Below, one piece after another: positions 1-64,000 of a stretch of 64,000 nucleotides of DNA. The position numbers and the translations under genes were made by a program. The notes under the pieces are model-generated. The model was not told the origin of the DNA. It ran no database searches and saw only the letters and a list, made by a program, of their open reading frames with translations. Each line of letters begins with the position of its first letter. Position 1 is the stretch's first letter. Source of the stretch: an uncultured Deferribacteres bacterium (GTDB lineage Bacteria; Zhuqueibacterota; JdFR-76; BMS3Abin05); NCBI GenBank assembly GCA_964579725.1, contig CAZOHG010000013.1:544-64543 (forward strand), in the 5' to 3' direction.

Positions 1-123
1 CGGCGATGGATATTTTTAGTGCCAAATAAAAAAAGAAGTAGCGTGCCCGGCGCGCTGCTTTAAAGTTTTTTCTGTTTATTCAGGTTACATCGAGGTGACA
101 GATTGGAATAGAATCCAAAATAA

Positions 124-163
124 TACATAAAAAGGGAATGCCTTGATTACCAAGGCATTCCCT
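124..163 (-). terminator. Rho-independent terminator downstream of the lipoprotein gene
   Basis: 12-bp stem GGGAATGCCTTG / CAAGGCATTCCC with a 5-nt loop, followed by a T-run on the minus strand, lying just 3' of the minus-strand stop at 271. A second 11-bp perfect inverted repeat (GGAACTAACTA ... TAGTTAGTTCC) sits at 220-260. Confidence 0.6.
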
Positions 164-270
164 TTGTCAGGCAAGATCTTTCTGATAAGCAATGAAAGCA
201 ATGGAAAATATTTTCAATAGGAACTAACTACAATGAAATTAATTCGTTTTAGTTAGTTCCGGGATCGAGT

Positions 271-1287
271 CTAATAAATTCCCAAGCTTCTTAATGTTTC
301 GGTTGTTAACCCACCGCGCGCCAATCCTTTTGCTATTTGATATTTGCGAACAGCGGCTTGTGTTTGTCTTCCGTAAACTCCATCAATGGGTCCCGGGTCA
401 AATCCGGCTCGTTTCAAAGCGCGTTGAATACGGGCAATCGTCGCGGGTGTCATGTTTGTTTCGCAAAGCACCCTGCGCCATACCAATTTCCCATCGGACA
501 CCTTTACTTTTTTGGTAATGGTTTTATATTCAGCCGGAATTTTTATTTTAACCGTTTTGGCAGGTTCAACCAGTTTTTTGATCCGAATGGTTTTGTATTG
601 TGCAGGGATTTCAATCTTTTGGGTGGAAGGTGGGCGAACCAATACGCGTTTTCGAATGGTTTTATATTGTGCAGGCACTTTTACCAGACACATAATTTCA
701 CCGGTGCCGTTGTCTAATTTTTCTATTGGGCCCCGACCTTTTTTCCAAACTGTAGTGGCCGGCTTAACCAGCACTTTTTCTTCACGCCATTCGTATTTTG
801 CCGGGACCTTTTTTAAAATGTAAGAGGGCTCTTTTATCAATATCTTTTTTTCGCCCCACTCATATTTGGGCGGAATTGTCTCTATTTTTTCGGATGCCTC
901 TTTGACCAGCACTTTTTCTGTCACGGTTTTGTATTTAGGTGGAATAAAAACGCGGGCGTAACATTCCCCGGGTTTTGCTCCTGGGGGCAACAAATATTTG
1001 CTGGAATCGACCGCGGTGGTCACAATCTTCGGTTTCTCGGCCTTTTGGGCAATGGCTGCTTTTGCTGCTTCGGCTTCCTTAGCTTTTTGCTCCGCTTCTT
1101 TTTTAAGACGTTCTGCCTCGGCTTTTTGTTTATTGAGGTCGCTTTTTAGTGCTGCGATGGCTTTGTCGCGCGTCTGAACATCTTTTTCCAATTGGGTGAT
1201 TTGTTGGGTGTTGGAAGCGCAACCAAACACCCCAAAAATCAATGCAATTGTGGCAATTATGCCAATCCTTTTCATGTTAAAAATCAT
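271..1287 (-). CDS. Lipoprotein with coiled-coil, six ~20-aa periodic repeats and a C-terminal peptidoglycan-binding (PG_binding_1-like) domain
   Basis: Signal peptide with lipobox (IFGVFGC|ASN). Lys/Glu/Ala-rich coiled-coil. Repeats of the form [IV]P[PA]xY[KE][TW]..K[VI]L[VI][KR]xP occur six times. The C-terminus IARIQRALKRAGFDPGPIDGVYGRQTQAAVRKYQ matches the PG-binding domain consensus. Confidence 0.6.
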   Translation of the reverse strand: MIFNMKRIGIIATIALIFGVFGCASNTQQITQLEKDVQTRDKAIAALKSDLNKQKAEAERLKKEAEQKAKEAEAAKAAIAQKAEKPKIVTTAVDSSKYLLPPGAKPGECYARVFIPPKYKTVTEKVLVKEASEKIETIPPKYEWGEKKILIKEPSYILKKVPAKYEWREEKVLVKPATTVWKKGRGPIEKLDNGTGEIMCLVKVPAQYKTIRKRVLVRPPSTQKIEIPAQYKTIRIKKLVEPAKTVKIKIPAEYKTITKKVKVSDGKLVWRRVLCETNMTPATIARIQRALKRAGFDPGPIDGVYGRQTQAAVRKYQIAKGLARGGLTTETLRSLGIY

Positions 1288-2184
1288 GCCTTCTTCCTCC
1301 TCTTTTAACCGGTACTCGGATTATGAAAATTGTATAAACACAGTATACAATTTTCGTTAATTAAAACCCTTAGATACTTCTACAAAATATGTACCAAATC
1401 AACACACCAATATACAAAGACAGTAACTAAATAAAGTTCAATAAGTTATACATACCTATGGTTTGTTTTAATCAATAGGTGCCTGTGTGATATCGCCCAA
1501 ACTATGCAATATTGTGGGGGAAAATGCGCGTTTATTGAAAATAGAAGAAAACAGCTTATTGTATCAGAACTCGATAAAAAATAGTATTTCAATTTTGCCT
1601 GCAAATTAAGGTTTTTGAGTCACTTAAAGACTGTTTGCTCAATCTGCGTCATCGAAATATTTATTTATGGATAATTCTATATGGAATTTCGCGAAAGTTC
1701 GGTCCGCTATTCCGGCCTTTTTTGGTATGTATTTTTTGCGGATAAACCGGCTCAATAAGACAAATGAAACTTTCATGATGAAGCAAATTCTGCCCTTGAA
1801 TACCATTAGCCCTGATCAAAGGATTTGTGGATGGCAAATCAGGATTTGGTTAGACTCATCGATGGTACTCTTTTCCTGCCGAAAGACAAGCGTTGTTCTT
1901 TGGAAATTTTGGGTTTTTTATCAGGCCTGCGCTTTTTATATTGTCAGCGGTTTTCGGAAAAGATGTTTTTTTACCCATCCTTGCTAAAGCAATAAGAGAC
2001 CTAATATTTGCCACGCAAGAGCGTGTGAATACAACCCTGTTTTTCTCCTTGCCTATAAAAACAGGATATCCGAACAATATGGAATATTTCGGCGGAAAGG
2101 TTGAGCATTTCCGTCATGGAGTCACTTTCTTATAAAAATTGGCATCGGATAATTTATTCTTATTGTACTATTATGAATTGTGTT

Positions 2185-2216
2185 ATTAAAAAAGCCCCGA
2201 TTGGAAACCGGGGCTT
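2185..2216 (-). terminator. Rho-independent terminator after the RNR small ORF
   Basis: Hairpin AGCCCCG-attggaaa-CGGGGCT flanked by an A-run on the plus strand, which is a U-run on the minus strand, immediately 3' of the minus-strand stop at 2256. Confidence 0.55.
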
Positions 2217-2255
2217 ACTCCTCCCAAGGGGCACGAAAACGCCCGAATGCGGAGT

Positions 2256-2867
2256 TTAGTCGTCACATTTGCTGTACGTGCAATCGGGATTAATACAGGT
2301 CTGACAGCCGTTTTCCACTTTGAGCGTTCGCTGGTTGCATTTGGGACAAATTTTGAGCATTTCCATGCCTTCCAGGCTTACCCCAACGGCCGGAGCGTCA
2401 AACTGGTGTTTGCCTTCAGACGCTTGCTGAGGAGCGTCCTTCAAACCAATGTCCACCAAAAAGCGCTCAATGACGTCGGCAATTTCACTGTAAAAAGACG
2501 GCACGTATTTGCCGTTTTTCAAATAGCCGCCGTTTGGGTCGTAAATGCTTTTCAATTCTTCCAAAATAAAACTGGGATCGGGCGACTTTCGAAAAATAGC
2601 CGAAATGAGCCGGGTTAGCACGGCGTACTCCGCCATTTTAGTCAGGTCTTTGCTGTTAATGAAGATTTCGATCGGACGTTTTCGGCCGTCTTCTTCCACA
2701 TAACCCAGCGTCACGTACACAGCGTGGCTGACGAATCCGCTTTTCAGCTTGTACACCTTTGCGTCCACAATTTCAGGACGTTTGGCCACAGCGTGAATGG
2801 AATCGGTCAGGGGTTTTTCTTCCTTAATTTCTTCAAATTTTCCGTCAAGGCTGTTAAGTTCTAACAT
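2256..2867 (-). CDS. Class II ribonucleotide reductase C-terminal subunit (NrdJb-like) with Zn-ribbon
   Basis: C-terminal CPKCNQRTLKVENGCQTCINPDCTYSKC (CxxC...CxxC) zinc ribbon typical of the NrdJ C-terminus. Own GGGAGG RBS about 7 nt before the ATG. Separated from the upstream large ORF by a TAG stop and an 18-nt gap. Confidence 0.6.
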   Translation of the reverse strand: MLELNSLDGKFEEIKEEKPLTDSIHAVAKRPEIVDAKVYKLKSGFVSHAVYVTLGYVEEDGRKRPIEIFINSKDLTKMAEYAVLTRLISAIFRKSPDPSFILEELKSIYDPNGGYLKNGKYVPSFYSEIADVIERFLVDIGLKDAPQQASEGKHQFDAPAVGVSLEGMEMLKICPKCNQRTLKVENGCQTCINPDCTYSKCDD

Positions 2868-2891
2868 GTACATTCCTCCCTAAGCAACAAA

Positions 2892-5393
2892 CTAATTGCT
2901 GGTTTCGTTCAATTGTAACGCGCCCGATTTATTTTTGAGCAGATGGTACACGGTGGAAAGGCGTCCGTTGGGAAGGCTGACCAAATCGTCCCCGCGAACG
3001 ACCACGCGGTCGCCGTTTCGCTGGTAGAGAAATTCCTTTTCTTTCAGGCGCTGAAATTCCGTACGCGCTTTTTCGTCTGCCGAAAGAATGGGATAGCGGC
3101 TTCCATCCCGGTAAATCGTGATCCCTTTGAGTCCGTTTTCCCAGGCGTGCAAATAGATGTTGGAAATCACCTCCGGTTCAATTTCCTCCGGCAGATTAAC
3201 GGTTGAGGAAATGCTATGATCAATGTATTTTTGGCAGACGCTTTGAATCTGCACCCGCTTGAAGGGATCGATCTCGTGAGCCGTGCGGAAAAAATAATCC
3301 GGTAGGATTTTTCGCAACTCCTCGGTGGAATGAATGTTTTGCGCTTTTTCCGTCAGACCCTTTTGGTCGAGGTAAGCTTGAACGGTTGAGTGAAAAACAC
3401 GGAAAAATTGGTTGCCGAAGGACTCCGCCCGCCGCGTGTAGTAGAGGGCAAAAATGGGTTCCACGCCGCTGGACACCCCCACGTAGTTTTTGTCACCAAT
3501 TGTGTAACTGAGGGCGATGTTGGAAATGGTTCCTGTGGGGGCAATGGACAACAGGGCAATGTTGCGCAAACCGTTTTTCTTAATGAGAGATTTGGTTTTG
3601 GCACTGAGTACTTCGTTAAAAAAGGGATTTTTTGAGTAGCTCTTGTAATCAAAAACAGGGGAGGGGCCCTTTTCGGCGGCCAGTTCGGCGGAAGCCTGGT
3701 AGGCTTTTTCTGCAATGCGGGCCATGACCTTGCGCATTGTGTCCAGGCCGGCTTCGCTGTCGTAGGGGATGCCCATCTGGTTCAACATGTCGGCAATGCC
3801 CATGACGCCGATGCCCAGGCGGCGGGTTTCGGAAGCGGCTTTGCGTTGTTTTTCAAGGGGATTGAGCTCTTCATTCCACGTGACCACATTGTCCAAGAAA
3901 CGAACGGCGTGAGCCACGGTAGCGTCCAGACGTTTCCAGTCCAGGCGAGCTTTGCCCGTAAAACCGTCCAGAACCAGCCGCGACAAATTAATAGACCCCA
4001 AATTACAGGCGCCGCCGTCTTCCAACGGTACTTCCGCACACGGGTTCGTGGCGCTGATCGGACGCCCCACGTAATTGGAGGGTGAATATTTGGCCATTTT
4101 TGACCAAAAGATCAACCCCGGTTCAGCGGTTTTGTAATTGCTTTCCACAAAGCGATCCCAGATCATGCGTGCCTTCACAAGACGACGAATTTCTCCGGTG
4201 GGTTTGGAGGCAAAATAGAGAAGAAAATCTCCCGAATAGCGCAGGGCCAAATCAAAGGGCTCGTCTTCAAGGGGCAAAACCAAGTCGCCAAAAACGTCGC
4301 GTTGATTCACATCGTTGAGAGAAGCTTCGGTTACGGAAATACCGAAAGTCGATTCCAAAAACTTGTGCGCCTGCTCGAATGTGTCAAAAGTTTCCAGCAG
4401 CTCGTAGTCGGAAATCTCTTTCGCGGGCATGGCGATCGAATAATGGGTCACATCCTCCAGGAAGGCTTCCTTGACCAGGGTTTTATTTTTCTTTTTGTAC
4501 AGCAAAAGTTTATTTTTCCCGTAGGTGTTTTGCTCTGCCACCGCACGCATAAATTCGTCGGAAGCCTTAATGCTGATGTTGGCGAAACGAATTTGCGTGT
4601 TCTCAACCACCTGTTTTTCGATTTCCTGAAGCTGCTTTTTGTCGAATTTGTTGGACCAAGTAAGTTGCTCGATAATTTGTTGGCTGATCCAGTTGGGTTT
4701 TTTCTTCACCTGAATGAATTCCAAAATGTCGGGATGTTTAATGTCAATGGTCATCATAAGAGCACCCCGACGGCCGCTCTGTCCGATCAGCCCCGTGGTC
4801 AGCGAAAATAAATCCATAAAAGAAACGGCACCGGTTGAGCGATCCGATGCGTTGTGCACCACGGAATCTTTGGGGCGCAGAATGGAGATGTCCACACCAA
4901 TTCCGCCGCCAAATGAATACGTACGGGCACATTCGTAGGCCGAGGCGTAAATCGATTCAATATTGTCCCCTTTAATGACGGTTGCAAAACAATTGGCCAA
5001 GGTTTTGAGCCGGTACAAATCGCCGGCGCCGGCAATGACACGCCCGCCGGGAATAAAAACACCGTCGTACAGGTCCCGATAAAAATAACTGGCCCATTCT
5101 TGCTGCTTTTCCTCCGTGGGTTCTACTGCCGCAATGGCAGCCGAAATTCTGACAAAACTGTCCTCTGGCCGCGTTTCGATGAAATTCCCGTCCAAATCTT
5201 TGAGAAAATACTTCTGCTTGTAAATGCTTTTGGCCAATTCATTTCCGCTCAAATAGTCGGTTGGGTGGACCGGAATTTCACGAACGGCTTGTTTTTTCTT
5301 TAAGAATTTGTACAGGTTTGCGTAGGTCTTCAACTGACTTTCCGGCACAAGGTGGGACAGCTTTCCCTTGTAAGCAAACATGGCATTAATCAT
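2892..5393 (-). CDS. nrdJ: Adenosylcobalamin-dependent (class II) ribonucleotide reductase, large catalytic subunit (NrdJa-like)
   Basis: NPCAEVPLEDGGACNLGSINLS active-site motif (the NPCGE...CNLGSINL of class II RNRs) and an NrdJ-type N-terminal region. Start chosen at MINAMFAYKG, which is preceded by AGGAGG. Confidence 0.8.
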   Translation of the reverse strand: MINAMFAYKGKLSHLVPESQLKTYANLYKFLKKKQAVREIPVHPTDYLSGNELAKSIYKQKYFLKDLDGNFIETRPEDSFVRISAAIAAVEPTEEKQQEWASYFYRDLYDGVFIPGGRVIAGAGDLYRLKTLANCFATVIKGDNIESIYASAYECARTYSFGGGIGVDISILRPKDSVVHNASDRSTGAVSFMDLFSLTTGLIGQSGRRGALMMTIDIKHPDILEFIQVKKKPNWISQQIIEQLTWSNKFDKKQLQEIEKQVVENTQIRFANISIKASDEFMRAVAEQNTYGKNKLLLYKKKNKTLVKEAFLEDVTHYSIAMPAKEISDYELLETFDTFEQAHKFLESTFGISVTEASLNDVNQRDVFGDLVLPLEDEPFDLALRYSGDFLLYFASKPTGEIRRLVKARMIWDRFVESNYKTAEPGLIFWSKMAKYSPSNYVGRPISATNPCAEVPLEDGGACNLGSINLSRLVLDGFTGKARLDWKRLDATVAHAVRFLDNVVTWNEELNPLEKQRKAASETRRLGIGVMGIADMLNQMGIPYDSEAGLDTMRKVMARIAEKAYQASAELAAEKGPSPVFDYKSYSKNPFFNEVLSAKTKSLIKKNGLRNIALLSIAPTGTISNIALSYTIGDKNYVGVSSGVEPIFALYYTRRAESFGNQFFRVFHSTVQAYLDQKGLTEKAQNIHSTEELRKILPDYFFRTAHEIDPFKRVQIQSVCQKYIDHSISSTVNLPEEIEPEVISNIYLHAWENGLKGITIYRDGSRYPILSADEKARTEFQRLKEKEFLYQRNGDRVVVRGDDLVSLPNGRLSTVYHLLKNKSGALQLNETSN

Positions 5394-5539
5394 GACACCT
5401 CCTGTGTTGAAACTGATGTTGTGTAGAAACCCCGGAGGATTGAGTTGCATTTGCAGATGGGCTTTTCCCCAAAAAAATCCTCTCAATCGCTCCAACACCC
5501 TTCCCGCGAAGGGGCCTGAGCATCGTGCCTGGCAGGTCT

Positions 5540-5695
5540 TCTGACTCGGGGCTCGTCCTCCGAAAAGCGCCTTCCCATACGCCTGGCGTACAGTGGCTCA
5601 TGGCTTTTCTTCGTCCTCCCTTACAGCGGCGGGGCCGTTCCGGATTTGCACCGGATTCCCTTTTCATCGTGAAAGAACCAGACCGACATCTTGTA
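5540..5695 (-). promoter_or_regulatory. Cobalamin (AdoCbl) riboswitch in the 5' leader of the RNR operon
   Basis: Read on the minus strand: AAAAGGGAAUCCGGUGCAAAUCCGGAACGGCCCCGCCGCUGUAAGGGAGGACG...GCCACUG...UGGGAAGGCG. This matches the conserved GGGAA / GGUGnnAAnnCC / CnGnCCCGCnnCUGUAAnGG / B12-box GCCACUG / GGGAAGGC elements of Rfam RF00174. About 150 nt of leader with a U-run lies before the AGGAGG-ATG. Confidence 0.8.
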
Positions 5696-6024
5696 GGCGG
5701 ATAAAAATATAACAACTAAATATAGTAAAGTCAAGATATTTTTCAAAAATAATTTTCGTCGTTTTTAGTTCTGAAGAGAAATAAGAATTTAGATTTGTCT
5801 GGTTTTTTTGACAGCCCTTTCGGGTGAAAAAAAAGATCACTTTCTGCCCGAAGAATGCCTCAAAAAACACCTGTTTGGGTAACGGAAGGACGGAAAAAGT
5901 GAATTTCCAAAACAGTGAAATTGGCAAAACTGCCCCTGTTGACACATGTTTATCTAATCTAAATTTTAGGAGTGCTGAATTTGCAAGGGCAATCGAGAAG
6001 AGGAAGAACTGCCGGGAAATAAGG

Positions 6025-7224
6025 TCAGCGCTTTTCCACTTGTTTTTTAAGGAGGTGGATTTCTTTTTCCAGCGTTTGAAGTCGGGTTAGAATTTGTCGT
6101 CGATTGCCGGAGCTTAAATTTTTGGAATTTGGCCCTTGCGGGGAAAAGGCACTGTCCTGACGAAGGGCTTTTTGAAGAACTGAAAATCGCGGACGTTGCG
6201 TTAATTGAACTCTTCGGTGGATTTTCCTCCCGTTACGTAGCACACAAAGAGAAATTTCCGAACGAGGTTTTTGCTGTTTAACCAACCGGAGAAGCTGATT
6301 TAGATTGCGAACCGGCGTTCCGTTACACTCCAACAAGAGATCGCCGGGCTTAATTCCAGCACGTTGGGCGGGACTGTGGGCAAAAACGTGGGTGACCAAA
6401 AGCGTGTCCGAAACAGGGCGCCCGTGTTTGTGGGTGACCGTTACCCCGAGCCACCCCCGATTTTGGCGGCTTTCGTCGATTAAGCGCTGTACACGAGCCC
6501 GAATTTGTGCGACGGGCAACGCCAACGCTTTTCGATAGTAAAAATCGGCGTACCCGGGAAAAGCCGAGTCGGCATTTAATAGAACGCGCGCAAAAAGAAT
6601 GCCCACAATTTGTCCCTGAAAATTGAAGATCGGTGCCCCGATAATTCCGGGGGACACCTGAATTCCCACGTGCAAAAATCCGTCTTGCGTCATTCCCTGC
6701 ACCATCCCGAAAGAAACGGCTGTCGACAATCCCACCGATTTGCCAAGCGTCAACACCCAGCTTCCCACGTGGAGGGCTTCTGGAGGCGCAAACACGGGAG
6801 CAGGCAGGTTGTGTTTTTGGACGTGCAGAACAGCCAAATCAAGCAGCGGGTCGATGCCCACAAGTTCCGCGCGAAGCGAATCCCCGTTGAACAGAAGAAC
6901 GCTGATTTTGTCCGCACCTTCCACAACACTTTGTTTGGTCAAAATGTACCCGCTGGGATCGAAAATAAAACCGGAGCCGATTGTTTTGCTAATAATTTTG
7001 TGAGAAGAGGAGGATGGGGTTGCGTCAGATTGGGTTCTTTGAACCACTTCGGTTTGGGCAACAATTCCCACGCTGACCCGTTGCGCTTGCATGACCAAAT
7101 CGGTCAATTCTTTTTCAAGAAGCGGGAGAATTTGGTTGCCGCCGGCCGTACTATTGGCAACCCAGAGGAGCGAAAAAGAAATCCCCCAAAATAGCCGGAG
7201 AACGTTTCGATTTGTCTTTTTCAC
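6025..7224 (-). CDS. HtrA/DegP-family periplasmic PDZ protein, predicted catalytically inactive (pseudo-protease)
   Basis: Signal peptide; a trypsin-like fold recognisable from GSGFIFDPSGYIL...DLAVLHV; a PDZ domain (GIKPGDLLLECNGTPVRNLNQLLRLV); a C-terminal coiled-coil. However, TNNHVV is replaced by TKQSVV (His to Ser) and GNSGGP is replaced by GIIGAP (Ser to Ile). The Asp is retained. Confidence 0.65.
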   Translation of the reverse strand: MKKTNRNVLRLFWGISFSLLWVANSTAGGNQILPLLEKELTDLVMQAQRVSVGIVAQTEVVQRTQSDATPSSSSHKIISKTIGSGFIFDPSGYILTKQSVVEGADKISVLLFNGDSLRAELVGIDPLLDLAVLHVQKHNLPAPVFAPPEALHVGSWVLTLGKSVGLSTAVSFGMVQGMTQDGFLHVGIQVSPGIIGAPIFNFQGQIVGILFARVLLNADSAFPGYADFYYRKALALPVAQIRARVQRLIDESRQNRGWLGVTVTHKHGRPVSDTLLVTHVFAHSPAQRAGIKPGDLLLECNGTPVRNLNQLLRLVKQQKPRSEISLCVLRNGRKIHRRVQLTQRPRFSVLQKALRQDSAFSPQGPNSKNLSSGNRRQILTRLQTLEKEIHLLKKQVEKR

Positions 7225-7234
7225 GTGCCCGTCA

Positions 7235-7882
7235 CTAAAAGGTTACCGAAACCGTGCGTCCCAATCGCAGGGCCGGAATCGCGGCCGAGGCTGCAGAATC
7301 AGCCGAACTCAATTTGGACGAACCGGTTGCCATCCGGTGAGCGTTGAGACTGGCGGAATTTAAACCTGTCCGTGTTGCAGACGTTTCCGAAAGAGCCACT
7401 TCGTCCAAAATGTAACGAACCCGTTCCTCGACGGGGGGTGTTTGAACCGCGGATTTGGACTGCTGCGGCGACGGCAGGCTCACCAAGACGCTTTTGGAAG
7501 TCACCGGTCTCAAAGCCTGAGTGGCAGAGTGCGTTTGGAAAAACAGGTTAAACGCTAAAATAGAAACAGCCGCAAGGGAGACCAATGCCAGGCCGTAGGC
7601 GGGTGCCCGATTTCCGGAAAGCTTCAGCAGAAGGCGCTCAAAGAAATTTTCGCGTTCCAACTCCCTCCGAATCCGGCTACGGAGCACAACCTCAAAGGTA
7701 GAAGAGGTGTGAATGTGGGGCAATTCCTGCAAATGCCGTCGAACGAGCTTGACTCGCTGGAAAGTGGTTTTGCAGGTGTGACAACCCAGCAGATGTTCTT
7801 CAAATTGCTTTTTGCGTTCCCCGCTTAAAAATCCGTCCAAATAATCGGTAATGAGGGATGTAAACTGGTCGCAAGAGATCAT
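7235..7882 (-). CDS. Anti-sigma factor, zf-HC2 (ChrR/RsrA-like) N-terminal Zn-binding domain plus single TM
   Basis: MISCDQF...HLLGCHTC (H-x3-C-x2-C with an upstream Cys); one TM helix (PAYGLALVSLAAVSILAFNLFF); Ser/Thr/Ala-rich periplasmic tail. Confidence 0.7.
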   Translation of the reverse strand: MISCDQFTSLITDYLDGFLSGERKKQFEEHLLGCHTCKTTFQRVKLVRRHLQELPHIHTSSTFEVVLRSRIRRELERENFFERLLLKLSGNRAPAYGLALVSLAAVSILAFNLFFQTHSATQALRPVTSKSVLVSLPSPQQSKSAVQTPPVEERVRYILDEVALSETSATRTGLNSASLNAHRMATGSSKLSSADSAASAAIPALRLGRTVSVTF

Positions 7883-8234
7883 CCAACTCCTCCTCTGATT
7901 GTTCCAAAATGTCTATTGGTTTTATTCGTAAAAAGTAATTTTGCGGCGAATTCAAAGCAATTTGCTCCACATTATTTTTTCAAACATCGGTTCCCAGAGT
8001 AAATTTGTTGAGCCCCCTCGCCTGATTCACATTCATTTAACCCCACAAGGGGCTGAATAAGTTCCCCAAAATCTTACTCGGTGACAAAGAATAGTAAAAA
8101 AATCTCTCTTGTTGTATTAAATGCACAAAAGAACGGAAAATCTAACAATTCAACAAGCACGCTGCCAAAGAATGAAACGAAATAGTGGTCATTTGCATCA
8201 CCACATGTAATTGTTGCAATGACCCATTCAAGCG

Positions 8235-8882
8235 CTAACGATTTTTCTTGGGGTTTTTCTTCTCCATTAAAAACCCCAGTTTTTCCTGCAACCGCAACCT
8301 GGCCCGATTGACTCGCGATTTGACCGTTCCGATGGGAATTTTGACTATTTTACTGATTTCTTCGTAGGAAAGTTCCTGCACGTCCCGAAGAATAATAACC
8401 TCCCGAAATTTCGGCGAAAGATTCTGAATTTCCTTTTGAATGATTTCGTCGTACATCGTACTGTTGACTTCTTTTTCAGGGCTCAGGGTTTCGTCTGCAA
8501 TTTCGTAATCTTTGTCTTCGTAGCCGATGTCGCTAATGGAAAACAGGTTGCGTTTCTTGCGTTTGCGCAATTCCGTTTTGGCCAGATTCCCCGCAATCGT
8601 GTAAATCCACGTGGAAAATTTAGCTACTTTTCGGTAGGCGTGTTTATTTTTAAACACGCGCAAAAAGGTCTCCTGTACAATATCTTCGGATTCTGTTCGA
8701 TTGCCCAAAAATCGGTACACAAAATTTAGGAGGGGGTCTTTGTACCGCCGCACAATTTCATCGAACGCCCGCAAATCACCGTTCTGGAAGCGCTCAATCA
8801 GCACTTCGTCTTCGAGCGAACGGTAATCGACCGGATGTGAAAAATCGGTCTCTTTATTTTGGGGAAAAGAGGGATCGGTCAT
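8235..8882 (-). CDS. ECF (RpoE-like, sigma-24) RNA polymerase sigma factor
   Basis: Sigma-70 region 2 (FLRVFKNKHAYR...FSTWIYTIAGNLA) and region 4 (EVIILRDVQELSYEEISKIVKIPIGTVKSRVNRARLRL). Its ATGA start overlaps the holA stop. Confidence 0.85.
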   Translation of the reverse strand: MTDPSFPQNKETDFSHPVDYRSLEDEVLIERFQNGDLRAFDEIVRRYKDPLLNFVYRFLGNRTESEDIVQETFLRVFKNKHAYRKVAKFSTWIYTIAGNLAKTELRKRKKRNLFSISDIGYEDKDYEIADETLSPEKEVNSTMYDEIIQKEIQNLSPKFREVIILRDVQELSYEEISKIVKIPIGTVKSRVNRARLRLQEKLGFLMEKKNPKKNR

Positions 8883-9901
8883 CTTTGTTGTGTGCGAATT
8901 GTCCTTTCGTGCGTCAAATGGTACAACAGGAAATCCATGATTAGGCGTTGGTTTTGGTAGTGCGATTTTAGGTTTTGATCGGCTGCTAAAAGATAGCGAA
9001 AATTGGCCACTATTTTTGCTTCGGAATAATTTTTTGCCTGCCGAAAATATTTTTCGATGAAATAGGGCGGTGTGTGCGTCTTGGCTGCAATCTCCTTTGC
9101 CGGGAGACCTTTCGCTTGAAGCATTTTAATCCGCAACAGCTTGGTAAAATAAGACGTTAACATGGTCACAATGTAGATGGGAGATTCCCCCAATTCTAAC
9201 ATTTGCCGCACAATGGCTACGGTGCGCATGAATTTCTTCTCACCAATGGAGTCCCAGACCTCAAAAATATTAAACGCTTTTGAAACACCCACCAAGCCCT
9301 CCACGGCTGTTTCGTCGATTTCGCTTTTTTCTTTGGTAAATTGGAGCAGCTTGTCGATTTCGTTGGAAATTTCCTGCAGTGAACGGCCCGAACGGGCTAA
9401 CAGCAATTGGGTGGCTCTGGGGGTAATGCGTTTGCCTCGGTTCTGGACTTCTTCCTGAATCCACTGGAAAAGCCGTCGCTCGGTTAAAGATTTGAACTGA
9501 ACGCCAACCGCGTGCTTTAGTAAATCCTTGTGAAATTTCTTCAAATCGCTGTGGTTGGACACTAAAATAAGCGTTGTCTGCGAGGCCGGGCGTGCTGCGT
9601 ACTTGAGCAAAAGGGTTTTTCCCTCGGCAGAAAGGCGATCAATGTTTTTTACAATGACCAGGCGTTTTTGGGCCATCATGGGGATGGCCGTGGCAATTTG
9701 AATAATCCGGTCGCCGGAAACGTCTTCGCCGTACAGCAAATCCAGATTAAAATCGCGAACATTTTCAGGAATGATTTTTTCGATTGCGTGATTAAGGGCT
9801 CGTTCAATCAGGAAATACTCGTCTCCGTAAAAAAAATAAACCCTTTTTAGTTTTCCGGATTTGAGTTCCTTTTCAAATGATTGCGGAGTTAACGCCGTCA
9901 T
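8879..9901 (-). CDS. holA: DNA polymerase III delta subunit
   Basis: 340 aa with HolA-like architecture (YFFYGDEYFLIERALNHAIEKI..., C-terminal helical domain). Confidence 0.65.
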   Translation of the reverse strand: MTALTPQSFEKELKSGKLKRVYFFYGDEYFLIERALNHAIEKIIPENVRDFNLDLLYGEDVSGDRIIQIATAIPMMAQKRLVIVKNIDRLSAEGKTLLLKYAARPASQTTLILVSNHSDLKKFHKDLLKHAVGVQFKSLTERRLFQWIQEEVQNRGKRITPRATQLLLARSGRSLQEISNEIDKLLQFTKEKSEIDETAVEGLVGVSKAFNIFEVWDSIGEKKFMRTVAIVRQMLELGESPIYIVTMLTSYFTKLLRIKMLQAKGLPAKEIAAKTHTPPYFIEKYFRQAKNYSEAKIVANFRYLLAADQNLKSHYQNQRLIMDFLLYHLTHERTIRTQQR

Positions 9902-10026
9902 TCCAATTCATTCCCATGATTTGTAAAAAACGCTGATTTTGCTCTAAATGCTTTGAAAATATACGCAAAAATTGACTAAGATTCAAGTGAACTTCCCCAA
10001 GCAAAACGGCGCTGAGGGCCAAACAA

Positions 10027-10158
10027 TTAAAGCCGACTTTTCGTTGCAGGGGTTTTCTTTTTCTTTTCCTTCCGAAGGGCCCAGTACAGCGAAAAAGCAA
10101 ATCCGCCCCAGACGCCGCCCAAAATCAAAATCATGAAAACAAGGGCCCCGGTTGTCAT
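10027..10158 (-). CDS. 43-aa single-TM peptide translationally coupled to the NSS transporter (MetS-like small subunit candidate)
   Basis: MTTGALVFMILILGGVWGGFAFSLYWALRKEKKKKTPATKSRL. Its ATG overlaps the transporter TGA (ATGA). One hydrophobic helix plus a lysine-rich tail. Confidence 0.45.
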   Translation of the reverse strand: MTTGALVFMILILGGVWGGFAFSLYWALRKEKKKKTPATKSRL

Positions 10159-11624
10159 GAAGGTTCCCTTTCCAAAATCCACTTGACAAACCATTTGTTT
10201 AAACCGATGAAAATTAGAATCACCACGCCCCATTGGAAGAAACAGGTGCCCAGACTGTATGTGTGAAAGGGATTCCACCAACCTCGTGTGTCGTAGGCAG
10301 AAACAGATTGGTAGAACCACCAGATGAGCATGCCGAAAAATTCAAGGGGAATCAAATACTTGACAACCCTGTCGAACCAGCGGCCTACACGAATGTCCGA
10401 TTGGGCTGTGTTTAGCAATTCGGTTCGGAAACGACGCACCCCAAAATGAATGGCGGCGATGGAAAAGAAAAATCCGCTGAGCAGCAGTCCGATTCCCCAG
10501 GCCCAATCCTGATTGTTGAAAAATCGCAGCGAAAGGGCTGAAGGAGCTCCGAGTAAAACAGTAACCACCCAAACGATCCGAATGGCAGCCCGGCGGGAAA
10601 GCCCCATGTCCATGAAATTCCGGGTTGCCATTTCAACCATGGAAATTAACGAAGAGAGGGTGGCAAAGGTAAGCGCCAGAAAAAAGAGCGCGGCAAAAAA
10701 GGCTCCGCCCGGCATTTTGTCAAAGAGACGAGGAATCCAAATAAAGGTGAGCCCGGTATTATCGGCGTGCATGGCTTCCAATGCCGAGCTGAGGGGAAGC
10801 AGGGCAAAAACGGTGGGAATAATGGCCAAGGCCGCAAACAATGAAGCCGAATTGTTGCCCAGGCCGGTGACAAAGGAGTTCAAAACAATGTCTTCGTTTT
10901 TCTTCAGGTACACCCCGTAGGTTAGAATCAGTCCCCACCCGGCTCCCGTGGACCAGGCCGATTGTGTAAGCGCTTGCAGCCAAACACGGTAGTCCAATAA
11001 TTTGTGAAGATTGGGATTAAATAGGTAATTGAGGCCGTTTACGGCACCAGGCAAGGTTACGGCACGCACGGAAGCGATCAAAATCAGGACGAAAAGGGAG
11101 GGAATAAGCATTTTGTTCCATCGTTCGATGCCGCGTGTCACGCCCTGTTGAATAATCCAGGCTGCGGCGCTAATAGCCAGTAGGTGAAACAGCAGCGGCC
11201 AAAAAGAGTGGGTAAAATGGCTCCAGTAGGCCGCGGGATCCGGCGCAATGGCGGTGTGAAAAAGCGAACGAAAAAAATAGTGCAGGCTCCAGCCGGTGAC
11301 CACGGAATAATAGAATAGAATGCCCATGGTGCAAAAACCGACAAAAGCCCCCATCCAGGCGTACTTTTTCCCGAGGAAATGACCAAATGCGCCGATCGTC
11401 CCCAAGTGAGTTTTTTGGCCCATGGCAAATTCCACCATAATAAGGGGAATGGACCAGAGGAAGAGAAAAATGATCCAAGGAATGAGAAAGGCACTACCGC
11501 CGTTTTGAGCCACCATTCGCGGAAAGCGCCAAATATTCCCGGCTCCGACAGCCATCCCCATGGCGGCCAAAATAAGTCCGAGGCGCGAAGAAAATTCCTC
11601 TCGTTTTGTAGTATCGGTTGGCAT
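10155..11624 (-). CDS. Neurotransmitter:sodium symporter (NSS/SNF) family transporter
   Basis: Signature AMGMAVGAGNIWRFP near the N-terminus; about 12 predicted TM helices. Confidence 0.85.
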   Translation of the reverse strand: MPTDTTKREEFSSRLGLILAAMGMAVGAGNIWRFPRMVAQNGGSAFLIPWIIFLFLWSIPLIMVEFAMGQKTHLGTIGAFGHFLGKKYAWMGAFVGFCTMGILFYYSVVTGWSLHYFFRSLFHTAIAPDPAAYWSHFTHSFWPLLFHLLAISAAAWIIQQGVTRGIERWNKMLIPSLFVLILIASVRAVTLPGAVNGLNYLFNPNLHKLLDYRVWLQALTQSAWSTGAGWGLILTYGVYLKKNEDIVLNSFVTGLGNNSASLFAALAIIPTVFALLPLSSALEAMHADNTGLTFIWIPRLFDKMPGGAFFAALFFLALTFATLSSLISMVEMATRNFMDMGLSRRAAIRIVWVVTVLLGAPSALSLRFFNNQDWAWGIGLLLSGFFFSIAAIHFGVRRFRTELLNTAQSDIRVGRWFDRVVKYLIPLEFFGMLIWWFYQSVSAYDTRGWWNPFHTYSLGTCFFQWGVVILIFIGLNKWFVKWILEREPS

Positions 11625-11874
11625 TGGGTTCCAGATTGGTTTTGGCGATCGTTGTGTTTCGTAATAATTGTAAAAAATAATCTTTTTCGGGAGAAAATCA
11701 AGTCATTTTCCGGGCAATGCCCAACAAATTTGTTGGAACTCTTCTCCAGAAAGGACAGAAAGATCGGAGAAAAAGTCCCGAAAAAAAGGGGAACGAAAAA
11801 AAACGACGCAAAAATGAGAAATCTCTTGACTTTTGGCTCGAATTTAAATAAATTTATTTCGCTTGTGAAAAATT

Positions 11875-11958
11875 GCCGAAGTGGCGGAACTGGTAGACGC
11901 GCTACGTTCAGGGCGTAGTGTCCGCACGGGCGTGGGGGTTCGAATCCCCCCTTCGGCA
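11875..11958 (+). tRNA. tRNA-Leu (anticodon CAG)
   Basis: GCCGAAG acceptor stem pairing with CTTCGGC; anticodon stem CTACG/CGTAG with loop TTCAGGG; long type-II variable arm; GGGGG-TTCGAAT-CCCCC T-arm; discriminator A. TTGACT-17-TAAATT promoter about 35 nt upstream. Confidence 0.9.
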
Positions 11959-12155
11959 CTTTTTTCCTCTTCCGACTTTCTGGCCGAAAATTTTCCACCA
12001 AAAGGAATAAATGACCCCAAACTGGGAAAAATTTGCCCAGTTTCTGCCTCCCCGTGTGGTATTTTGCCCCGCCCCGCCGCTACCACTAACTGTAATCACT
12101 TGTTTTTCCGAAAAATGAGCGAAAAAAAATACCCTCTTTGTTCCGAAAATGATTT

Positions 12156-12171
12156 TGGCACAAGACTTGCA
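12156..12171 (+). promoter_or_regulatory. Sigma-54 (-24/-12) promoter
   Basis: TGGCAC-aagac-TTGCA is an exact match to the TGGCAC-N5-TTGCW consensus, about 37 nt upstream of the receiver-gene ATG. Confidence 0.7.
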
Positions 12172-12207
12172 ATTGGGAGTTGTGTCTACCTGAAATTCGG
12201 AGCAAAA

Positions 12208-12675
12208 ATGAACAATATTTTGATTATTGACGATGAAGAAGACATCTTGGAGGTGCTCTCGGATGTCATTAAAGGCTGGGGCCATTTACCCATTGTGGCT
12301 CGGGACGGAAAGGACGGTCTGGAAAAATTTCAGAAAGTTCCGGTGGATTTGATCCTCAGCGACATTAAAATGCCCAATTTAGACGGGATCAGCCTGCTGG
12401 AACGCGTGCGCCGAAGCGACCGCAATATTCCGGTCATTTTGCTCACGGGCTACCCCTCGGTGGATTCGGCCGTCAGTGCCATGAAGGAAGGTGCCTTCGA
12501 TTACATTACCAAACCCGTGAATCTGGACGAACTGAAGATCAAAATCGAACGGGGGCTGGAGCGAGCCCGGTTGAAACAATCCATGAATTTTCTCAAAGGA
12601 GTCAACTGGTCTCTGCTAATTTCGATTCCCATTTGGTTGATTTTGGGCATTATTTTAGCCAAATTGCTGCACTAA
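12208..12675 (+). CDS. Single-domain response-regulator receiver (CheY-like) with a C-terminal transmembrane tail
   Basis: IIDDEEDILEVL...DLILSDIKMPNLDGISLLERVR...PVILLTGY...KEGAFDYITKP receiver motifs. Ends in the hydrophobic WSLLISIPIWLILGIILAKLLH. There is no output domain. Confidence 0.75.
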   Translation: MNNILIIDDEEDILEVLSDVIKGWGHLPIVARDGKDGLEKFQKVPVDLILSDIKMPNLDGISLLERVRRSDRNIPVILLTGYPSVDSAVSAMKEGAFDYITKPVNLDELKIKIERGLERARLKQSMNFLKGVNWSLLISIPIWLILGIILAKLLH

Positions 12676-12680
12676 TTTTA

Positions 12681-12753
12681 GGGTCTCCCGCAGATTGTAA
12701 AGATTTGCCACTTGCCTCCTCCTCAGGGTCTGCGGGAGACTTTACTTTTCGTT
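12681..12753 (+). terminator. Long-loop hairpin / terminator between convergent genes
   Basis: 12-bp perfect stem GTCTCCCGCAGA / TCTGCGGGAGAC with a ~34-nt loop, followed by TTTACTTTTCG. Confidence 0.4.
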
Positions 12754-12830
12754 ACGTTGCCACGTTCCACCAATTCCGAATCGTTTGTTCCACGCAAAAG
12801 CCGATTTGAAATCTTCTACGGAGTGCCTTC

Positions 12831-13838
12831 CTACGGAATTTCCAGCACCCCTGCTCCGTTGATTTTACTTTCTTTGACCAAACGCAACGCCGTGTTGGCC
12901 TCTGAAAGCGGGAAGACCTGAATTTCGGTGTGAAGAGGAATTTCGGCCGCCAGACGAAGGAGTTCCTCCGCGTCCTGGCGTGTGGCGTTGGCCACACTAC
13001 GAACGGTTCGTTCGTGGTAGAGAAGAGTGTTGTAATCGATTTGTGGAATGGGGGTCATGTAGATTCCTGCCAGAGCCAGAGTCCCGCCTTTGTCCAAAAC
13101 ACGAAGGGCCTCCGGAACCAATTCGCCTGCCGGCGCAAAAATAATGGAACTGTCCATTTTGACAGGCGGGGTGTCTTCGGCGCGGCCTGCCCACCTGGCG
13201 CCTAATTGACGAGCCAATGCCTGGTGTTGTTTGCTGCGGGTGAACACGTACACGTTGCAGCCCCAATGAATGGCAATTTGAATAATGACGTGAGCCGTTG
13301 CACCGAATCCGTACATGCCAAAGTTTTGCCCCGGTTTCAGTTCGCTGAGCTTGAGGGCACGGTAGCCCACCACCCCTGCGCAGAGAAGCGGAGCTGCTTG
13401 AAAATCCGGAAATCCTTCGGGTAAAAAGTAGGCAAAATCTTCGTGAATGATGTGGTACTGTGCGTAGCCGCCGTCCACGTGGTAGCCGGTAAATTGGGCG
13501 TTTTCACACAGATTTTCTTTGCCTTCTTTGCAATATTTACATTTGCCGCAGGTAGAATACAGCCAGGGGACCCCAACCCTGTCTCCGAGCTTGAAGCGGG
13601 TTGCGCCAGGTCCGCGCTTGTCAACCTGACCCACAATTTGGTGTCCGGGAATCAGCGGCAATTTGGGCAATGGAAGCTCGCCTTCCACCTCGTGCAGATC
13701 GGTGTGGCAAACACCGCACGCCTTGACGCGAATTCGGATTTCTCCCGGCCCCGGCTCGGGGTCAGGCAAATCAACATATTTTAGGGGATTGGTTTCAATG
13801 GGAGCCGGTGCTGAAAATTGCATTGCCTTCATGGTCAC
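12831..13838 (-). CDS. Zinc-dependent alcohol dehydrogenase (MDR family)
   Basis: CGVCHTDLH catalytic-Zn motif, GHQIVGQV, and the structural-Zn motif CGKCKYCKEGKENLC. Confidence 0.85.
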   Translation of the reverse strand: MTMKAMQFSAPAPIETNPLKYVDLPDPEPGPGEIRIRVKACGVCHTDLHEVEGELPLPKLPLIPGHQIVGQVDKRGPGATRFKLGDRVGVPWLYSTCGKCKYCKEGKENLCENAQFTGYHVDGGYAQYHIIHEDFAYFLPEGFPDFQAAPLLCAGVVGYRALKLSELKPGQNFGMYGFGATAHVIIQIAIHWGCNVYVFTRSKQHQALARQLGARWAGRAEDTPPVKMDSSIIFAPAGELVPEALRVLDKGGTLALAGIYMTPIPQIDYNTLLYHERTVRSVANATRQDAEELLRLAAEIPLHTEIQVFPLSEANTALRLVKESKINGAGVLEIP

Positions 13839-14033
13839 CCTCCATTATTTTCAGGAAAATAATTTTTGCGGGTCTTTTTGACTTCGGTAAAATTTACCCC
13901 GTCAAAATCAAATTTTCAACCGCAAGTGCAGCTTTGGCTTGAAACGGCAAAAAATTTGGCCCCGCGGCTCCCTGAAAATCGAGTAAAATCCCCTCAAAAA
14001 GCCCTGAGAAAAAGATTTCAGGCTGTTTTGGGT

Positions 14034-15257
14034 TCAATACAACAAATGTTGTTTCCGAAGCTTTAGGAATTCCAAAAGCCGTGGTTCGTCTGCTTTTAAA
14101 ATTTTGTCGGCTGTCCAGCCTGCGAGAATTTCCTTTCGAATCTTGTCCGTTCCCATGGCCCGATCAAAACTGTCCGTCCGCTTCGTGTCAAAAATTCCGG
14201 CGTGGGGGTAAAGTTTGTACAGAGTCGTTAAAATGGTCAATTGCGTCAACATAGGAAGAAAACGCCGGTAGTTTAGAATATGGATTTGGACACCGCTACA
14301 GGTTTGTCCCTTAAAATGGGCGTAATATTGGTGAAAGGTAAGTGGGCGGAAAAAGACACCGGGCAAGTTGGCCGCATTGAGAGCCTGAGCCAACGTGTCG
14401 GCGGAAATCCAGGGAGCGCCGGTAAGCTCAAACGGATTGGGTGTTCCCACCCCCTCGCTGAGTGTCCCTAATTCACCAAATCCGCCTGTGGTAGCCACGA
14501 AAAAGGGGGTGTCCCAGCGGGGAACGTGGGGTGAGGTGGGAACCCACAAAAGACCGGTGTCGGCGAAAAGCATGGTGCGTTTCCAGCCGTCCATTTTGAC
14601 AACCGTTAGATCGGCACCAATGCCGAACTCCGTGTTGAAAAGTTTCGCCAGCTCGCCAATGGTCATTCCGTGCACGTAGGGAATCGGGAAAATGCCAATG
14701 AACGATTTGAATTTTTTCTCCAATACAGGCCCTTCCACCAGAAGTCCCCCCATTGGATTGGGGCGGTCTAATACCAGAAACGGAATGCCTTTTTGAGCGG
14801 CTGCCTCCATGGAGAGCGCCAGAGTCGAAATGTAGGTGTAGGGGCGAATACCGATGTCCTGAATATCGAAAACGAGGACGTCCAGTGAGTCCAGCATTTG
14901 AGGCGTAGGTTTGCGATGTTTACCGTAAAGGCTGTACACGGGGAGCCCCGTTCGGGCGTCCGTGTAAGAGCCCACTTTGGCGCCTGCCGGCTGGGCCCCA
15001 CGAACGCCATGTTCCGGGCCAAAAAGCGCTCGCAAATCCACTCCGGGAGCTCGGTAGAGAGCCTCAATGTCCGATTCCAAATCGGAGGTTAAAGCTGTGG
15101 CATTGGTAATGAGCCCCACGCGTTTTCCCTGGATCAGGTCGAGACGTTTTTCCAACAACACGTCAATGCCGGGTTTGACCACAGGGTGAAACGGCCCCGC
15201 AGCGGCTGAAATTAGAACGCTGAGTCCAATGAAGGACCCCAAGAGATAATCGAACAT
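14034..15257 (-). CDS. DUF1343 family protein (NamZ-like exo-beta-N-acetylmuramidase)
   Basis: Full-length DUF1343 architecture with a signal peptide. Start set at MFDYLL, preceded by AAGGAG. Confidence 0.6.
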   Translation of the reverse strand: MFDYLLGSFIGLSVLISAAAGPFHPVVKPGIDVLLEKRLDLIQGKRVGLITNATALTSDLESDIEALYRAPGVDLRALFGPEHGVRGAQPAGAKVGSYTDARTGLPVYSLYGKHRKPTPQMLDSLDVLVFDIQDIGIRPYTYISTLALSMEAAAQKGIPFLVLDRPNPMGGLLVEGPVLEKKFKSFIGIFPIPYVHGMTIGELAKLFNTEFGIGADLTVVKMDGWKRTMLFADTGLLWVPTSPHVPRWDTPFFVATTGGFGELGTLSEGVGTPNPFELTGAPWISADTLAQALNAANLPGVFFRPLTFHQYYAHFKGQTCSGVQIHILNYRRFLPMLTQLTILTTLYKLYPHAGIFDTKRTDSFDRAMGTDKIRKEILAGWTADKILKADEPRLLEFLKLRKQHLLY

Positions 15258-15307
15258 GAAAAACTCCTTTTGTGTCGCACGTTTTTTTTCAGATATTGGG
15301 TCAAAAC

Positions 15308-16213
15308 CTAAGGTGCCAGTTTTTTCTCGTACTGCCAAAAAATGCGCGAAACGTGCGCATTGGCGTAGTGGAGGTAAAAAGCAATGGGGCCGATCCACGG
15401 AATGATCGAAACGGGTTGTCCTTGTGCTTTCATGTCAGCCAGACAGCGCCGGAGCAGCACGCCTCCTATGCCCTTGCCGCGGCAAATGGGGTCGGTGCCA
15501 ATGGGGCCGAACCACCCGGTACCTTTGTTGTTAGCGTCGTAGGCGGAAAAAGCCACAATATCGCTGCCGTGAAAGGCCAGGTGAAGACTAATGGGGTCGT
15601 TTTTAAAGGTCGAAAGGATTTCCCCGACCCACGCCGGGAAACTTTTTTCCGCCCAGGCAACCACTGCAGCTTTGTCACTCGCCGTAGCGCGGCGCACGAA
15701 GAAATTCTCCGCACGCAGGGCTTCTTCTTTCTCCTGAGTTGGGAAATCCTGATGAAGCAAATCCACCTCCATATTTTCAGTTTCGTCAAAACGGGTGTAG
15801 CCTCGTTTTTCGGCCATGACGACCGCCTCGGTGTAACGCGGATCAATGCCCGGTTGAAAATAATTAACGTACGAACTTAAAAGCTGAATGCGCCCGACGC
15901 CGGCTTTCTTCATTTCCCCCTCCAGCCGATCAAATAGTTGCGTCGCAATACCTTGGCGCCGGTAATTCGGGTGGACGCCGTACAACTTGGCCCAACCAAT
16001 TAATTCCCCGTCGTCTGTCCGCACGACGCCTTCCACAAAGCCGATGATTTTTCCCTGCTCTTCCACCACCCAGGTCATGTCAGGGCGAAAGGCATCGTCC
16101 CCGAAAGTTTTTTCTTGCAGTAGCTTCGGCGTCATGTGGTCGTACGTCAAAATTGAATCGAGAAATTCGGCGACCGAGTTGAGGTCCTTCGCTTCAAATG
16201 GGCGAATCGTCAT
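15308..16213 (-). CDS. Tandem-GNAT N-acetyltransferase
   Basis: Two GNAT cores, each with an R/Q-x-x-G-x-G/A motif (YRRQGIATQLF and CRGKGIGGVLL). Start set at MTIRPFEAKD, preceded by AGGAGG. Confidence 0.7.
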   Translation of the reverse strand: MTIRPFEAKDLNSVAEFLDSILTYDHMTPKLLQEKTFGDDAFRPDMTWVVEEQGKIIGFVEGVVRTDDGELIGWAKLYGVHPNYRRQGIATQLFDRLEGEMKKAGVGRIQLLSSYVNYFQPGIDPRYTEAVVMAEKRGYTRFDETENMEVDLLHQDFPTQEKEEALRAENFFVRRATASDKAAVVAWAEKSFPAWVGEILSTFKNDPISLHLAFHGSDIVAFSAYDANNKGTGWFGPIGTDPICRGKGIGGVLLRRCLADMKAQGQPVSIIPWIGPIAFYLHYANAHVSRIFWQYEKKLAP

Positions 16214-16399
16214 GGTTCCTCCTGAATTTTTTTTGGAAAGATTGTCAATTCTACAAAAGTGTTTTTTTCCCTGACCCAAAATGGCCGCGGTTCGGAAATT
16301 TGTTCGTTTTTCAAGTCCGGGATTTCCGGTTCTCCCGGAAATCTCCCTCTTCTTTTAAAAGGACGTGAAACAGGGAAAATGAAATCCCGTCTTTTTGTC

Positions 16400-17230
16400 T
16401 CAATTGTCGACCCACCCTTTGGCGAGAATTTTCTCTCGCGGAAAAATTTTGGGGTTGGCGTAACAGTACAGGCAGCCGTAGGGACAAGCGTAGTACCAGC
16501 CGATGTCCCAACTGGCGGTGCACCCGCACAACGGACGTTGGCCCTCCGCCTTTTTGGTGGACGCGGGCTCGCCGGTCGGGTGTAAAAGGGTCAATTTTTG
16601 GCCGTCAATGCACCGCGCCTGCGGGAATCCTTTCGTGCAGCAATAGTGCACCCGAGCGCCGAAAGCGTGCGCCAAACTTTCCAACCGCCTGGCCTGCTCT
16701 TTTTTTTGGCTCAAGGGGATTTCCACAGCGGTGAACCCGTACATGGCCAGGTGCCGCGTCACCTTGGGGTAGAGAGAAAACCAGCTTACCGTAACATCTC
16801 GAATTCCCAGCGGCAGAATTTTTTCGGCAAGACGCGGGAAAAAGTCGATATTTGTGAGCAAGCGTCCCTCACTGTCCCGTACGTGGACGATGGGATCGAA
16901 TCGCCAATTAACCCGAAGCGGATTGCCCACAAACTCAAGAATTTCGGGAAGTCGTTCCACCAGGGAACGCCAGCGAGGAACGTACGGTTCCAACGCGGAG
17001 CCGCCCATCCCCGTAATGGTGTAATGAATGTAAATCTGGTCGTAGCGAGCGAGGGTTTCCCGTACGCGCCGATTATTGAGCAGAACCGTCGCATTTTTTG
17101 TCCAGAGAACAAGGGTGTGCACTTTCTCCGGCGGAAGTCGCTTTTCCAAAAAATCGACTAATTTTTTCGGGAAACAGGCCAAAAGCTCCACTCGCCGGCT
17201 GGCCGAAATCACCTTTTTCACATTCTGCAC
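16400..17230 (-). CDS. DUF1848 family protein with C-terminal Cys cluster
   Basis: C-terminal CGCTASWDIGWYYACPYGCLYCYAN Cys-rich motif characteristic of DUF1848 (putative Fe-S). Confidence 0.5.
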   Translation of the reverse strand: MQNVKKVISASRRVELLACFPKKLVDFLEKRLPPEKVHTLVLWTKNATVLLNNRRVRETLARYDQIYIHYTITGMGGSALEPYVPRWRSLVERLPEILEFVGNPLRVNWRFDPIVHVRDSEGRLLTNIDFFPRLAEKILPLGIRDVTVSWFSLYPKVTRHLAMYGFTAVEIPLSQKKEQARRLESLAHAFGARVHYCCTKGFPQARCIDGQKLTLLHPTGEPASTKKAEGQRPLCGCTASWDIGWYYACPYGCLYCYANPKIFPREKILAKGWVDN

Positions 17231-17987
17231 CCATTATTTTGTCCCAAAATGTCATTTTCAACCCGTGCCCCCCGTGAACGGGCAGTCTGGATTTCAACCT
17301 GTACGGAAGACAAAGACTTTCAGAAACCAATCGTCCCTCCTTCGAGAGGGGCAAGGGGACGTTTTCCCTGGTTTGCCTTTTGTTTAAAAAATTGAATTTT
17401 GGAAAGAATCCCAAAATAATCCCCCGTGTTTTTATTTCACCCCTACAGGGTGTTTTTTTGTCTTAGGCCCCCTTTTTCCTGTGCGTTGCCCTGGGCTTGT
17501 GTATTTCGCCCCTTCGGGACGGAAATTTCTGTCGGTAAGTTTTTTTCGTTCTTGCTTTTAATTTTTCTTAAGACAATCCCATATTTGTAGCCACGAGCTC
17601 CGATCGCGATTTTAATTCTCTCAAAAAGATTCCGTACCAAACATCCCGCGTCCCGAAGAGACGCATGATTTTTATTTTACCGTACCCGAATAATCTTTTC
17701 TAAATTTAGGTGTTGGAGCAAACATTTGCAAGCCTGAAATGAAAGAAGTACGAAATATTTTGCTTCGATTACCCCCTGGCCACTAAATTCCAGGCTTGGA
17801 GATTTTTCCGTTGGATTGAATCGGTGGATTGGTCTCTGGCAAGTTCCTTTGCCTTTTTGCTTGCTTTTTCCCTTCATTTTTTGTAAACTTCAAAAAATAC
17901 GGCTTTCCTTGTCCAAAAGGGTACACCTGAATCTTTGGCGGGGCAATAGGGAAAGCCCTTTGGGCAACGGCGGAAAACGGAGGCGGC

Positions 17988-18299
17988 ATGGCTTTTTACC
18001 GAAAACGAATCGACAATCTTGTTACGCGGATTGAGAAGGCTTTGGCCAAATGGGAACGCATTTCCATTACGGAATACGAGGAGTACCGTCGCAATAAAAA
18101 AAGTGTGCTGTTTTTTAATTTTCTGCTCGGTGTCTTTCGCGGAGTGGGATTTGTCATTGGCGCTACGGTTGTGGGTGCCATTGTCCTGGCTATTTTGACC
18201 TGGGTCCTTTCCAAATCGATTAATATGCCCGTTGTGGGTGAATTTATTGCGAAAATTGTCGATTACGTGCATTTGTACTCACAGGGTGCACCTCCCTGA
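17988..18299 (+). CDS. Hypothetical small membrane protein
   Basis: 103 aa with an amphipathic N-terminus followed by two hydrophobic helices. Confidence 0.4.
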   Translation: MAFYRKRIDNLVTRIEKALAKWERISITEYEEYRRNKKSVLFFNFLLGVFRGVGFVIGATVVGAIVLAILTWVLSKSINMPVVGEFIAKIVDYVHLYSQGAPP

Positions 18300-18597
18300 T
18301 TTCCAGAGAAAAGCCCTCAAGCCCCTTTTTAAGTTAAAAATCTTCCTTAAACAACCGATTTTTTCTCGTCCATTTGCCGCATTTGTTGCTTGTATTTTTG
18401 GGAAAATGACCGCTGTTGAAGTGCCCTCAAAAAAATGCCCTAAAAAGTCCCAAACAACTACAAAATCAGTAAAGATTGAATTTTTTTTGTCGATACAAAA
18501 TAAAGAGAGAGCTGAAAAACCCTTTTACCAAAGAAGAGCGGATTGCCGGTTACATTTTTCAAATGATAATCATTCACAAAATTAAGGAGGTATTCCC

Positions 18598-19290
18598 GTG
18601 AGAAAAATACGTTTTTTGGCCCTATTGTTGAGCCTTGTGGCGATGGTGTTTTCCGGTTGTTTGGAACAAAACGGGACGGGTAGCTCTACGCTGCCTCAAT
18701 TCCCCACGGTTGTGACATTTTTGGGGCCGTCCTCACCAAACGCTCCTCAGGAACTCGGCACCTACGTCAGTCAATTCAATGCCAATACGGCCATGGCTTT
18801 TTCCTATTTGACCCTGGCCCGTCTGCAAAAGCCCCACACCGAGGGCAACACCACCACATGGACGATTACTTCCGGTCAATTGGTGGCTACCATTCAGGCT
18901 GTTAAAGGTGACGATTCTGCCGATTGGACATTTGAACTAAACGGCACCGACCAAAGCGGCAATACGTACGACCATTTTCAATTTATGACGGGAACGTCCA
19001 CAATGGACGGCAAAACCGGCACGCTGCACATTTTTGACGCCTCCGGCACCGAAATCGGGTTGTTTGAATGGTCCGAGACGGACGGCGGTGTCAAAACGGC
19101 CGATTTGACCGTATACGGAAGCCCCAACACCAAATATTCCCTTCTGAATAATGCAGATCATTCCGGCTCGTTGGACGTTTTCAAGGGGACGGTAAAAACG
19201 TACCACGCCGAGTGGAACGCCAGTGGAGCCGGTACGTGGCAAAAATACGATGCCAACGGTTCGGTTTCCGATTCCGGTAGCTGGTCTTAA
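18598..19290 (+). CDS. Hypothetical lipoprotein
   Basis: Signal peptide plus lipobox (VFSGC|LEQ); Thr/Gly/Ser-rich, beta-rich sequence; strong terminator follows. Confidence 0.55.
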   Translation: MRKIRFLALLLSLVAMVFSGCLEQNGTGSSTLPQFPTVVTFLGPSSPNAPQELGTYVSQFNANTAMAFSYLTLARLQKPHTEGNTTTWTITSGQLVATIQAVKGDDSADWTFELNGTDQSGNTYDHFQFMTGTSTMDGKTGTLHIFDASGTEIGLFEWSETDGGVKTADLTVYGSPNTKYSLLNNADHSGSLDVFKGTVKTYHAEWNASGAGTWQKYDANGSVSDSGSWS

Positions 19291-19316
19291 ACAGTGACAA
19301 AATTCTGAAATTACTC

Positions 19317-19351
19317 AAAAGCCCCTGTCTTTTCAAGAAAGGGGCTTTTTA
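19317..19351 (+). terminator. Rho-independent terminator
   Basis: AAAAGCCCCT-gtcttttcaaga-AGGGGCTTTTT. A second hairpin (AAGGGCTG...CAGCCCTT plus T-run) lies at 19511-19545. Confidence 0.7.
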
Positions 19352-19566
19352 AAGAAGGGGAAGGAATCCCTGTTTTGAACGCAAAAAAAAATTTTTTCAA
19401 AAAAAGCATTTTTTTTAAAACAAAATGGCCGTTCGTTCGTATTAAATAATGAATTTTGGCTAAATCCCCTTATGACCCCAGATGATGAGACCCCCATCAT
19501 CTCCTCCGCAAAAGGGCTGCCGCAAAACGGTCAGCCCTTTTGTTCTTTTAAGAAAAAAAACGAAAA

Positions 19567-20325
19567 TTATTTGTGAACCGGACGAAATAATTGGTTCAAA
19601 CGCGACGTCAGGGTAACGGCGTTTCTCTTTGTGGAAGCGCGCTTGGCACCACGACAAAGACGCAGAAATTCCTGCAAAAGACCGGGCGAATAATTTGGCT
19701 CCTGCCGCTTGAGTTCGTCCAAAATCTCCAAGAAAAACCATTTTTCTTCTACGCGTAGCGCAGCGGTGACATCCTGAAAAGAGCGGTACAGGCGATTTCG
19801 GAGCCGTTTTTCTTCGTGAAAATTTTCCGCCTGCATGAAATTGTCCGATTGCCGTAGGCGGGTGAGGAAAATGGCATTGACCTCCGTTTCCAGAGGGGCG
19901 CGATTTTTCTTTGAGGGAATCCGAATCCCCTGCAAACCGCCGAATTTTTCAAATTTAATGGCAAAATAAAAGGCGTGCGGGTCCCCTGTTCCTTCTTTGC
20001 GAACCAGTTTGCCTGCGTAGGTGACTTCCGGTTTGTGGGGAATGCGAATCTCAATTTGCGGGAAAACATCGCCCACGTGGAATTTCTCCTCAAAACGGGT
20101 GCAAAAACACAAAATGCCTGCGGGGCTGAAATTGACAACTTCTGCCTGACAGGACTGCCCGTCCAGAAAAAAGACCCGCGCCTCGATTTTTTCCGGCATA
20201 GTAGGCCGAAGTCGGTAGTATTTTCTTCTTTCTTTTTTGACGGTTTGTTCGGGTTTACGCATGGCCCTTCCGATTTTAAACCAGATCATTCGGCTTTTAT
20301 TTTTATTTTCGGTAGATTCAGGCAA
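19567..20325 (-). CDS. PilZ-domain (c-di-GMP-binding) protein
   Basis: RRKYYRLRP (RxxxR) and NFSPAGILC (D/NxSxxG) PilZ signature pair. Confidence 0.65.
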   Translation of the reverse strand: MPESTENKNKSRMIWFKIGRAMRKPEQTVKKERRKYYRLRPTMPEKIEARVFFLDGQSCQAEVVNFSPAGILCFCTRFEEKFHVGDVFPQIEIRIPHKPEVTYAGKLVRKEGTGDPHAFYFAIKFEKFGGLQGIRIPSKKNRAPLETEVNAIFLTRLRQSDNFMQAENFHEEKRLRNRLYRSFQDVTAALRVEEKWFFLEILDELKRQEPNYSPGLLQEFLRLCRGAKRASTKRNAVTLTSRLNQLFRPVHK

Positions 20326-20492
20326 AATAGTTAGTTGGAAGGAGTCGAAAGGAACACTTCGGTCCCAGAGCGGTCGGGCCGCTATTTTTGGGAGGGTTAG
20401 CCGGTTTCTGTGGCAATCTTGGAGAAATTCAGTTTGAAGTTTGAAATAAACGGCTCAAAAGAGTAAGTCTTTCGAAAGATTTCTTTAAAACC

Positions 20493-20521
20493 AAAAGCCC
20501 TGCCGCTCAGGCAGGGCTTTT
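20493..20521. terminator. Bidirectional rho-independent terminator
   Basis: AAAAGCCCTGCC-gctca-GGCAGGGCTTTT, flanked by A- and T-runs. Confidence 0.7.
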
Positions 20522-20550
20522 GAAAAAGTTCGATTACTGCGACCGGAATT

Positions 20551-21405
20551 TTAATAAAAATTGTAGGTCAGGCCAACCGCCAGGGCTTCTTGAATCTGCG
20601 TTTTGGGCGAGATGTCCTTGTCGTAGAACAGGTTGACAATCAGATTAACAGCAAGGTATTTGGACACCTTAGCCGACCAGGAATTGTCCCATTTGACGTC
20701 CACAGCGCTCATATTGGCAAAGCTGGAAAAAAGCCCCAATCGAGACACGTAAAGCAAATTGCTGGCCAGTTTTGTTTCCAATTCCGTGACCGATTGAAGT
20801 CCGGTCTCAAATTTGGTTTTTTCAATAACGTCGGGCGTCGACGCTTTGTCAGCGTATTTGTACATCCAGTACCGGTTGGTGACGGTTTCTTTCAAACCGA
20901 GGCCGAAACGCGTGGTGAATTTTGGCCGGATGGTCCAACCCACGCCGGCTCCGCCCGTAATGAAAGCCGGATCGAAAAAACCGGATTTGGGGATGGCCGG
21001 TGTTTGGGAATAATCGTACCCCGTGGCAAATTGCGTCAACAGACCGGCAGAGACGTAAGGATTGACAAAGTAGCCGATTTTGCGTGTGTAGAGAGCCCGC
21101 AGATCGATCCTGTCCACGGCATTTCGCAAGCCCTGGTCGCCGATTTTAGACTGTCCGAAAGCAAATTGACCGGTGATTTTCCACACAAATTGGGGTTGAT
21201 TGTTAAGGAATTGCGAATTCAGAGTGAAAGTGTAGGCGTAGGCGTTTTCCCCGCCGGCAGCCCAATTGCTGTAGCTGTTCTGGGTAATGTTCAATCCGCC
21301 TACCACCGTTGGCTGGTAGCCGAATTTTTCTTTTTCGCCCGCTTTCAAAGAAACTGTGCTCGCCGTAAAACTTAGGGCGAATAAAAAAATAATCAACTTT
21401 TTCAT
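20551..21405 (-). CDS. DUF3078-like outer-membrane beta-barrel protein
   Basis: Signal peptide MKKLIIFLFALSFTASTVSLKA after a GGGAGG RBS; alternating beta-strand pattern; C-terminal aromatic residues (TYNFY). Confidence 0.5.
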   Translation of the reverse strand: MKKLIIFLFALSFTASTVSLKAGEKEKFGYQPTVVGGLNITQNSYSNWAAGGENAYAYTFTLNSQFLNNQPQFVWKITGQFAFGQSKIGDQGLRNAVDRIDLRALYTRKIGYFVNPYVSAGLLTQFATGYDYSQTPAIPKSGFFDPAFITGGAGVGWTIRPKFTTRFGLGLKETVTNRYWMYKYADKASTPDVIEKTKFETGLQSVTELETKLASNLLYVSRLGLFSSFANMSAVDVKWDNSWSAKVSKYLAVNLIVNLFYDKDISPKTQIQEALAVGLTYNFY

Positions 21406-21500
21406 CAGTGACCTCCCGAATAAATGAAATTGCTCCGATATTGCCCATTGAAAATCGGGAACTTTCTTGGCAGAAAGTTCCCGCCAAAACCGATTGCACG

Positions 21501-21944
21501 TCACGCTTCTACATCCGGAATGCGGATTTTCTGCCCCGGGTAAATCAAGTCCGGATTCTTAATGACTTCCCGATTGGCTTCGAAAATCTTGGTGTAGAGC
21601 GAAGCCTTCTTGTAAAAATGCAAAGCAATTTTGGAAAGGGAATCGCCGCTCTTCACCGTGTAAAATGTAACCTGCTGTTTGGGCTCGGGTGCGAGAAAAT
21701 GATCATCGTTCACTTTGGCGACTCCCTCCACATTTCCTGCAATAAGAATGGCTTTCTCTTTTGTAGCCGCCGAATCACAAACGCCCGTCAGAAAAACCGT
21801 TTCGTCTTCGACTTGCACCTTTAATTGGCTAATGTGGTCGCCGAATTCCTTTTGAAGTATTTCTTCGATTTTTTCGGCTTTGTTTTCGTGGCCAAGAATT
21901 TTGGCCCCTGCGTTTTTAACAAAATCAAACCAACCCATTTTCAT
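21501..21944 (-). CDS. BON-LysM protein (Kbp/YgaU-like)
   Basis: N-terminal BON domain (IEEILQKEFGDHISQLKVQVEDETVFLTGVCDS) and C-terminal LysM (YTVKSGDSLSKIALHFY...IYPGQKIRIP). 147 aa, like E. coli Kbp. Confidence 0.7.
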   Translation of the reverse strand: MKMGWFDFVKNAGAKILGHENKAEKIEEILQKEFGDHISQLKVQVEDETVFLTGVCDSAATKEKAILIAGNVEGVAKVNDDHFLAPEPKQQVTFYTVKSGDSLSKIALHFYKKASLYTKIFEANREVIKNPDLIYPGQKIRIPDVEA

Positions 21945-21956
21945 ATCTCCTTCATT

Positions 21957-22517
21957 TCATTTGATTTCTTGTTGTGGAGAGCGCGAATAGACTTGCTCCT
22001 GCGTTTTCATTTGAGGAACAACCGAAAGAATGGCATCTACATTCAAAAAAAGCCATTGTCGGCTGACCCCCAAGGAAGCAAGCCATTCGGACAATCCGTT
22101 AGTCCCGTTTAAATCTTTGCTAAGCACCCAAAGGACAGCGGGAATCCAGTGCAAGGCCAGATTTTTGGCCGCTGCTCTTCGGATGCCAAATTTTTGTGTC
22201 AATTGAGAGAACAGAATACCTTCTTCAATACCGAAAATCGCACGCAACAAAGTGCTTTGTCGGGATGGTGAAAGTGACGGAATCTCATTGGCGTCTTGAA
22301 CCTGTTTCATGAACAAAAGTATCTCCCGCAACTCCGTTCTGAATTGAAAGGGGTGCGTGAATCGCTCCCGAAGCTGGAAAAGCACGCACTCCGCAATGGT
22401 TGAGATGAGTTTCTCTTCCCCTTTCTGATCGGAAAGAGCAAGGTTTGTAAAGAGTCCAGCGCTTTTCCCCTTCAAAAAGACGGCAATCTTTTGTGCTTTT
22501 TCTGACAGATTTTTCAT
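21957..22517 (-). CDS. Hypothetical protein
   Basis: 186-aa ORF 12 nt downstream of the BON-LysM gene, so probably co-transcribed. No recognised motif. Confidence 0.35.
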   Translation of the reverse strand: MKNLSEKAQKIAVFLKGKSAGLFTNLALSDQKGEEKLISTIAECVLFQLRERFTHPFQFRTELREILLFMKQVQDANEIPSLSPSRQSTLLRAIFGIEEGILFSQLTQKFGIRRAAAKNLALHWIPAVLWVLSKDLNGTNGLSEWLASLGVSRQWLFLNVDAILSVVPQMKTQEQVYSRSPQQEIK

Positions 22518-22532
22518 TTCTTCTTTTGGTTA

Positions 22533-22566
22533 AGAGTAAAAAGCCGGACAAATTTTGCCCGGCTTG
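22533..22566 (-). terminator. Rho-independent terminator
   Basis: AGCCGG-acaaattttgc-CCGGCT hairpin with a T-run on the minus strand. Confidence 0.55.
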
Positions 22567-22587
22567 TTTGGCAGTTATCAAATTCGG

Positions 22588-22998
22588 TTAATAGGTAACC
22601 TTGGGGTCCAAAGTTTTGGCGTGGTCAATCCAGGACTGAACCATCTTTAAATTGGGCAATTGTCGCACCAACTTTTTCTCTTCGTTTACTTCTTTCATCT
22701 TCGCCAAAAGATTTTCGGCGTTGCGATTTCGCAGTTCTTTTACCGTGTCTACACCGGCCACTTCCAGCAATTCGGCATATTCGCTGCCAATGCCCTGAAT
22801 CCGGTACAAATCGGCCATGTTGACCCATTTCAAGATAAGTTGGTCGCTGATGCCCGTTTTTTCCACAATTTCCTGACGCCCCTTTTTGGTGGCACCTTTC
22901 TCCAACAAGGCGCTGACACTTTTAATACCGGCAGCTCGTAATTTTTCAGCGTAGGCAGGCCCAATTCCTTCGATGTGGTCAATTTTGTAATTTGCCAT
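22588..22998 (-). CDS. DUF4332-domain (helix-hairpin-helix) protein
   Basis: Two IEGIGP/IQGIGS...AEKL/AELL...GI.(S/T)V..L repeats, typical of DUF4332. Confidence 0.5.
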   Translation of the reverse strand: MANYKIDHIEGIGPAYAEKLRAAGIKSVSALLEKGATKKGRQEIVEKTGISDQLILKWVNMADLYRIQGIGSEYAELLEVAGVDTVKELRNRNAENLLAKMKEVNEEKKLVRQLPNLKMVQSWIDHAKTLDPKVTY

Positions 22999-23075
22999 TT
23001 TTCCATCTCCTCTTCATTAATTCTCTTCAATAGTTCGTTTATTTAACACAATCGCACCTGAAATAGAATGCAGTA

Positions 23076-23480
23076 TTAGGATTTTGATTTCAGTAGATCG
23101 CGAATTTCTTCCAAAAGGACTTCCTGTTTGGGTGGAGCAGGAGGGGCCTTGGGGGCCGCTTCTTCTTTTTTCTTGGCAGAGTTAATTCCTTTGACGACCA
23201 AGAAGATTGAAAAAGCTACGATCAGAAATTCGATAATCGTATTAATAAATTTCCCGTAGTTGATGGTCACAGCAGGCGTGTCCCCAACGGCGTGTTTAAC
23301 GATGATGACCAGATTGGAAAAATCAATGCCTCCCAACAAAACTCCAATAGGCGGCATGATGACATCGGCCACCAGAGAGGTGACGATCTTTCCGAAAGCC
23401 ACCCCAATGACGATGCCAACGGCCATGTCAATGACATTTCCCTTCAAGGCAAAGGCCTTGAATTCCTTCATTAGGCTCAT
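23076..23480 (-). CDS. mscL: Large-conductance mechanosensitive channel
   Basis: [33 protein letters not shown]...; 134 aa with two TM helices and a charged C-terminus; AGGAGG RBS. Confidence 0.85.
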
Positions 23481-23932
23481 TTTCTTTCCTCCTAAGGTTT
23501 TTGTGTGTTGCCAATTATCACAAAGCTCCCCCGTTTCCCGATTTTGAAAGCTTATTTTTGAATATGGTGTTCTGTATAAAGGTGCGGTGCCCTTTTGGCT
23601 TTCCAAAGTTATTAAAAGCAATTTTCAAAATCAAGTAGAATTTTTCAAAAGGTGTGCCAAAAAATTCCGTTCCTGCGGCAATTCTTTTTTACCTCGTAAA
23701 TTCTGGAAAAACAATGTTGTATTTTTCATCTGATATTCCCGTTCATGTCCTGACCACTTTTCGCTCCCCATTTTCTGCGAAATCTAACCCACTTTGAAAA
23801 TCAAAAGTGTGTCTTTTGCCCCAGAATAAAATCGGTTTGTGAAAAACAGGAGCCGAATAAATTAACAAAAAGCCCGCAGAGAAAAATTCCTCTGCGGGCC
23901 TGGTGTGTTGGTGCGACTGAGGCCGCATGAGG

Positions 23933-25357
23933 CTATTGAATGCGAACAAATTCAATGCGGCGATTCTTGGCACGTCCCTCCCGCGTTCTGTTGGAAGCGA
24001 TAGGATGATCTGGGCCGTAGCCGACAGTACGGATTCGACCGGGATCAATGCCGCGACTCACCAGATATTGCTTAACCGATTCGGCACGGCGTTTGGAGAG
24101 TCTTAAATTGTAGCTGCGTTTGCCGACGTTGTCCGTGTAGCCGCGCACTTCAATTTTAATATCCGGGTAATCCCGCAATGTGCGGTAGACTTTGTCCAGA
24201 ATGATTTTGGCATTTTCGGTTAATTCGGCACTTCCGGTTTTGAAAGTAACTCCTTCGAGAATAATAGGCGCCTTTTTCTTCAAAACAACTTCCGGCTTTT
24301 TGTCCGGGCAGCCGTCGTCATCTTTGTAGCCGTTTACAGTTTCGGCTTTGTTGGGACACTTGTCCTTGACGTCGGGGATCCCGTCGCCGTCGTTGTCCAG
24401 ATCGGGGCACCCGTCTTTGTCCTGGTAGCCGTCAAAATCTTCGGCTTTATTGGGACACTTGTCCTTGACGTCGGGGATCCCGTCACCGTCGTTGTCCAGA
24501 TCAGGACACCCGTCTTTGTCCTGATAGCCGTCCAAATCTTCGGCTTTGTTGGGACATTTGTCTTTGACGTCGGGGATCCCGTCGCCGTCGTTGTCCAAAT
24601 CGGGGCACCCGTCTTCATCTTGAAAATGGTCAAAATCCTCCGCTGCTTTGGGACATTTGTCCAATTTGTCCTCAATCCCGTCTCCGTCGGTGTCTTTCCA
24701 GCCGCCGAAATAGAAATTCAATCCCACACGCGCTTCGATATTACCCGTGTTTACGTCGTTGTAGCCGGACATATCCAGGGTTTGGTCGAACAATTGTTGG
24801 TACCGCAGGCTTAAATCCAATCCAACGGCGTCGGAAAAAAACACCTCCGCACCAATTCCCACATCGGCCAGGGCGTTCATTTGCCAACCGCTCACCCGAT
24901 CGCCGGAAGGCGGCCAGGGGAAAAGATTATTTTCCTGTGCCACGTTGCGCAAGTCCCAAAACAAAGCGCCACCTCCTGCGGTCAAATACGGATTAAAACG
25001 GGAGTCCGGCCGAAGATTAAGGCGCAAATTGGCCATGAGCGGATACAAAAATGTGCGAAACGGCGTGCCAGGCCGCAGCGTCACGTAGCTCATAATGCCG
25101 CTTTTCGCTGCGTCTCTCGGACGCGACCACCCGGCTGCCCCGCTCAGTTCCAGTCCCACCGTTTTACCAAAACTGTGCGTGAGGGCCAGACCGAACCACG
25201 GACTGATTAGGGCATCGTCGTGGTCGCCACCCACCAATTTGGTGGCGCTGCCAAACAGTCCGATGGCCGACTTCCCTGCGGATTGCTGTGCCAGCAGTGA
25301 AGGCGCCAACCAGCCCACAATCAGCCCAAGGGCCAAAAAATACTTGATTTGTCTCAT
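23933..25357 (-). CDS. OmpA-family outer-membrane protein with thrombospondin type-3 (Ca-binding) repeats
   Basis: Signal peptide; N-terminal beta-barrel; about seven D-x-D-x-D-G-x-x-D-x-x-D-K-C-P repeats; C-terminal OmpA domain (GYTDNVGKRSYNLRLSKRRAESVKQYL...NRRIEF). Confidence 0.8.
   Translation of the reverse strand: MRQIKYFLALGLIVGWLAPSLLAQQSAGKSAIGLFGSATKLVGGDHDDALISPWFGLALTHSFGKTVGLELSGAAGWSRPRDAAKSGIMSYVTLRPGTPFRTFLYPLMANLRLNLRPDSRFNPYLTAGGGALFWDLRNVAQENNLFPWPPSGDRVSGWQMNALADVGIGAEVFFSDAVGLDLSLRYQQLFDQTLDMSGYNDVNTGNIEARVGLNFYFGGWKDTDGDGIEDKLDKCPKAAEDFDHFQDEDGCPDLDNDGDGIPDVKDKCPNKAEDLDGYQDKDGCPDLDNDGDGIPDVKDKCPNKAEDFDGYQDKDGCPDLDNDGDGIPDVKDKCPNKAETVNGYKDDDGCPDKKPEVVLKKKAPIILEGVTFKTGSAELTENAKIILDKVYRTLRDYPDIKIEVRGYTDNVGKRSYNLRLSKRRAESVKQYLVSRGIDPGRIRTVGYGPDHPIASNRTREGRAKNRRIEFVRIQ
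24350..24700. repeat. About 3.5 tandem copies of a 99-bp repeat inside the TSP3-OmpA coding region
   Basis: Near-identical 99-nt units (TGGGACACTTGTCCTTGACGTCGGGGATCCCGTC...), each encoding one 33-aa TSP3 repeat. Confidence 0.8.
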
Positions 25358-25447
25358 CTTTCTTCCTCCTTGTTTCGGTTTATTTTTCCAACAGGTTTTT
25401 GACAACCTAATTGGTGCGTCGCATAGAGTGTTCAAAAAACATGAAAA

Positions 25448-25645
25448 TCACTGCTTATTGAGACCCGATTCTTTCTTCTTACGCAAATCGAGCATTTCCT
25501 CCGAAAGGACTTCCATTTTTTGTCCCCCGTTCTTCTTTGACCAGTGGAACGTCTCACCGCAATGGGAACACACAACATATTTTCCCAGCACTTTGCTCGG
25601 GTCCAGTTCCACCTTTTTTCCGCAATAGGGACATTGAATTTTCAT
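25448..25645 (-). CDS. Small zinc-ribbon protein
   Basis: 65 aa with CPYCG...CSHCG. Start moved to the internal Met MKIQCPYCG. Confidence 0.45.
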   Translation of the reverse strand: MKIQCPYCGKKVELDPSKVLGKYVVCSHCGETFHWSKKNGGQKMEVLSEEMLDLRKKKESGLNKQ

Positions 25646-25829
25646 GGGAAATCCATTCGATTTTTCACTTAAGAAGAATTCAAAATGAATGCCAAAGTAA
25701 AGGGCATTTCTGTAACACATAAAATTACAAGAAGATAGCCCAAAAGAGGGGCCAGTATTCCAATTGGACCGAAGAAAGGCTGCGCGTTTTGGCGCAAACT
25801 TTGGGTGATTTACCCCTTTTGGAGTGAGG

Positions 25830-25878
25830 AAAAAATAGCGCCTGCCGGAAAAAGGCCCATTCCGGCAGGCTTATTTTT
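25830..25878. terminator. Bidirectional rho-independent terminator
   Basis: GCCTGCCGGAA-aaaggccca-TTCCGGCAGGC with U-runs on both strands. Confidence 0.7.
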
Positions 25879-26764
25879 AGCGGGAAATAGCCAGTTGACC
25901 GCTTTTTTGAAAGGGCCACTCCACATTTTTGAGGACGGGGAGGGAACTGGACAGCTTTAATTTTCCGCTGAAATCGTAGGGAAGCTTTTTCCCGTTCATA
26001 ATGGCGTTGTAAAAACTCATGCCGATGTCGGCAAAGTGGAGCGTGATCGGCAAAATAATGTCATTTTCCCCCTTGGCAGAAATGGTTTTTTGTGGTTCCG
26101 ATTGTCCCGAAAGCCAATTCCGGCCTGCTACCTTGAAGGCATAAGCCAGATGGTTTAGATTAAGGGTGAACCCATTGGGGTTGGTTAATTTTACCACCAA
26201 TTCCAGATCAGCTTTCGTGAAACTGAGATTTTTTAGCCGCAAGGTTTTAATCCCGATTTTGGGGATTTTGGCCAGCGGAAGGGTGCCGCTTTTGCTGGCT
26301 GGAATTTTAACCAATCCCAAAACGGGCAATTGGAAGGAGAAATCTCCTTTGACCTGGTAGCGGGTGGTGTCTTTGTCTTTTAAACTTTGGTAGGTTTTGT
26401 ACACGTCCGCAAAACTCAAAGACACCGGAATATTGATTTTGTTGGTGCCGTTGGCAGGAATGTCCAGCACCTCGGATTTGTTTCCGGAAAGCAGGGAATG
26501 ACCGTTCAAAATAAAATCGTAATGGAATCCCTTCAAATGAATGCCCACCGCGTTGGGATTTTTGACCGCTACATCAAAATTCAAATCCGCTTGGGTAAAA
26601 CTGAGCTTTTGCAAACGAGCCCCCACTACCTGGACGTCGGGTTTCTGTACGGCTACCTGGGTGGCTATTTGTTGAAGGGCAGCGCAACCCACCCCCAAAC
26701 TTGTCGCCAGAAGAAGAAACAAAATAAATTTTGTCTTTCGGTGGTGCAATGTGTTTGTGGTCAT
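25877..26764 (-). CDS. Tandem LEA_2/WHy (water-stress and hypersensitive-response) domain lipoprotein
   Basis: Lipoprotein signal (LLATSLGVGC). Two repeats of a ~110-aa module (ARLQKLSFTQADLNFDVAVKNPNAVGIHLKGFHYDFILNGHSLLSG...IPV / LRLKNLSFTKADLELVVKLTNPNGFTLNLNHLAYAFKVAGRNWLSG...LPI). GAGGAGG RBS before MTTNTLHH. Confidence 0.65.
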   Translation of the reverse strand: MTTNTLHHRKTKFILFLLLATSLGVGCAALQQIATQVAVQKPDVQVVGARLQKLSFTQADLNFDVAVKNPNAVGIHLKGFHYDFILNGHSLLSGNKSEVLDIPANGTNKINIPVSLSFADVYKTYQSLKDKDTTRYQVKGDFSFQLPVLGLVKIPASKSGTLPLAKIPKIGIKTLRLKNLSFTKADLELVVKLTNPNGFTLNLNHLAYAFKVAGRNWLSGQSEPQKTISAKGENDIILPITLHFADIGMSFYNAIMNGKKLPYDFSGKLKLSSSLPVLKNVEWPFQKSGQLAISR

Positions 26765-26936
26765 GATTATCCTCCTCGATTTTTGTGGTGTGTGGTTTTT
26801 TTCCAGGTCTTTACTCAGGACGTTAATTTTCCAGACCCTTTCCAGACGCTTGAGTTCCAATTTAGACAATTTCCCCCGCAAAATCCAGCCAAAAGCGAAC
26901 GACAACACGGAAACCAGAGCAAGACAGAACGCAAGT

Positions 26937-27619
26937 TTACCGAGTAGATACAGCATGGGCAGGATTCTCCAATAATCTAAATTCCACGCGCCGATTCTGC
27001 GCGCGTCCTTTGGGTGTGATGTTGGAAGCACACGGAAATTGGCTTCCGAAACTCTTTGCAATTAGACGTTTTTCGGAAACCCCCTTTTTTTGAGAAACTG
27101 GCAGACAAATGCGGCCCATTTCCGTGCAAGGACGGTGTTTCGGGCCGCCGAACCGCTGGAATCCGAATAGCCGGCCACCAGCAGGAAAACAGTCGAGTGC
27201 ATTTTCAGGGAGTCAGCCAATGCGTTCAGAATTTTTGCGTCCTTTTGAATCGGGTACCATTGGTCAACCGGAAAGTGAAGGGTTGCGTGCCTGAGCCATC
27301 TCCGAAAGACTTTCAGGGAATCGCGGGCTTGTGCAAAGGGGCGAACCGACAGGTGGTCCGTCACTTTTTGAACGCCGCGAAGGGAGGCAACTGTTTGAAT
27401 GGCGCGCATTTTCTGGGCTCGGCTGGAGAGCGTACCGTTTAGGCAGACCGTTTGTCCCCGCACCAAAACCGAAATGGGTGGTAAACCGCTTTTTTGCAAT
27501 GCCCGAACAGCCTGTCGATTCAGGTCTATTTCGATTCGGCCAGAGGTGTGAATCAGGCACACCGTCAGCACTGCCAACAGAATCCCGGCAAAAGTGAGTC
27601 GGGTAGCTTGAATGTTCAT
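26937..27619 (-). pseudogene. BON + OmpA-like C-terminal domain protein, frameshifted at a C5/T7 homopolymer (27080-27091)
   Basis: The 27062..27619 ORF carries a signal peptide, a BON domain and the first half of an OmpA domain (VAGYSDSSGSAARNTVLARKWAAFVCQFL), then stops. The overlapping 26937..27119 ORF, in another frame, carries the remainder (ITPKGRAQNRRVEFRLLE). The two frames meet at the tract GGGGGTTTTTTT read on the minus strand. Confidence 0.6.
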
Positions 27620-27718
27620 GGGCTAATCCAACTTTAGTAAAATTTCCAAAATCCGGTGCGGAGCCTTTCGCTTTGTCCCACTCAAAAGGGCCAGGCCAAG
27701 TGAGGGGAGCTGGAAAAA

Positions 27719-29089
27719 TCAGCGTTGCGTGTGGTGCCACGCAACCAACAGAAGGCGGCGTGCAATTTCTTCAAAGTAATCCCCCATGTAGGGACCGTAA
27801 AAAGACATCAGCCGCGATTCGTACGCATTGTAGTGGTAGTATTTTCCGGGCACCACGTATCCCAGGTAGCTTCCGTTAAAACTGGTGGGAACCAATTGAA
27901 GGCCCTTTTCAAAAGCCAACGCTTTGAGAACCAGTCCGATTTCGCCGCTCAGCTCAGCCGGAATGCCGATAAAGATTTCTTTCCCCAACAAAACGGCGTT
28001 AAAAAAGGTGTCTCTTTCTTTTAAAATTTTGGCGGCTAAGAAAGGCGCCAGCCGCAAATTGTCAGAAATCCGAATGGTGTACGAAGGCAAGGCTACCGGC
28101 ACACCCACGGGCAGCAGGGGGACATTGGCGTGAAAAGACGTGGTTTTGAGGTGAAAAAGAACGCTGTCCGCAAGAGCTTCACCGATCATTTTGGCGCGGT
28201 CAAAGTCCTTGCCTTTGCCCGCCGGGCGGTGGCTGCCCACGCCGCCCGCAAAAAAGACACAGTGTCCGGGGAGGGCCCGTTCCAATTTTCGCTCCAAATA
28301 CCCGGGGTAATCGGCGGAAATGAGGAAATTGCTGGCGGGGAGTACTGTGGCGTGAGCGCCGAAAGAAACGAGGACAATTTGCTTGCCGGAATCAGTGCGA
28401 AAGGCCGTAAACACGGCCTGGTCGTCTGTCCAGCCCTTTTTGCCGATTAGCCGGTTTCGAATGAGGCCGGGAGCGTGAAAATTCCCCCAGCCAACCTCGG
28501 CTCTTTCAAAATGAGCGGTGGCTTGCTCAATAGCGGCCACAAATTGGCGAATTAAAAAGTGCAGAATTTTGGGGTCGTTTTTTCCTGCGAATTGTTCTTC
28601 TAACCAGGTGGTTCCCCAGGCGCCGACGGCCGAGTGCGAATGGGTGGCGCCAAAGAGAATCTGGCGGCGGTCAATGCCCAATTTGGGGTGAATCTCCGCC
28701 AGTACGCTGTCCGCTAATTGGCGGGGTACAATAAGAATGTCCCCCGCCACCAAAATGGCTTCCTGCCCGCCGGATTTCAGGGCAATGGCACGGACGAAGA
28801 GGGAGTCGTGCACGCCCACCGAGGGCTTTCCCTTGCGGTCTCCGTAACCGGCCAGCGGCGTGCCTACGGGTGGCGTAATGGAAGCTTTTCCGAATCCCAC
28901 AAAAAGCGGAGCCGGTTTTGTGTGAGGAAGAGCCGCGTCAACCGCCCTTAAGTTGGTCATGGTTTTGGCGTAGTACCCGGTTTGAAAATAGGGGGTGTAG
29001 TCCACCGGACGAATGACCACAAAGGCAAGAACGACGCCCAAAATCAGAAGGGCGACCACCCCCCAGATAATTTTGCGAAAGATTTTCAT
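27719..29089 (-). CDS. Neutral/alkaline ceramidase N-terminal-domain-like hydrolase, membrane-anchored
   Basis: N-terminal TM helix. GYGDRKGKPSVGVHDSLFVRAIAL matches the GYG..R...G.HD.L..RA..L motif of the ceramidase N-terminal domain. Confidence 0.45.
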   Translation of the reverse strand: MKIFRKIIWGVVALLILGVVLAFVVIRPVDYTPYFQTGYYAKTMTNLRAVDAALPHTKPAPLFVGFGKASITPPVGTPLAGYGDRKGKPSVGVHDSLFVRAIALKSGGQEAILVAGDILIVPRQLADSVLAEIHPKLGIDRRQILFGATHSHSAVGAWGTTWLEEQFAGKNDPKILHFLIRQFVAAIEQATAHFERAEVGWGNFHAPGLIRNRLIGKKGWTDDQAVFTAFRTDSGKQIVLVSFGAHATVLPASNFLISADYPGYLERKLERALPGHCVFFAGGVGSHRPAGKGKDFDRAKMIGEALADSVLFHLKTTSFHANVPLLPVGVPVALPSYTIRISDNLRLAPFLAAKILKERDTFFNAVLLGKEIFIGIPAELSGEIGLVLKALAFEKGLQLVPTSFNGSYLGYVVPGKYYHYNAYESRLMSFYGPYMGDYFEEIARRLLLVAWHHTQR

Positions 29090-29200
29090 GGCTTCGTTTT
29101 CCTCGATTTTTTTTACCGACGGGAACCGGCGATGGGTCACTGCTATTTTTGACTTGTTTTTTGTAGAACCGCACAGAATCGCGGCCCAAAACAGAAAAAA

Positions 29201-30202
29201 CTAAACCAAACGTTCCACCTCCACAGGTTTTTTCTGCTTGGCCGATTGAATCAGAGCTTCCAAAACAAGCAGATTTTGGAGTCCCATTTCGCCGGTAACT
29301 TCGGGTTCTTTTCCTTCTAAAATACAGTGTGCGAATTCACAGATTTCATTTTTGTACGCCTGGTCGTCAGGTTCGGTAAACGTGGTTTTGAGAGATTCGT
29401 CACGGCCGCCGTGGAGGCGGGTAAGCGTGACACTCTTAAAATCCAAAAAGGCGTTGTACTCCGTGCCAAAGATATTCAGGTAAAAAGCGTGTCGGGCCAC
29501 GTAGTGGCTGGAAAATGTGCCCAAAATATTCCCCTGGAATTTGAACAGCGAGACGCTGCTGTCTAAGGCGTCGCCGGGCATGAGCGTGTGCTGCTGGAAG
29601 GAAAAGCCTTCTACAATGGGTCCCAAAAGGTACTGAAGGGTGTCGATTCCGTGGATGCCCAATTGCATGAGCGGTACGACCGGGCAGGTGGTTTTATGGG
29701 TTTTCCAGGCGGGAACGGCAGCATCGAGACCGGAAGGGGAGGAAAAGTTCCCTTCAATGCCCACACCCTGTCCCAATTGGCCGGATTCAAGCAACCGGCG
29801 CGCGTGTCGAAAAGCCGCGTATTTGCGAACGTGGTGTCCCACTTCTAAAACAACACCGGCTTCTCGTGCGGCTTTTACAATGGCGCGGCCGTCTTCCACC
29901 GTGTTGGCAATCGGTTTTTCGAGGAAAATGTGTTTCCCGCTGGCGGCAGCTTTTTCCGCCTGCCTTCTGTGCAAATGGTTGGGGGACACAATCGCTACGG
30001 CGTCCAATTCGGGGCTGGTCAGAACCGCCTCGTCGGATTGAGACGGTGTACAACCAAGTTCCTCCACGGCCTCTTGCAGGGCCTCCGTGTTCGGGTCGAA
30101 ACAGCGGACGATCTCAAAAGCGTCGCACGCCCTTACGGCGCGCCGAATGGTGTGCCCGTGGCCCCCCACGCCTACCAAACCGATTTTTATTTTGTCTGAC
30201 AT
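29201..30202 (-). CDS. Gfo/Idh/MocA family NAD(P)-dependent oxidoreductase
   Basis: KIGLVGVGGHG Rossmann start, EKP motif (IFLEKPIA), and a C-terminal alpha/beta domain. Confidence 0.8.
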   Translation of the reverse strand: MSDKIKIGLVGVGGHGHTIRRAVRACDAFEIVRCFDPNTEALQEAVEELGCTPSQSDEAVLTSPELDAVAIVSPNHLHRRQAEKAAASGKHIFLEKPIANTVEDGRAIVKAAREAGVVLEVGHHVRKYAAFRHARRLLESGQLGQGVGIEGNFSSPSGLDAAVPAWKTHKTTCPVVPLMQLGIHGIDTLQYLLGPIVEGFSFQQHTLMPGDALDSSVSLFKFQGNILGTFSSHYVARHAFYLNIFGTEYNAFLDFKSVTLTRLHGGRDESLKTTFTEPDDQAYKNEICEFAHCILEGKEPEVTGEMGLQNLLVLEALIQSAKQKKPVEVERLV

Positions 30203-30218
30203 CTGGTCTCCTTTTCAG

Positions 30219-33089
30219 TTAGCGTTTTCCGGTAGCCGGATTCCAGGCTTCAATCACAAAATAGGGCCGTGCCTTCCACGTGTCCGGAAATTTGGTGCCG
30301 TTGTTGTGCACGTCGATTGCCTCCAGGTGGAAAAGTGCGCCGTGAAACGTCAGGGGTACGGTAGCACGGTAAAGATTTTTTCCCACTTTTTTCATGGGAA
30401 GCGCCTTCCAGGGAGCGTACGAGGGGAGTTCCTTGTAGTAAACTTTGGCGGATTTCACGCCGGAAGCGTCCCAAATAGTGGCTTCCACAGTAAAATGACT
30501 GGCAGGAATTTTCACACCGCGAAAAGTGTAGCGAATGGTGGGCGGTGTGTCATCTTGCGTAACGTCCACCACAAAGGGATGCTCGGGTGCGTTTTGCGGC
30601 CAGAAACACGTGTGGCCTCTGGCGACGGCCTTTAAGTAGTATTCCACGTGTGACGTATTTTGGGTCAGTTTTGCCGGCAGCGTGGCCAGAAATGTAATGT
30701 TAGGGTAAAACCGCCTTAATTCTATTTGTTGGTACGTCTTTTCTCCCTGGCGGCGGAAAAATACCCACACCCTGCCTCTCGGGGCGTGTTTCAGGCCGCC
30801 TTTCCAGAATTTCAGGCTGGCTGTAATGCGCAGCACCTCACCCGGTTTAGTCCGAAAAACGGGAAGGTGGCCAATTTTTAGCGGCCCCTTGTAGTTAGCG
30901 TTGGCCTGCGCCAACCAGTAAAGCTCGTCACGCAAAGTTTGAATATCCGATTTCAAAATGGGGAGCTGGGCAGCCCAGGTGTAATCATTGGTGCGCATGC
31001 GAAGTTCTTCCACAATCGGGTGGTAATGAATGGCCGTGATTTTGGCCAGGTCTTTCCAGTAGTCGTAGGCGCGTTGTGCGTGTCGGATGGCCGGTTTCAG
31101 CGTCCCCCAATCCCCGGTCTGTTTAAAATATTCCAACTGGACGGCGGCGAGGAATTTTTCGCTGTAGTAAAGAGCCAGGTCTGCCAGAGCCTCGGCGTCC
31201 ATTCGCGTACATTCGTATTCCTTGTTGTTCAAATCGACCTCGGTGTTGGCTTTTCGAATGGTGGTAAAAATATGATTGGCCAACCTTTTCAACCGTCTGG
31301 AAACCTCCAGGGGTGAATGGCGTCCCGAAACCTTTCCGCTCAGTTGTTCCGTGACGAACTCTCGCACACCGGAATAGGCGGTGGAATCCAGTGCCGTGAC
31401 CGGCAGGAATCCATCGATGCCCAGATCGACCCGGGTTTCGACCCAGCGGAAAGCACCGTTTCCCACCTCGTATTCAGGAGCGTCTGCGCGATGGTCCACG
31501 CCGAGGCAGTGGGCCTGGTACACCAAAGGGATGACCTTGCTGGAGGTTGCAACCAGGTCTTCTACGTCTTGTGCCCCCACTTTCCCGAAGCGGCGCTCGA
31601 AAGCCTTCATCCACACTCGCGCGTCCTCGTGGGGATTGTAGGACAGGCGGCCCCAGAGCAAATTCCAGAACCAATTGCGTTGGAAACCCCAATCGAAAAA
31701 GTGGTGGTCCACCCGTTCCGTGTTGTGGTAGAAATCTGTCCAAGGGAAATAGGCTTCCATCGGTTCAATGGTGAAGCCAACGCCGTTGCCGAAATGCAGG
31801 GTTTCGACGGTGCGGCGTACAAATTCCGGGTCCCCCCAACGAAAAATACGGTGTGTTCCGTTGAACCGCACCTGCCAAATGATCTGGTAGTTCTGGGGAC
31901 GATCCGTGTAATTTTCGTAGGAATAGCTTAAATGCCACGGTCGGCGACCGGTGATGGCATGGTACGGGGCTCCCATGTGTTCCCCGTTGTATTTAATTTC
32001 GACGAAAAAACGGCCGGGGTAGCAACTGGCCAAACTGTCCACTGTTTTGCGTGTGGTCAGCCAGCTTCGGGTGTACAAATGCATGTCGGTTCGCCCGGCG
32101 TCTTTAATGCCCGCCACGTAGGTGTCCCGGAAAAAGCCCCCGCGCTTGCCGGATTCACCGATTCGGAATCCGAAAGTCCAGAGCCCGGGCACCGCTTTCA
32201 GAAATTTGGCCGTCACTTCCCGAATGTAAAGTTCCAGGTCTTTTCCCCTCAGTTTGGGGCGCAAAATGTGCGGGTCACCCCGAAAGCGACCCGGCCGGAT
32301 TTGCCCCGGCCGCGAGTCCAGGCTGTAATTCATGATGCCCACGTGAATGCCGCGTTCTTCGGCCATGGCAATGATTTTGTTGAGCATCGCGACGTTCCGA
32401 CGACATTCCTGAGGAGGGGAACCGATTTCCGGAAAGCGGTCCGATTTGACAAAATAGGTAAAAAGGTTGAAAAAATTGGTGTTGTACACGTCGTAAACCC
32501 CGTGAATGTCCAGAAGATTAAACCGATTAAAGGAAAGTTGGTCCAGGTACTTTGTCCAGAAATCCAAGCTGTAAAACCACGAAGCCTTGTTCCACAACGC
32601 CTGCGTGTGTAAAAAGGGATTCACGGCGCGAATTTTGACGAAAGGCGTTTCGGATTTCGGGTGAACGCGGTGCAGGAGTTTTTCGTTTGGAGCGCCCCAG
32701 CTCACCTGTTCCGCCACGTCGTAGGTTCCGTACATGGTTCCGACGGGGTCGGAGCCCAGCACAAAGATAGTCTTTTTCCGAATCCGAAGCGCAAAGGATT
32801 CTCCTTTTGAAAAGTGGAGATTCCAGCGGGAAGCCAGTTTTTTGCCCTCGGACGAACGGGTGTCGACCACGCGAATGGTAACCAGATTTTGCGAATGGCC
32901 GTTTTGGGTGACGTTGAACCCAGCCGCCTGAAGTTTTTGGGTCAAAACTTCCACGCCGTGTCGAATTTGCGGGGCGGCTTTTGGGGGGACGAGAAGATTC
33001 ACCGTCTCACCGGCCAAGGCAATGGAAATAAAGGTGAAGAAAAGAATCCAACTGAACAAAATGCGCCGAAAAGAATGTGAATACGTCAT
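30219..33089 (-). CDS. Large secreted glycoside-hydrolase-like protein, family unassigned
   Basis: 956 aa with a signal peptide and no family-defining motif that I could recognise. Sits between a sugar dehydrogenase and a polysaccharide lyase. Confidence 0.4.
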   Translation of the reverse strand: MTYSHSFRRILFSWILFFTFISIALAGETVNLLVPPKAAPQIRHGVEVLTQKLQAAGFNVTQNGHSQNLVTIRVVDTRSSEGKKLASRWNLHFSKGESFALRIRKKTIFVLGSDPVGTMYGTYDVAEQVSWGAPNEKLLHRVHPKSETPFVKIRAVNPFLHTQALWNKASWFYSLDFWTKYLDQLSFNRFNLLDIHGVYDVYNTNFFNLFTYFVKSDRFPEIGSPPQECRRNVAMLNKIIAMAEERGIHVGIMNYSLDSRPGQIRPGRFRGDPHILRPKLRGKDLELYIREVTAKFLKAVPGLWTFGFRIGESGKRGGFFRDTYVAGIKDAGRTDMHLYTRSWLTTRKTVDSLASCYPGRFFVEIKYNGEHMGAPYHAITGRRPWHLSYSYENYTDRPQNYQIIWQVRFNGTHRIFRWGDPEFVRRTVETLHFGNGVGFTIEPMEAYFPWTDFYHNTERVDHHFFDWGFQRNWFWNLLWGRLSYNPHEDARVWMKAFERRFGKVGAQDVEDLVATSSKVIPLVYQAHCLGVDHRADAPEYEVGNGAFRWVETRVDLGIDGFLPVTALDSTAYSGVREFVTEQLSGKVSGRHSPLEVSRRLKRLANHIFTTIRKANTEVDLNNKEYECTRMDAEALADLALYYSEKFLAAVQLEYFKQTGDWGTLKPAIRHAQRAYDYWKDLAKITAIHYHPIVEELRMRTNDYTWAAQLPILKSDIQTLRDELYWLAQANANYKGPLKIGHLPVFRTKPGEVLRITASLKFWKGGLKHAPRGRVWVFFRRQGEKTYQQIELRRFYPNITFLATLPAKLTQNTSHVEYYLKAVARGHTCFWPQNAPEHPFVVDVTQDDTPPTIRYTFRGVKIPASHFTVEATIWDASGVKSAKVYYKELPSYAPWKALPMKKVGKNLYRATVPLTFHGALFHLEAIDVHNNGTKFPDTWKARPYFVIEAWNPATGKR

Positions 33090-33433
33090 TTTGCACTCCC
33101 TTTTTTGATTGTTTCTGGAGAAGACAATCGTTCGCTTTTAGAGCCAAGCGAAAAAATCAAAAAATATTTTTTTTACCCAATACCAGGCAGCTTCCATGTG
33201 AAACGCAGGCGTCGCATTCAAAGCGCAAGGTTCCGCCCCAGCGGAAGCCGCTGAAAGTGCGTCAAAATTGCCCAAAGGGTGTTTCTGGGTTTTCAAAGAA
33301 TTTTGGAAAAATCTCCTGAACCGAAACGCCTAAAAGGTAAAAATTCCGCTTAAAAGAGTCAAGCCGTTTTTGCCCTTTCCTGAAATTGCAGAGAAAATTC
33401 GCAGATGCCGCCAGCGGCTTTTGCTCGATAAAA

Positions 33434-35461
33434 TTAGCCGCGCTGAATCACGAAATCGGGAATCAGCGGATCCGTTGAAAAAGAAACGGTGATCGGTTGT
33501 CCGCTAATCTGGGCGCTAACGCTCCAACGCCGGTCCGCGCGTGTGAGCGAAAGCGGCGTCTGAGAGGCGTCTGCTTTTTGCGCTACACAGGCGGTGAGTA
33601 GGGTGACATCCTTTCCCTTCTGCCCGGCTGTGAGTTCCAGGTAGGGAAAAACACCGTATTTTTTGGGAACGGGAAATGTGCCGACTGCCAATTGGGCTTC
33701 CCCCGAGGCGGCCGTGAGTCCAACTAATTTTGCCTCAGGCCGATTGAAAACAAACCGTTCTTTTTGAAAGGAGATCTTCCCCTTGTTGTCTTCGTTTTCA
33801 ATAAACCATCTGGCCTGAAACCGAGCAGGTTCGGTTTTCATTCGGAGACGGTCAACAACCAAAAAGAATCGCAGCTCGGGAATCACCAAAAAGGAGCGAA
33901 AAACGGCGGCCACGTCGGGCGTCACCAATTGGTAAGCCTGCGTAGCATCACTGGTAACGGCCGCGTGCCAGTCGGACACCTGCCGGTTTACCACCTTGGC
34001 ATGTGCTTTGGAGGAGTTTGTACCCTCCAGACCCTTGTGGTACTGGTGTCCTTTGCCGTTAATGAGCACCGTGTTGTGTGCCGGAGAAGTCCGCAGCGGC
34101 CACCCCGGATCCAGATGATTGTAAGGCGGGTGCCAGTTGTCCACAAATAGATTTTCGTTGCAGCATTTTACAATGAGGCTGTTGCGGTCGGCGTGTTCGT
34201 GATTGGCCGGCGGGCCGCTTCGCAAAGCTAAAAGAAAATCTTTTGGGTCAAATCCTGTGGTAGCAATTACCCAACCGGTGTCAAAAGTCCGGAAAAACCA
34301 CTTTCCCTTGGGCGGAATGGCTGGCATTTTGGGGTTGTACCAAAGCACCGAAAAGGGGGTGTGGTACTGACTTTTATTTTCAGCTGCCCACTGTGCCCGC
34401 GCGTTGCCGTAACGGTTAGCCACCCAGAAGCCGATTTCCGAGCTGAATCCGCCCCCGCCATCTCCGAAATTGACGTGGGCTTCAACCGGGTGAGTGGAAG
34501 AGGGCATGGTGGTCATGAGGAAGAAATCCATGACGCCGGGCCAATTGACTGCTTTGTACCAATCGTCGCCTCGGGTTCGCTGCAGTGCATTCAGAAAGAG
34601 GATGAGTTCCTGGCTGGCGTAACGGCAGTAACTGGTTCCCTCCGGGTAGCTGCCATCCGGCTGGTAGGTGGGGCTGAAATCGTCGTAGCTTTCTTGAACC
34701 ACATTCAACCATTCCGGCGTGCGGGGGGAGAGCTTTCCCAAAAACAAAGCGCCGAGTCCGAGGGCGCTCAGAGGAACCGCTCGCAAATTGGTGTGACGCA
34801 GGATGTAAGGCCAATGGCTCATGTCCCGTACTTCATGGTAGCTGCTTTCCGGGTCGAAGCCCCACCCCAAAACACTTTTGGGGTGAAGCATTCCGTACAA
34901 ACTGCGGTAACACGGTTCGCAACCCTTGACAGGAAGCTGTTGCATGATTTCCCGCCGCTCTTCGGCTGAGAGAAAGGTGTCGAGATACGAATAGGCCAGC
35001 ACCGTTGCCTTTACGGTTAGCGGCGCCCGCTGGAGGCCAATAATGTATTTTCCGCCGTCAATAAAATAATCCCATTTCTTAAATTGAAGAATTTTCTGGA
35101 GGGCCAGGCGCGCTAAATTCCCACGGCGCTTGTTTTCCGTCATGGCGAAAACAAAGGATTCGCGCATGAGGATTTTGTCCGCTCGGAGCAGGTGATGAAT
35201 TTGATTGTTCAATTGAATATCTTTTCGGAGAAATTTTTCGTCGTCCTTCAGGTCAGCCTTCAAAAACTTCTCCCAAAACGATTGAAAAAGGGGCAGTTTT
35301 AATTTTTCCCGAATTTCCGGGAGTTTGGCCGGATCAAAAAAGAGATTGCGGCGTGGGAAGGAGCCAGAGGAGCTTGCAAGGGCGGTTAGATTCAAGGGAG
35401 GCAAAAAAAGAGCGCCGGAAAGCAATCCGCTCAGTTTTAAAAAATCGCGTCGTGTTTTCAT
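33434..35461 (-). CDS. Heparinase II/III-like polysaccharide lyase (Tat-secreted)
   Basis: Twin-arginine signal (RRDFLKLSGLL); N-terminal alpha/alpha toroid region; PANHEHADRNSLIV resembling the GHGHAD motif of the Hepar_II_III family. Confidence 0.55.
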   Translation of the reverse strand: MKTRRDFLKLSGLLSGALFLPPLNLTALASSSGSFPRRNLFFDPAKLPEIREKLKLPLFQSFWEKFLKADLKDDEKFLRKDIQLNNQIHHLLRADKILMRESFVFAMTENKRRGNLARLALQKILQFKKWDYFIDGGKYIIGLQRAPLTVKATVLAYSYLDTFLSAEERREIMQQLPVKGCEPCYRSLYGMLHPKSVLGWGFDPESSYHEVRDMSHWPYILRHTNLRAVPLSALGLGALFLGKLSPRTPEWLNVVQESYDDFSPTYQPDGSYPEGTSYCRYASQELILFLNALQRTRGDDWYKAVNWPGVMDFFLMTTMPSSTHPVEAHVNFGDGGGGFSSEIGFWVANRYGNARAQWAAENKSQYHTPFSVLWYNPKMPAIPPKGKWFFRTFDTGWVIATTGFDPKDFLLALRSGPPANHEHADRNSLIVKCCNENLFVDNWHPPYNHLDPGWPLRTSPAHNTVLINGKGHQYHKGLEGTNSSKAHAKVVNRQVSDWHAAVTSDATQAYQLVTPDVAAVFRSFLVIPELRFFLVVDRLRMKTEPARFQARWFIENEDNKGKISFQKERFVFNRPEAKLVGLTAASGEAQLAVGTFPVPKKYGVFPYLELTAGQKGKDVTLLTACVAQKADASQTPLSLTRADRRWSVSAQISGQPITVSFSTDPLIPDFVIQRG

Positions 35462-35681
35462 TGCTGAACTCCTTGTTTTTTAGGTCTTCTAATTAAAATC
35501 TCTTACCATTATTCGTTCATTTCAAATCATTTGAGATTTCGCTTTACGACATTTCGTTCTGACCTATTTTCCGCCCAAAATTCAATGAGCAAATTAGAAA
35601 TTGAATAGTTCCAAGGGGGCCGCCACTTTGTGACGTTTTTGCAAAAACAACTGTTTGAGCGCTCCCTTTGGAAGAAATAGG

Positions 35682-37625
35682 CTAATCCACCGCTTTTCTG
35701 GACAGTAACATCAGAAATCCGGTGATTCCCAGAAATCCGGCGACGGCAAAATTAACCCCAATGTCACTGCGGGCAGCAGGGAAAACCAAAATCGCCAGGG
35801 CCAAGGCCGCTAATAGCAGCGAAATGGTTCCCACCATTGGGAAAATATTCACCTCTTTCACACCTCGGGAAAGCACCTCTTTTTCGACGTCAATGGGGGT
35901 GTCCATTTTAACAAAAAATTCGCGGACTTCTTCGGAGGGATTGGTTAAATCCCGGGCGTACAATTTTGAGAAAAAATAGGCGATTGTAAAAAATCCCAGA
36001 GCCGTCAGAATTGCCCAAAAAGACGAGGAAAGCAACCAATCCGGCGAGAGCGCCCGAAATTGCGACGTCAACGTCCCAAAGGAAAGGCTGGGATTGTGAT
36101 TGAGAATGAGACTGTACCCCCAGAGCAGAAAGGCCAACACGGCACTGCCTCCCGCCGCCCACTGTTTGCCGCGTAGGTAGAGCTTCCCGAAAGGCAGGGA
36201 GATGTAGATGAAAAGGAGCGTCACGACAATGGTGGAAATGTACTGCTGCCCGAGCGAATAATGAAGCAAGAAGCGCGCGGTCGCCGCCATGAGCGTCCCT
36301 GCCAAAATGGACGAAAAAGCCGACCACCGGGAAATATTCCGAGACATGATTCCGAGAAAAAGGGGAATGGCCACCGGAACGCCTGTCAAACCGAAGAAAA
36401 TGTTGCTGAAGGTGAAAACGCCGTAAGAACTGTGAATAATGACCAGCGCCAGTGTGATGGCAATGGCCGCCAGAAAAACCATGGTAATGCGCCCCACGCG
36501 CAGGACGGTTTTTTCACTGGCATCGGGGTTGAAAATGTTTTTGTAAATGTCCACCGAAATAATGGACGACACTGCGTTCCACACGCTGTCCATGGCGGAC
36601 ATGGAAGCCGCCATCATGGCCGAGAGGAAAATTCCCACCATTCCCGCCGGCATGTATTTGAGAACCACCGCAATGAAGATATTCTCGTCCGGCTTGGTCA
36701 CGTTCGAAAATTCCTTGAGCAAGTGAATATTGGGCCAGAGCACTTTTCCAATCAAAGGCGGGATTCCGAAAAGAATCGGAGCCGTCAAAAACAGACCGAA
36801 AGCCAGCCAGCCCACTTTCATGGCGGCTTTTTCGTCTTTGACGCTGTAGTAGCGCTGGGCCTTGTCTCCCACAGCGGTGCCAAAAATATTGTAAAAGAGA
36901 ATACCGAAAATGTACCACAGGGTGTACGTGGTTTTCCCGCGGATGACGTGGTGGAAGGTGAGCGGTGGAAGCTCTCGAAAAAAGTGAGCCACGGAGCCCA
37001 AATCTCCCGTCAGAAAGACGGTGGGAACCAGAACCAAACAGATCGCCATGAGAATGAGAAACTGTACGACGTCGGTGACGCACACCGCCCAGAGTCCGCC
37101 GGAAATGGTGTAAATCAAAATCACAATGCCCGTGACAACGATCATGATGTCAATAGCCAACATGGAATTTGGAAAGAGAGCCGGTGCACAGATTTTGCTC
37201 AGCGAGGCCAAATGGTGAGCGGGCCAGTACACCATGCTGAGCGCCAAAATGGTGGCCAAAAACAGGTGAGTGGTTTTGTTGAAGCGGGTTTGAATGTATT
37301 CCACGGGGGAGGTCATGCGCGTACGACGCCAGCGTTTGGCGGAAAGCTGAAACCCAATGATGAAAGAAATTGGCCAGGTGACAAAATACAACAGGCCGAA
37401 CCAGCTGGTGTTGTAAATGAAACTGGCCGCTCCCGTAAACGTCCACGCGGAGAAAAGGGTCATGTAGAGGGAAACTCCCGACACCCACCAGGGAATTAAA
37501 TTTCCGCCGACGAAGAAATCTTTGCCCTCTTTCATAAATCTGGAAAAATAGAAACCAATAGCAAGCATGAAAATCAGGTAAATTCCGATTACAATGTAAT
37601 CGACCGCCGGAAGCCCAAAATGCAT
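35682..37625 (-). CDS. Sodium:solute symporter (SSS) family transporter
   Basis: 647 aa with about 14 or more TM helices. SSS-type N-terminus (IYLIFMLAIGFYFSRFMKEGKDFFVGGNLIPWWVSGVSLYMT). Confidence 0.75.
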   Translation of the reverse strand: MHFGLPAVDYIVIGIYLIFMLAIGFYFSRFMKEGKDFFVGGNLIPWWVSGVSLYMTLFSAWTFTGAASFIYNTSWFGLLYFVTWPISFIIGFQLSAKRWRRTRMTSPVEYIQTRFNKTTHLFLATILALSMVYWPAHHLASLSKICAPALFPNSMLAIDIMIVVTGIVILIYTISGGLWAVCVTDVVQFLILMAICLVLVPTVFLTGDLGSVAHFFRELPPLTFHHVIRGKTTYTLWYIFGILFYNIFGTAVGDKAQRYYSVKDEKAAMKVGWLAFGLFLTAPILFGIPPLIGKVLWPNIHLLKEFSNVTKPDENIFIAVVLKYMPAGMVGIFLSAMMAASMSAMDSVWNAVSSIISVDIYKNIFNPDASEKTVLRVGRITMVFLAAIAITLALVIIHSSYGVFTFSNIFFGLTGVPVAIPLFLGIMSRNISRWSAFSSILAGTLMAATARFLLHYSLGQQYISTIVVTLLFIYISLPFGKLYLRGKQWAAGGSAVLAFLLWGYSLILNHNPSLSFGTLTSQFRALSPDWLLSSSFWAILTALGFFTIAYFFSKLYARDLTNPSEEVREFFVKMDTPIDVEKEVLSRGVKEVNIFPMVGTISLLLAALALAILVFPAARSDIGVNFAVAGFLGITGFLMLLSRKAVD

Positions 37626-37874
37626 GTCAGGTCCTTCTACTTAGAGGTTAGGTCATCGCGAGATTCGAAGTTGAATCCCGCATCCAAAAAACAATCGACA
37701 AAATCTGCAGGCGGCTTTGTTCGATCGAAACTGAAATTCCGCCAATTTCCCCAATTCCAAATTAAGAGAAACGCCTTTCACAAAATACGCATTTATTTTT
37801 AAAACAGCAAGAGCGTAATTGGATTTTTAATTCTCGTGCTGCTTCTCTGCGGTTTGAAACCGGCCTGAGGCCGT

Positions 37875-39479
37875 TTAAAACCGACAGCGGTCGAGGATTT
37901 TACGCATGTTGCGTCCCAGAATGTTTCGTTTGTCGGTTTCGGAAATGTCAGCGTACGCAACCCACCCGAATTGTGGAATGGGGTCGCGCATGGAAGTGTC
38001 CGAGCCGTAGATTACTTTTTCCGAGCCGACTTCGCGCACCAGAAATTCAATCACGCCGTTGGTGACGGACGTGAAGGTGATTTCACAAAACACATTGGGA
38101 AATTTTTGAGCCAGCCGCGCGTGCCGCCGGGCGACCTCGTAGCTCCAGCCGGAGTGAGCCAAAAGAAACGAAATGTCTGGGTAGCGCGGAGCCAAATCCT
38201 CCATTTCCGTCACAAAATTGTCCGAAGGGTGCATGAGTGCAAAAAGACGGTGCCGATTTCCGTAGGCAAACCATTTTTCGTAGGCTCGGGCGTTGTAGGG
38301 GATTTTGTTGCGCGGGTAGTAGGGCTTCATGCCCCTCATGCCGAGTTCTTCGTAGCAATGTTTCAACTCGTTTTCCCAATCGGTTACGTAGAGCGGATCC
38401 AGGGTGGCGTACCCGACGATTTTTTCGGGGAAATCTCGAATGGCCTGCCCGACCGTCTCGTTTCCGATTGCGTAATCGGTCCACACGCCGGCCCAGCCGC
38501 TGGCGCAGGTTTTGTCCACGCCGATTCGAGCGTTTCGCTCCACCACACCCGCAGCGTCGGCTTTGGGCATGACCGCAATCACAATGTCGGAGTGTCCCTT
38601 TTCCGAAATGTGAGCGTGTCCGTCAATCACTTCCATGTCGTCGATGGGAGCTCCCTGCTTGGCGCGGGCGAGAATGGCGTCGTCCCCGGAAGTGGGGGCA
38701 TACTCTGGGGGGATTTCCGGGAGTTTCAGGAGCCGAATAAGATTTTCTCCGGCAATTTTTCGGCGAGCGGAATCGTCAATTTCTGCGTAATCCACGAAGG
38801 CTTTGGCGGCACCCGGACTTTTTTGCATCATTTCCGTACCAAAAAGCAGTTGCTCGGGACCGATTTGTTCCACCAAAAATTCGATGATTCGGTTGGCCTG
38901 GTAATTGGAAAATTCCACGTGGAGGTTGGGGAACGCACGCAGAAGGGGCAGCAAAAAGCGTGTGGCTTCCCAACGCACACTGTGGAGCAAAACGGGCAAT
39001 GTGGGATAGGTTTTGACCAGCCATTCCACCTCGTCCCAGCCGATCTGGTTGTAGGGCTCGTAATGCCCGGCGTCCACAAGCAACGGCATTTCGGCCGCTT
39101 CCAACGCTGCCAGCAAATCCCCGAGCGTGCGTTTGTTGACCAGAAAATGGTGCAGTTTCGGGAAGATTTTGACCGCCCGGACGCCCTTGGCACGCGCCAG
39201 CTCGACAAATTCCCGTCCCTGTGGTGCTTCGCCGCCCGTGTGGGGAAGTCCAACCCAACACGAGAACAGTCGAGGATGTTGGGCGCAGATGTCGGAAACC
39301 TGCTGATTTCCGACAGAGGGCTCCAGAGCACGGGCAAAGTTGGAAAAAATCAGTGCCCCGTGGATGCCGCAGCGTGCCATGTCAGCAAGCATTTCTTCCA
39401 CCGTCCAGGGAGCGGCCGGGTCTTTTCCAGGCCATTTCCCCACGGAAGCGTAACAATCCAGATAGGTCATCGATTCCAT
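37875..39479 (-). CDS. Tandem amidohydrolase-2 (PF04909-like) metal-dependent hydrolase
   Basis: Two TIM-barrel amidohydrolase halves, the second showing IDGHAHI (HxH). Confidence 0.6.
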   Translation of the reverse strand: MESMTYLDCYASVGKWPGKDPAAPWTVEEMLADMARCGIHGALIFSNFARALEPSVGNQQVSDICAQHPRLFSCWVGLPHTGGEAPQGREFVELARAKGVRAVKIFPKLHHFLVNKRTLGDLLAALEAAEMPLLVDAGHYEPYNQIGWDEVEWLVKTYPTLPVLLHSVRWEATRFLLPLLRAFPNLHVEFSNYQANRIIEFLVEQIGPEQLLFGTEMMQKSPGAAKAFVDYAEIDDSARRKIAGENLIRLLKLPEIPPEYAPTSGDDAILARAKQGAPIDDMEVIDGHAHISEKGHSDIVIAVMPKADAAGVVERNARIGVDKTCASGWAGVWTDYAIGNETVGQAIRDFPEKIVGYATLDPLYVTDWENELKHCYEELGMRGMKPYYPRNKIPYNARAYEKWFAYGNRHRLFALMHPSDNFVTEMEDLAPRYPDISFLLAHSGWSYEVARRHARLAQKFPNVFCEITFTSVTNGVIEFLVREVGSEKVIYGSDTSMRDPIPQFGWVAYADISETDKRNILGRNMRKILDRCRF

Positions 39480-39618
39480 GTCAGAACCTTTCTCATTTTG
39501 TGAAAATTAGGTTATCCCCGAAGAGACTTGGAGCCTTTTCAACCCGATTGTGCATGTCCTGCAGGTGGAAGTGGAATCGGCCGTCTTTTGTCCTTCGAGT
39601 AAAAGCAGCTTGGCCTGT

Positions 39619-42366
39619 TTAGTGCGCTTCCAGCCAATTTTTCCCCACGCCGATGTCCACGCGAATGGGAACCTCCAAATCGATTGCCCCTTCCATTTCT
39701 TCCCGAACCAGGCGTTTCATGGGTTCGATCTCCGGTTCGGGCACCTCAAAGACCAATTCGTCGTGAACCTGCATGATCATGATCGACCGTAAATTTTCTT
39801 TTTTCAGTCGGTTGTGGATGTGAATCATGGCGACTTTAATCAAATCGGCGGCAGTACCTTGAATCGGTGTGTTGACGGCCGTGCGCTCGGCAAATTCACG
39901 CACTCGCCGATTGGGCGAATTGATTTCCGGCAAATAACGCCGCCGGTTCAGCAGCGTGGTGACGTAGCCCGTTCGGCGCGCCTCTTCAATGGTGTTGCGA
40001 ATAAAATCCTGCACCCCCGGGTATTTGGCAAAATAATTCAAAATGAACTGCTGTGCCTCTTCCACGGAAATGTCCAGGCGGGAAGCCAGGCCGTAGGCGC
40101 CCATTCCGTACATAATGCCGAAATTAATTTCCTTGGCCCGCCGGCGCAAATCGGGAGTCACGTCCTTGGGTTCTACCCCAAAAACCAGCGCCGCCGTCGC
40201 CGTGTGGACGTCCTCGTCGCGCTCAAAGGTTTGCCGCAGGGTGGCGTCGCCGGAAAGGTGGGCCATAATACGCAATTCAATCTGGGAGTAGTCCGCATCC
40301 AAAATGAGGTGATTTTTTCGGCCGGGGACAAAAGCCTTTCGGATTTCCCGCCCCAATTCGGTGCGAATGGGAATGTTCTGCAAATTGGGATCGCTGCTGG
40401 AAAGCCGCCCGGTTGCGGCGACGGTTTGGTTGTAAGACGTGTGCACGCGCCCCGTTTCGGGATGAATGAGTTTGGGCAGAGCGTCAATGTAGGTCGATTT
40501 CAGCTTGGCCAATTGCCGGTAAGCCAAAAGCTTCTGGGGCAGGGGGTGGATTTTGGCCAGTTCTTCCAAAACCGTCACGTCCGTGGAAAAGCCCGTTTTG
40601 GTGCGCCGAGCCGTCGGGAGCCCCAATTTTTCGAACAAAATCCCACTAAGTTGTTTGGAAGAGTTAATGTTAAACTTTTCTCCGGCAAGCTCGTAAATTT
40701 CTTCTTCCAAACGCGCCAACTGGCCGCCGACATGCTTCGAAAGACGCCGCAGGAGGACGGTGTCCAGCGCGACGCCGTTTTTTTCCATGGTCATTAAAAC
40801 GGAGATTAGCGGAATTTCCACGTCCCGGAAAAGGTCGTACAGCGCTGCTTGCTTCAGGCGCGGCTTTAAAATATTGCGGAGGCGAAGGGTCATGTCGGCG
40901 TCTTCGCAGGCGTAAAAAGCCACCTTGTCGACGGGCACTTGGCGCATGGTCACCTGATTTTTGCCCTTTCCGATTAAATCGCTGGTGGGAACCTTTTTGT
41001 AATTCAAGTATTCAAGGCTCAAATTGTCCAGGTTGTGTTGGTGGCTGGAGGGATTGATTAAATAGGAAGCCACCATGGTGTCGAAAGTGATCCCGCGTAC
41101 AGAAATGTCATAGCGCGTCAGCGCCAGCATGTCGTACTTCACGTTTTGGCCGCATTTTTTGTAGGTTTCATTTTCCAGAATGGGCTTGAGTGTTTGGAGG
41201 ACCACGTCCAACGGCAGTTCCACCCTCCTGGGGTCAGGGTCCTTTTTGAGATTTTGAAACAAAGGCCCGAGGGTCGTGGCCTTTTCGGCCGTTCCCGCAG
41301 CCACGGGCACATAATACGCCTCCCCTTCCTGCCAGGCGAACGAAAAACCAACCACGTGGCAGCGCAGGGGGTCGATGTGGGTGGTCTCCAGATCGAAAAC
41401 AAAATCGCCTGCCTTTTTCAAATCCTGTGCTAATTTTTTCAGATCTTCCGGTGTTTGAACCACTGTGTATTTTTGGGTGAATTTGCCGTTATTGGAAAAA
41501 TGACGGTCAATCAGGCTTTTAAATTCCAGTTCGGTGAAAAGCCGAATGGCTTCTTCTTCATTCCACTCCCTGCGTTTGAGATCTTCGGGAGAAACATCGA
41601 CCGGGACGTTTGTGTCAATCGTCACCAGTTTTTGGGAAAGACGGGCGTCGTCGGCGTGTTCGGCAAGAGCCTTCCGCCATTGCGCTTTGGGGAGCGTGTC
41701 GAGGGCGTTGAGAACATTTTCCAAATGACCGTATTTTTGAATCAATTCCCGGGCGCCTTTTTCTCCGATTCCCTTTACGCCGGGGATGTTGTCAATTTTG
41801 TCGCCCAGAATGGCCAGAAAATCGACCACCTGCTCGGGAGCGATTCCCCAATGTTCTTTCAGCCAGGCCTTGTCCACAATATCCACGGAATTTCCGGTGT
41901 GTTGGGGTCGGTAAACCTTAATGTGGTCGGTAATGAGTTGGAAAAAGTCCTTGTCTCCGGTTACCAGATACGAGTCGATTCCCTTTTCCTCGGCGCGTTT
42001 GGCCAGTGTTCCCATGACGTCGTCCGCTTCGTAGCCCGGCACCTCCACAATAGGAATGCCCAGAACTTCAATAATTTGACGAATTCTGGGAATCTGGTCG
42101 GACATTTCTTCGGGCATTTTCTCGCGCGTCGCTTTGTATTCCGGAAATTCCTTGTGCCGAAAAGTCGGCTCCGGAGTGTCGAAAACAACGGTAATGTAAT
42201 CCGGGTTTTCTTCCGAAATAATTTTAAGGAGCGATTGGGCAAAAGCAAAAGGCGCTGAGGTATTCTCGCCCCTTGAATTGATCAGAGGTCTGCGAATAAA
42301 AGCAAAATACGAACGGTACGCCAGATGCGAGCCGTCGATTAAGAACAATTTTTTGTTTTCGCTCAT
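39619..42366 (-). CDS. polA: DNA polymerase I
   Basis: 5'-3' exonuclease N-terminus (KLFLIDGSHLAYRSYFAF), a 3'-5' exonuclease region, and the polymerase motifs RRLSSSDPNLQNIPIR, DYSQIELRI and QVHDELVFE. Confidence 0.95.
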   Translation of the reverse strand: MSENKKLFLIDGSHLAYRSYFAFIRRPLINSRGENTSAPFAFAQSLLKIISEENPDYITVVFDTPEPTFRHKEFPEYKATREKMPEEMSDQIPRIRQIIEVLGIPIVEVPGYEADDVMGTLAKRAEEKGIDSYLVTGDKDFFQLITDHIKVYRPQHTGNSVDIVDKAWLKEHWGIAPEQVVDFLAILGDKIDNIPGVKGIGEKGARELIQKYGHLENVLNALDTLPKAQWRKALAEHADDARLSQKLVTIDTNVPVDVSPEDLKRREWNEEEAIRLFTELEFKSLIDRHFSNNGKFTQKYTVVQTPEDLKKLAQDLKKAGDFVFDLETTHIDPLRCHVVGFSFAWQEGEAYYVPVAAGTAEKATTLGPLFQNLKKDPDPRRVELPLDVVLQTLKPILENETYKKCGQNVKYDMLALTRYDISVRGITFDTMVASYLINPSSHQHNLDNLSLEYLNYKKVPTSDLIGKGKNQVTMRQVPVDKVAFYACEDADMTLRLRNILKPRLKQAALYDLFRDVEIPLISVLMTMEKNGVALDTVLLRRLSKHVGGQLARLEEEIYELAGEKFNINSSKQLSGILFEKLGLPTARRTKTGFSTDVTVLEELAKIHPLPQKLLAYRQLAKLKSTYIDALPKLIHPETGRVHTSYNQTVAATGRLSSSDPNLQNIPIRTELGREIRKAFVPGRKNHLILDADYSQIELRIMAHLSGDATLRQTFERDEDVHTATAALVFGVEPKDVTPDLRRRAKEINFGIMYGMGAYGLASRLDISVEEAQQFILNYFAKYPGVQDFIRNTIEEARRTGYVTTLLNRRRYLPEINSPNRRVREFAERTAVNTPIQGTAADLIKVAMIHIHNRLKKENLRSIMIMQVHDELVFEVPEPEIEPMKRLVREEMEGAIDLEVPIRVDIGVGKNWLEAH

Positions 42367-42529
42367 GAAAGTTCCATTTGATTTGAATCGGTAGCATTTG
42401 CGACGGGACATGTCCCGGCTTTTTTCTGGTAACAAATTTACGACAAAACATCCTTAAAGTCAATCATTTCAATTGACAATAATGGAAAAATTTCGTATAA
42501 TTAACCATAAAAAACCACAGGAGGCACCA

Positions 42530-42838
42530 ATGGAAGGGCCACAACCGCAACAAATTAACGTGGAATTGGGTGAAAAAGAGGCCGAGGGGATTTATTCGAA
42601 TTTGGCGCTCATTAGTCACTCACCGGCGGAATTTGTGCTGGATTTTACCCGCATGCTTCCGGGCGTACCGAAAGCAAAGGTGTACGCACGGATCATTATG
42701 ACACCTCAACACGCCAAGTCCTTTTTACGAGCGTTGCAGGATAACATTGCCAAGTACGAGCAGCAATTCGGTGAAATCAAAATTCAGGGCCAAAGCCAAC
42801 ACCGAAACTTTGGGTTTCAATCCCCTTCGGAAAATTGA
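42530..42838 (+). CDS. DUF3467 family protein
   Basis: IYSNLALISHSPAEFVLDF motif; GGAGG RBS before MEGPQPQQ. Confidence 0.5.
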   Translation: MEGPQPQQINVELGEKEAEGIYSNLALISHSPAEFVLDFTRMLPGVPKAKVYARIIMTPQHAKSFLRALQDNIAKYEQQFGEIKIQGQSQHRNFGFQSPSEN

Positions 42839-42937
42839 CAGGAAGCCTCTCGTATTGGCAGGCAATCCTCGAAATTCCGGGGCAAAACGTTACAAATCAG
42901 GCAAATTTTCAGACCGTACAAATAGACGAGTAGCGAG

Positions 42938-45900
42938 ATGAAAAAATACTTCTTTCTTCTTTTGGGCTTTTTGGGGGTAACGGGGGTTGTATTCGGCCAG
43001 CAATTCAATAAAACCTGGGGATTTGACGGGGGCGTTTTTGCCATTGAGCCAGACGGCGACTACATTTACGTGGCTGGACGTTTCGATTACTACGGCCCGA
43101 TTATCGGACACGGGGCGCTAATTTCGAAAAATAATGTTTCTCCGGCAGAGAATTTCCCCGTGGTGAATGGAACCGTAACGGCCTGTGCCCCTGACGGAAA
43201 CGGCGGTTGGTACATTGGCGGTAGCTTTACAAAGGTGGGGGATTTTGAAAGAAAAGGACTGGCTCAAATCAACGCAGACGGCTCCGTTTCCAACTGGGAT
43301 CCTCAGCCCAACGGAGCGATTGAGAAAATCGTGCCAGACGGGAATGTTGTCTATGTTTGTGGGTATTTTACCTCACTCGGCGGTACCGAAAGGCATTATC
43401 TCGCCAAACTGAATCGCACGGACGGCTCTGTTGTGTCGGACTGGGACCCTTCTCCCGATTGGGTGGTACACGATATTGTTCCGGCCGGTAAGTTTATTTT
43501 CGTCGCCGGAGAATTTCAACGGATAGGGCAAAGCACCTACCAACACCGATTTCTGGCAAAAATCAGGGCTTCGGACGGCACGCTTGTGACGTCCTTTTTT
43601 CCCAAACCAAACCAGGTGGTGCGTGCAATCGCTTTGCGCAACGGCAGTCTTTACGTAGGCGGAGACTTTACTTCGTTTTGGGGGGTTGGGGCGTGGTACT
43701 ACGCCGCTAAAATCGACACAGCCAAGGGCGATCCGGTGGCGCCTTTTTGGAAACCCAATCCAGACCATCGGGTAACGCATATTGCCATTGACGGCGACCG
43801 CGTGTTTTTGGCCGGCGAGTTTACGCAAATCGGAACGGATAGTGTGGTGCAAAGGCAATTCCTTGCCGAAGTCGGTGCAACCGAGGGAAAACCAAATTTT
43901 GCCTGGAAGCCCGATGCAAACAATTTCATTGAAAATATTAAAATAAATGACGGCATGCTTTACGTAGTCGGTCAATTTCGGGAAATTGGCGGGGAGAGAA
44001 TAAACTACGTCGCACGGTTGGATGAATTCTGGGGTGCCCCCGACCATTCTTGGATTCCGAACGCCGACGGGACCGTTACCGACATTGCTTTCAGCGGGGA
44101 TCAGATTTACCTTGGCGGAACATTCCAGAGCGTTGGGGGGATTTCGACCGGAGAGGTTGTGAGACTCAATAAAGACGATTTTTCTCTGGACAAAACCTGG
44201 CTTCCCCAAACAGATGATGTGGTGAATACAATTGCCGTGGATGATCAAAATGTGTTTATTGGCGGAGCCTTTAAAATTGTAAACCAGCACTATCTTCCCC
44301 AGTTAGCCAAGTTAAATAAAACCAACGGCGACCCTGACCCGGCCTGGACCCCATTACCTGACGGGGAAGTGAATTGTATGATTTCTCGGGGAGATACGAT
44401 TATTCTTGCCGGAAACTTTACGAAGATCGGAGTTTCGCCGCGGGACAGAATTGCCATGGTGAACAAAACCAACGGCGAAGTTTTCAGCTGGGCACCCACC
44501 GTTTCGGGCGGACTGGAGTACGGAAGTATTGGCACCATAGACGAAAAAAACGGCTACGTGTATGCCGCCGGTAGATTTTACAATGCCGACCGATCGGTCA
44601 TCCTTCGGTATTTCAGGAGAATTTCCGTTCAGGACGCCACGGAAGACCCTTCTTGGATGCCTGACCCGGATCTGATTGTGCGGTCCATCCACATTCACCG
44701 GAACGATTTGTTCGCGGCCGGAAATTTTTCGTACATCGGGGGGCTTCCGATTCGGCATCTGGCCAAATTGGACCTTTCCAGCGGAGCCGTCAACCCCAAA
44801 TGGCAGCCCAATCCCGACGGAGATGTCCAATTTGTGACCGCTGACAACGATTACGTTTATGTGACCGGGAATTTTGATCATATCGGAACTACCCCCATCC
44901 AATATTTTGCCCGCTTGGATTACAACACCGCCGCCGTGGACCCCGCATGGGACCTGAAGTTCGGAAGTTCTCTCATTTGGGGAGTAGACGTCACCACCGT
45001 GGGCCTTTCGAAGGACAAGGTACTCATCGGAGGAATTTTTAACCACACGGAGGATCGTCTCGTGAATAATTTCACCGTGTTTACCGACGAGGCCTATTCA
45101 TCGAGATTTCCTTCTCCACCGTCAAAAGTGGAGGTTGTTTCGGGCAGCCATTCGATTCTTTTGAAATGGCACGCGGTGTTGCAGTCCAATATTGAAAAAT
45201 ACAATATTTACATTTCCACCGACACCAGCAAAGGGTACCATTTTTACACGAGTGTTACGCCACCTGACACCGTGCTGCGTATTCCCAATTTAAACAACGG
45301 CTCTAAGTATTTCTTTCGAATAACGGCCGTGAATTTCAACGGAGACGAAGGCCCGGCTTCCAACGCCGTGGTTGGTGTCCCGAATCTTTTGTCCGAGGGT
45401 CTTGTCGCTTTTTACCCGTTTACGAACGGAAGCGGTGCCGATTCCAGCGGCCATGACAACAACGGGATTCTCCATGGAGTTGTGCCGACCGAAGACCGCT
45501 TTGGTCAAAAGGATGCCGCCTTTTATTTTAACGGCAAAGATGCCTACATCGATTGCGGCAATGATGGTTCCCTTCAGCCCGATACGGCCCTCACCGTCAC
45601 AGGTTGGATGTTTTTGGACCTCAGCGTAGACAGGCAAATGGAAATTCTCTCCAATTTGGGGATATTCAGTGGATACGATGTTTCCCTGTGGCGCGATAAA
45701 TTGGAAGTTGGGCTGAATCAGGTTGTAGTGGATTCAATTCCTTATCCTGTGGGAGAATGGGTTTTCTTTGCCACGACATTTCGCAAGGGAGAAGAGAAAT
45801 TTTACCTGAACGGTACCTTGTCTTCGGGGCGTACCAAGGATTTTTTCAAGATAAAATACACCGGTCACAATTTGCAAATCGGTCACACGGATTTCGGGGG

Positions 45901-46924
45901 AAATGAAAGGAATTATTTCGAAGGCAAATTGGACGACATCAGAATTTACAATCGCGAGTTGTCTCAATGGGAGATAAAAGAATTATTAAAAGCCAACGGC
46001 TGGGAAAAGGTTGTCCCGCAGCCTCCTCAAAATGTTAGGTGCTCGGCGCGAATCGGCAACAACGTTACGCTAAGCTGGGCCAAAAGTGCCCAATCGACTG
46101 TGAACAGGTACGATATCTACATGACGAAGGTCATAACTTCTTGGTTTGAGTATGTGGGGTCGGTTCCTGCACAAGACACCAGTTGGACGGTGAATATTCA
46201 GGATAGAGCGAACAGGCTCACCTATTTTACCGTGGCAGCCGTGGATAATGCCGGGAGAGAAAGCTGTTTTTCAGACACGGTGCTCATCTCGCCCCAGATG
46301 ACGCTTAAAACACCGACTCCCGTGTTCCCGTTGCAGAATAGCCCTCTAAAGGACACCCTGCGCACCATTCCATTCAAATGGAGCACTGTTGACTACGCCG
46401 ATTTTTACCGTTTGCAACTTTCGGAAAATGCTGATTTTAGCTCCGTGATTCTGGACACCCTGTCCGCCAAATATGCCGGAGAAATGAACATTTCGCTGCC
46501 TGTTCCACTCCAACCCTTTTACTGGCGCGTACAGGCGATTGAATCGTGTAACCAGAGCTCCTGGAGCAACCCTGTACATGTTACGCCGATTGTAACATCC
46601 GTTGCCAGCGAGCAAAAAATTCCGAAGGACTATTTTCTTTCGCAAAATTATCCCAATCCCTTCGGAGCTGCTTCCAATGGGGCCAACAAAGCCACCATTA
46701 TTAAATACGGCATTCCTGCTGTAGCTCATTCCGGCAATCCGCCGGTCGTTTTGGAGGTTTTCGATGTCCTTGGGCGGAAGGTGGCCACTTTGGTAAATCG
46801 GCATAAAGCTCCGGGAATGTACGCAGTGAAATTTAATGCGGCAGAACTGCCGTCAGGGATCTATTTTTACAAATTCAAATGCGGCACTTTTGTCCGAATC
46901 AAAAAAATGATTTTAATGCAATAA
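42938..46924 (+). CDS. 1328-aa secreted T9SS cargo: delta-60-type beta-propeller repeats + FN3 + LamG-like + FN3 + T9SS C-terminal domain
   Basis: Signal peptide; 12 or more ~55-aa repeats (VYVAG.F...G....LAK.N..DGS....W.P.P); FN3-like modules; a concanavalin/LamG-like region (GILHGVVPTEDRFGQKDAAFYFNG...LDDIRIYNRELSQWEIKEL); C-terminal QNYPNPFG...GIYFYKF...KKMILMQ sorting domain. Confidence 0.75.
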   Translation: MKKYFFLLLGFLGVTGVVFGQQFNKTWGFDGGVFAIEPDGDYIYVAGRFDYYGPIIGHGALISKNNVSPAENFPVVNGTVTACAPDGNGGWYIGGSFTKVGDFERKGLAQINADGSVSNWDPQPNGAIEKIVPDGNVVYVCGYFTSLGGTERHYLAKLNRTDGSVVSDWDPSPDWVVHDIVPAGKFIFVAGEFQRIGQSTYQHRFLAKIRASDGTLVTSFFPKPNQVVRAIALRNGSLYVGGDFTSFWGVGAWYYAAKIDTAKGDPVAPFWKPNPDHRVTHIAIDGDRVFLAGEFTQIGTDSVVQRQFLAEVGATEGKPNFAWKPDANNFIENIKINDGMLYVVGQFREIGGERINYVARLDEFWGAPDHSWIPNADGTVTDIAFSGDQIYLGGTFQSVGGISTGEVVRLNKDDFSLDKTWLPQTDDVVNTIAVDDQNVFIGGAFKIVNQHYLPQLAKLNKTNGDPDPAWTPLPDGEVNCMISRGDTIILAGNFTKIGVSPRDRIAMVNKTNGEVFSWAPTVSGGLEYGSIGTIDEKNGYVYAAGRFYNADRSVILRYFRRISVQDATEDPSWMPDPDLIVRSIHIHRNDLFAAGNFSYIGGLPIRHLAKLDLSSGAVNPKWQPNPDGDVQFVTADNDYVYVTGNFDHIGTTPIQYFARLDYNTAAVDPAWDLKFGSSLIWGVDVTTVGLSKDKVLIGGIFNHTEDRLVNNFTVFTDEAYSSRFPSPPSKVEVVSGSHSILLKWHAVLQSNIEKYNIYISTDTSKGYHFYTSVTPPDTVLRIPNLNNGSKYFFRITAVNFNGDEGPASNAVVGVPNLLSEGLVAFYPFTNGSGADSSGHDNNGILHGVVPTEDRFGQKDAAFYFNGKDAYIDCGNDGSLQPDTALTVTGWMFLDLSVDRQMEILSNLGIFSGYDVSLWRDKLEVGLNQVVVDSIPYPVGEWVFFATTFRKGEEKFYLNGTLSSGRTKDFFKIKYTGHNLQIGHTDFGGNERNYFEGKLDDIRIYNRELSQWEIKELLKANGWEKVVPQPPQNVRCSARIGNNVTLSWAKSAQSTVNRYDIYMTKVITSWFEYVGSVPAQDTSWTVNIQDRANRLTYFTVAAVDNAGRESCFSDTVLISPQMTLKTPTPVFPLQNSPLKDTLRTIPFKWSTVDYADFYRLQLSENADFSSVILDTLSAKYAGEMNISLPVPLQPFYWRVQAIESCNQSSWSNPVHVTPIVTSVASEQKIPKDYFLSQNYPNPFGAASNGANKATIIKYGIPAVAHSGNPPVVLEVFDVLGRKVATLVNRHKAPGMYAVKFNAAELPSGIYFYKFKCGTFVRIKKMILMQ

Positions 46925-47094
46925 AAAGTTGTTTCTACCTCTCAATGGCCGGTTGATTTCGAGCGGTTTTTGGAGGGAATTGCGGGGGGCCAGCCCGAAT
47001 TGTGGGGTTCGCTCCGAGCGCACGGGTATGAACATGGTTGAACAATGTAAGAAAGAGAAATTCTTCTAACATTTCTAATTTCAGAGGAAAAAAC

Positions 47095-48834
47095 ATGGCT
47101 GTAGAGAAAACGGGTTATTTCACATTTGTTTTACACTCCCATTTGCCGTACGTGCTGGCACACGGAAAATGGCCGCACGGAATGGATTGGTTAAATGAAG
47201 CGGCGGCAGAAACCTACATTCCCATTCTCAATGCGCTCAATGAGTTGCGTCGGGAAGGGGTGGCTTCCAAAATTAGCATCGGGGTTACGCCGGTGCTCAG
47301 TGAGCAGTTAGCGGACAAAAGTTTTCAATCGGAGTTTGAATCCTATCTTCGCGAGAAAATTGACGCCGCCATTCAAGACCAAATCACTTTTGAAAAACAC
47401 GGCAACACCCACATGCACACCTTGGCACAAATGTGGGAAAAATTTTACAAAGGCATTTTGCACGATTTTGTGACCACGTACCATTACGACTTGGTAGGCG
47501 CTTTTCGAGAATTGTCCGAAGCGGGATTTGTAGACCTAATTACTTGCGGCGCCACCCACGGGTATTTTCCGCTTTTGGGGTTGGATACCAGCATTCAGGC
47601 GCAAGTCAAAACGGCGGTAAAAACCCACACCCGCCACTACGGAAAGCCGCCTCGGGGGATCTGGCTGCCCGAAGCCGCCTACCGTCCACGCTACAAATGG
47701 GTGCCGCCGGTGGATTCGGTTCTGGGCAAAAAACCCTACCTGCGCAAAGGTGTGGATGAATTCCTCAGCGAAAACGGAATCGAATATTTTTTTGTGGATT
47801 CGGCGCTTTTGCGAGGTGGAAAAGCAATTGGTGTGTACATGGACCGGTTCGAGGCGCTGAAAAAGCTCTGGAAGCAATTTGAAAAGGAAATGCCGGTTCG
47901 TGAAGAAGATACGGAAAAATCGCCTTACGAAATCTATTTGGTTAGTTCCAATCCCGAGCTGAAAAAACCGGTGGCTATTTTTACCCGTGACCCCAAAACG
48001 GGCCTGCAGGTCTGGTCCGGTGAGTGGGGCTACCCCGGAGACGGTTGGTACCTGGATTTTCACAAAAAGCACTTTCCCGGCGGACACCGCTACTGGCGAG
48101 TGACCAGCGCCAAGAGCGATCTGGCTGACAAAAAAGAGTACGTTCCCGAGCAGGCCAATTCCAGGGTACCCGAAAATGCCGACCATTTTGTCGGGCTGGT
48201 GAAAGATATTTTGCGGGAACACAGGGCGAAAACCGGCCGACCGGGAGCCCTGGTGGCCCCCTTCGACGCGGAGCTGTTTGGACACTGGTGGTTTGAAGGA
48301 CCGCAATTTCTGAAGGCTGTTCTCCGGCGTTTAGCCAATGACGACGAAGTAATTTTGTCCAACGCCGCCGAAATTTTAGACAGCAAAAAGCCGGTGGAAG
48401 TCATTTCCATCCCCGAAGGCTCCTGGGGTGAGGGCGGCTACCATTACATCTGGCTTAATGAAGACACAAGCTGGACCTGGCCGCACATTTACGCGGCAGA
48501 AAAACGCTTGACCGAAACCCTGAACAAAATGGACTGGCAAACCAATCCCGAACTGGAAGACGTCCTCAAACAGGCGGCCCGGGAGCTCCTTTTGTTGGAG
48601 GCCTCGGACTGGCAATTTCTTATTAGCACCTGGTCAGCACGGGACTACGCCGAAATGCGCTTTGAAGAACACGTGCAAGCATTTAATCGCATCATGGACA
48701 TGGCCGACAAATTGGGTCGGAAAGAGACGCTTTCCGAGGCTGACCGGCTCTATCTTGACGATTCCAAAAAGCGGGATTCTCTTTTCCCTGACCTGGAGTT
48801 GACCTGGTGGCAAAAATTGGACTACCCGGACTAA
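47095..48834 (+). CDS. GH57-family alpha-glucan branching enzyme
   Basis: N-terminal FVLHSHLPYV (the HxHxP of GH57), a DUF1957-like C-terminal helical domain, and about 580 aa as in characterised GH57 branching enzymes. Confidence 0.75.
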   Translation: MAVEKTGYFTFVLHSHLPYVLAHGKWPHGMDWLNEAAAETYIPILNALNELRREGVASKISIGVTPVLSEQLADKSFQSEFESYLREKIDAAIQDQITFEKHGNTHMHTLAQMWEKFYKGILHDFVTTYHYDLVGAFRELSEAGFVDLITCGATHGYFPLLGLDTSIQAQVKTAVKTHTRHYGKPPRGIWLPEAAYRPRYKWVPPVDSVLGKKPYLRKGVDEFLSENGIEYFFVDSALLRGGKAIGVYMDRFEALKKLWKQFEKEMPVREEDTEKSPYEIYLVSSNPELKKPVAIFTRDPKTGLQVWSGEWGYPGDGWYLDFHKKHFPGGHRYWRVTSAKSDLADKKEYVPEQANSRVPENADHFVGLVKDILREHRAKTGRPGALVAPFDAELFGHWWFEGPQFLKAVLRRLANDDEVILSNAAEILDSKKPVEVISIPEGSWGEGGYHYIWLNEDTSWTWPHIYAAEKRLTETLNKMDWQTNPELEDVLKQAARELLLLEASDWQFLISTWSARDYAEMRFEEHVQAFNRIMDMADKLGRKETLSEADRLYLDDSKKRDSLFPDLELTWWQKLDYPD

Positions 48835-49031
48835 ATTTTTGACCCAATGCGCGAGATGTCTTTTGGGTTTTCGGGCGGACTGACCCGTATTTTTGACAAT
48901 CGGCATCGGGCAGGTGGAAAAATGTGGAGTGTGTGGGAGCATTGTTCAAATCCGAGGCAAATCGGTTGCAGTTCAAGAAGTCAACAAACGGTGTGCGGGG
49001 CGTCCTGAAAAAAGAAAAGGTGCGCTCTCCG

Positions 49032-49622
49032 GTGAAAACCGCTGCGTTTTGGTTTGCGTTCGGTCTGTTTTTCTTCTCATCTTCAAGGGTTCCAGATTTG
49101 CGAGCGCAATCTTTTGAGGCCTTTTTGCTGACGGGTCAGTGGCAACCGCAAACCCTCACTACTCAAAATACGGCCTCGCTTTTTGCAGGTAGTGCCAAAT
49201 CGACTCCCTATTTTCAGGTCTGCCTGTGCGAACCCATTCGAAGCGGGCTCTTTTTCGGTCAGGCTTTGGGCTATTGGCATCAAAAAGAAGTGAATACGGT
49301 GGAGGTAAGAACGCTGTCACTGGTTCCGGTAAATCTTTTTCTCAAACACCGTCTGGTGGTGGATTCTCCCATTATGCCGTACGTGTCTTACGGAGGAGGG
49401 GCTGTGCTTGCCTTGCGCCATTCGCGAAATCCCAGCGTGGGCCTGCCGCCGCAGGTGGGGATGGACATTTTTGTGGAAACCGGCATTGACGCGCAACTGC
49501 GACGACCGTTTGGGGCCCATTTGAGTTTTGCCTACCACTACACCAAATTTCAGGCCGATGTGGGAGAAACCGACGATTTTACCGGTCCCCAGGGAATGTT
49601 CGGCATTTTTTGGCAGTTTTAG
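49032..49622 (+). CDS. Small outer-membrane beta-barrel protein (OmpW/OmpA-barrel-like)
   Basis: Signal-like AAFWFAFGLFFFSS; amphipathic beta strands; terminal Phe (FGIFWQF). Start uncertain (a GTG is proposed); the full ORF begins at 48924. Confidence 0.4.
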   Translation: MKTAAFWFAFGLFFFSSSRVPDLRAQSFEAFLLTGQWQPQTLTTQNTASLFAGSAKSTPYFQVCLCEPIRSGLFFGQALGYWHQKEVNTVEVRTLSLVPVNLFLKHRLVVDSPIMPYVSYGGGAVLALRHSRNPSVGLPPQVGMDIFVETGIDAQLRRPFGAHLSFAYHYTKFQADVGETDDFTGPQGMFGIFWQF

Positions 49623-49643
49623 AGCAGAACCGGAATCCCTTCA

Positions 49644-50540
49644 ATGAATGTAATCCTCCGCGCAATTGTCCCCGTTTTCAGTATTGTTGCTCTCGGGTAC
49701 ATATTGGGCTTTTTTAAAGAGTTAGACACCAAGACCCTTTCCGAACTGACGCTCTATTTACTCACGCCGGGGCTGGTTTTTACCAGTTTAATGGAAAGCC
49801 ACATTTTGGCCCGACGGCTTTTGTCCACTGTTGCATTTGCATTTTTGATTTTTGCGGCCTTGGCGCTGGTCAGTTGGACCCTGACGCGCCTGCTTCGCTA
49901 CACTGCAGCGGAAACAAGCGGTTTTGTGCTTTCGACCACTCTCATGAATTGTGGTAACCTGGGACTTCCGCTCATTTATTTTGCTTTCGGAACGGAGGGA
50001 TTGGCAATTGCCGTGATTTTTCTGGTCTGTTTTGTCATTATTTTAAATACCTTTGGGATTTTCACGGCAGCCGGCGGACATCTTCCGGCGGCACGGGCCT
50101 TGCAGGAAATTTACCGGCTTCCGGCCCTGTACGCCATTGCCTTCGCCCTTCTCATTAAGGGCTTTCATCTGACAATTCCGCCTTTGCTCTGGAAACCCAT
50201 TCAAATGATCGGGCACGCGGCCATCCCGATTATTTTGATTGTGCTGGGGATTCAATTGACGCATGCCAATCTGAAAGACCGGCTCGGGCGGATTGGTTTG
50301 GCCGTGGGTGTGCGGCTGCTTTTCACGCCCGTTTTGGCGGTGCTCATTTTTGCCTTGCTGCCTGCCGACGCCTTGACGCGCCGCGTTTTGATTATTCAAT
50401 CCAGCGGACCCACAGCCGTGAATGCCGTCATTCTGGCTACAAAATACGACACGCACCCGGCATTTGTAAGCGGTGTGATTTTAGTTTCGACCGTGCTTAG
50501 TATTTTCACGCTGAGCGGACTTCTGGCTATTTGGGGGTGA
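49644..50540 (+). CDS. AEC (auxin efflux carrier) family transporter
   Basis: 298 aa with about 8-10 TM helices and an AEC-like N-terminus (MNVILRAIVPVFSIVALGYILG). Confidence 0.65.
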   Translation: MNVILRAIVPVFSIVALGYILGFFKELDTKTLSELTLYLLTPGLVFTSLMESHILARRLLSTVAFAFLIFAALALVSWTLTRLLRYTAAETSGFVLSTTLMNCGNLGLPLIYFAFGTEGLAIAVIFLVCFVIILNTFGIFTAAGGHLPAARALQEIYRLPALYAIAFALLIKGFHLTIPPLLWKPIQMIGHAAIPIILIVLGIQLTHANLKDRLGRIGLAVGVRLLFTPVLAVLIFALLPADALTRRVLIIQSSGPTAVNAVILATKYDTHPAFVSGVILVSTVLSIFTLSGLLAIWG

Positions 50541-50661
50541 AAAATCGTGAGGACGGCTTTTTTCTTCTCCCAAAAAGAAAATTTTTTAATTGACAATACA
50601 GGGATAAATTAGTACATTTATTAACAATTTAGGGACTTGCGTTCAAAAACGAGTAAAGAAT

Positions 50662-51648
50662 GTGTCTGAGCTGGTAGAAATTACAGATATTCGTTCCCCC
50701 GTTGTGAGGGAACTGGACCGTTTCGAAAAGGAATTTCTGAGAACTCTGAAAACAGACGTGGATCTCATTAATTCCGTCATTGCCTACGTTGCTGCCCACA
50801 AGGGAAAACGACTGCGCCCGCTGCTGATTTTCCTCATTGCAAATTTACAGGGAGAAAGCACATGGGAATCGATTGAATCCGCTGTTATTGTGGAACTGAT
50901 TCACACTGCCACGCTGATTCACGATGACATTGTGGACGAAGCGGATTTGCGCCGGGGTGCCGCCAGCGTCAATGCCGTCTGGAACAATCAGGTGTCCGTT
51001 TTGGTGGGAGATTTTCTGTTTTCTCAGGCCCTCCAAAAAATGGTGCTTTTGGACAACATGGCGATTAATCGCGTGATTTCTAAAGTGACCATCCAGATGA
51101 GCGAGGGGGAATTGCTTCAAATTGAGCGAGCTCAGGCGTATGATTTGGACGAAGACACGTACTTTCGAATGATTTCCGACAAAACGGCTTCCTTGATTTC
51201 CGCTTCCTGTCAGTTGGGTGCGTTGACGTCCAGTGAAAAGGAGGCCTATTCCCCCAAGGCTTTTTGGGAATTCGGGGAATATTTGGGGCGCGCTTTTCAG
51301 ATTCAGGATGATTTGTTGGACTACCTGGGCGACGAATCGGTGGTGGGAAAACCGGTGGGCAACGATCTCAAAGAAAGCAAAATCACCCTGCCGCTGTTGT
51401 ACGCCTTGACCAATTCGGAAAACGGCCGCGCCGACCGAATCCGAAAAATGTTGGACAGTGACACCGCCGTCGAGAATTTTGAGGAAATTCGCGATTTCGT
51501 AATTCAAAACGGGGGCGTGGACTACTGCCACCGGCGCGCCGGTGAGTACGTGAATTTGGCGTTACAAATTTTGGAGCCCTTTAAGCTGTCTCCCGCAAAA
51601 GAGGCGCTTATAAATCTGGTGGAGTTTGCAGCCAACCGTGAAAAATAG
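50662..51648 (+). CDS. ispB: Polyprenyl (octaprenyl/heptaprenyl) diphosphate synthase
   Basis: First and second Asp-rich motifs, LIHDDIVDEADLRRG and FQIQDDLLDY. Confidence 0.85.
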   Translation: MSELVEITDIRSPVVRELDRFEKEFLRTLKTDVDLINSVIAYVAAHKGKRLRPLLIFLIANLQGESTWESIESAVIVELIHTATLIHDDIVDEADLRRGAASVNAVWNNQVSVLVGDFLFSQALQKMVLLDNMAINRVISKVTIQMSEGELLQIERAQAYDLDEDTYFRMISDKTASLISASCQLGALTSSEKEAYSPKAFWEFGEYLGRAFQIQDDLLDYLGDESVVGKPVGNDLKESKITLPLLYALTNSENGRADRIRKMLDSDTAVENFEEIRDFVIQNGGVDYCHRRAGEYVNLALQILEPFKLSPAKEALINLVEFAANREK

Positions 51649-52678
51649 AATCCCGGTCTTTCTCATTCTGTTCCTTGTTTTTGTCGGATGTGTTCGGCAC
51701 TCTCCCATTTCCACCCTGAAACAAACCCGTTTGCAAATGGGCACGTTTGTGACCATTTCCGTTTACCAGAAAAATCGAAGCAGAAAGGCCGAAAAAGCTG
51801 TTGCCGCCGCTTTTCAAAGAATAAAAGACATTGAAGAAAAAACGTCCTATTTTATTCGGAACGACGAAATCTGGCAGGTGAACGCCTTCGCCGGGAAACG
51901 GGGTGTGCCGGTGGATTCCGACTTGGTGCGTTTGGCCAAAGAAAGCGAAAAAATTTCCCTCTGGACGGCCGGGGCATTCGACGTCACGGTGGGGCCCCTG
52001 CGGCGGCTCTGGAATTTTGATTCCACACGAACAACCTTGCCCGATTCCGGTGCCATCGCCGCACTTCTTCCCCTGGTGGATTTTCACCACTTTGTGTTGC
52101 GGGGAAATTTTCTGTACTTAACTCGTCCCCAAATGCAGGTCGATTTCGGAGGCATTGCCAAGGGCTACGCGGTGGACGAAGCCATGAAAATTCTGAAGGC
52201 CAGGGGCGTGACAGACGCCTTGGTCGATGCCGGTGGAGATTTTAGCGCGGTGGCCGGCCCCCTTACGAAGGGGAAAAGAAAAGTGTGGATTCGGCATCCA
52301 CGCAAACCGCAGGGATTTTTCGGTTGGTTCCCGATGGACAGCGGCTGCGTGGCGACTTCCGGCGATTACGAGCAGTATTTCGTCCTCAACGGGGTGCGCT
52401 ACCACCACATTTTGGACCCTAAAACGGGCTGGCCCGCGCGAGGCTGCGTGAGCGTGACAATTCAAGCTCCCTCCACAATGGAAGCCGACGCTCTGGCGAC
52501 CGGTATTTTCGTCTTAGGCCCCCAGAAAGGCCTGCGCGTGATTGAATCGCACCCTAACATTGAAGGAGTGATTCTGTTTCAAAGAAGTCCCACGGAACTG
52601 GGCTACCTGGTGTCGTCGGGTCTCAAGAAAAAGCTACAAGTCGTCGATACGACGATAGGGGAAACCATTCAAAAATAG
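51626..52678 (+). CDS. apbE: FAD:protein FMN transferase (ApbE family) lipoprotein
   Basis: Lipoprotein signal (FVGC); ApbE-like core with [12 protein letters not shown]. Confidence 0.75.
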
Positions 52679-52700
52679 GCTCAAAAAAAAGGAGTTTGAC

Positions 52701-53648
52701 ATGCCACGGACATTGGTAACCGGCGGAGCAGGATTTTTGGGTTCGCACCTTTGCGAATATTTGCTCAAACAAGGGCACGAAGTCATTGCCATGGACAACT
52801 TGGCCACGGGGAATATTGAGAATATTGAGCATTTACAGACGGAAAAATTCAAATTCATTAAGTACGACGTGACCGAGTACATTTACGTGGCCGGTGAAAT
52901 CGACTACATTTTGCATTTTGCCTCTCCGGCCAGTCCCATTGACTATTTGAAAATGCCGATTCAGACCCTCAAAGTGGGATCGTTGGGAACTCACAAGGCG
53001 CTGGGTTTGGCCAAAGAGAAAAACGCCACCTTTTTGCTGGCGTCAACCTCTGAGGTGTACGGGGACCCGCTAATCCACCCTCAGAAAGAGAGTTATTGGG
53101 GTAATGTGAATCCGGTAGGGCCGCGCGGCGTGTACGACGAGGCCAAACGCTTCGCCGAAGCTCTGACCATGGCCTACCACCGCTACCACGGTGTGGACAC
53201 CAAAATCGTACGCATTTTTAACACCTACGGCCCACGTATGCGGTTGGGCGACGGACGAGCCATTCCCACGTTTATTCCGCAGGCCTTGACTAACAAGCCG
53301 GTTTCGGTTTTTGGCGACGGTTCACAGACCCGCAGTTTTACGTACGTGGACGACACGGTGGCGGGCATTTACAAACTTCTCATTTCGGATTACCACGACC
53401 CCGTCAATATTGGAAATCCCCACGAAATGACCATTCGGCAAATTGCGGAAAAGATTATTCAAATGATCGGAAGCAGCAGCATCATTAAAGAAGAACCTTT
53501 ACCCATTGACGACCCGAAAGTGCGCCAACCGGACATTACCCTGGCACGCGAAGTGTTGGGCTGGGAGCCAAAAGTGGAGGTGGAAGAAGGCCTGACCAAA
53601 ACCATTGCCTGGTTCCGAAGCTTAAAAGATTGGTCGAAAGAAAGGTAG
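52701..53648 (+). CDS. UDP-glucuronate decarboxylase (UDP-xylose synthase)
   Basis: Near-colinear with UXS sequences: [45 protein letters not shown]. Confidence 0.85.
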
Positions 53649-53832
53649 ATTTCACTTACCGGAAGCGTTCGGTTTTGCTTCTCGTTGCAGGTGTTTTCTC
53701 AAAACTTCGGAAATGAAAAAATTGCCCCCTTTTTAGATGTCGGGCAATTTTTTCTTTTTGTGCTTCGTTCAGAGACAAACGGGAAATGGCAGGGGAAAGG
53801 AATAAAAATCGGTAAAACGGCAGGGAAACAGC

Positions 53833-54843
53833 GTGAAAATCCTCTTACTTCGATTTAGTGCAATCGGCGACGTGGTCCTGACGTCGGCTGCCATTCGAAT
53901 GCTTCGGGAAAAATACCCCGACGCTCGAATCGACATGGTGGTACGTCAAGGACTTGAACCGCTAATGGTGCACAACCCCCGCCTCAACCGCATTTTTACC
54001 CTACCGCCTTCGGCTACCCCAAAAGATTTGCAGGCCTTGGCGGCCACACTCAATACAGTTCGTTACGACTGGATTTTCGACTGGCAGAAGCACACGAAGA
54101 GTTACCTGTTGTCCTGGTTGGTCAAGGGAAAGGTCCGCCGGTTTCCCAAATACGCGGGAAAGCGGTTTTTTCTTGTTTATTTCAAGAAAAATTATTATCG
54201 TAACATCGTACCTGTGCCGCTCCGGTACTTGAAAGCGCTCAGGCCCCTGGACGTAACCGATGACGGCAAGGGCCTGGAGCTTTTTATTCCGGAGGAGACC
54301 CAAAGAGCGGTTTCAAAAAAATGGCCGCTGGTAGCAGAATCTTTCTGGGCTTTTGCTCCTGGTGGCGGGCGCGCAACCAAGCGCTGGCCCACGCATTATT
54401 TTGTGGAATTAATCGCCCTTTACTTGCAGAAACCGGGGCGAAAAGTCGTTTTAGTGGGGGGAAAAGAGGATGAAGCCGTTTGTCGTTACATTGAGGAACG
54501 ACTTTCCCACGAGGTGCTGAATCTCTGCGGAAAGACCACACTTTTGGAAACCGCAGCGGTTTTGCAAAAATCCGGGGGATTGGTTTCGAACGACACGGGC
54601 GTCCTTCACATGGCCGCGGCTTTTCAAAAACCGATTGTGGCGATTTTCGGACCAACGGTGAAAGAATTCGGATTTTTCCCGTTTCGCACGCCCAATGTGG
54701 TGCTGGAAAAAAGTCTCCCGTGTCGACCCTGTTCCTTTCACGGAACCGACAGGTGTCCGTTGGGGCATTTTTCGTGTATGGCGACGATTTTGCCTGAAGA
54801 GGCGCTTCAGGCGGTCAATTACTTTGACGAAAGATTGTTTTAA
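53833..54843 (+). CDS. Glycosyltransferase family 9 (LPS heptosyltransferase)
   Basis: MKILLLRFSAIGDVVLTSAAIRMLREKYPDARI and a C-terminal GNDTG motif (VSNDTGVLHMAAA). Confidence 0.8.
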   Translation: MKILLLRFSAIGDVVLTSAAIRMLREKYPDARIDMVVRQGLEPLMVHNPRLNRIFTLPPSATPKDLQALAATLNTVRYDWIFDWQKHTKSYLLSWLVKGKVRRFPKYAGKRFFLVYFKKNYYRNIVPVPLRYLKALRPLDVTDDGKGLELFIPEETQRAVSKKWPLVAESFWAFAPGGGRATKRWPTHYFVELIALYLQKPGRKVVLVGGKEDEAVCRYIEERLSHEVLNLCGKTTLLETAAVLQKSGGLVSNDTGVLHMAAAFQKPIVAIFGPTVKEFGFFPFRTPNVVLEKSLPCRPCSFHGTDRCPLGHFSCMATILPEEALQAVNYFDERLF

Positions 54844-54893
54844 GAATCGAGGCGTCTGCTTCGCTCGGACGCTTCCAAAATGGACAGGTTAGT

Positions 54894-56198
54894 GTGACGG
54901 AAACTGTCTGGTTTGTGCTGTACAACGCAATCGGAGTGCCCTTGATGTGGGGCACATTTCATTTTTTGAGTCTTTTCAATCGGAAGGTGCGCCACGGGAT
55001 TCGCGGGCGGAAAAGGCTCTGGCGAGATCTGGCCGAATTCCGCCGCAAAGATGAACCGGCTTCGAGCCCCAGGCTTGTTTTCCACAGCGCTTCTCTGGGG
55101 GAATACGAACAAATCCGCCCGATTTTACACCGATTGAAAGAAAATCACCCCGATTGGAAATTGGTGGTGACCTTTTTTTCCCCCTCCGGCTACGAAAATT
55201 TCAAAAACGGAGGCGATCTTGATTTGGCCGTTTACCTTCCTTTTGATTCGCTACGCAGCGTGCAGCGTTTTTTGAGTTGGGTCAAGCCGTCCGCACTGAT
55301 TATTTCCAAACATGATGTGTGGCCAAATTTGATCTGGACGGCGGAGCGGCGCAGCATTCCCGTGCTTCTGATTAATGCCACCCTTCCACAGGATTCCAAA
55401 ATAACCCGGTGGCCCGGGCGTTCTTTTTACCGCCGGGTGTACGCCAGAATGACGGCTATTTTCCCGGCTTCTCAAACCGACCTGGCCGAATTCCGAAAAT
55501 TAACGGCCCCGGGGAGCCGTTTGCGGGTGTTGGGAGACACCCGATTTGACCAGGTATTGCGTCGCGCCGAAGAAAGTCGCTCCGGGCGTTTCTTCCCGGA
55601 GGAATGGCGCACCTGCCCTCTGATTTTTGTGGCCGGTAGCACCTGGCCCTCGGACGAGGAACACCTGTTACCCGCACTGTTTACGTTTTTTAAAAAAGCT
55701 CCTGAAAGCTGTTTTGTCATTGTGCCGCACGAACCGACCGAAAACCACGTGGCCGAACTGCTGGGCGCTTTTGCGTCTGAGAAAATTCCGGTGTTGTTGT
55801 ACTCAAAATGGCGACAGGGGCAATCGGCCTCTTCCTACCATTTTTTACTGGTAGATGAAATCGGCGTGCTGGCCAATTTGTACGCTTACAGTCACGTGGC
55901 GTACGTGGGAGGCAGTTTCGACCCGGGTGTGCACAATGTCATGGAGCCTGCCGCTTCTGCCAACGCCGTACTGTTTGGCCCGAAAATCCTGAATTCCCCC
56001 GAGGCGCAGGAATTGGTGCGGCGTGGGGCTGGTTTTGTGGTCAATTCCGCTCGTGAAATAGTTGCCGTTTTGCGTACGCTGACTTCCAACCCGGAGAAAC
56101 TAACGACAGCCCGCCAAACAGCCCGTCATTTCGTGTTAGAAAATGTCGGAGCCACCGAAGCCATTGTGCGTGAAATTGAATCCGCTGTTTCCGTTTAG
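54894..56198 (+). CDS. waaA: 3-deoxy-D-manno-octulosonic acid (Kdo) transferase
   Basis: GT30 KdtA-like N-terminus (VFHSASLGEYEQIRPIL), about 430 aa. Confidence 0.8.
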   Translation: MTETVWFVLYNAIGVPLMWGTFHFLSLFNRKVRHGIRGRKRLWRDLAEFRRKDEPASSPRLVFHSASLGEYEQIRPILHRLKENHPDWKLVVTFFSPSGYENFKNGGDLDLAVYLPFDSLRSVQRFLSWVKPSALIISKHDVWPNLIWTAERRSIPVLLINATLPQDSKITRWPGRSFYRRVYARMTAIFPASQTDLAEFRKLTAPGSRLRVLGDTRFDQVLRRAEESRSGRFFPEEWRTCPLIFVAGSTWPSDEEHLLPALFTFFKKAPESCFVIVPHEPTENHVAELLGAFASEKIPVLLYSKWRQGQSASSYHFLLVDEIGVLANLYAYSHVAYVGGSFDPGVHNVMEPAASANAVLFGPKILNSPEAQELVRRGAGFVVNSAREIVAVLRTLTSNPEKLTTARQTARHFVLENVGATEAIVREIESAVSV

Positions 56199-56205
56199 GC
56201 CCGCC

Positions 56206-56982
56206 ATGATTGTCGTCAAGAATCTTGCATTTTCCTATTCTCCCGAATCACCATTCGTCTTTAGCGAGCTCAATCTGACGCTAAAAGAGGGAGAATTTGT
56301 CAGTTTTATGGGTAGTAATGGCTCGGGCAAGACCACCCTGGCGCGATGTCTCAACGGCTTGAATCTGCCTTCTCAAGGAGAGGTTTGGGTGGACGGCCTG
56401 AACAGCTCGGATCCGGCCGAAAACATGAAAATACGCGCCCGCGTGGGCATGGTGTTCCAGAACCCGGACAACCAGATTGTGTCCACCACGGTAGAGCGGG
56501 AAGTTGCATTCGGTTTGGAAAATTTGGGGATTCCGCACACGGAAATGCAGCCAATTGTGGAAGAAAAACTTCGGCAATTCGATTTGGAAAAATATCGGTA
56601 CCGGGCCCCCCACACACTTTCCGGCGGAGAGAAACAGCTGCTGGCCCTGGCGTCGGTTTTGGCCATGAAACCCCGGTATGTGATCTTTGACGAGCCGACC
56701 TCCCTTCTCGACCCCCTCTGGCGAGAACGCATTTTGGAAACGGTTGCGGAACTCCATAAATCCGGCCAAATTACCCCCATTTTGATTACCCAATTTCCGG
56801 AAGAGACCTTGCAATCCGATCGTTTAATTGTTTTGAACGAAGGGAAAATCTTTCTGGACGATTCACCGGGGAAAATTTTTGAAAAGCCCGAACCCCTGCG
56901 GGAAGCGGGTGTCGGAATTCCCCTAAAATTCCAGATTCGTTCGCTTTTACCGGACGGGTACCGGTGGGAGGGCGAGGCATGA
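56206..56982 (+). CDS. ECF-type ABC ATPase (EcfA-like)
   Basis: Walker A GSNGSGKTT, the VFQNPDNQIVSTTVEREVAFGLENLGIP pattern typical of EcfA, LSGGEKQ and DEPTS. Confidence 0.65.
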   Translation: MIVVKNLAFSYSPESPFVFSELNLTLKEGEFVSFMGSNGSGKTTLARCLNGLNLPSQGEVWVDGLNSSDPAENMKIRARVGMVFQNPDNQIVSTTVEREVAFGLENLGIPHTEMQPIVEEKLRQFDLEKYRYRAPHTLSGGEKQLLALASVLAMKPRYVIFDEPTSLLDPLWRERILETVAELHKSGQITPILITQFPEETLQSDRLIVLNEGKIFLDDSPGKIFEKPEPLREAGVGIPLKFQIRSLLPDGYRWEGEA

Positions 56983-57836
56983 TTCGCTTCCAGGATGTTT
57001 CCTTTCGGTACAGTGAGGGATTGGAAGGTTTTCTTTCTTCGGAAGCCGTACTTCAAAATATTTCTTTTCGAATTGCGCCCGGAGAATTTGTGGGACTGGT
57101 GGGTCCCAGCGGATCGGGAAAAACCACGCTTATTCAACATTTCAACGGACTTTTAAAACCAACCACCGGCAAAATTTGGGTGGCCGGGGAAGAGATTACG
57201 GAGAAAAAAAAGAATTTAAAAGAGATTCGAAAGCGCGTGGGGATCATTTTTCAGTTTCCCGAGCTGCAATTTTTTGAGAACACGGTTTTTGAGGAAGTTT
57301 CCTACGGCCCGCAAAATCTGGGAATTCCGGCCGCAGAGATTGAAAAGCGCATTCAAAAGGCTTTTGAATGGTTGGACATGGATTTAAACCGATTTCGTCG
57401 GCGTTCTCCGTTTCGCTTGAGCGAGGGGGAAAAGCGCCGCGTGGCTATTGCCAGCGTTTTGGTCATGGAACCGGACGTCCTCATTTTCGACGAGCCGACC
57501 GCCGGACTGGACTACACCGGGGTGACGTTGCTACGCCGATTTATTCGCAATCTGCGCCGAACCAACAAGACCGTGGTGCTGGTTTCCCACGACATGGATT
57601 TTATTGCCGAACTGGTAGACCGTGTCCTCTGTTTGAAAGACGGACAGGTGCACTTCGATGGAACAAAGGCGGATTTTTTCGCCAATGATTCTCTTTTGCG
57701 GGAGGCCAAACTGAGGCCGCCGGAAATTGTCCGTTGGGTCCGCCGGCTCCGTCAACAGGGGCTTCCCCTCAGTGCCGATTTGTTCAGTTCGGAAGAACTC
57801 CTTCAGTTTTTAAGAAATCTCAAGAAAAATAATTAG
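56979..57836 (+). CDS. ECF-type ABC ATPase (EcfA'-like)
   Basis: GPSGSGKTT, IFQFPELQFFENTVFEEVSYGPQNLGIP, LSEGEKRR, DEPTAGLD. ATGA overlap with the preceding gene. Confidence 0.65.
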   Translation: MIRFQDVSFRYSEGLEGFLSSEAVLQNISFRIAPGEFVGLVGPSGSGKTTLIQHFNGLLKPTTGKIWVAGEEITEKKKNLKEIRKRVGIIFQFPELQFFENTVFEEVSYGPQNLGIPAAEIEKRIQKAFEWLDMDLNRFRRRSPFRLSEGEKRRVAIASVLVMEPDVLIFDEPTAGLDYTGVTLLRRFIRNLRRTNKTVVLVSHDMDFIAELVDRVLCLKDGQVHFDGTKADFFANDSLLREAKLRPPEIVRWVRRLRQQGLPLSADLFSSEELLQFLRNLKKNN

Positions 57837-58083
57837 TTAGAAAAGAAGAACGTCCCCTATTCGGACCTCTAACCAATTTTTCCCTCTTGGAATCAGACCG
57901 GTAGAAACCACAAAATTGTAATTCCTTCGCCTTTGCAACTTGATTTTTTCCAACTTCAGCCGATAAAATAAAGGGCCCTAAGGAAAGCGGATTTCAAAAT
58001 TGCAAGTGTCTAAAACCGTTGGAATGGAATTTGCAAAATTGAAATGCGACGAAGGGCAACCGATTAAAAATAGAGGATTTGTT

Positions 58084-59160
58084 ATGTCAGAAGCCGCAGC
58101 GGAGGTCGCCACGGCCAAAATCGATAAAGTACCTGAATTCGAGCGGTATTGGGGGAATTACGGCTTTGATCACAATTACCCGCTTGTCAGCCGAAGTCCC
58201 GAAATGAAGGACATTTTCGCCCTGATTAAAAAAATTGCCAAGAGCAATGCTACGGTTTTGATTCAGGGCGAAACCGGCACCGGGAAAGAACTTATTGCAG
58301 GGTTGATTCAGTTCATTAGTCCCCGTTCGGCCAGACCGTTTGTGAAGGTCAATTGTGCGGCGCTTCCGGAAAATTTACTGGAAAGCGAGCTTTTCGGACA
58401 CGAAAAGGGTGCCTTTACAGGGGCTTACCAACGGCGAAAAGGGAAATTTGAGGAGGCCGACGGGGGCACGATTTTTTTGGATGAAATAGGTGACATGCAC
58501 CTGACCACGCAATCCAAAATTCTGCGGGTTCTACAAGACCAGGAATTCACTCGTTTGGGTGGCAATCGGGTTATTAAGGTCGACGTACGGATCATTGCGG
58601 CCACAAATAAGGATCTCCTTCGGGAAATTGAGGCCGGTAATTTTCGTACCGATTTGTACTACCGGATTAACGTGGTTAATATTCAGCTTCCGCCTTTGCG
58701 GAATCGGCGCGAGGACATTCCGCTCATTGCCGAATTTTTCCGCCGAAAATTTAGCCGTGAGCTTCGCAAAGACGTCCCCGGTTTTCACCCCGAAACCATG
58801 GCCTTGCTCAAACAACACGCGTGGCCGGGGAATATTCGGGAACTGCGAAATATGATTGAACGCGCCGTTTTGGTGGGCGACGAGGGGAAACCCATTATGC
58901 CAAAGGATTTGGCCATGGCCGGGCGGGATTATTTTGCAGCCGGCGGCAAAGAGCGCCGGAAAGGAGACCGCGCCGTCCTGAGTTTAAATTCGCTAAAACT
59001 GGAAGACGTGGAACGGGAAGTGCTGGTCAAGGCATTGAAAATGGCCAATTGGGTGCAAAAAGATGCAGCCAACCTACTGGGGATTTCTCCCCGTGCGTTA
59101 AATTACAAGATCGCTCAGTTTAAAATTACGCACCCGGGTTGGAGAAGGCACAGTAAGTGA
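58084..59160 (+). CDS. Sigma-54-dependent transcriptional activator, AAA+ plus HTH only (PspF/HrpS-like, no receiver or sensor domain)
   Basis: GETGTGKE Walker A, ESELFGHEKGAFTGA (GAFTGA), RINV/R-finger region, C-terminal Fis-type HTH. Only about 50 aa lie N-terminal to the AAA+ core. Confidence 0.85.
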   Translation: MSEAAAEVATAKIDKVPEFERYWGNYGFDHNYPLVSRSPEMKDIFALIKKIAKSNATVLIQGETGTGKELIAGLIQFISPRSARPFVKVNCAALPENLLESELFGHEKGAFTGAYQRRKGKFEEADGGTIFLDEIGDMHLTTQSKILRVLQDQEFTRLGGNRVIKVDVRIIAATNKDLLREIEAGNFRTDLYYRINVVNIQLPPLRNRREDIPLIAEFFRRKFSRELRKDVPGFHPETMALLKQHAWPGNIRELRNMIERAVLVGDEGKPIMPKDLAMAGRDYFAAGGKERRKGDRAVLSLNSLKLEDVEREVLVKALKMANWVQKDAANLLGISPRALNYKIAQFKITHPGWRRHSK

Positions 59161-59170
59161 AAGCCAATTC

Positions 59171-59797
59171 ATGAGCCGAAAATTCAGATTGATTTTTTAT
59201 TTCAGCCTCTTTTTCTTTTTTCTTTCTGGATTTGGATTGGGTACCGGTTGGGCGCAGGAAGCAAGCCTTGTGGTGCAGTGGGACCCGAACACCGAATCGG
59301 ACTTGGCCGGATACCGGGTTTATTGGGGAACGGTTTCTCGACAATATTCCAAACAAATTGACGTGGGCAACGTAAACCGCTACCGAATAACGCATTTGGA
59401 AGCGGGAAAAATCTATTTCATTGCCGTGACGGCCTACGACAACTGGAACAACGAAAGCGATTTTAGTCAAGAGGTAAACGGGAAGGCGGCCGTTCATTTT
59501 CAATCGGCTGTTTCGCCCAAAGTGTTTGTTTTGTTTCAAAATTACCCGAATCCTTTCAACCCTACCACGACTATTCGGTACAGCGTACCTTCTCCCGCTG
59601 CGGTTCGATTGTCCATTTTTGACCATCGCGGCCGTCTGGTGCAAACCCTTCACAACGGGCACGACGAAGCCGGTTTGCATTCTTTTCTGTGGAACGGGAG
59701 GAATTTGCGGGGTGAGGACGTAGCGTCAGGTACCTATTTTGTGCGTCTTCGAGCGGGAGGTTTTTCTCTCTCTCAAAAACTCTTGCTGATTCGGTGA
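59171..59797 (+). CDS. Minimal T9SS cargo: signal peptide + single FN3-like domain + T9SS C-terminal domain
   Basis: LAGYRVYWGT...YFIAVTAYDNWNNESDFS FN3-like module, then directly QNYPNPFNPTTTIRYSV...GTYFVRL...KLLLIR. Confidence 0.75.
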   Translation: MSRKFRLIFYFSLFFFFLSGFGLGTGWAQEASLVVQWDPNTESDLAGYRVYWGTVSRQYSKQIDVGNVNRYRITHLEAGKIYFIAVTAYDNWNNESDFSQEVNGKAAVHFQSAVSPKVFVLFQNYPNPFNPTTTIRYSVPSPAAVRLSIFDHRGRLVQTLHNGHDEAGLHSFLWNGRNLRGEDVASGTYFVRLRAGGFSLSQKLLLIR

Positions 59798-59815
59798 ACC
59801 AAAATCCCCCCATTT

Positions 59816-60778
59816 TTAGGGAAAAAGCGGCACTTTGCTCGGAGCCTCTGGGTCGTCCCGGACGTACGTCGGAACGGCCAACCCGCCCGTGTGCTCCCGC
59901 AAATAGCGAATGAGTTGTTTCCCTCTTTCTTCACTTACCTCAAAATGTCGGGTCCCTGCCACAGGGTCCAATTGGTGCAGGTAATACGGAATGACCCGAA
60001 TGGCCACTAATTGTTCGACCAATTCCAAAAGCACCTCTTCCGAATCATTAACTCCCCGCAAGAGCACACTTTGGTTTAAAACCGGAAACCCGGCCTCCAC
60101 AAAACGGATACAGGCCTGCCGACTTTCTGCGGTTACCTCGGCCGGATGATTAAATTGGGTCAAAATAAAAATGGGGTGAAAAGGCTTGAGGGCCGAAATC
60201 AATTCGGGTGTGACCCGTTGCGGCAGTGTCACCGGGGCTCGGGTACCGATTCGGATCACCCGAATGTGGTTGATTTCTCTCAACGAGGCAAGAAGGTGCA
60301 CCAATTTTTTGTCGGAGAGCATGAGCGGGTCCCCGCCTGAAAGAATGACCTCGCGAATTCCGGGTTGATTTTGCAGGTACGCAAGACTGTCCTGAATTTG
60401 CTTTTGCGTGGGAAAGGGTTTGCGTCCAACCGTTCGGCGCCGGGTGCAGAAACGGCAGTAGACCGGGCAGGTGTTTGAAACGAGAAACAGCACGCGATCC
60501 GGGTAGCGGTGAATAATAAGCGGCGCTTTTCGGTGTGCCTCTTCTTGAAGGGGATCGGCCTTTTCACCGGGGGCCACAGACAACTCTCGATCGTCAGGAA
60601 TGCTTTGAAGACCGATGGGATCCCGAGGTGAGTGAATGAGACGGACCCAGTAGGCATTCACACCGAAAGGCAAGTGCCCCGCATTTTCTGCCAACCATTT
60701 TTTCGAAACCCCAAAAACGTCAGCCGCCTGTCGGGTGACCTTCGGTGCCTCCCGCACAATTTCTTCCCAATCGTTCAT
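59816..60778 (-). CDS. KamA-family radical SAM aminomutase (EpmB/YjeK-like)
   Basis: CPVYCRFCTRR cluster motif. About 320 aa, i.e. the short KamA-family form. Confidence 0.7.
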   Translation of the reverse strand: MNDWEEIVREAPKVTRQAADVFGVSKKWLAENAGHLPFGVNAYWVRLIHSPRDPIGLQSIPDDRELSVAPGEKADPLQEEAHRKAPLIIHRYPDRVLFLVSNTCPVYCRFCTRRRTVGRKPFPTQKQIQDSLAYLQNQPGIREVILSGGDPLMLSDKKLVHLLASLREINHIRVIRIGTRAPVTLPQRVTPELISALKPFHPIFILTQFNHPAEVTAESRQACIRFVEAGFPVLNQSVLLRGVNDSEEVLLELVEQLVAIRVIPYYLHQLDPVAGTRHFEVSEERGKQLIRYLREHTGGLAVPTYVRDDPEAPSKVPLFP

Positions 60779-60987
60779 TTTCCTCGCAAAGAACCTTCGA
60801 TTGTTTCCTTTTCAGAACAATAAACAATACCAAAAAAAATCGGGAAAATCCAATTCAAAATTCGGGTGAGCTTTTCGAAAATAGAATTTCGAAACCGTCA
60901 TTCAGGTTTGTAATCCAGACGAGAAGAAGAAAATGGGGGATAATTTATCTTTTAATAAAATCAATACGTTGTCGTCATTTTTGGGTT

Positions 60988-61003
60988 TGGCACAGACTTT
61001 GAA
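60988..61003 (+). promoter_or_regulatory. Candidate sigma-54-like promoter upstream of the repeat protein
   Basis: TGGCAC-agact-TTGAA has a perfect -24 element but a degenerate -12 (GA instead of GC). It lies about 50 nt before the ATG and next to the sigma-54 activator gene. Confidence 0.3.
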
Positions 61004-61051
61004 AGAGAAGATGACGAGAAACGGATGTTTGGAATTTGTTACGGAGAATTC

Positions 61052-63562
61052 ATGCTGAAAATAGCGAGCGGCAGGTGGTTGGGAATCTGGGTGGTAGGAT
61101 TTGTTCTTTTTTCATCTTCTTGGCTTTGGGCGGGAAGCGTGACGGTTTCGTGGAACCACAACACAGAAGCGGACTTGGCAGGTTATCGGGTGTACTACGG
61201 CACCCAATCGCAAAATTACCAGACCACTCTGGATGTCGGGTTGGACACGTTTAAAGTGGTTGACAATCTTCAGGAAGGCGTCCGGTACTATTTTGCCGTA
61301 ACCGCTTACGACACCGCGAACAATGAAAGTGATTTTTCGGAAGAAGTCAGTATTGTTCTCAAGGCGAAACAGCCGCCTAAAGTGGTGCATTTCGCCGCTT
61401 TAAATCCGCAGGAACTAAGCCTCCGATTCGATCAAGCCATGGATGTTCAATCTTTGAAAGAGGCTTCCCATTACCAAATTTCTCCCTCCGTGGCCATTCG
61501 AACCATTACAACGAGTCTGGATTCCACGGAGGTGCAGCTTCACACCGCACCCCACCGTACGGAGATTCGGTACACATTAAAAGTTTCGGGGGTAAAAAAT
61601 AGCGAAGGCATTGCACAGGCTTCAAGTTACAGCACGACGTACGAGTTTTCGGATATTCAGCCGCCAACGGTTGACTCGGTAAAGGCGATTTCGATTACGA
61701 AATTGGCGATTTATTTTAGCGAACCTGTGGATGCCTACACGGCCACCCAAACGTCCCATTATTCCATTTCACCAACCGTTTCTATTTTGCAGGCACAATT
61801 GGATTCCACTAAACGCATCGTCATCCTCATGACGGCTCCCCACGCCTACGAAACCGCCTACACGTTGACCATCCGGGATGTGGAAGATGTGCACCATAAC
61901 GCAATGGAAAAGGCTTTTCGATTTTCCTACTCATTTCGGGATACTCGTCCGCCATTTTTGACAAACTTTTTGCTGGTGGATCGCAAAACCATTCAAATGG
62001 ATTTCGATGAACCGCTAAAAGCAAGTGTTGTGCAACAAAGCGGCAATTACACCATTAAACCCACCGTTGCCATTGAGTCGATTGAATTGAAAAATAGCGG
62101 AAAGTCTGTCCTTCTCCACACGGCAGAGCACAGCGCCTCCACAACGTACCGGCTAACCATTCGCAATTTGGAAGATGTACAGGGGAATAAAATGAGCGCG
62201 CCTTACCAGATCGTGTACACATTTTCGGATTATTCGGCGCCCGGAGTGAGCCGCGTGCACGTCTTGGACGTGTACACCCTAACCGTTGAGTTCACGGAAA
62301 AAATGAATTACCAGTCTATTGCCGACAAATCTCACTACTCGATTGCTCCCCATCTCGATATTTTGGCCGTCGATGTGGACACCTCGCTCCAAAAAGTGAC
62401 CCTGCATTCGGCCAAACACAGCTACGGTCAGAAGTACACATTAACCGTACACGATGTCAAAGATTTGAACCAAAATGTCATGGCAACCCCTTTTACGTAC
62501 GAGTACAGTTTTAGTGATGCCTACCCGCCGTACGTTCTTAAAGTGAACCTTCTGGACCGTCAGCGCGTCGAGCTCATTTTCAGTGAACCCATGGATCCCA
62601 ACAGCATTGGGGATGTGGCCAATTATGCTATTCAGCCTAATATACACGTTTATCGCGTGGATGTGGATTCCACTCAAACGAAAGCCGTCCTCTACACCAA
62701 CAACCACAGCTACGGGGTGGTGTACGTTTTGTCCTTTTCGCATCTTGTGGATCAGGCCGGAAATCGGATGCCGCCCAATTACGAAATTTCCTACCAGTAC
62801 GCCCCGCCGGTTCACGTAACGAACCTAAATCGTTCCAATTACAAAGTGGCCGTCCTGCACAGCGGGGATAAATTTTACGTGGATCGGGACTACCAATTGC
62901 AGACGATTCCACAGGAATTGGCTTCGGCGCTCTGGGTGGAAACGGCCAACAATGACAAATTCAGCACCGGAGATGATTTTTTGCATTTTACAATTGACCG
63001 AAAAGCAGAGCTGTACGTGGGCTACGACGAACGACTTCGGCAACTTCCGAATTGGTTGACGAAATGGGAAAAAACCGATCTGAAAATACGCAGCAAAAGG
63101 GGAGATTCCTACCGCGTGTACCACACATCGGCGGACAGCGGACAAGTTGTTCTTGGCGGAAACAACGGGACGGACAATTCCAATATGTACCTCGTGCTTC
63201 TGAAGGGAAGCGACGAAGGCATTGTGGCGTATCCCGATCCCCCTCAAAAACACGATTCGCAAAATACGAATACAAAATTGCCGGAAACCATTGTCTTGAA
63301 CCAGAATTATCCCAACCCGTTTAACCCTTCAACGGTCATTAGTTTTTCCCTTTCCCAAGAAGATGCCGTGCAGATGGACATCTACAATCTTTCCGGTCAG
63401 CGCGTGCGCCACTACGATTTTGGCGTGGTTCATCCGGGTACCGTTCGAATTGTCTGGGACGCTACCAACGATTTGGGGCAGCCGGTGGCCAGCGGCATTT
63501 ACATTTACCAGTTGCGCAGCCTGCATTCCGTCCAAACCCGAAAAATGGCGCTTATTCGATAA
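61052..63562 (+). CDS. Secreted T9SS cargo: FN3-like domain + eight ~95-aa Ig-like (Big_5/SbsA-like) repeats + unknown ~150-aa domain + T9SS C-terminal domain
   Basis: The N-terminal module is paralogous to the 59171 gene (LAGYRVYYGT...YYFAVTAYD..NESDFS). Eight repeats begin PP.V and contain SHY.ISP...I; C-terminal QNYPNPFNPSTVISF...GIYIYQL...KMALIR. Confidence 0.75.
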   Translation: MLKIASGRWLGIWVVGFVLFSSSWLWAGSVTVSWNHNTEADLAGYRVYYGTQSQNYQTTLDVGLDTFKVVDNLQEGVRYYFAVTAYDTANNESDFSEEVSIVLKAKQPPKVVHFAALNPQELSLRFDQAMDVQSLKEASHYQISPSVAIRTITTSLDSTEVQLHTAPHRTEIRYTLKVSGVKNSEGIAQASSYSTTYEFSDIQPPTVDSVKAISITKLAIYFSEPVDAYTATQTSHYSISPTVSILQAQLDSTKRIVILMTAPHAYETAYTLTIRDVEDVHHNAMEKAFRFSYSFRDTRPPFLTNFLLVDRKTIQMDFDEPLKASVVQQSGNYTIKPTVAIESIELKNSGKSVLLHTAEHSASTTYRLTIRNLEDVQGNKMSAPYQIVYTFSDYSAPGVSRVHVLDVYTLTVEFTEKMNYQSIADKSHYSIAPHLDILAVDVDTSLQKVTLHSAKHSYGQKYTLTVHDVKDLNQNVMATPFTYEYSFSDAYPPYVLKVNLLDRQRVELIFSEPMDPNSIGDVANYAIQPNIHVYRVDVDSTQTKAVLYTNNHSYGVVYVLSFSHLVDQAGNRMPPNYEISYQYAPPVHVTNLNRSNYKVAVLHSGDKFYVDRDYQLQTIPQELASALWVETANNDKFSTGDDFLHFTIDRKAELYVGYDERLRQLPNWLTKWEKTDLKIRSKRGDSYRVYHTSADSGQVVLGGNNGTDNSNMYLVLLKGSDEGIVAYPDPPQKHDSQNTNTKLPETIVLNQNYPNPFNPSTVISFSLSQEDAVQMDIYNLSGQRVRHYDFGVVHPGTVRIVWDATNDLGQPVASGIYIYQLRSLHSVQTRKMALIR

Positions 63563-63745
63563 AAATTGGATGCAAGGGTACCGTCCGCACCGGATTCAGC
63601 CCCCCCTTTTTCATTCGGAAATTATCCTAAGGACTCTGCATCACTAAACGTTGGAAAATATTCATTGAATCCCGCCCAAAATTTTTTTACATTAAGTTGT
63701 TTCGATTTGGAACAAATCAACCGGTACCATTTTTACTGAAATTCC

Positions 63746-64000
63746 ATGAAAATGAAGCCACTCTCCAAAATCATTTTGATTGTTTTGTCGGCTGCACAAT
63801 TGGCCGGATTCCAATCTCCCGGCTTTTCGCAAACCACGCCCACAGGTCAGTTGGATTGGCTCAAAATGGCCTCCCATTCTTTTGAAGGAGCCATTTCCCC
63901 CACAGCCTACCTGTTGGGGCCGGGCGACGTGCTCGTGTACGCCCTTTGGGGGCAGAAAAATGTGACGTACACCTTGCCCGTTACGCCGCAGGGAAAACTC
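63746..64000 (+). CDS. Polysaccharide export protein (Wza-like), 5' partial
   Basis: Signal peptide followed by the LGPGDVL motif of the Poly_export family. The ORF runs off the window end. Confidence 0.55.
   Translation, partial: MKMKPLSKIILIVLSAAQLAGFQSPGFSQTTPTGQLDWLKMASHSFEGAISPTAYLLGPGDVLVYALWGQKNVTYTLPVTPQGKL

Follow-up and report, generated by a model that had tools for sequence, protein, structure and literature searches.

In textbooks, cobalamin riboswitches repress genes for B12 synthesis, for B12 uptake, and for B12-independent isozymes. Among ribonucleotide reductases (RNRs), the usual pattern is a cobalamin riboswitch that controls nrdAB or nrdDG where NrdJ is present as well (PMC545781, PMC3848588). 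Why, then, would such an element be placed in the leader of nrdJ, the gene for the B12-requiring enzyme itself? The question is raised by the minus strand of the 64-kb stretch of DNA analyzed here as a whole (the window), and a conserved cobalamin riboswitch on nrdJ breaks the rule whichever its sign. The original prediction had offered three ways out: an ON-type expression platform, a shutdown of the gene when the cofactor is plentiful, or an RNR that is not actually B12-dependent. What we describe is a known aptamer on an unusual target; judged from folding models and by analogy, it most probably represses, by a translational relay of three helices, and a predicted NrdR operator adds a second layer of control.

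When the window was scanned in full with Rfam, one riboswitch only was detected, a minus-strand match to the Cobalamin family (RF00174), with an E value of 1.5e-29. The untruncated alignment takes in every model position (1-189 of 189).

5514-5696, minus strand: AdoCbl (cobalamin) riboswitch aptamer RF00174, including the B12 box, GGGAAGGC, and the L5 loop (full-length model match, 120.1 bits)

This score is far over the gathering score of the family (31.5 bits), in support of the cobalamin riboswitch that had been proposed for the minus strand of the nrdJ leader. All elements of the conserved core (GGGAA..GGUG..CC, GCCACUG, GGGAAGGC, and AGACCUGCC) were found in the window by model alignment and in the sequence. 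The B12 box GCCACUG at 5597-5591 (minus strand) and GGGAAGGC at 5576-5569 (minus strand) were located as originally stated, and the L5 loop, CCCCG, occupies 5634-5630 (minus strand). The platform, measured from the aptamer end to the ATG, is 120 nt long and not ~150 nt as first estimated. We are nearly certain that this is a real AdoCbl riboswitch, with a predicted ligand response, acting in cis on nrdJab.

The gene behind the leader is, as had been suggested, a split nrdJ-like one: a class II RNR-like open reading frame (ORF; 5393-2892) is followed by an ORF for a C-terminal domain (2873-2256).

2892-5393, minus strand: nrdJa, catalytic subunit of a predicted class II (AdoCbl-dependent) RNR, 833 aa (TIGR02504, Pfam, 1xje)
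2256-2873, minus strand: nrdJb, 205 aa, TSCPD domain and C-terminal Cys-rich zinc finger (CPKC...CQTC...C...C) (Pfam TSCPD, PRK08665)

The nrdJb ORF starts 18 nt downstream of nrdJa, and its product aligns to positions 582-758 of 759 in the full-length NrdJ model PRK08665, the last 177 positions, with the CxxC...CxxC finger included. Because this separate TSCPD/zinc-finger ORF comes after the catalytic ORF, we regard the two as a split nrdJa/nrdJb operon; the gene pair is present in all relatives. The closest NrdJa proteins are those of "bacterium BMS3Abin05/BMS3Bbin03" (78% identity) and of Caldithrix abyssi (67%).

If the enzyme were class II by ancestry but did not use AdoCbl, the leader would act on a B12-independent isozyme as an OFF switch of the classical kind. 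NrdJa scores 514.1 bits on the NCBIfam equivalog model TIGR02504 (NrdJ_Z; cut-off, 399.95), compared with 260.9 bits on the class I model TIGR02506 (NrdE_NrdA), which is under the cut-off of 341. Pfam assigns RNR all-alpha and barrel domains, and the best solved relative is Thermotoga maritima NrdJ (1xje) at 296 bits, while the best class I chain reaches 133 bits. N450-P-C452-x-E454, C463, and C135 of NrdJa align with the catalytic residues of T. maritima NrdJ, and the C-terminal motif ITIYRDGS aligns with TVYRDGS of the same protein. The aligned residues cover the thiyl Cys, the Asn, and the Glu of catalysis and the redox Cys pair of the ten-stranded barrel. Class I RNRs carry a radical-transfer Tyr-Tyr dyad at that C-terminal place instead. 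When the 64-kb window was examined for further RNR or B12 genes, no other RNR or B12 gene was found, nor a NrdB/ferritin-like gene or NrdG. The family cut-off passed, the class II catalytic and C-terminal motifs, the zinc-finger partner, and the lack of a neighboring NrdB or NrdG gene in the window all argue that NrdJa is very probably class II and AdoCbl-dependent; they speak against a B12-independent RNR, and the scores speak against a class I-like enzyme. Relative to T. maritima NrdJ, the subfamily does carry an uncharacterized insertion of ~140 aa (residues ~257-394 of NrdJa, with no Pfam match there), and the residues that contact cobalamin form no simple sequence motif. Orthologues at 57-68% identity occur, however, in 76 other genomes without the riboswitch, and the Caldithrix abyssi orthologue adjoins btuD, a cob(I)alamin adenosyltransferase gene, and a cob(II)alamin reductase gene (PMC5317091). 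Taken together, we consider an enzyme that has abandoned AdoCbl to be highly improbable.

How common the pairing is was surveyed in the 80 closest species-representative genome loci with this NrdJ family, with the Rfam gathering thresholds as cut-offs. Of the 80, 4 carry a cobalamin riboswitch upstream of nrdJ: BMS3Bbin03 (L001), which belongs to the small Calditrichota-like clade of the window, and three Bacteroidota metagenome-assembled genomes (MAGs; L018, L019, and L030). The bins that bear the riboswitch also include GCA_054007615.1, GCA_002898095.1, and GCA_002898015.1. None was detected at the Caldithrix/Calditrichia, Marinimicrobia, Zixibacteria, Kiritimatiellae, or archaeal nrdJ loci of this survey. 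Where a metagenomic protein is related to that of the window (92%, 83%, 82%, and 78% identity; L081-L087), the riboswitch is present in all cases, at 110-129 bits; two loci (80-82% identity) whose sequence stops 46 nt upstream of the gene fall outside this judgement. Over L081-L084, L087, L018, L019, and L030, the homologous aptamers score 80-129 bits. The spacer in L019 is 370 nt. Further relatives, Bacteroidota-like and other (P0065, P0113, and P0086), gave no riboswitch. Metagenome contigs were also searched with the invariant 17-mer GTGTTGGAGCGATTGAG; after filtering, only the L083/L145 contig was genuine, and L122 and the remaining matches were chance matches in coding DNA. The riboswitch-nrdJ association is thus real, kept in a small clade, and otherwise rare, and it recurs in a second lineage, the Bacteroidota, with a quite different platform.

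The pairing had been called counterintuitive, and both the survey and the literature agree that it is unusual. Our literature search, an incomplete one that did not extend to the key comparative papers of 2003-2004, found no report of a cobalamin riboswitch on nrdJ, which is apparently unreported so far. The general idea has a precedent, because Rodionov in 2003 reportedly included B12-dependent pathway enzymes in some B12 regulons.

Upstream of the aptamer, a consensus scan and comparison with the related leaders identified the following elements.

5729-5734, minus strand: -35 hexamer TTGACT of the predicted nrdJab promoter (consensus scan; TTGAC(T/A) kept in L081-L084)
5706-5711, minus strand: -10 hexamer TATATT (consensus scan; same in all five related leaders)
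5713-5728, minus strand: candidate NrdR box 1, TTACTATATTTAGTTG, in the promoter spacer (six key positions present; kept in L081-L084)
5681-5696, minus strand: candidate NrdR box 2, CTACAAGATGTCGGTC (six key positions present; overlapping both the 5' end of the riboswitch and the 5' strand of P1)

The sigma-70-like promoter, TTGACT-17 nt-(TG)TATATT (5734-5706, minus strand), has 10 of 12 consensus matches and a TG-extended -10 element. It ends ~10 nt upstream of the aptamer, and transcription is predicted to start near 5699, a few nucleotides ahead of the aptamer. Since the promoter sits just upstream, the riboswitch is placed in the 5' untranslated region.

[quoted passage not shown] Both boxes of the window carry all six residues and are separated by a 16-bp linker, as in a canonical operator. 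The start-to-start distance of 32 bp is identical in L082 and L084, and the pair with its spacing is kept in L081-L084. Across the 80 loci, NrdR-like boxes are ~11-fold enriched upstream of nrdJ compared with coding sequence. At the DNA level, candidate box 2 coincides with the first 16 nt of the riboswitch, the 5' strand of P1 among them, and this overlap would explain the invariance of ACAAGAUGUCGG. Judged by its sequence, the operon appears to be under the joint control of a repressor that senses dNTPs and an RNA that senses B12.

The expression platform was compared in five distinct leaders, those of the window, L081, L082, L083, and L084, whose proteins are 78-92% identical.

5489-5521, minus strand: P13 hairpin, with lower stem GCUC:GAGC, middle stem GGC:GUU, upper stem CCCUUC:GAAGGG, and loop L13 GCGG at 5507-5504 (RNAalifold, single-sequence folds, and leaders)
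5482-5493, minus strand: switch segment GGAGCGAUUGAG, the putative anti-anti-Shine-Dalgarno element (invariant inside UGUUGGAGCGAUUGAG in five leaders)
5434-5444, minus strand: CUCAAUCCUCC, the 3' strand CUCAAUC of a predicted long-range helix and the candidate anti-Shine-Dalgarno element (anti-SD) (C)CUCC at 5438-5434 (conservation, RNAalifold)
5398-5403, minus strand: Shine-Dalgarno sequence (SD) AGGAGG, 4 nt ahead of the ATG at 5393-5391 (sequence; invariant in five leaders)

GCUCA, which directly follows P1 on its 3' side, UGUUGGAGCGAUUGAG, CUCRAUCCUCCG, and AACACAGGAGGU are invariant in the five leaders, and the spacers of ~40 nt and ~30 nt between the invariant blocks are not alignable. 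The blocks ACUC(A/G)AUCCUCCG and AACACA(A)GGAGGU...AUG are likewise invariant or nearly so. Given no prior model, RNAalifold produced a consensus in which all five sequences form a 13-bp P13, an AUUGAG:CUC(A/G)AU helix, and a CCUCC:GGAGG pairing that includes the SD. The lower and middle stems of its P13 read (U/C)GCUC:GAGCG and (G/A)(G/A)C:GUU. The upper stem of P13 covaries as CCCUUC/GAAGGG, CCCCC/GGGGG, and CCCUC/GAGGG under a GCGG or GAGG loop; the variation consists of UUC/GAA, CCC/GGG, and CUC/GAG in the upper stem and of GG replaced by AA or AG against UU in the middle stem, with one compensatory change and several one-sided ones (RNAalifold). CUCAAUCCUCC is invariant except for one A/G change, which keeps the pairing (U-A to U-G). 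The platform model rests on these five distinct sequences, and most of its key pairs are invariant, which is uninformative either way. GCGGG (5507-5503) is complementary to CCCGC of L5/P5 (5633-5629) and is a candidate kissing loop; a GCGG loop and a CCCC(G) L5 loop are also present in L018 and L030.

A competition lies at the center of this arrangement. GGAG(C) of GGAGCGAUUGAG can pair either with GCUC at the P13 base or with CUCC of the anti-SD, the two being exclusive, while GAUUGAG of the same segment pairs with CUCAAUC in both states. The alternative pairing, GGAG (5493-5490) with CUCC (5437-5434), adds to the long-range helix, which then has 11 bp and a single bulged C. Constrained ensembles with full P13 and with GGAG:CUCC differ by 0.1-2.8 kcal/mol in all five leaders, the near iso-energetic relation expected of a switch. 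Two other candidates were set aside. Partners of the P1 3' strand (GGCAC:GUGUC in the window, GUACCG:CGGUAC in L084, and CUCC in L082) are not kept across the five leaders as a switch, and a local ACAC/GUGU hairpin that presents the SD is found in 4 of the 5 leaders, absent from L084, and independent of the state.

On these models, regulation is probably exerted through a translational relay. Transcription would start at the sigma-70 promoter that bears the predicted tandem NrdR operator. With AdoCbl bound, the L5-L13 kissing loop and the adjacent P1 would hold P13 closed, including its base GCUC:GAGC, and the closed P13 would take GGAG out of the long-range helix. The anti-SD CUCC (5437-5434), freed in this way, would pair with GGAGG of the SD, and less NrdJ would be synthesized. 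Without the ligand, CUCC would oust GCUC and pair with GGAG, the GAUUGAG:CUCAAUC helix would grow to 11 bp, and the SD would be free. Of P13, the competitor displaces no more than the lowest 4 bp, which lie at the end far from the kissing loop, and P1 shares its last G with GCUC; our conjecture is that the ligand signal may reach the P13 base by coaxial stacking on P1 or through geometry.

The calculated accessibility of the SD follows this scheme in part of the leaders. In the window and L081, the SD is mostly paired when P13 is full (probability of being unpaired, ~0.1-0.3) and freer when GGAG:CUCC is enforced (up to 0.9). In the ViennaRNA models of L082 and L083, the SD is in a local hairpin loop in both states, and in that of L084 its accessibility is hardly altered between the states; a local hairpin or other pairings prevail over the expected change in these three leaders. 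As a clean discriminator, thermodynamic accessibility was therefore discarded, since it fits the model only in the window and L081. The SD sequestor has just 4-5 bp, and the ensemble in which it is enforced lies 2-4.7 kcal/mol above the full-P13 ensemble.

Control at the level of the RNA, by Rho-dependent termination, mRNA decay, or another coupling, would make the GGAG/CUCC exchange nondecisive and the sign unreadable from the helices. The weak or absent SD sequestration in the thermodynamic models of L082-L084 speaks for it, and U-rich tracts do occur in the loop of the long-range helix in 4 of the 5 leaders. These U-runs, however, follow no conserved GC hairpins and are absent in L081, and no intrinsic terminator was found on the minus strand of the window leader; we rejected a transcription-termination model on these grounds. 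Mutual pairing of CCUCC, GGAG, and GCUC best explains why they are invariant. It seems improbable to us that the output is set in this way. Folding of the platform had been proposed as a check for a terminator or antiterminator; what is predicted for the window leader is SD sequestration, governed by the competition of the P13 base and the anti-SD for GGAG.

The translational relay being the preferred reading, its sign depends on which state the ligand favors. We infer from the models that AdoCbl favors full P13 and that CUCC-based sequestration of the SD is strong enough; the sign would therefore follow from these two points, and that it is repressing (OFF) we find fairly probable from the folds and from known systems. 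In every corrinoid riboswitch dissected so far, the ligand stabilizes P13, through the L5-L13 kissing loop (PMC10653944). In the repressing Priestia megaterium metE riboswitch, the 3' side of P13 is common to the antiterminator, and in the Alkalihalobacillus halodurans cobT riboswitch, the only natural activating corrinoid riboswitch known, P13 is common to the terminator (PMC10653944). P13 of the window (5521-5489) overlaps neither the anti-SD (5438-5434) nor the SD (5403-5398), only the partner of the anti-SD. In the predicted folds it can coexist with the sequestor but not with the anti-sequestor, as in a repressing switch, and it has no nucleotides in common with the sequestor, in which it departs from the activating cobT type.

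An ON switch could be built from the same helices. AdoCbl would then disfavor the P13 base, with GCUCA single-stranded as a J1/13 linker or taken into a zipped P1, so that GGAG:CUCC stays and the SD is free; without the ligand, GCUC would capture GAGC, the freed CUCC would mask the SD, and NrdJ would be made only with the cofactor available. The nearly iso-energetic pairings make either direction thermodynamically possible, and in the full-length minimum free energy (MFE) folds of the window and L082, G-C and A-U pairs lengthen P1 so that it reaches into GCUC, and GGAG:CUCC is formed. The biological logic is appealing, in that an ON switch would avert futile synthesis of the apo-enzyme when nrdJ is derepressed by NrdR as dNTPs fall, and one natural activating corrinoid riboswitch does exist (PMC10653944). 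The P1 extension, however, is only 2 bp past a bulge and about neutral in energy, whereas the P13 base contributes ~-7 kcal/mol by a nearest-neighbor estimate. The ligand response of the dissected riboswitches and the cobT topology, in which P13 overlaps the terminator itself, whereas here it overlaps neither the SD nor the anti-SD:SD helix, also point away from activation.

The Bacteroidota leaders on the same gene bear on this point as well. Clear intrinsic terminators are present in L018 and L030, and in the MFE fold they form together with P1 and P13. The nascent RNA of L018 prefers an antiterminator formed by L13 and the P13 3' strand with the terminator 5' strand (-26.4 kcal/mol, compared with -21.3 kcal/mol with P13 enforced). 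These terminator-type platforms, too, look like a repressing design in the models. Because the window has the metE topology and the Bacteroidota examples agree with it, a repressing translational switch is favored, and we think an ON switch unlikely. The shutdown reading of the original prediction is accordingly the one that best fits the predicted alternative structures and the Bacteroidota terminators, its sign being drawn from structure, whereas the ON-type platform is not favored. On balance, and with modest confidence, we view the locus as a functional AdoCbl riboswitch on a split nrdJ operon of a Calditrichota-like bacterium, acting translationally and as a repressor.

If the switch is repressing, the amount of enzyme would be inverse to the cofactor supply, a compensation of an essential enzyme for the level of its cofactor. 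With scarce AdoCbl, more apo-NrdJ would be made, which would hold the holo-enzyme and the dNTP output; with plentiful AdoCbl, less would be made. Such compensation would suit an organism that depends on an enzyme binding its cofactor weakly, on top of the dNTP feedback by NrdR, and the repressing switch would act in the same direction as NrdR. It would be most sensible if NrdJ is the sole or main RNR of a B12 auxotroph, and Caldithrix abyssi is predicted to be a B12 auxotroph (PMC5317091). Biologically, repression of a B12-requiring enzyme by B12 is less intuitive than activation, more so given the NrdR feedback on dNTPs. A natural translational ON switch, in which AdoCbl keeps the anti-SD locked and turns on an AdoCbl-requiring enzyme, is a doubtful alternative; were it true, it would be the first case in which a cobalamin riboswitch activates the gene of a cofactor-dependent enzyme, and only one other natural activating corrinoid riboswitch would be known. 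It would also be combined with an NrdR operator that shares the DNA of its second box with the P1 strand of the riboswitch. With its short leader, three-helix relay, and overlap with the NrdR operator, the locus is compact and well suited to the study of how a cofactor-sensing RNA and a dNTP-sensing protein are joined on one promoter. The lineage is also marked by it: Calditrichota-like bins from hydrothermal or sediment metagenomes and some Bacteroidota would have B12 wired directly into DNA precursor synthesis.

Several known systems share parts of this design. P. megaterium metE resembles the window in that a kissing loop stabilizes P13 and the P13 3' side is shared with an anti-element that keeps the gene on (both predicted in the window), and the L018 platform is almost exactly metE-like, with L13 and the P13 3' strand forming the antiterminator. 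Unlike metE, the output in the window is an SD sequestor and not a terminator, and the contest is confined to the lowest 4 bp of the 13-bp P13, with the anti-sequestor lying within an 11-bp long-range helix. A. halodurans cobT is like the window in a gene association that departs from the rule of repressing synthesis or uptake, and it would be a precedent if the window switch is ON. In cobT, however, P13 and the terminator are mutually exclusive, whereas P13 of the window is predicted to tolerate the sequestor and to exclude the anti-sequestor; moreover, cobT acts on transcription, with cobinamide as its best ligand (PMC10653944). Escherichia coli btuB and env8 have in common with our model translational control, an L5-L13 kissing loop, and masking of the ribosome-binding site (RBS). 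Their RBS hairpin reportedly lies near or inside P13 (summarized in PMC10653944), while the SD of the window is ~90 nt past P13 and is reached by a three-step relay. Pseudomonas aeruginosa NrdJa/NrdJb is, like the enzyme of the window, a class II RNR split into catalytic and C-terminal subunits, with NrdR boxes at the promoter, and is controlled by NrdR; P. aeruginosa nrdJab is without a B12 riboswitch (PMC5962746), and the NrdJ subfamily of the window has the extra ~140-aa insertion. Also comparable are the riboswitches of Streptomyces nrdABS and delta-proteobacterial nrdDG, whose full-length aptamers are of the same RF00174 family and likewise have the B12 box and an L5 complementary to L13. 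They occupy the same place in the leader of an RNR operon and probably have their repressing sign in common with the window. These switches turn off a B12-independent isozyme so that NrdJ takes over (PMC545781, PMC3848588), whereas the target in the window is the B12-dependent isozyme itself.

The promoter of the split class II RNR operon nrdJab in the window contains two candidate NrdR boxes in tandem, separated by a linker of 16 bp:

5728-5713, minus strand, candidate NrdR box 1, TTACTATATTTAGTTG, occupying the spacer between the -35 and -10 elements of the nrdJab promoter
5696-5681, minus strand, candidate NrdR box 2, CTACAAGATGTCGGTC, coinciding with nucleotides 1-16 of the cobalamin riboswitch (5' strand of P1)

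All six key NrdR-box positions are present in each candidate, and both boxes are kept in the metagenomic relatives L081 to L084. In the 80 closest species-representative loci encoding this NrdJ family (L001 to L080), the 400 nt upstream of nrdJ were searched for NrdR-box-like 16-mers, defined by at least 12 of 16 matches. The density of such 16-mers is 1.6 per kb upstream of nrdJ, compared with 0.14 per kb within coding regions. Many of them are located around -60 to -70 (e.g., ACACTAAATATAGTAT), and some loci (L025, L069, and L073) carry pairs approximately 32 bp apart. As judged from these sites, NrdR regulation would be general in the NrdJ family of the window.

In the Bacteroidota MAG locus L019 (3465-4001), ~365 nt separate the cobalamin aptamer from the beginning of nrdJ, a far longer spacer than the other examples have; a strong hairpin (CGCGAUAACC...GGUUAUCGCG) lies within it, close to the start codon. 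In the BMS3-type relatives L083, L084, L085, and L086 (region 1490-2398, minus strand), a His_Phos_1 gene encoding a protein of 248 to 249 aa, of the phosphoglycerate mutase or CobC-like family, is divergent from the riboswitch-nrdJ promoter, while the upstream neighbors in the window and L081 are an HtrA-like protease, an anti-sigma factor, and an ECF sigma factor. Because these neighbors differ, the riboswitch-nrdJab unit has moved or been rearranged as a block. Several Marinimicrobia-type loci have a class A bacterial RNase P RNA 2 to 3 kb downstream of nrdJ, a proximity that looks like conserved synteny:

L020, 8218-8580, class A RNase P RNA
L026, 6741-7118, the same
L032, 8832-9203, the same
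L035, 9170-9553, the same
L039, 5333-5705, the same
L074, 7364-7727, the same
L034, 5336-5548, the same

Another metagenomic relative, L195, has three RNR classes within a single cluster (1-5511) without a riboswitch, in the order nrdD (NRDD plus ATP-cone), an nrdJ overlapping the nrdD end, a 74-aa ORF, and a class I-like alpha subunit with an ATP-cone.

The window also encodes a tRNA:

11875-11958, plus strand, 84-nt tRNA whose variable arm is long (53.6 bits with Rfam tRNA)

The 5' end of a called 264-aa ORF (11881-12675) overlaps this tRNA, so the true start is probably further downstream; its response-regulator domain begins at residue 113.

An insertion of ~140 aa, which has no Pfam match, is common to the whole ~830-aa NrdJ family, including Calditrichota, Marinimicrobia, Bacteroidota, Woesearchaeota, and others. 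In the window nrdJa product (2892-5393, minus strand), it occupies protein residues ~257 to 394, within the RNR barrel, as compared with Thermotoga maritima NrdJ, the best solved relative.

Follow-up and report, generated by a model that had tools for sequence, protein, structure and literature searches.

What can an HtrA-like protein without its catalytic residues contribute when its gene closes an ECF sigma factor locus? The question arises from a gene cluster in the 64-kb window (the whole stretch of DNA analysed, 64,000 nucleotides), where an ORF check recovered four minus-strand reading frames as first read: holA, the gene for an ECF sigma factor, that for an anti-sigma factor and that for the HtrA-like protein, here called pseudo-HtrA (Table 1). 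The holA product matched Pfam DNA_pol3_delta and DNA_pol3_delta_C, and the sigma factor exceeded the TIGR02937 cutoff (109 bits; cutoff 42.9) without reaching that of any equivalog model (SigW PRK09641, 160 vs 209 needed).

Table 1 Features of the locus, with positions in the 64-kb window
Feature	Positions	Strand	Basis or remark
Sigma-70-like match TTGAAT-17-TATATT upstream of holA (weak candidate promoter)	9958..9986	-	consensus scan only, 9/12 positions
holA, DNA polymerase III delta subunit, 340 aa	8879..9901	-	TIGR01128, 263 bits (cutoff 80)
ECF (group 4) sigma factor, RpoE/SigW type, 215 aa	8235..8882	-	Sigma70_r2, r4_2, Sigma70_ECF
Sigma/anti-sigma intergenic region, 352 bp	7883..8234	-	ORF listing
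ECF-type promoter-like motif GGAAC-N19-GTTAA(A)	8037..8065	-	conservation across relatives
zf-HC2 anti-sigma factor, single-pass, 215 aa	7235..7882	-	PF13490, 36.5 bits
Anti-sigma N-terminal H30-x3-C34-x2-C37	7772..7795	-	codons
Anti-sigma TM helix, residues ~94-115	7538..7603	-	residues 95-118 in AlphaFold model
Anti-sigma RxYxLD motif	7397..7423	-	in extracytoplasmic region
Anti-sigma C-terminal tail RTVSVTF-COOH (hydrophobic-x-Phe)	7238..7258	-	proposed PDZ ligand
Pseudo-HtrA, 399 aa, one PDZ	6025..7224	-	Trypsin_2, 78 bits (1.2e-21); PDZ_2, 1.8e-11
Signal peptide or anchor, residues 1-27	7144..7224	-
Trypsin-fold domain, residues 83-209	6598..6978	-
Ser99 codon at catalytic His position (TNNH to TKQS)	6928..6930	-	alignments
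Asp129 codon, catalytic Asp position retained (DLAVL)	6838..6840	-	alignments
Ile195 codon at nucleophilic Ser position (GNSGGP to GIIGAP)	6640..6642	-	alignments
Single PDZ domain, residues 250-340	6205..6477	-
PDZ carboxylate-binding loop R256-G-W-L-G-V261	6442..6459	-	alignment conservation
C-terminal amphipathic helix, residues 368-398, heptad pattern	6028..6123	-	pLDDT ~91-93

Pseudo-HtrA had been described in the sequence-only reading as an HtrA-like protein with a signal peptide, a trypsin fold and a PDZ domain, and Pfam, AlphaFold and Foldseek uphold that description; every motif quoted for it is present (GSGFIF 83-88, GYIL 92-95, TKQSV 96-100, DLAVL 129-133, GIIGAP 193-198 and GIKPGDLL 290-297). 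The best PDB matches of its AlphaFold model (pLDDT 88.6) in Foldseek were DegQ, AlgW, DegP, MucD and DegS (E ~1e-25), with entries carrying YQF, YRF and decapeptide ligands among the structural matches and the MucD structure 8k2y among the best by both sequence and structure. Scores fell below the model cutoffs (TIGR02037, 161 bits vs 416; DegS TIGR02038, 122 vs 423), a Pfam search gave no MucB_RseB match, and the NCBIfam model of MamO matched weakly (21 bits). Residue-level HMMER alignment to solved DegP-like and MucD chains placed 'gyiltkqsvv' on 'gyiltnnhvv' and 'spgiigap' on 'npgnsggp', bearing out the proposed replacements of His by Ser and of Ser by Ile; alignments with intact HtrAs gave the same catalytic columns, with three independent methods in agreement. 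No triad elsewhere in the protein offers itself, because a 67-sequence family alignment shows no further conserved His or Ser. As aligned, pseudo-HtrA cannot use the canonical Ser-His-Asp mechanism.

This loss characterizes a family rather than a strain. The Ser99 and Ile195 substitutions are common to all 13 close relatives (46-98% identity), comparison with the gene of locus L096 gave pN 0.16 and pS 0.76, and orthologues with an intact triad were absent down to ~25% identity; the gene is under purifying selection, and a reading as strain-specific decay fails. The C-terminal helix of pseudo-HtrA bears the signature of the family, L-x-x-R-[IL]-x-x-L-E-x-E-[IV]-x-x-L-[KR]; E386 and L392 reach at least 90% conservation across the 67 sequences. 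This helix would form a coiled coil with L382, L385, I389, L392 and V396 at a/d positions and R381/E386 as a g-e' pair. Of the 77 proteins that carry the tail, which fall into 60 clusters at 50% identity, none had an intact triad, compared with 162 of 191 tail-less HtrA matches; conversely, the tail is found in these 77 triad-less proteins and in 0 of the 162 triad-intact ones. Scores also set the family apart as a discrete clade (at least 410 bits, vs at most 305 for active HtrAs). Within it, His is kept at its catalytic position in only 2/77 members, Asp in only 15/77 (Gly in 40), and the nucleophile position is occupied by N (19), S (19), I (17), A (9), V (5) or T (4), so that residual or altered activity may persist in some branches, given the Ser of 19 members and the His of two.

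The PDZ domain has been spared. Its RGWLG segment is invariant in a 23-sequence alignment that includes active HtrAs, one of which (P0020) carries the identical RGWLGV loop, and in the 67-sequence alignment G260 never varies and W258 reaches at least 90% conservation; we take this loop to correspond to RGYIGI of DegS. A candidate ligand lies next door. The anti-sigma factor, whose start is preceded by a strong, conserved Shine-Dalgarno sequence (AGGAGGAG), has confidently modelled N-terminal helices and an extracytoplasmic region of ~100 aa that is predicted to be disordered (pLDDT <50 for residues 116-215, from a shallow alignment). Across loci the partner is of zf-HC2 type, except for one anti-sigma lineage without zinc ligands, and the periplasmic regions of the linked anti-sigma factors are almost unalignable but for their ends: 13 of 13 finish in hydrophobic-x-Phe/Tyr (Phe in nine, Tyr in four), usually with Val, Ile, Thr or Phe at position -2. 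Of 30 complete anti-sigma-like ORFs that lie next to related sigma genes in loci without pseudo-HtrA, a set that includes distant ECF systems, not one has an aromatic C-terminus (Fisher p = 2.7e-11, with loci counted as independent and kinship ignored). This co-occurrence of an aromatic anti-sigma C-terminus with pseudo-HtrA is new in this analysis, as are the conservation of the PDZ loop and the promoter motif described below. The PDZ domains of DegS and AlgW bind C-terminal Y/W-x-F peptides (PMC8545111), and the ligand of the pseudo-HtrA PDZ would most likely be the anti-sigma factor's own C-terminus, not an external signal alone.

Gene order in other genomes is strictly conserved. In 18 of 18 loci where both genes were visible, pseudo-HtrA directly follows the anti-sigma gene, overlapping it or lying up to 88 nt away (named loci L001-L006, L011-L016, L032, L033 and L096-L098), and this adjacency persists at divergence down to ~25% identity. 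The sigma factor shares 61-85% identity with its orthologues in eight further loci, whose partner proteins reach only 20-50%, and 42% with the sigma factor of the holA-less L012. The ATGA overlap of holA stop and sigma start is present as first read (junction AGATGACC), but the pairing is not the oddity it had been taken for: holA precedes the orthologous sigma gene in L001, L002, L004-6, L011, L013-16, L096 and L097, and also in loci without pseudo-HtrA (L017-26, L038).

The four genes had further been read as one operon; their order stands, but the sequence does not show one compact operon, because a 352-bp gap, which holds a conserved ECF-type promoter motif and no ORF of at least 60 aa, separates sigma and anti-sigma genes. 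The gap measures 199-219 bp in relatives of ~50% identity and, with a CopG-like gene inserted, 1.2 kb in L096. GGAAC-N19-GTTAA(A) has its sole match in the 64-kb window here; as one match is expected by chance, the weight of the motif rests on conservation. Its GGAAC and GTTAAA blocks are invariant in a five-locus intergenic alignment that is otherwise ~52% identical, and in L096 it remains with the anti-sigma gene despite the inserted gene. The same motif stands directly upstream of the sigma gene in L011, L012, L013, L015 and L097 (spacer N17-18), the spacer in the present clade being two nucleotides longer (N19 vs N17). We propose that it is a sigma-dependent promoter driving the anti-sigma/pseudo-HtrA pair, so the four genes here probably form two transcription units.

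Several known systems share parts of this arrangement. As here, DegS-RseA-sigmaE of E. coli and AlgW-MucA-AlgU of P. aeruginosa pair a periplasmic one-PDZ HtrA-family protein with the single-pass anti-sigma factor that serves an RpoE-like ECF sigma. There too the carboxylate-binding loop is conserved, and a C-terminal hydrophobic-x-Phe peptide acts as ligand, as proposed for pseudo-HtrA; structures of DegS and AlgW with such peptides rank among the best matches of its model. DegS and AlgW, however, are catalytically active and cleave the anti-sigma factor after their PDZ has bound OMP or MucE tails, whereas pseudo-HtrA lacks the triad and carries an extra coiled-coil tail, and the Phe tail is the anti-sigma factor's own, on a protein with a zf-HC2 domain instead of RseA_N. 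The position of the gene had been likened to that of MucD, DegS or RseB; this holds for MucD and RseB but not for DegS, as E. coli degS lies apart from the rpoE operon and pseudo-HtrA is part of the sigma locus. MucD likewise is an HtrA homologue closing an ECF sigma/anti-sigma cluster (algU-mucABCD), but a catalytically active DegP-type quality-control protease without the coiled-coil tail. RseB and MucB, which bind the periplasmic domain of the anti-sigma factor, gate site-1 cleavage and protect RseA and MucA, are the proposed functional analogues, being non-enzymatic periplasmic proteins encoded directly after the anti-sigma gene; their fold is unrelated to the trypsin fold plus PDZ of pseudo-HtrA. 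The RseA-RseB-RseC gene context is described in PMC7826278. Loss of catalysis with repurposing of a trypsin-fold domain is known from the magnetosome protein MamO (PMC4794232) and from the second protease domain of plant DEG7 (PMC3194040), but MamO binds metal for biomineralisation, the DEG7 domain oligomerises, and neither is tied to a sigma/anti-sigma system.

Our preferred answer, held with moderate confidence, is that pseudo-HtrA is a conserved HtrA/DegS-family pseudo-protease, exported to the periplasm as a dedicated, non-catalytic, PDZ-mediated partner or regulator of the adjacent anti-sigma factor. The protein could instead be an output of the regulon, a sigma-controlled HtrA acting only as a chaperone (holdase) for misfolded envelope proteins, with adjacency reflecting co-expression only. 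MucD and DegP are quality-control factors linked to sigma-E/AlgU, protease-dead DegP S210A still works as a chaperone, and the intact HtrA fold and PDZ domain, downstream of a conserved ECF-type promoter motif, would suit such a role. We nevertheless judge it unlikely, as it leaves unexplained both the restriction of aromatic anti-sigma tails to loci with pseudo-HtrA and an adjacency that outlasts such divergence, and pseudo-HtrA lacks the second PDZ used by cage-forming DegP and DegQ.

Ranked next, and also improbable, is an adaptor whose PDZ captures the anti-sigma tail and hands it to an active HtrA paralogue, in mixed trimers, or to a tail-specific protease, promoting site-1 cleavage. The synteny and C-terminal evidence fits this equally, HtrAs are obligate trimers, and plant DEG7 uses a degenerate protease domain to oligomerise (PMC3194040). 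Yet the 64-kb window lacks a gene for an active HtrA, as do the surroundings of the module in most loci, and the family-specific coiled-coil tail would argue for homo-oligomers. It is very improbable that a new catalytic centre has arisen from the Ser at the former His position, together with the neighbouring Lys or Arg of many members (T-K-x-S), so that the protein would still cleave something. This Ser occurs in 58/77 members, and the Calditrichota-like clade has T96, K97 and S99 without exception, but the family as a whole admits K, R, T, S, H or L at position 97, the 67-sequence alignment has no further conserved candidate for a base or nucleophile, and most members have a degraded oxyanion-hole/nucleophile motif. 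Strain-specific decay, assembly error or a misaligned ordinary HtrA has nothing found in its favour and is scarcely credible, given near-identical proteins on several independently assembled contigs (pseudo-HtrA 98%; anti-sigma, sigma and holA identical), substitutions shared by all relatives, purifying selection and concordant alignments.

For the non-catalytic partner of the anti-sigma factor, the following scheme may be envisaged. The cytoplasmic zf-HC2 domain would hold the ECF sigma factor, and the anti-sigma factor would project its disordered tail into the periplasm, ending in Val-Thr-Phe-COOH. We infer that the intact PDZ of pseudo-HtrA, probably a trimer through its protease-like core and C-terminal coiled coil, binds this end much as the DegS and AlgW PDZ domains bind the Tyr-x-Phe tails of unassembled outer-membrane proteins (OMPs), and that binding would cap or shield the anti-sigma factor without cutting it, as RseB and MucB do. 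Envelope stress might then release the cap, the trigger being competing hydrophobic-x-Phe C-termini or unfolded proteins on the dead protease body. Such competing OMP tails are assumed in these organisms by analogy; the only OMP gene seen beside a family member (L011) encodes a product ending in KLK, not Phe. Once uncapped, the anti-sigma factor would become a substrate of genuine site-1 and site-2 proteases, and sigma would be set free. If, as proposed for this lineage, sigma is co-translated with holA from a housekeeping unit and the anti-sigma/pseudo-HtrA pair has its own ECF-type promoter, negative feedback may result. Of the earlier proposal that a PDZ protein gates the anti-sigma factor without cleaving it, the non-cleaving partner gains support from synteny and C-termini, and gating itself stays a proposal. 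The locus suggests envelope sensing by binding, not by cutting.

The sequence-only reading had proposed four minus-strand open reading frames for this module, and all four were present: holA, an ECF sigma factor gene, an anti-sigma factor gene and the gene of an HtrA/DegS look-alike without catalytic His and Ser, here called pseudo-HtrA. The stop codon of holA overlaps the sigma start codon (ATGA), and the pseudo-HtrA gene begins with GTG, 10 nt from the anti-sigma stop codon. A 352-bp gap that had gone unremarked separates the sigma and anti-sigma genes and contains no ORF of at least 60 aa. The sigma factor comprises the sigma-2 and sigma-4 domains only, and all SigW and RpoE equivalog models scored below cutoff against it.

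Features of the module and its flanks in the window
Feature	Position	Strand	Details
Ribonucleotide reductase (RNR) large-subunit-like gene	2892-5498	(-)	868 aa; Ribonuc_red_lgC 352 bits
Cobalamin riboswitch RF00174, full-length	5514-5696	(-)	120 bits, E 1.5e-29
Hairpin after pseudo-HtrA gene	5940-6040		
Pseudo-HtrA	6025-7224	(-)	399 aa; Trypsin_2 1.2e-21, PDZ_2 1.8e-11 (Pfam)
zf-HC2 anti-sigma factor	7235-7882	(-)	215 aa; PF13490 36.5 vs 22.2
Leader, promoter-like motif to anti-sigma start	7883-8036	(-)	~155 nt
Promoter-like TGGAAC and GTTAAA blocks	8065-8037	(-)	
Hairpin after sigma gene	8150-8236		
ECF (group 4) sigma factor	8235-8882	(-)	215 aa; Sigma70_r2 + Sigma70_r4_2; TIGR02937 109.3 vs 42.9
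holA (DNA polymerase III delta subunit)	8879-9901	(-)	340 aa; TIGR01128 263.3 vs equivalog cutoff 80
MaAIMP_sms-like subunit	10027-10158	(-)	43 aa
SNF-family sodium symporter	10155-11624	(-)	
tRNA-Leu (anticodon CAG)	11875-11959	(+)	beyond transporter gene

Compared with the reference triad motifs of HtrA/DegP/DegS peptidases (MEROPS S1C; TNxHV, D[LI]A[LV][LI] and GNSGGP), pseudo-HtrA has lost two of the three catalytic residues. HMMER alignments against solved DegP-like and MucD chains set GYILTKQSVV on GYILTNNHVV and SPGIIGAP on NPGNSGGP, so that Ser99 replaces the catalytic His and Ile195 the nucleophilic Ser, with Asp129 (DLAVL) kept. MAFFT and hmmalign alignments with intact homologues gave the same residue assignment; the earlier claim that the His and Ser boxes are dead is therefore confirmed, and misalignment of an ordinary HtrA was rejected on the agreement of HMMER, MAFFT and hmmalign. 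The possibility raised earlier of a triad elsewhere in the protein found no support, because the 67-sequence family alignment shows no further conserved His or Ser. Curated HtrA cutoffs were also missed (TIGR02037, 160.9 vs 416.2; DegS TIGR02038, 122.1 vs 422.95; HhoA/HhoB/HtrA, 128.6 vs 450). At the level of sequence, pseudo-HtrA thus fails the defining tests of HtrA peptidases, catalytic triad and curated cutoffs alike, and is predicted to have zero proteolytic activity.

Despite the missing triad, the HtrA fold is intact in the AlphaFold model (mean pLDDT 88.6), whose best PDB matches by Foldseek were DegQ, AlgW, DegP, MucD and DegS (E ~1e-25), the structural matches including the peptide complexes 3gcn, 3gdv, 6ew9 and 7co5. 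Pfam placed the domains in HtrA order, with Trypsin_2 at residues 83-209 followed by one PDZ at 250-340. The carboxylate-binding loop of the PDZ, RGWLGV (256-261), is conserved and the same as in the active homologue P0020, by which the domain is predicted to be able to bind C-terminal peptides.

These losses are shared by a family. The substituted boxes TK[QKN]S and G[IS]IGAP occurred in 13/13 relatives of 46-98% identity, and orthologues with intact triads, which the earlier reading would have taken as a sign of strain-specific decay, were not found among them. Comparison with the 76%-identical orthologue in locus L096 gave a pN of 0.16 well below a saturated pS of 0.76 (sigma, 0.07/0.59; holA, 0.10/0.71), and the pseudo-HtrA gene is therefore under purifying selection. 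Pseudogene decay was rejected on this selection together with the substitutions common to relatives. When 1.84 billion cluster representatives were searched with a profile and all 268 proteins collected were aligned by hmmalign, 77 of them (60 distinct clusters at 50% identity) proved to bear a C-terminal helix of the motif L-x2-R-x3-L-E-x-E-x3-L-[KR], and no intact triad occurred in these; among hits without this tail, the triad was intact in 162 of 191. Within the 77, Ser occupied the His position in 58 and Gly the Asp position in 40, and the Ser position was variable.

As defined here, family members are proteins of ~400 aa with a signal peptide, a triad-less trypsin fold, one PDZ and the C-terminal helix, and their genes come immediately after that of an anti-sigma factor with a C-terminal Phe or Tyr; pseudo-HtrA of the window has every one of these features. 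In a second profile search, members scored at least 410 bits, against at most 305 for active HtrAs, and pseudo-HtrA of the window scored 440 bits against the family profile. Source names on the members were confined to Calditrichota and candidate division KSB1, the nearest named relatives being MAGs of these two groups, and a scan of a genome collection returned three true relatives. In public databases these proteins carry the names 'serine protease' or 'serine protease Do', which is misleading for this family.

The partner anti-sigma factor has the class I zf-HC2 arrangement of a zinc-ligand domain followed by a single TM helix (95-118, from model and hydropathy). Its N-terminal helical domain is confidently modelled and carries H30-x3-C34-x2-C37, three residues conserved in 10/11 lineages. 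The periplasmic region of ~100 aa, modelled at pLDDT <50 from a shallow alignment, is nearly unalignable among orthologues except for an RxYxLD motif, and ends in RTVSVTF. Of the anti-sigma factors linked to a pseudo-HtrA, 13/13 had an aromatic C-terminal residue (VTF, VIF, INF, TSF, VRF, RSY, FSF, VTF, VSF, VSF, TIY, VVF, IVY/VTY), position -2 being mostly hydrophobic. By comparison, no C-terminal Phe, Tyr or Trp was detected in 30 complete anti-sigma-like ORFs beside related sigma genes without pseudo-HtrA (Fisher's exact p 2.7e-11, kinship of the sequences ignored). The DegS and AlgW PDZ domains bind ligands of this class, hydrophobic-x-Phe with a free carboxyl terminus. Outer membrane protein (OMP) genes of the window and related loci say little on whether hydrophobic-x-Phe tails of OMPs could compete for the PDZ: the OMP of L011 has KLK at its end, and a single OMP-like ORF, in L024, has YSF. 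The anti-sigma factor of L013 (4384-4974) has lost the H-x3-C-x2-C ligands (VLRSNPHYEH) and gave no zf-HC2 Pfam match; it keeps the TM helix, a ...PFSF tail and a pseudo-HtrA partner.

Wherever both genes were visible, the pseudo-HtrA gene lay close behind the anti-sigma gene (overlap to 88 nt), both in the window's clade (L001, L004-6, L096) and in other loci (L002, L003, L011-L016, L032, L033, L097, L098). Given upstream sequence, the order was near-constant (SNF transporter, small subunit, holA, sigma, anti-sigma, pseudo-HtrA), with L012 and L033 reduced to a three-gene core that is missing holA. The sigma factor was 61-85% identical across eight pseudo-HtrA loci, and 42% to that of holA-less L012, far above the anti-sigma factor (18-50%) and pseudo-HtrA (25-50%) over the same set of loci. 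Such conservation suggests that the sigma factor has a core, perhaps essential, regulatory role in these phyla. The pairing of holA with the sigma gene, earlier thought unusual, proved common to many related loci: a sigma-seeded metagenome scan recovered holA-sigma-anti-sigma loci without an HtrA gene (L017, L020-L025 and others), with holA placed after the anti-sigma gene in L034, L035 and L039. Since the linkage also holds in HtrA-less loci, it is old and widespread in these lineages. In four of the latter (L020, L021, L022, L025) the anti-sigma gene, whose product ends in KRP, NKR or VND, is followed by one for a protein with a hydrophobic N-terminus (562 aa in L021), perhaps a different partner for this sigma orthogroup.

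Further genes accompany the module. The symporter and its small subunit adjoin holA upstream in the window and precede it in most orthologous loci (L001, L004-6, L011, L013, L014, L096, L097), making the synteny block larger than four genes; a tRNA gene lies beyond them on the opposite strand. Shortly downstream, L001, L002, L011, L097 and L098 carry a Ham1/RdgB-like (non-canonical NTP pyrophosphatase) gene, often preceded by an ORF of 64-68 aa, which with holA forms a second nucleotide- or replication-related neighbour. In the window this position is occupied by a riboswitch-RNR unit, the riboswitch lying in the leader of the RNR gene directly downstream of the pseudo-HtrA gene; an RNR gene follows in L096 too.

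The module had been described as a single operon, a view that probably does not hold, as the 352-bp gap and a conserved promoter-like motif point to two units. Most of the gap is unconserved, the exceptions being TGGAAC and GTTAAA blocks, which do not vary among five loci with ~50%-identical proteins. In L096, a CopG-antitoxin-like gene (4468-4749) sits as an insertion between the sigma gene and the anti-sigma gene, which extends the gap to 1.2 kb, and the GGAAC...GTTAAA motif is still found upstream of the anti-sigma gene, at a distance of ~220 nt; on this evidence the gap appears to tolerate insertions and the two halves to be separate transcription units. In L011, L012, L013, L015 and L097, GGAAC-N17/18-GT[TA]NAA instead lies just upstream of the sigma gene, which in the holA-bearing loci places it in the holA-sigma gap. 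The motif looks like a putative autoregulatory ECF promoter, with a spacer of 19 nt in the window versus 17-18 elsewhere and one match per 64 kb expected by chance. In the window's clade, where sigma is translationally fused to holA, the promoter seems to have come to lie before the anti-sigma/pseudo-HtrA pair, a placement by which sigma would be made constitutively and its inhibitors in a sigma-dependent manner. Folding of the hairpins after the sigma and pseudo-HtrA genes did not surpass that of shuffled sequence (z = 0.38 and 0.31, respectively) and a consensus terminator scan gave background level only; therefore no terminator is claimed. The leader between motif and anti-sigma start (116-220 nt in relatives) holds a small invariant CGA block (consensus CCGAT) and an invariant AGGAGGAG Shine-Dalgarno (alignment A4).

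HtrA-family control of ECF anti-sigma factors, by DegS and AlgW, is textbook regulated proteolysis in envelope stress. The module resembles DegS/RseA and AlgW/MucA in components and ligand chemistry, and RseB/MucB in its proposed role, a functional and positional likeness only, with no Pfam or NCBIfam match to the MucB_RseB domain in any of its ORFs. On balance we lean towards pseudo-HtrA being a non-catalytic, PDZ-mediated partner of the anti-sigma factor. Its residues 1-27 form an n-h-c signal-like segment, modelled as a helix, by which the protein would be exported and the segment presumably cleaved. Oligomers would probably form via the HtrA core and a parallel coiled coil, in which L382, L385, I389, L392 and V396 take putative heptad a/d positions, alongside a conserved R381/E386 pair. 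The PDZ would take up the anti-sigma C-terminal hydrophobic-x-Phe, and bound pseudo-HtrA would shield the anti-sigma factor in RseB/MucB-like fashion until stress-dependent release, triggered by competing C-termini or by unfolded proteins on the dead protease body, let genuine proteases begin regulated intramembrane proteolysis.

A more specific form of this partnership, an 'inverted DegS', is put forward only tentatively. Here the anti-sigma factor would bear its own OMP-like hydrophobic-x-Phe degron or ligand, held at rest by the PDZ of a dead HtrA trimerised through its coiled coil, and envelope stress would be read as C-termini of unassembled OMPs displace it competitively, with no allosteric protease activation. 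If true, this would be a conserved, undescribed control of a core RpoE-like sigma factor, hard-wired to holA, in Calditrichota, KSB1 and allied uncultured FCB-group phyla.

Other readings fare less well. Two are less likely than the partnership, and about equally so: that pseudo-HtrA is solely a chaperone produced as part of the sigma regulon, or that it is an adaptor handing the anti-sigma factor over to an active protease, in which case regulation would have the opposite sign. A cryptic non-canonical enzyme is highly improbable given the absence of any further His or Ser conserved across 67 sequences. An artefact of decay, assembly error or misalignment is refuted by the conserved substitutions, purifying selection and agreeing alignments.

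Repurposed HtrA-fold pseudoproteases have been described in MamO (PMC4794232) and a degenerate DEG7 domain (PMC3194040). The literature searched described neither an HtrA pseudoprotease dedicated to an ECF anti-sigma factor nor an anti-sigma factor with a PDZ-ligand tail, which does not in itself prove novelty; trypsin, PDZ, HtrA and DNA polymerase III go unmentioned in the main text of the ECF reclassification paper. In the family described here, an HtrA scaffold has turned pseudoenzyme family-wide while still tied to an anti-sigma factor, which has gained a tail of the PDZ-ligand type. If binding is confirmed, this would show the evolution of a protease-based sensor into a binding-based one, add a bacterial signalling case to the few repurposed HtrA pseudoproteases such as MamO, and provide a first handle on envelope-stress regulation in the poorly studied Calditrichota and KSB1.
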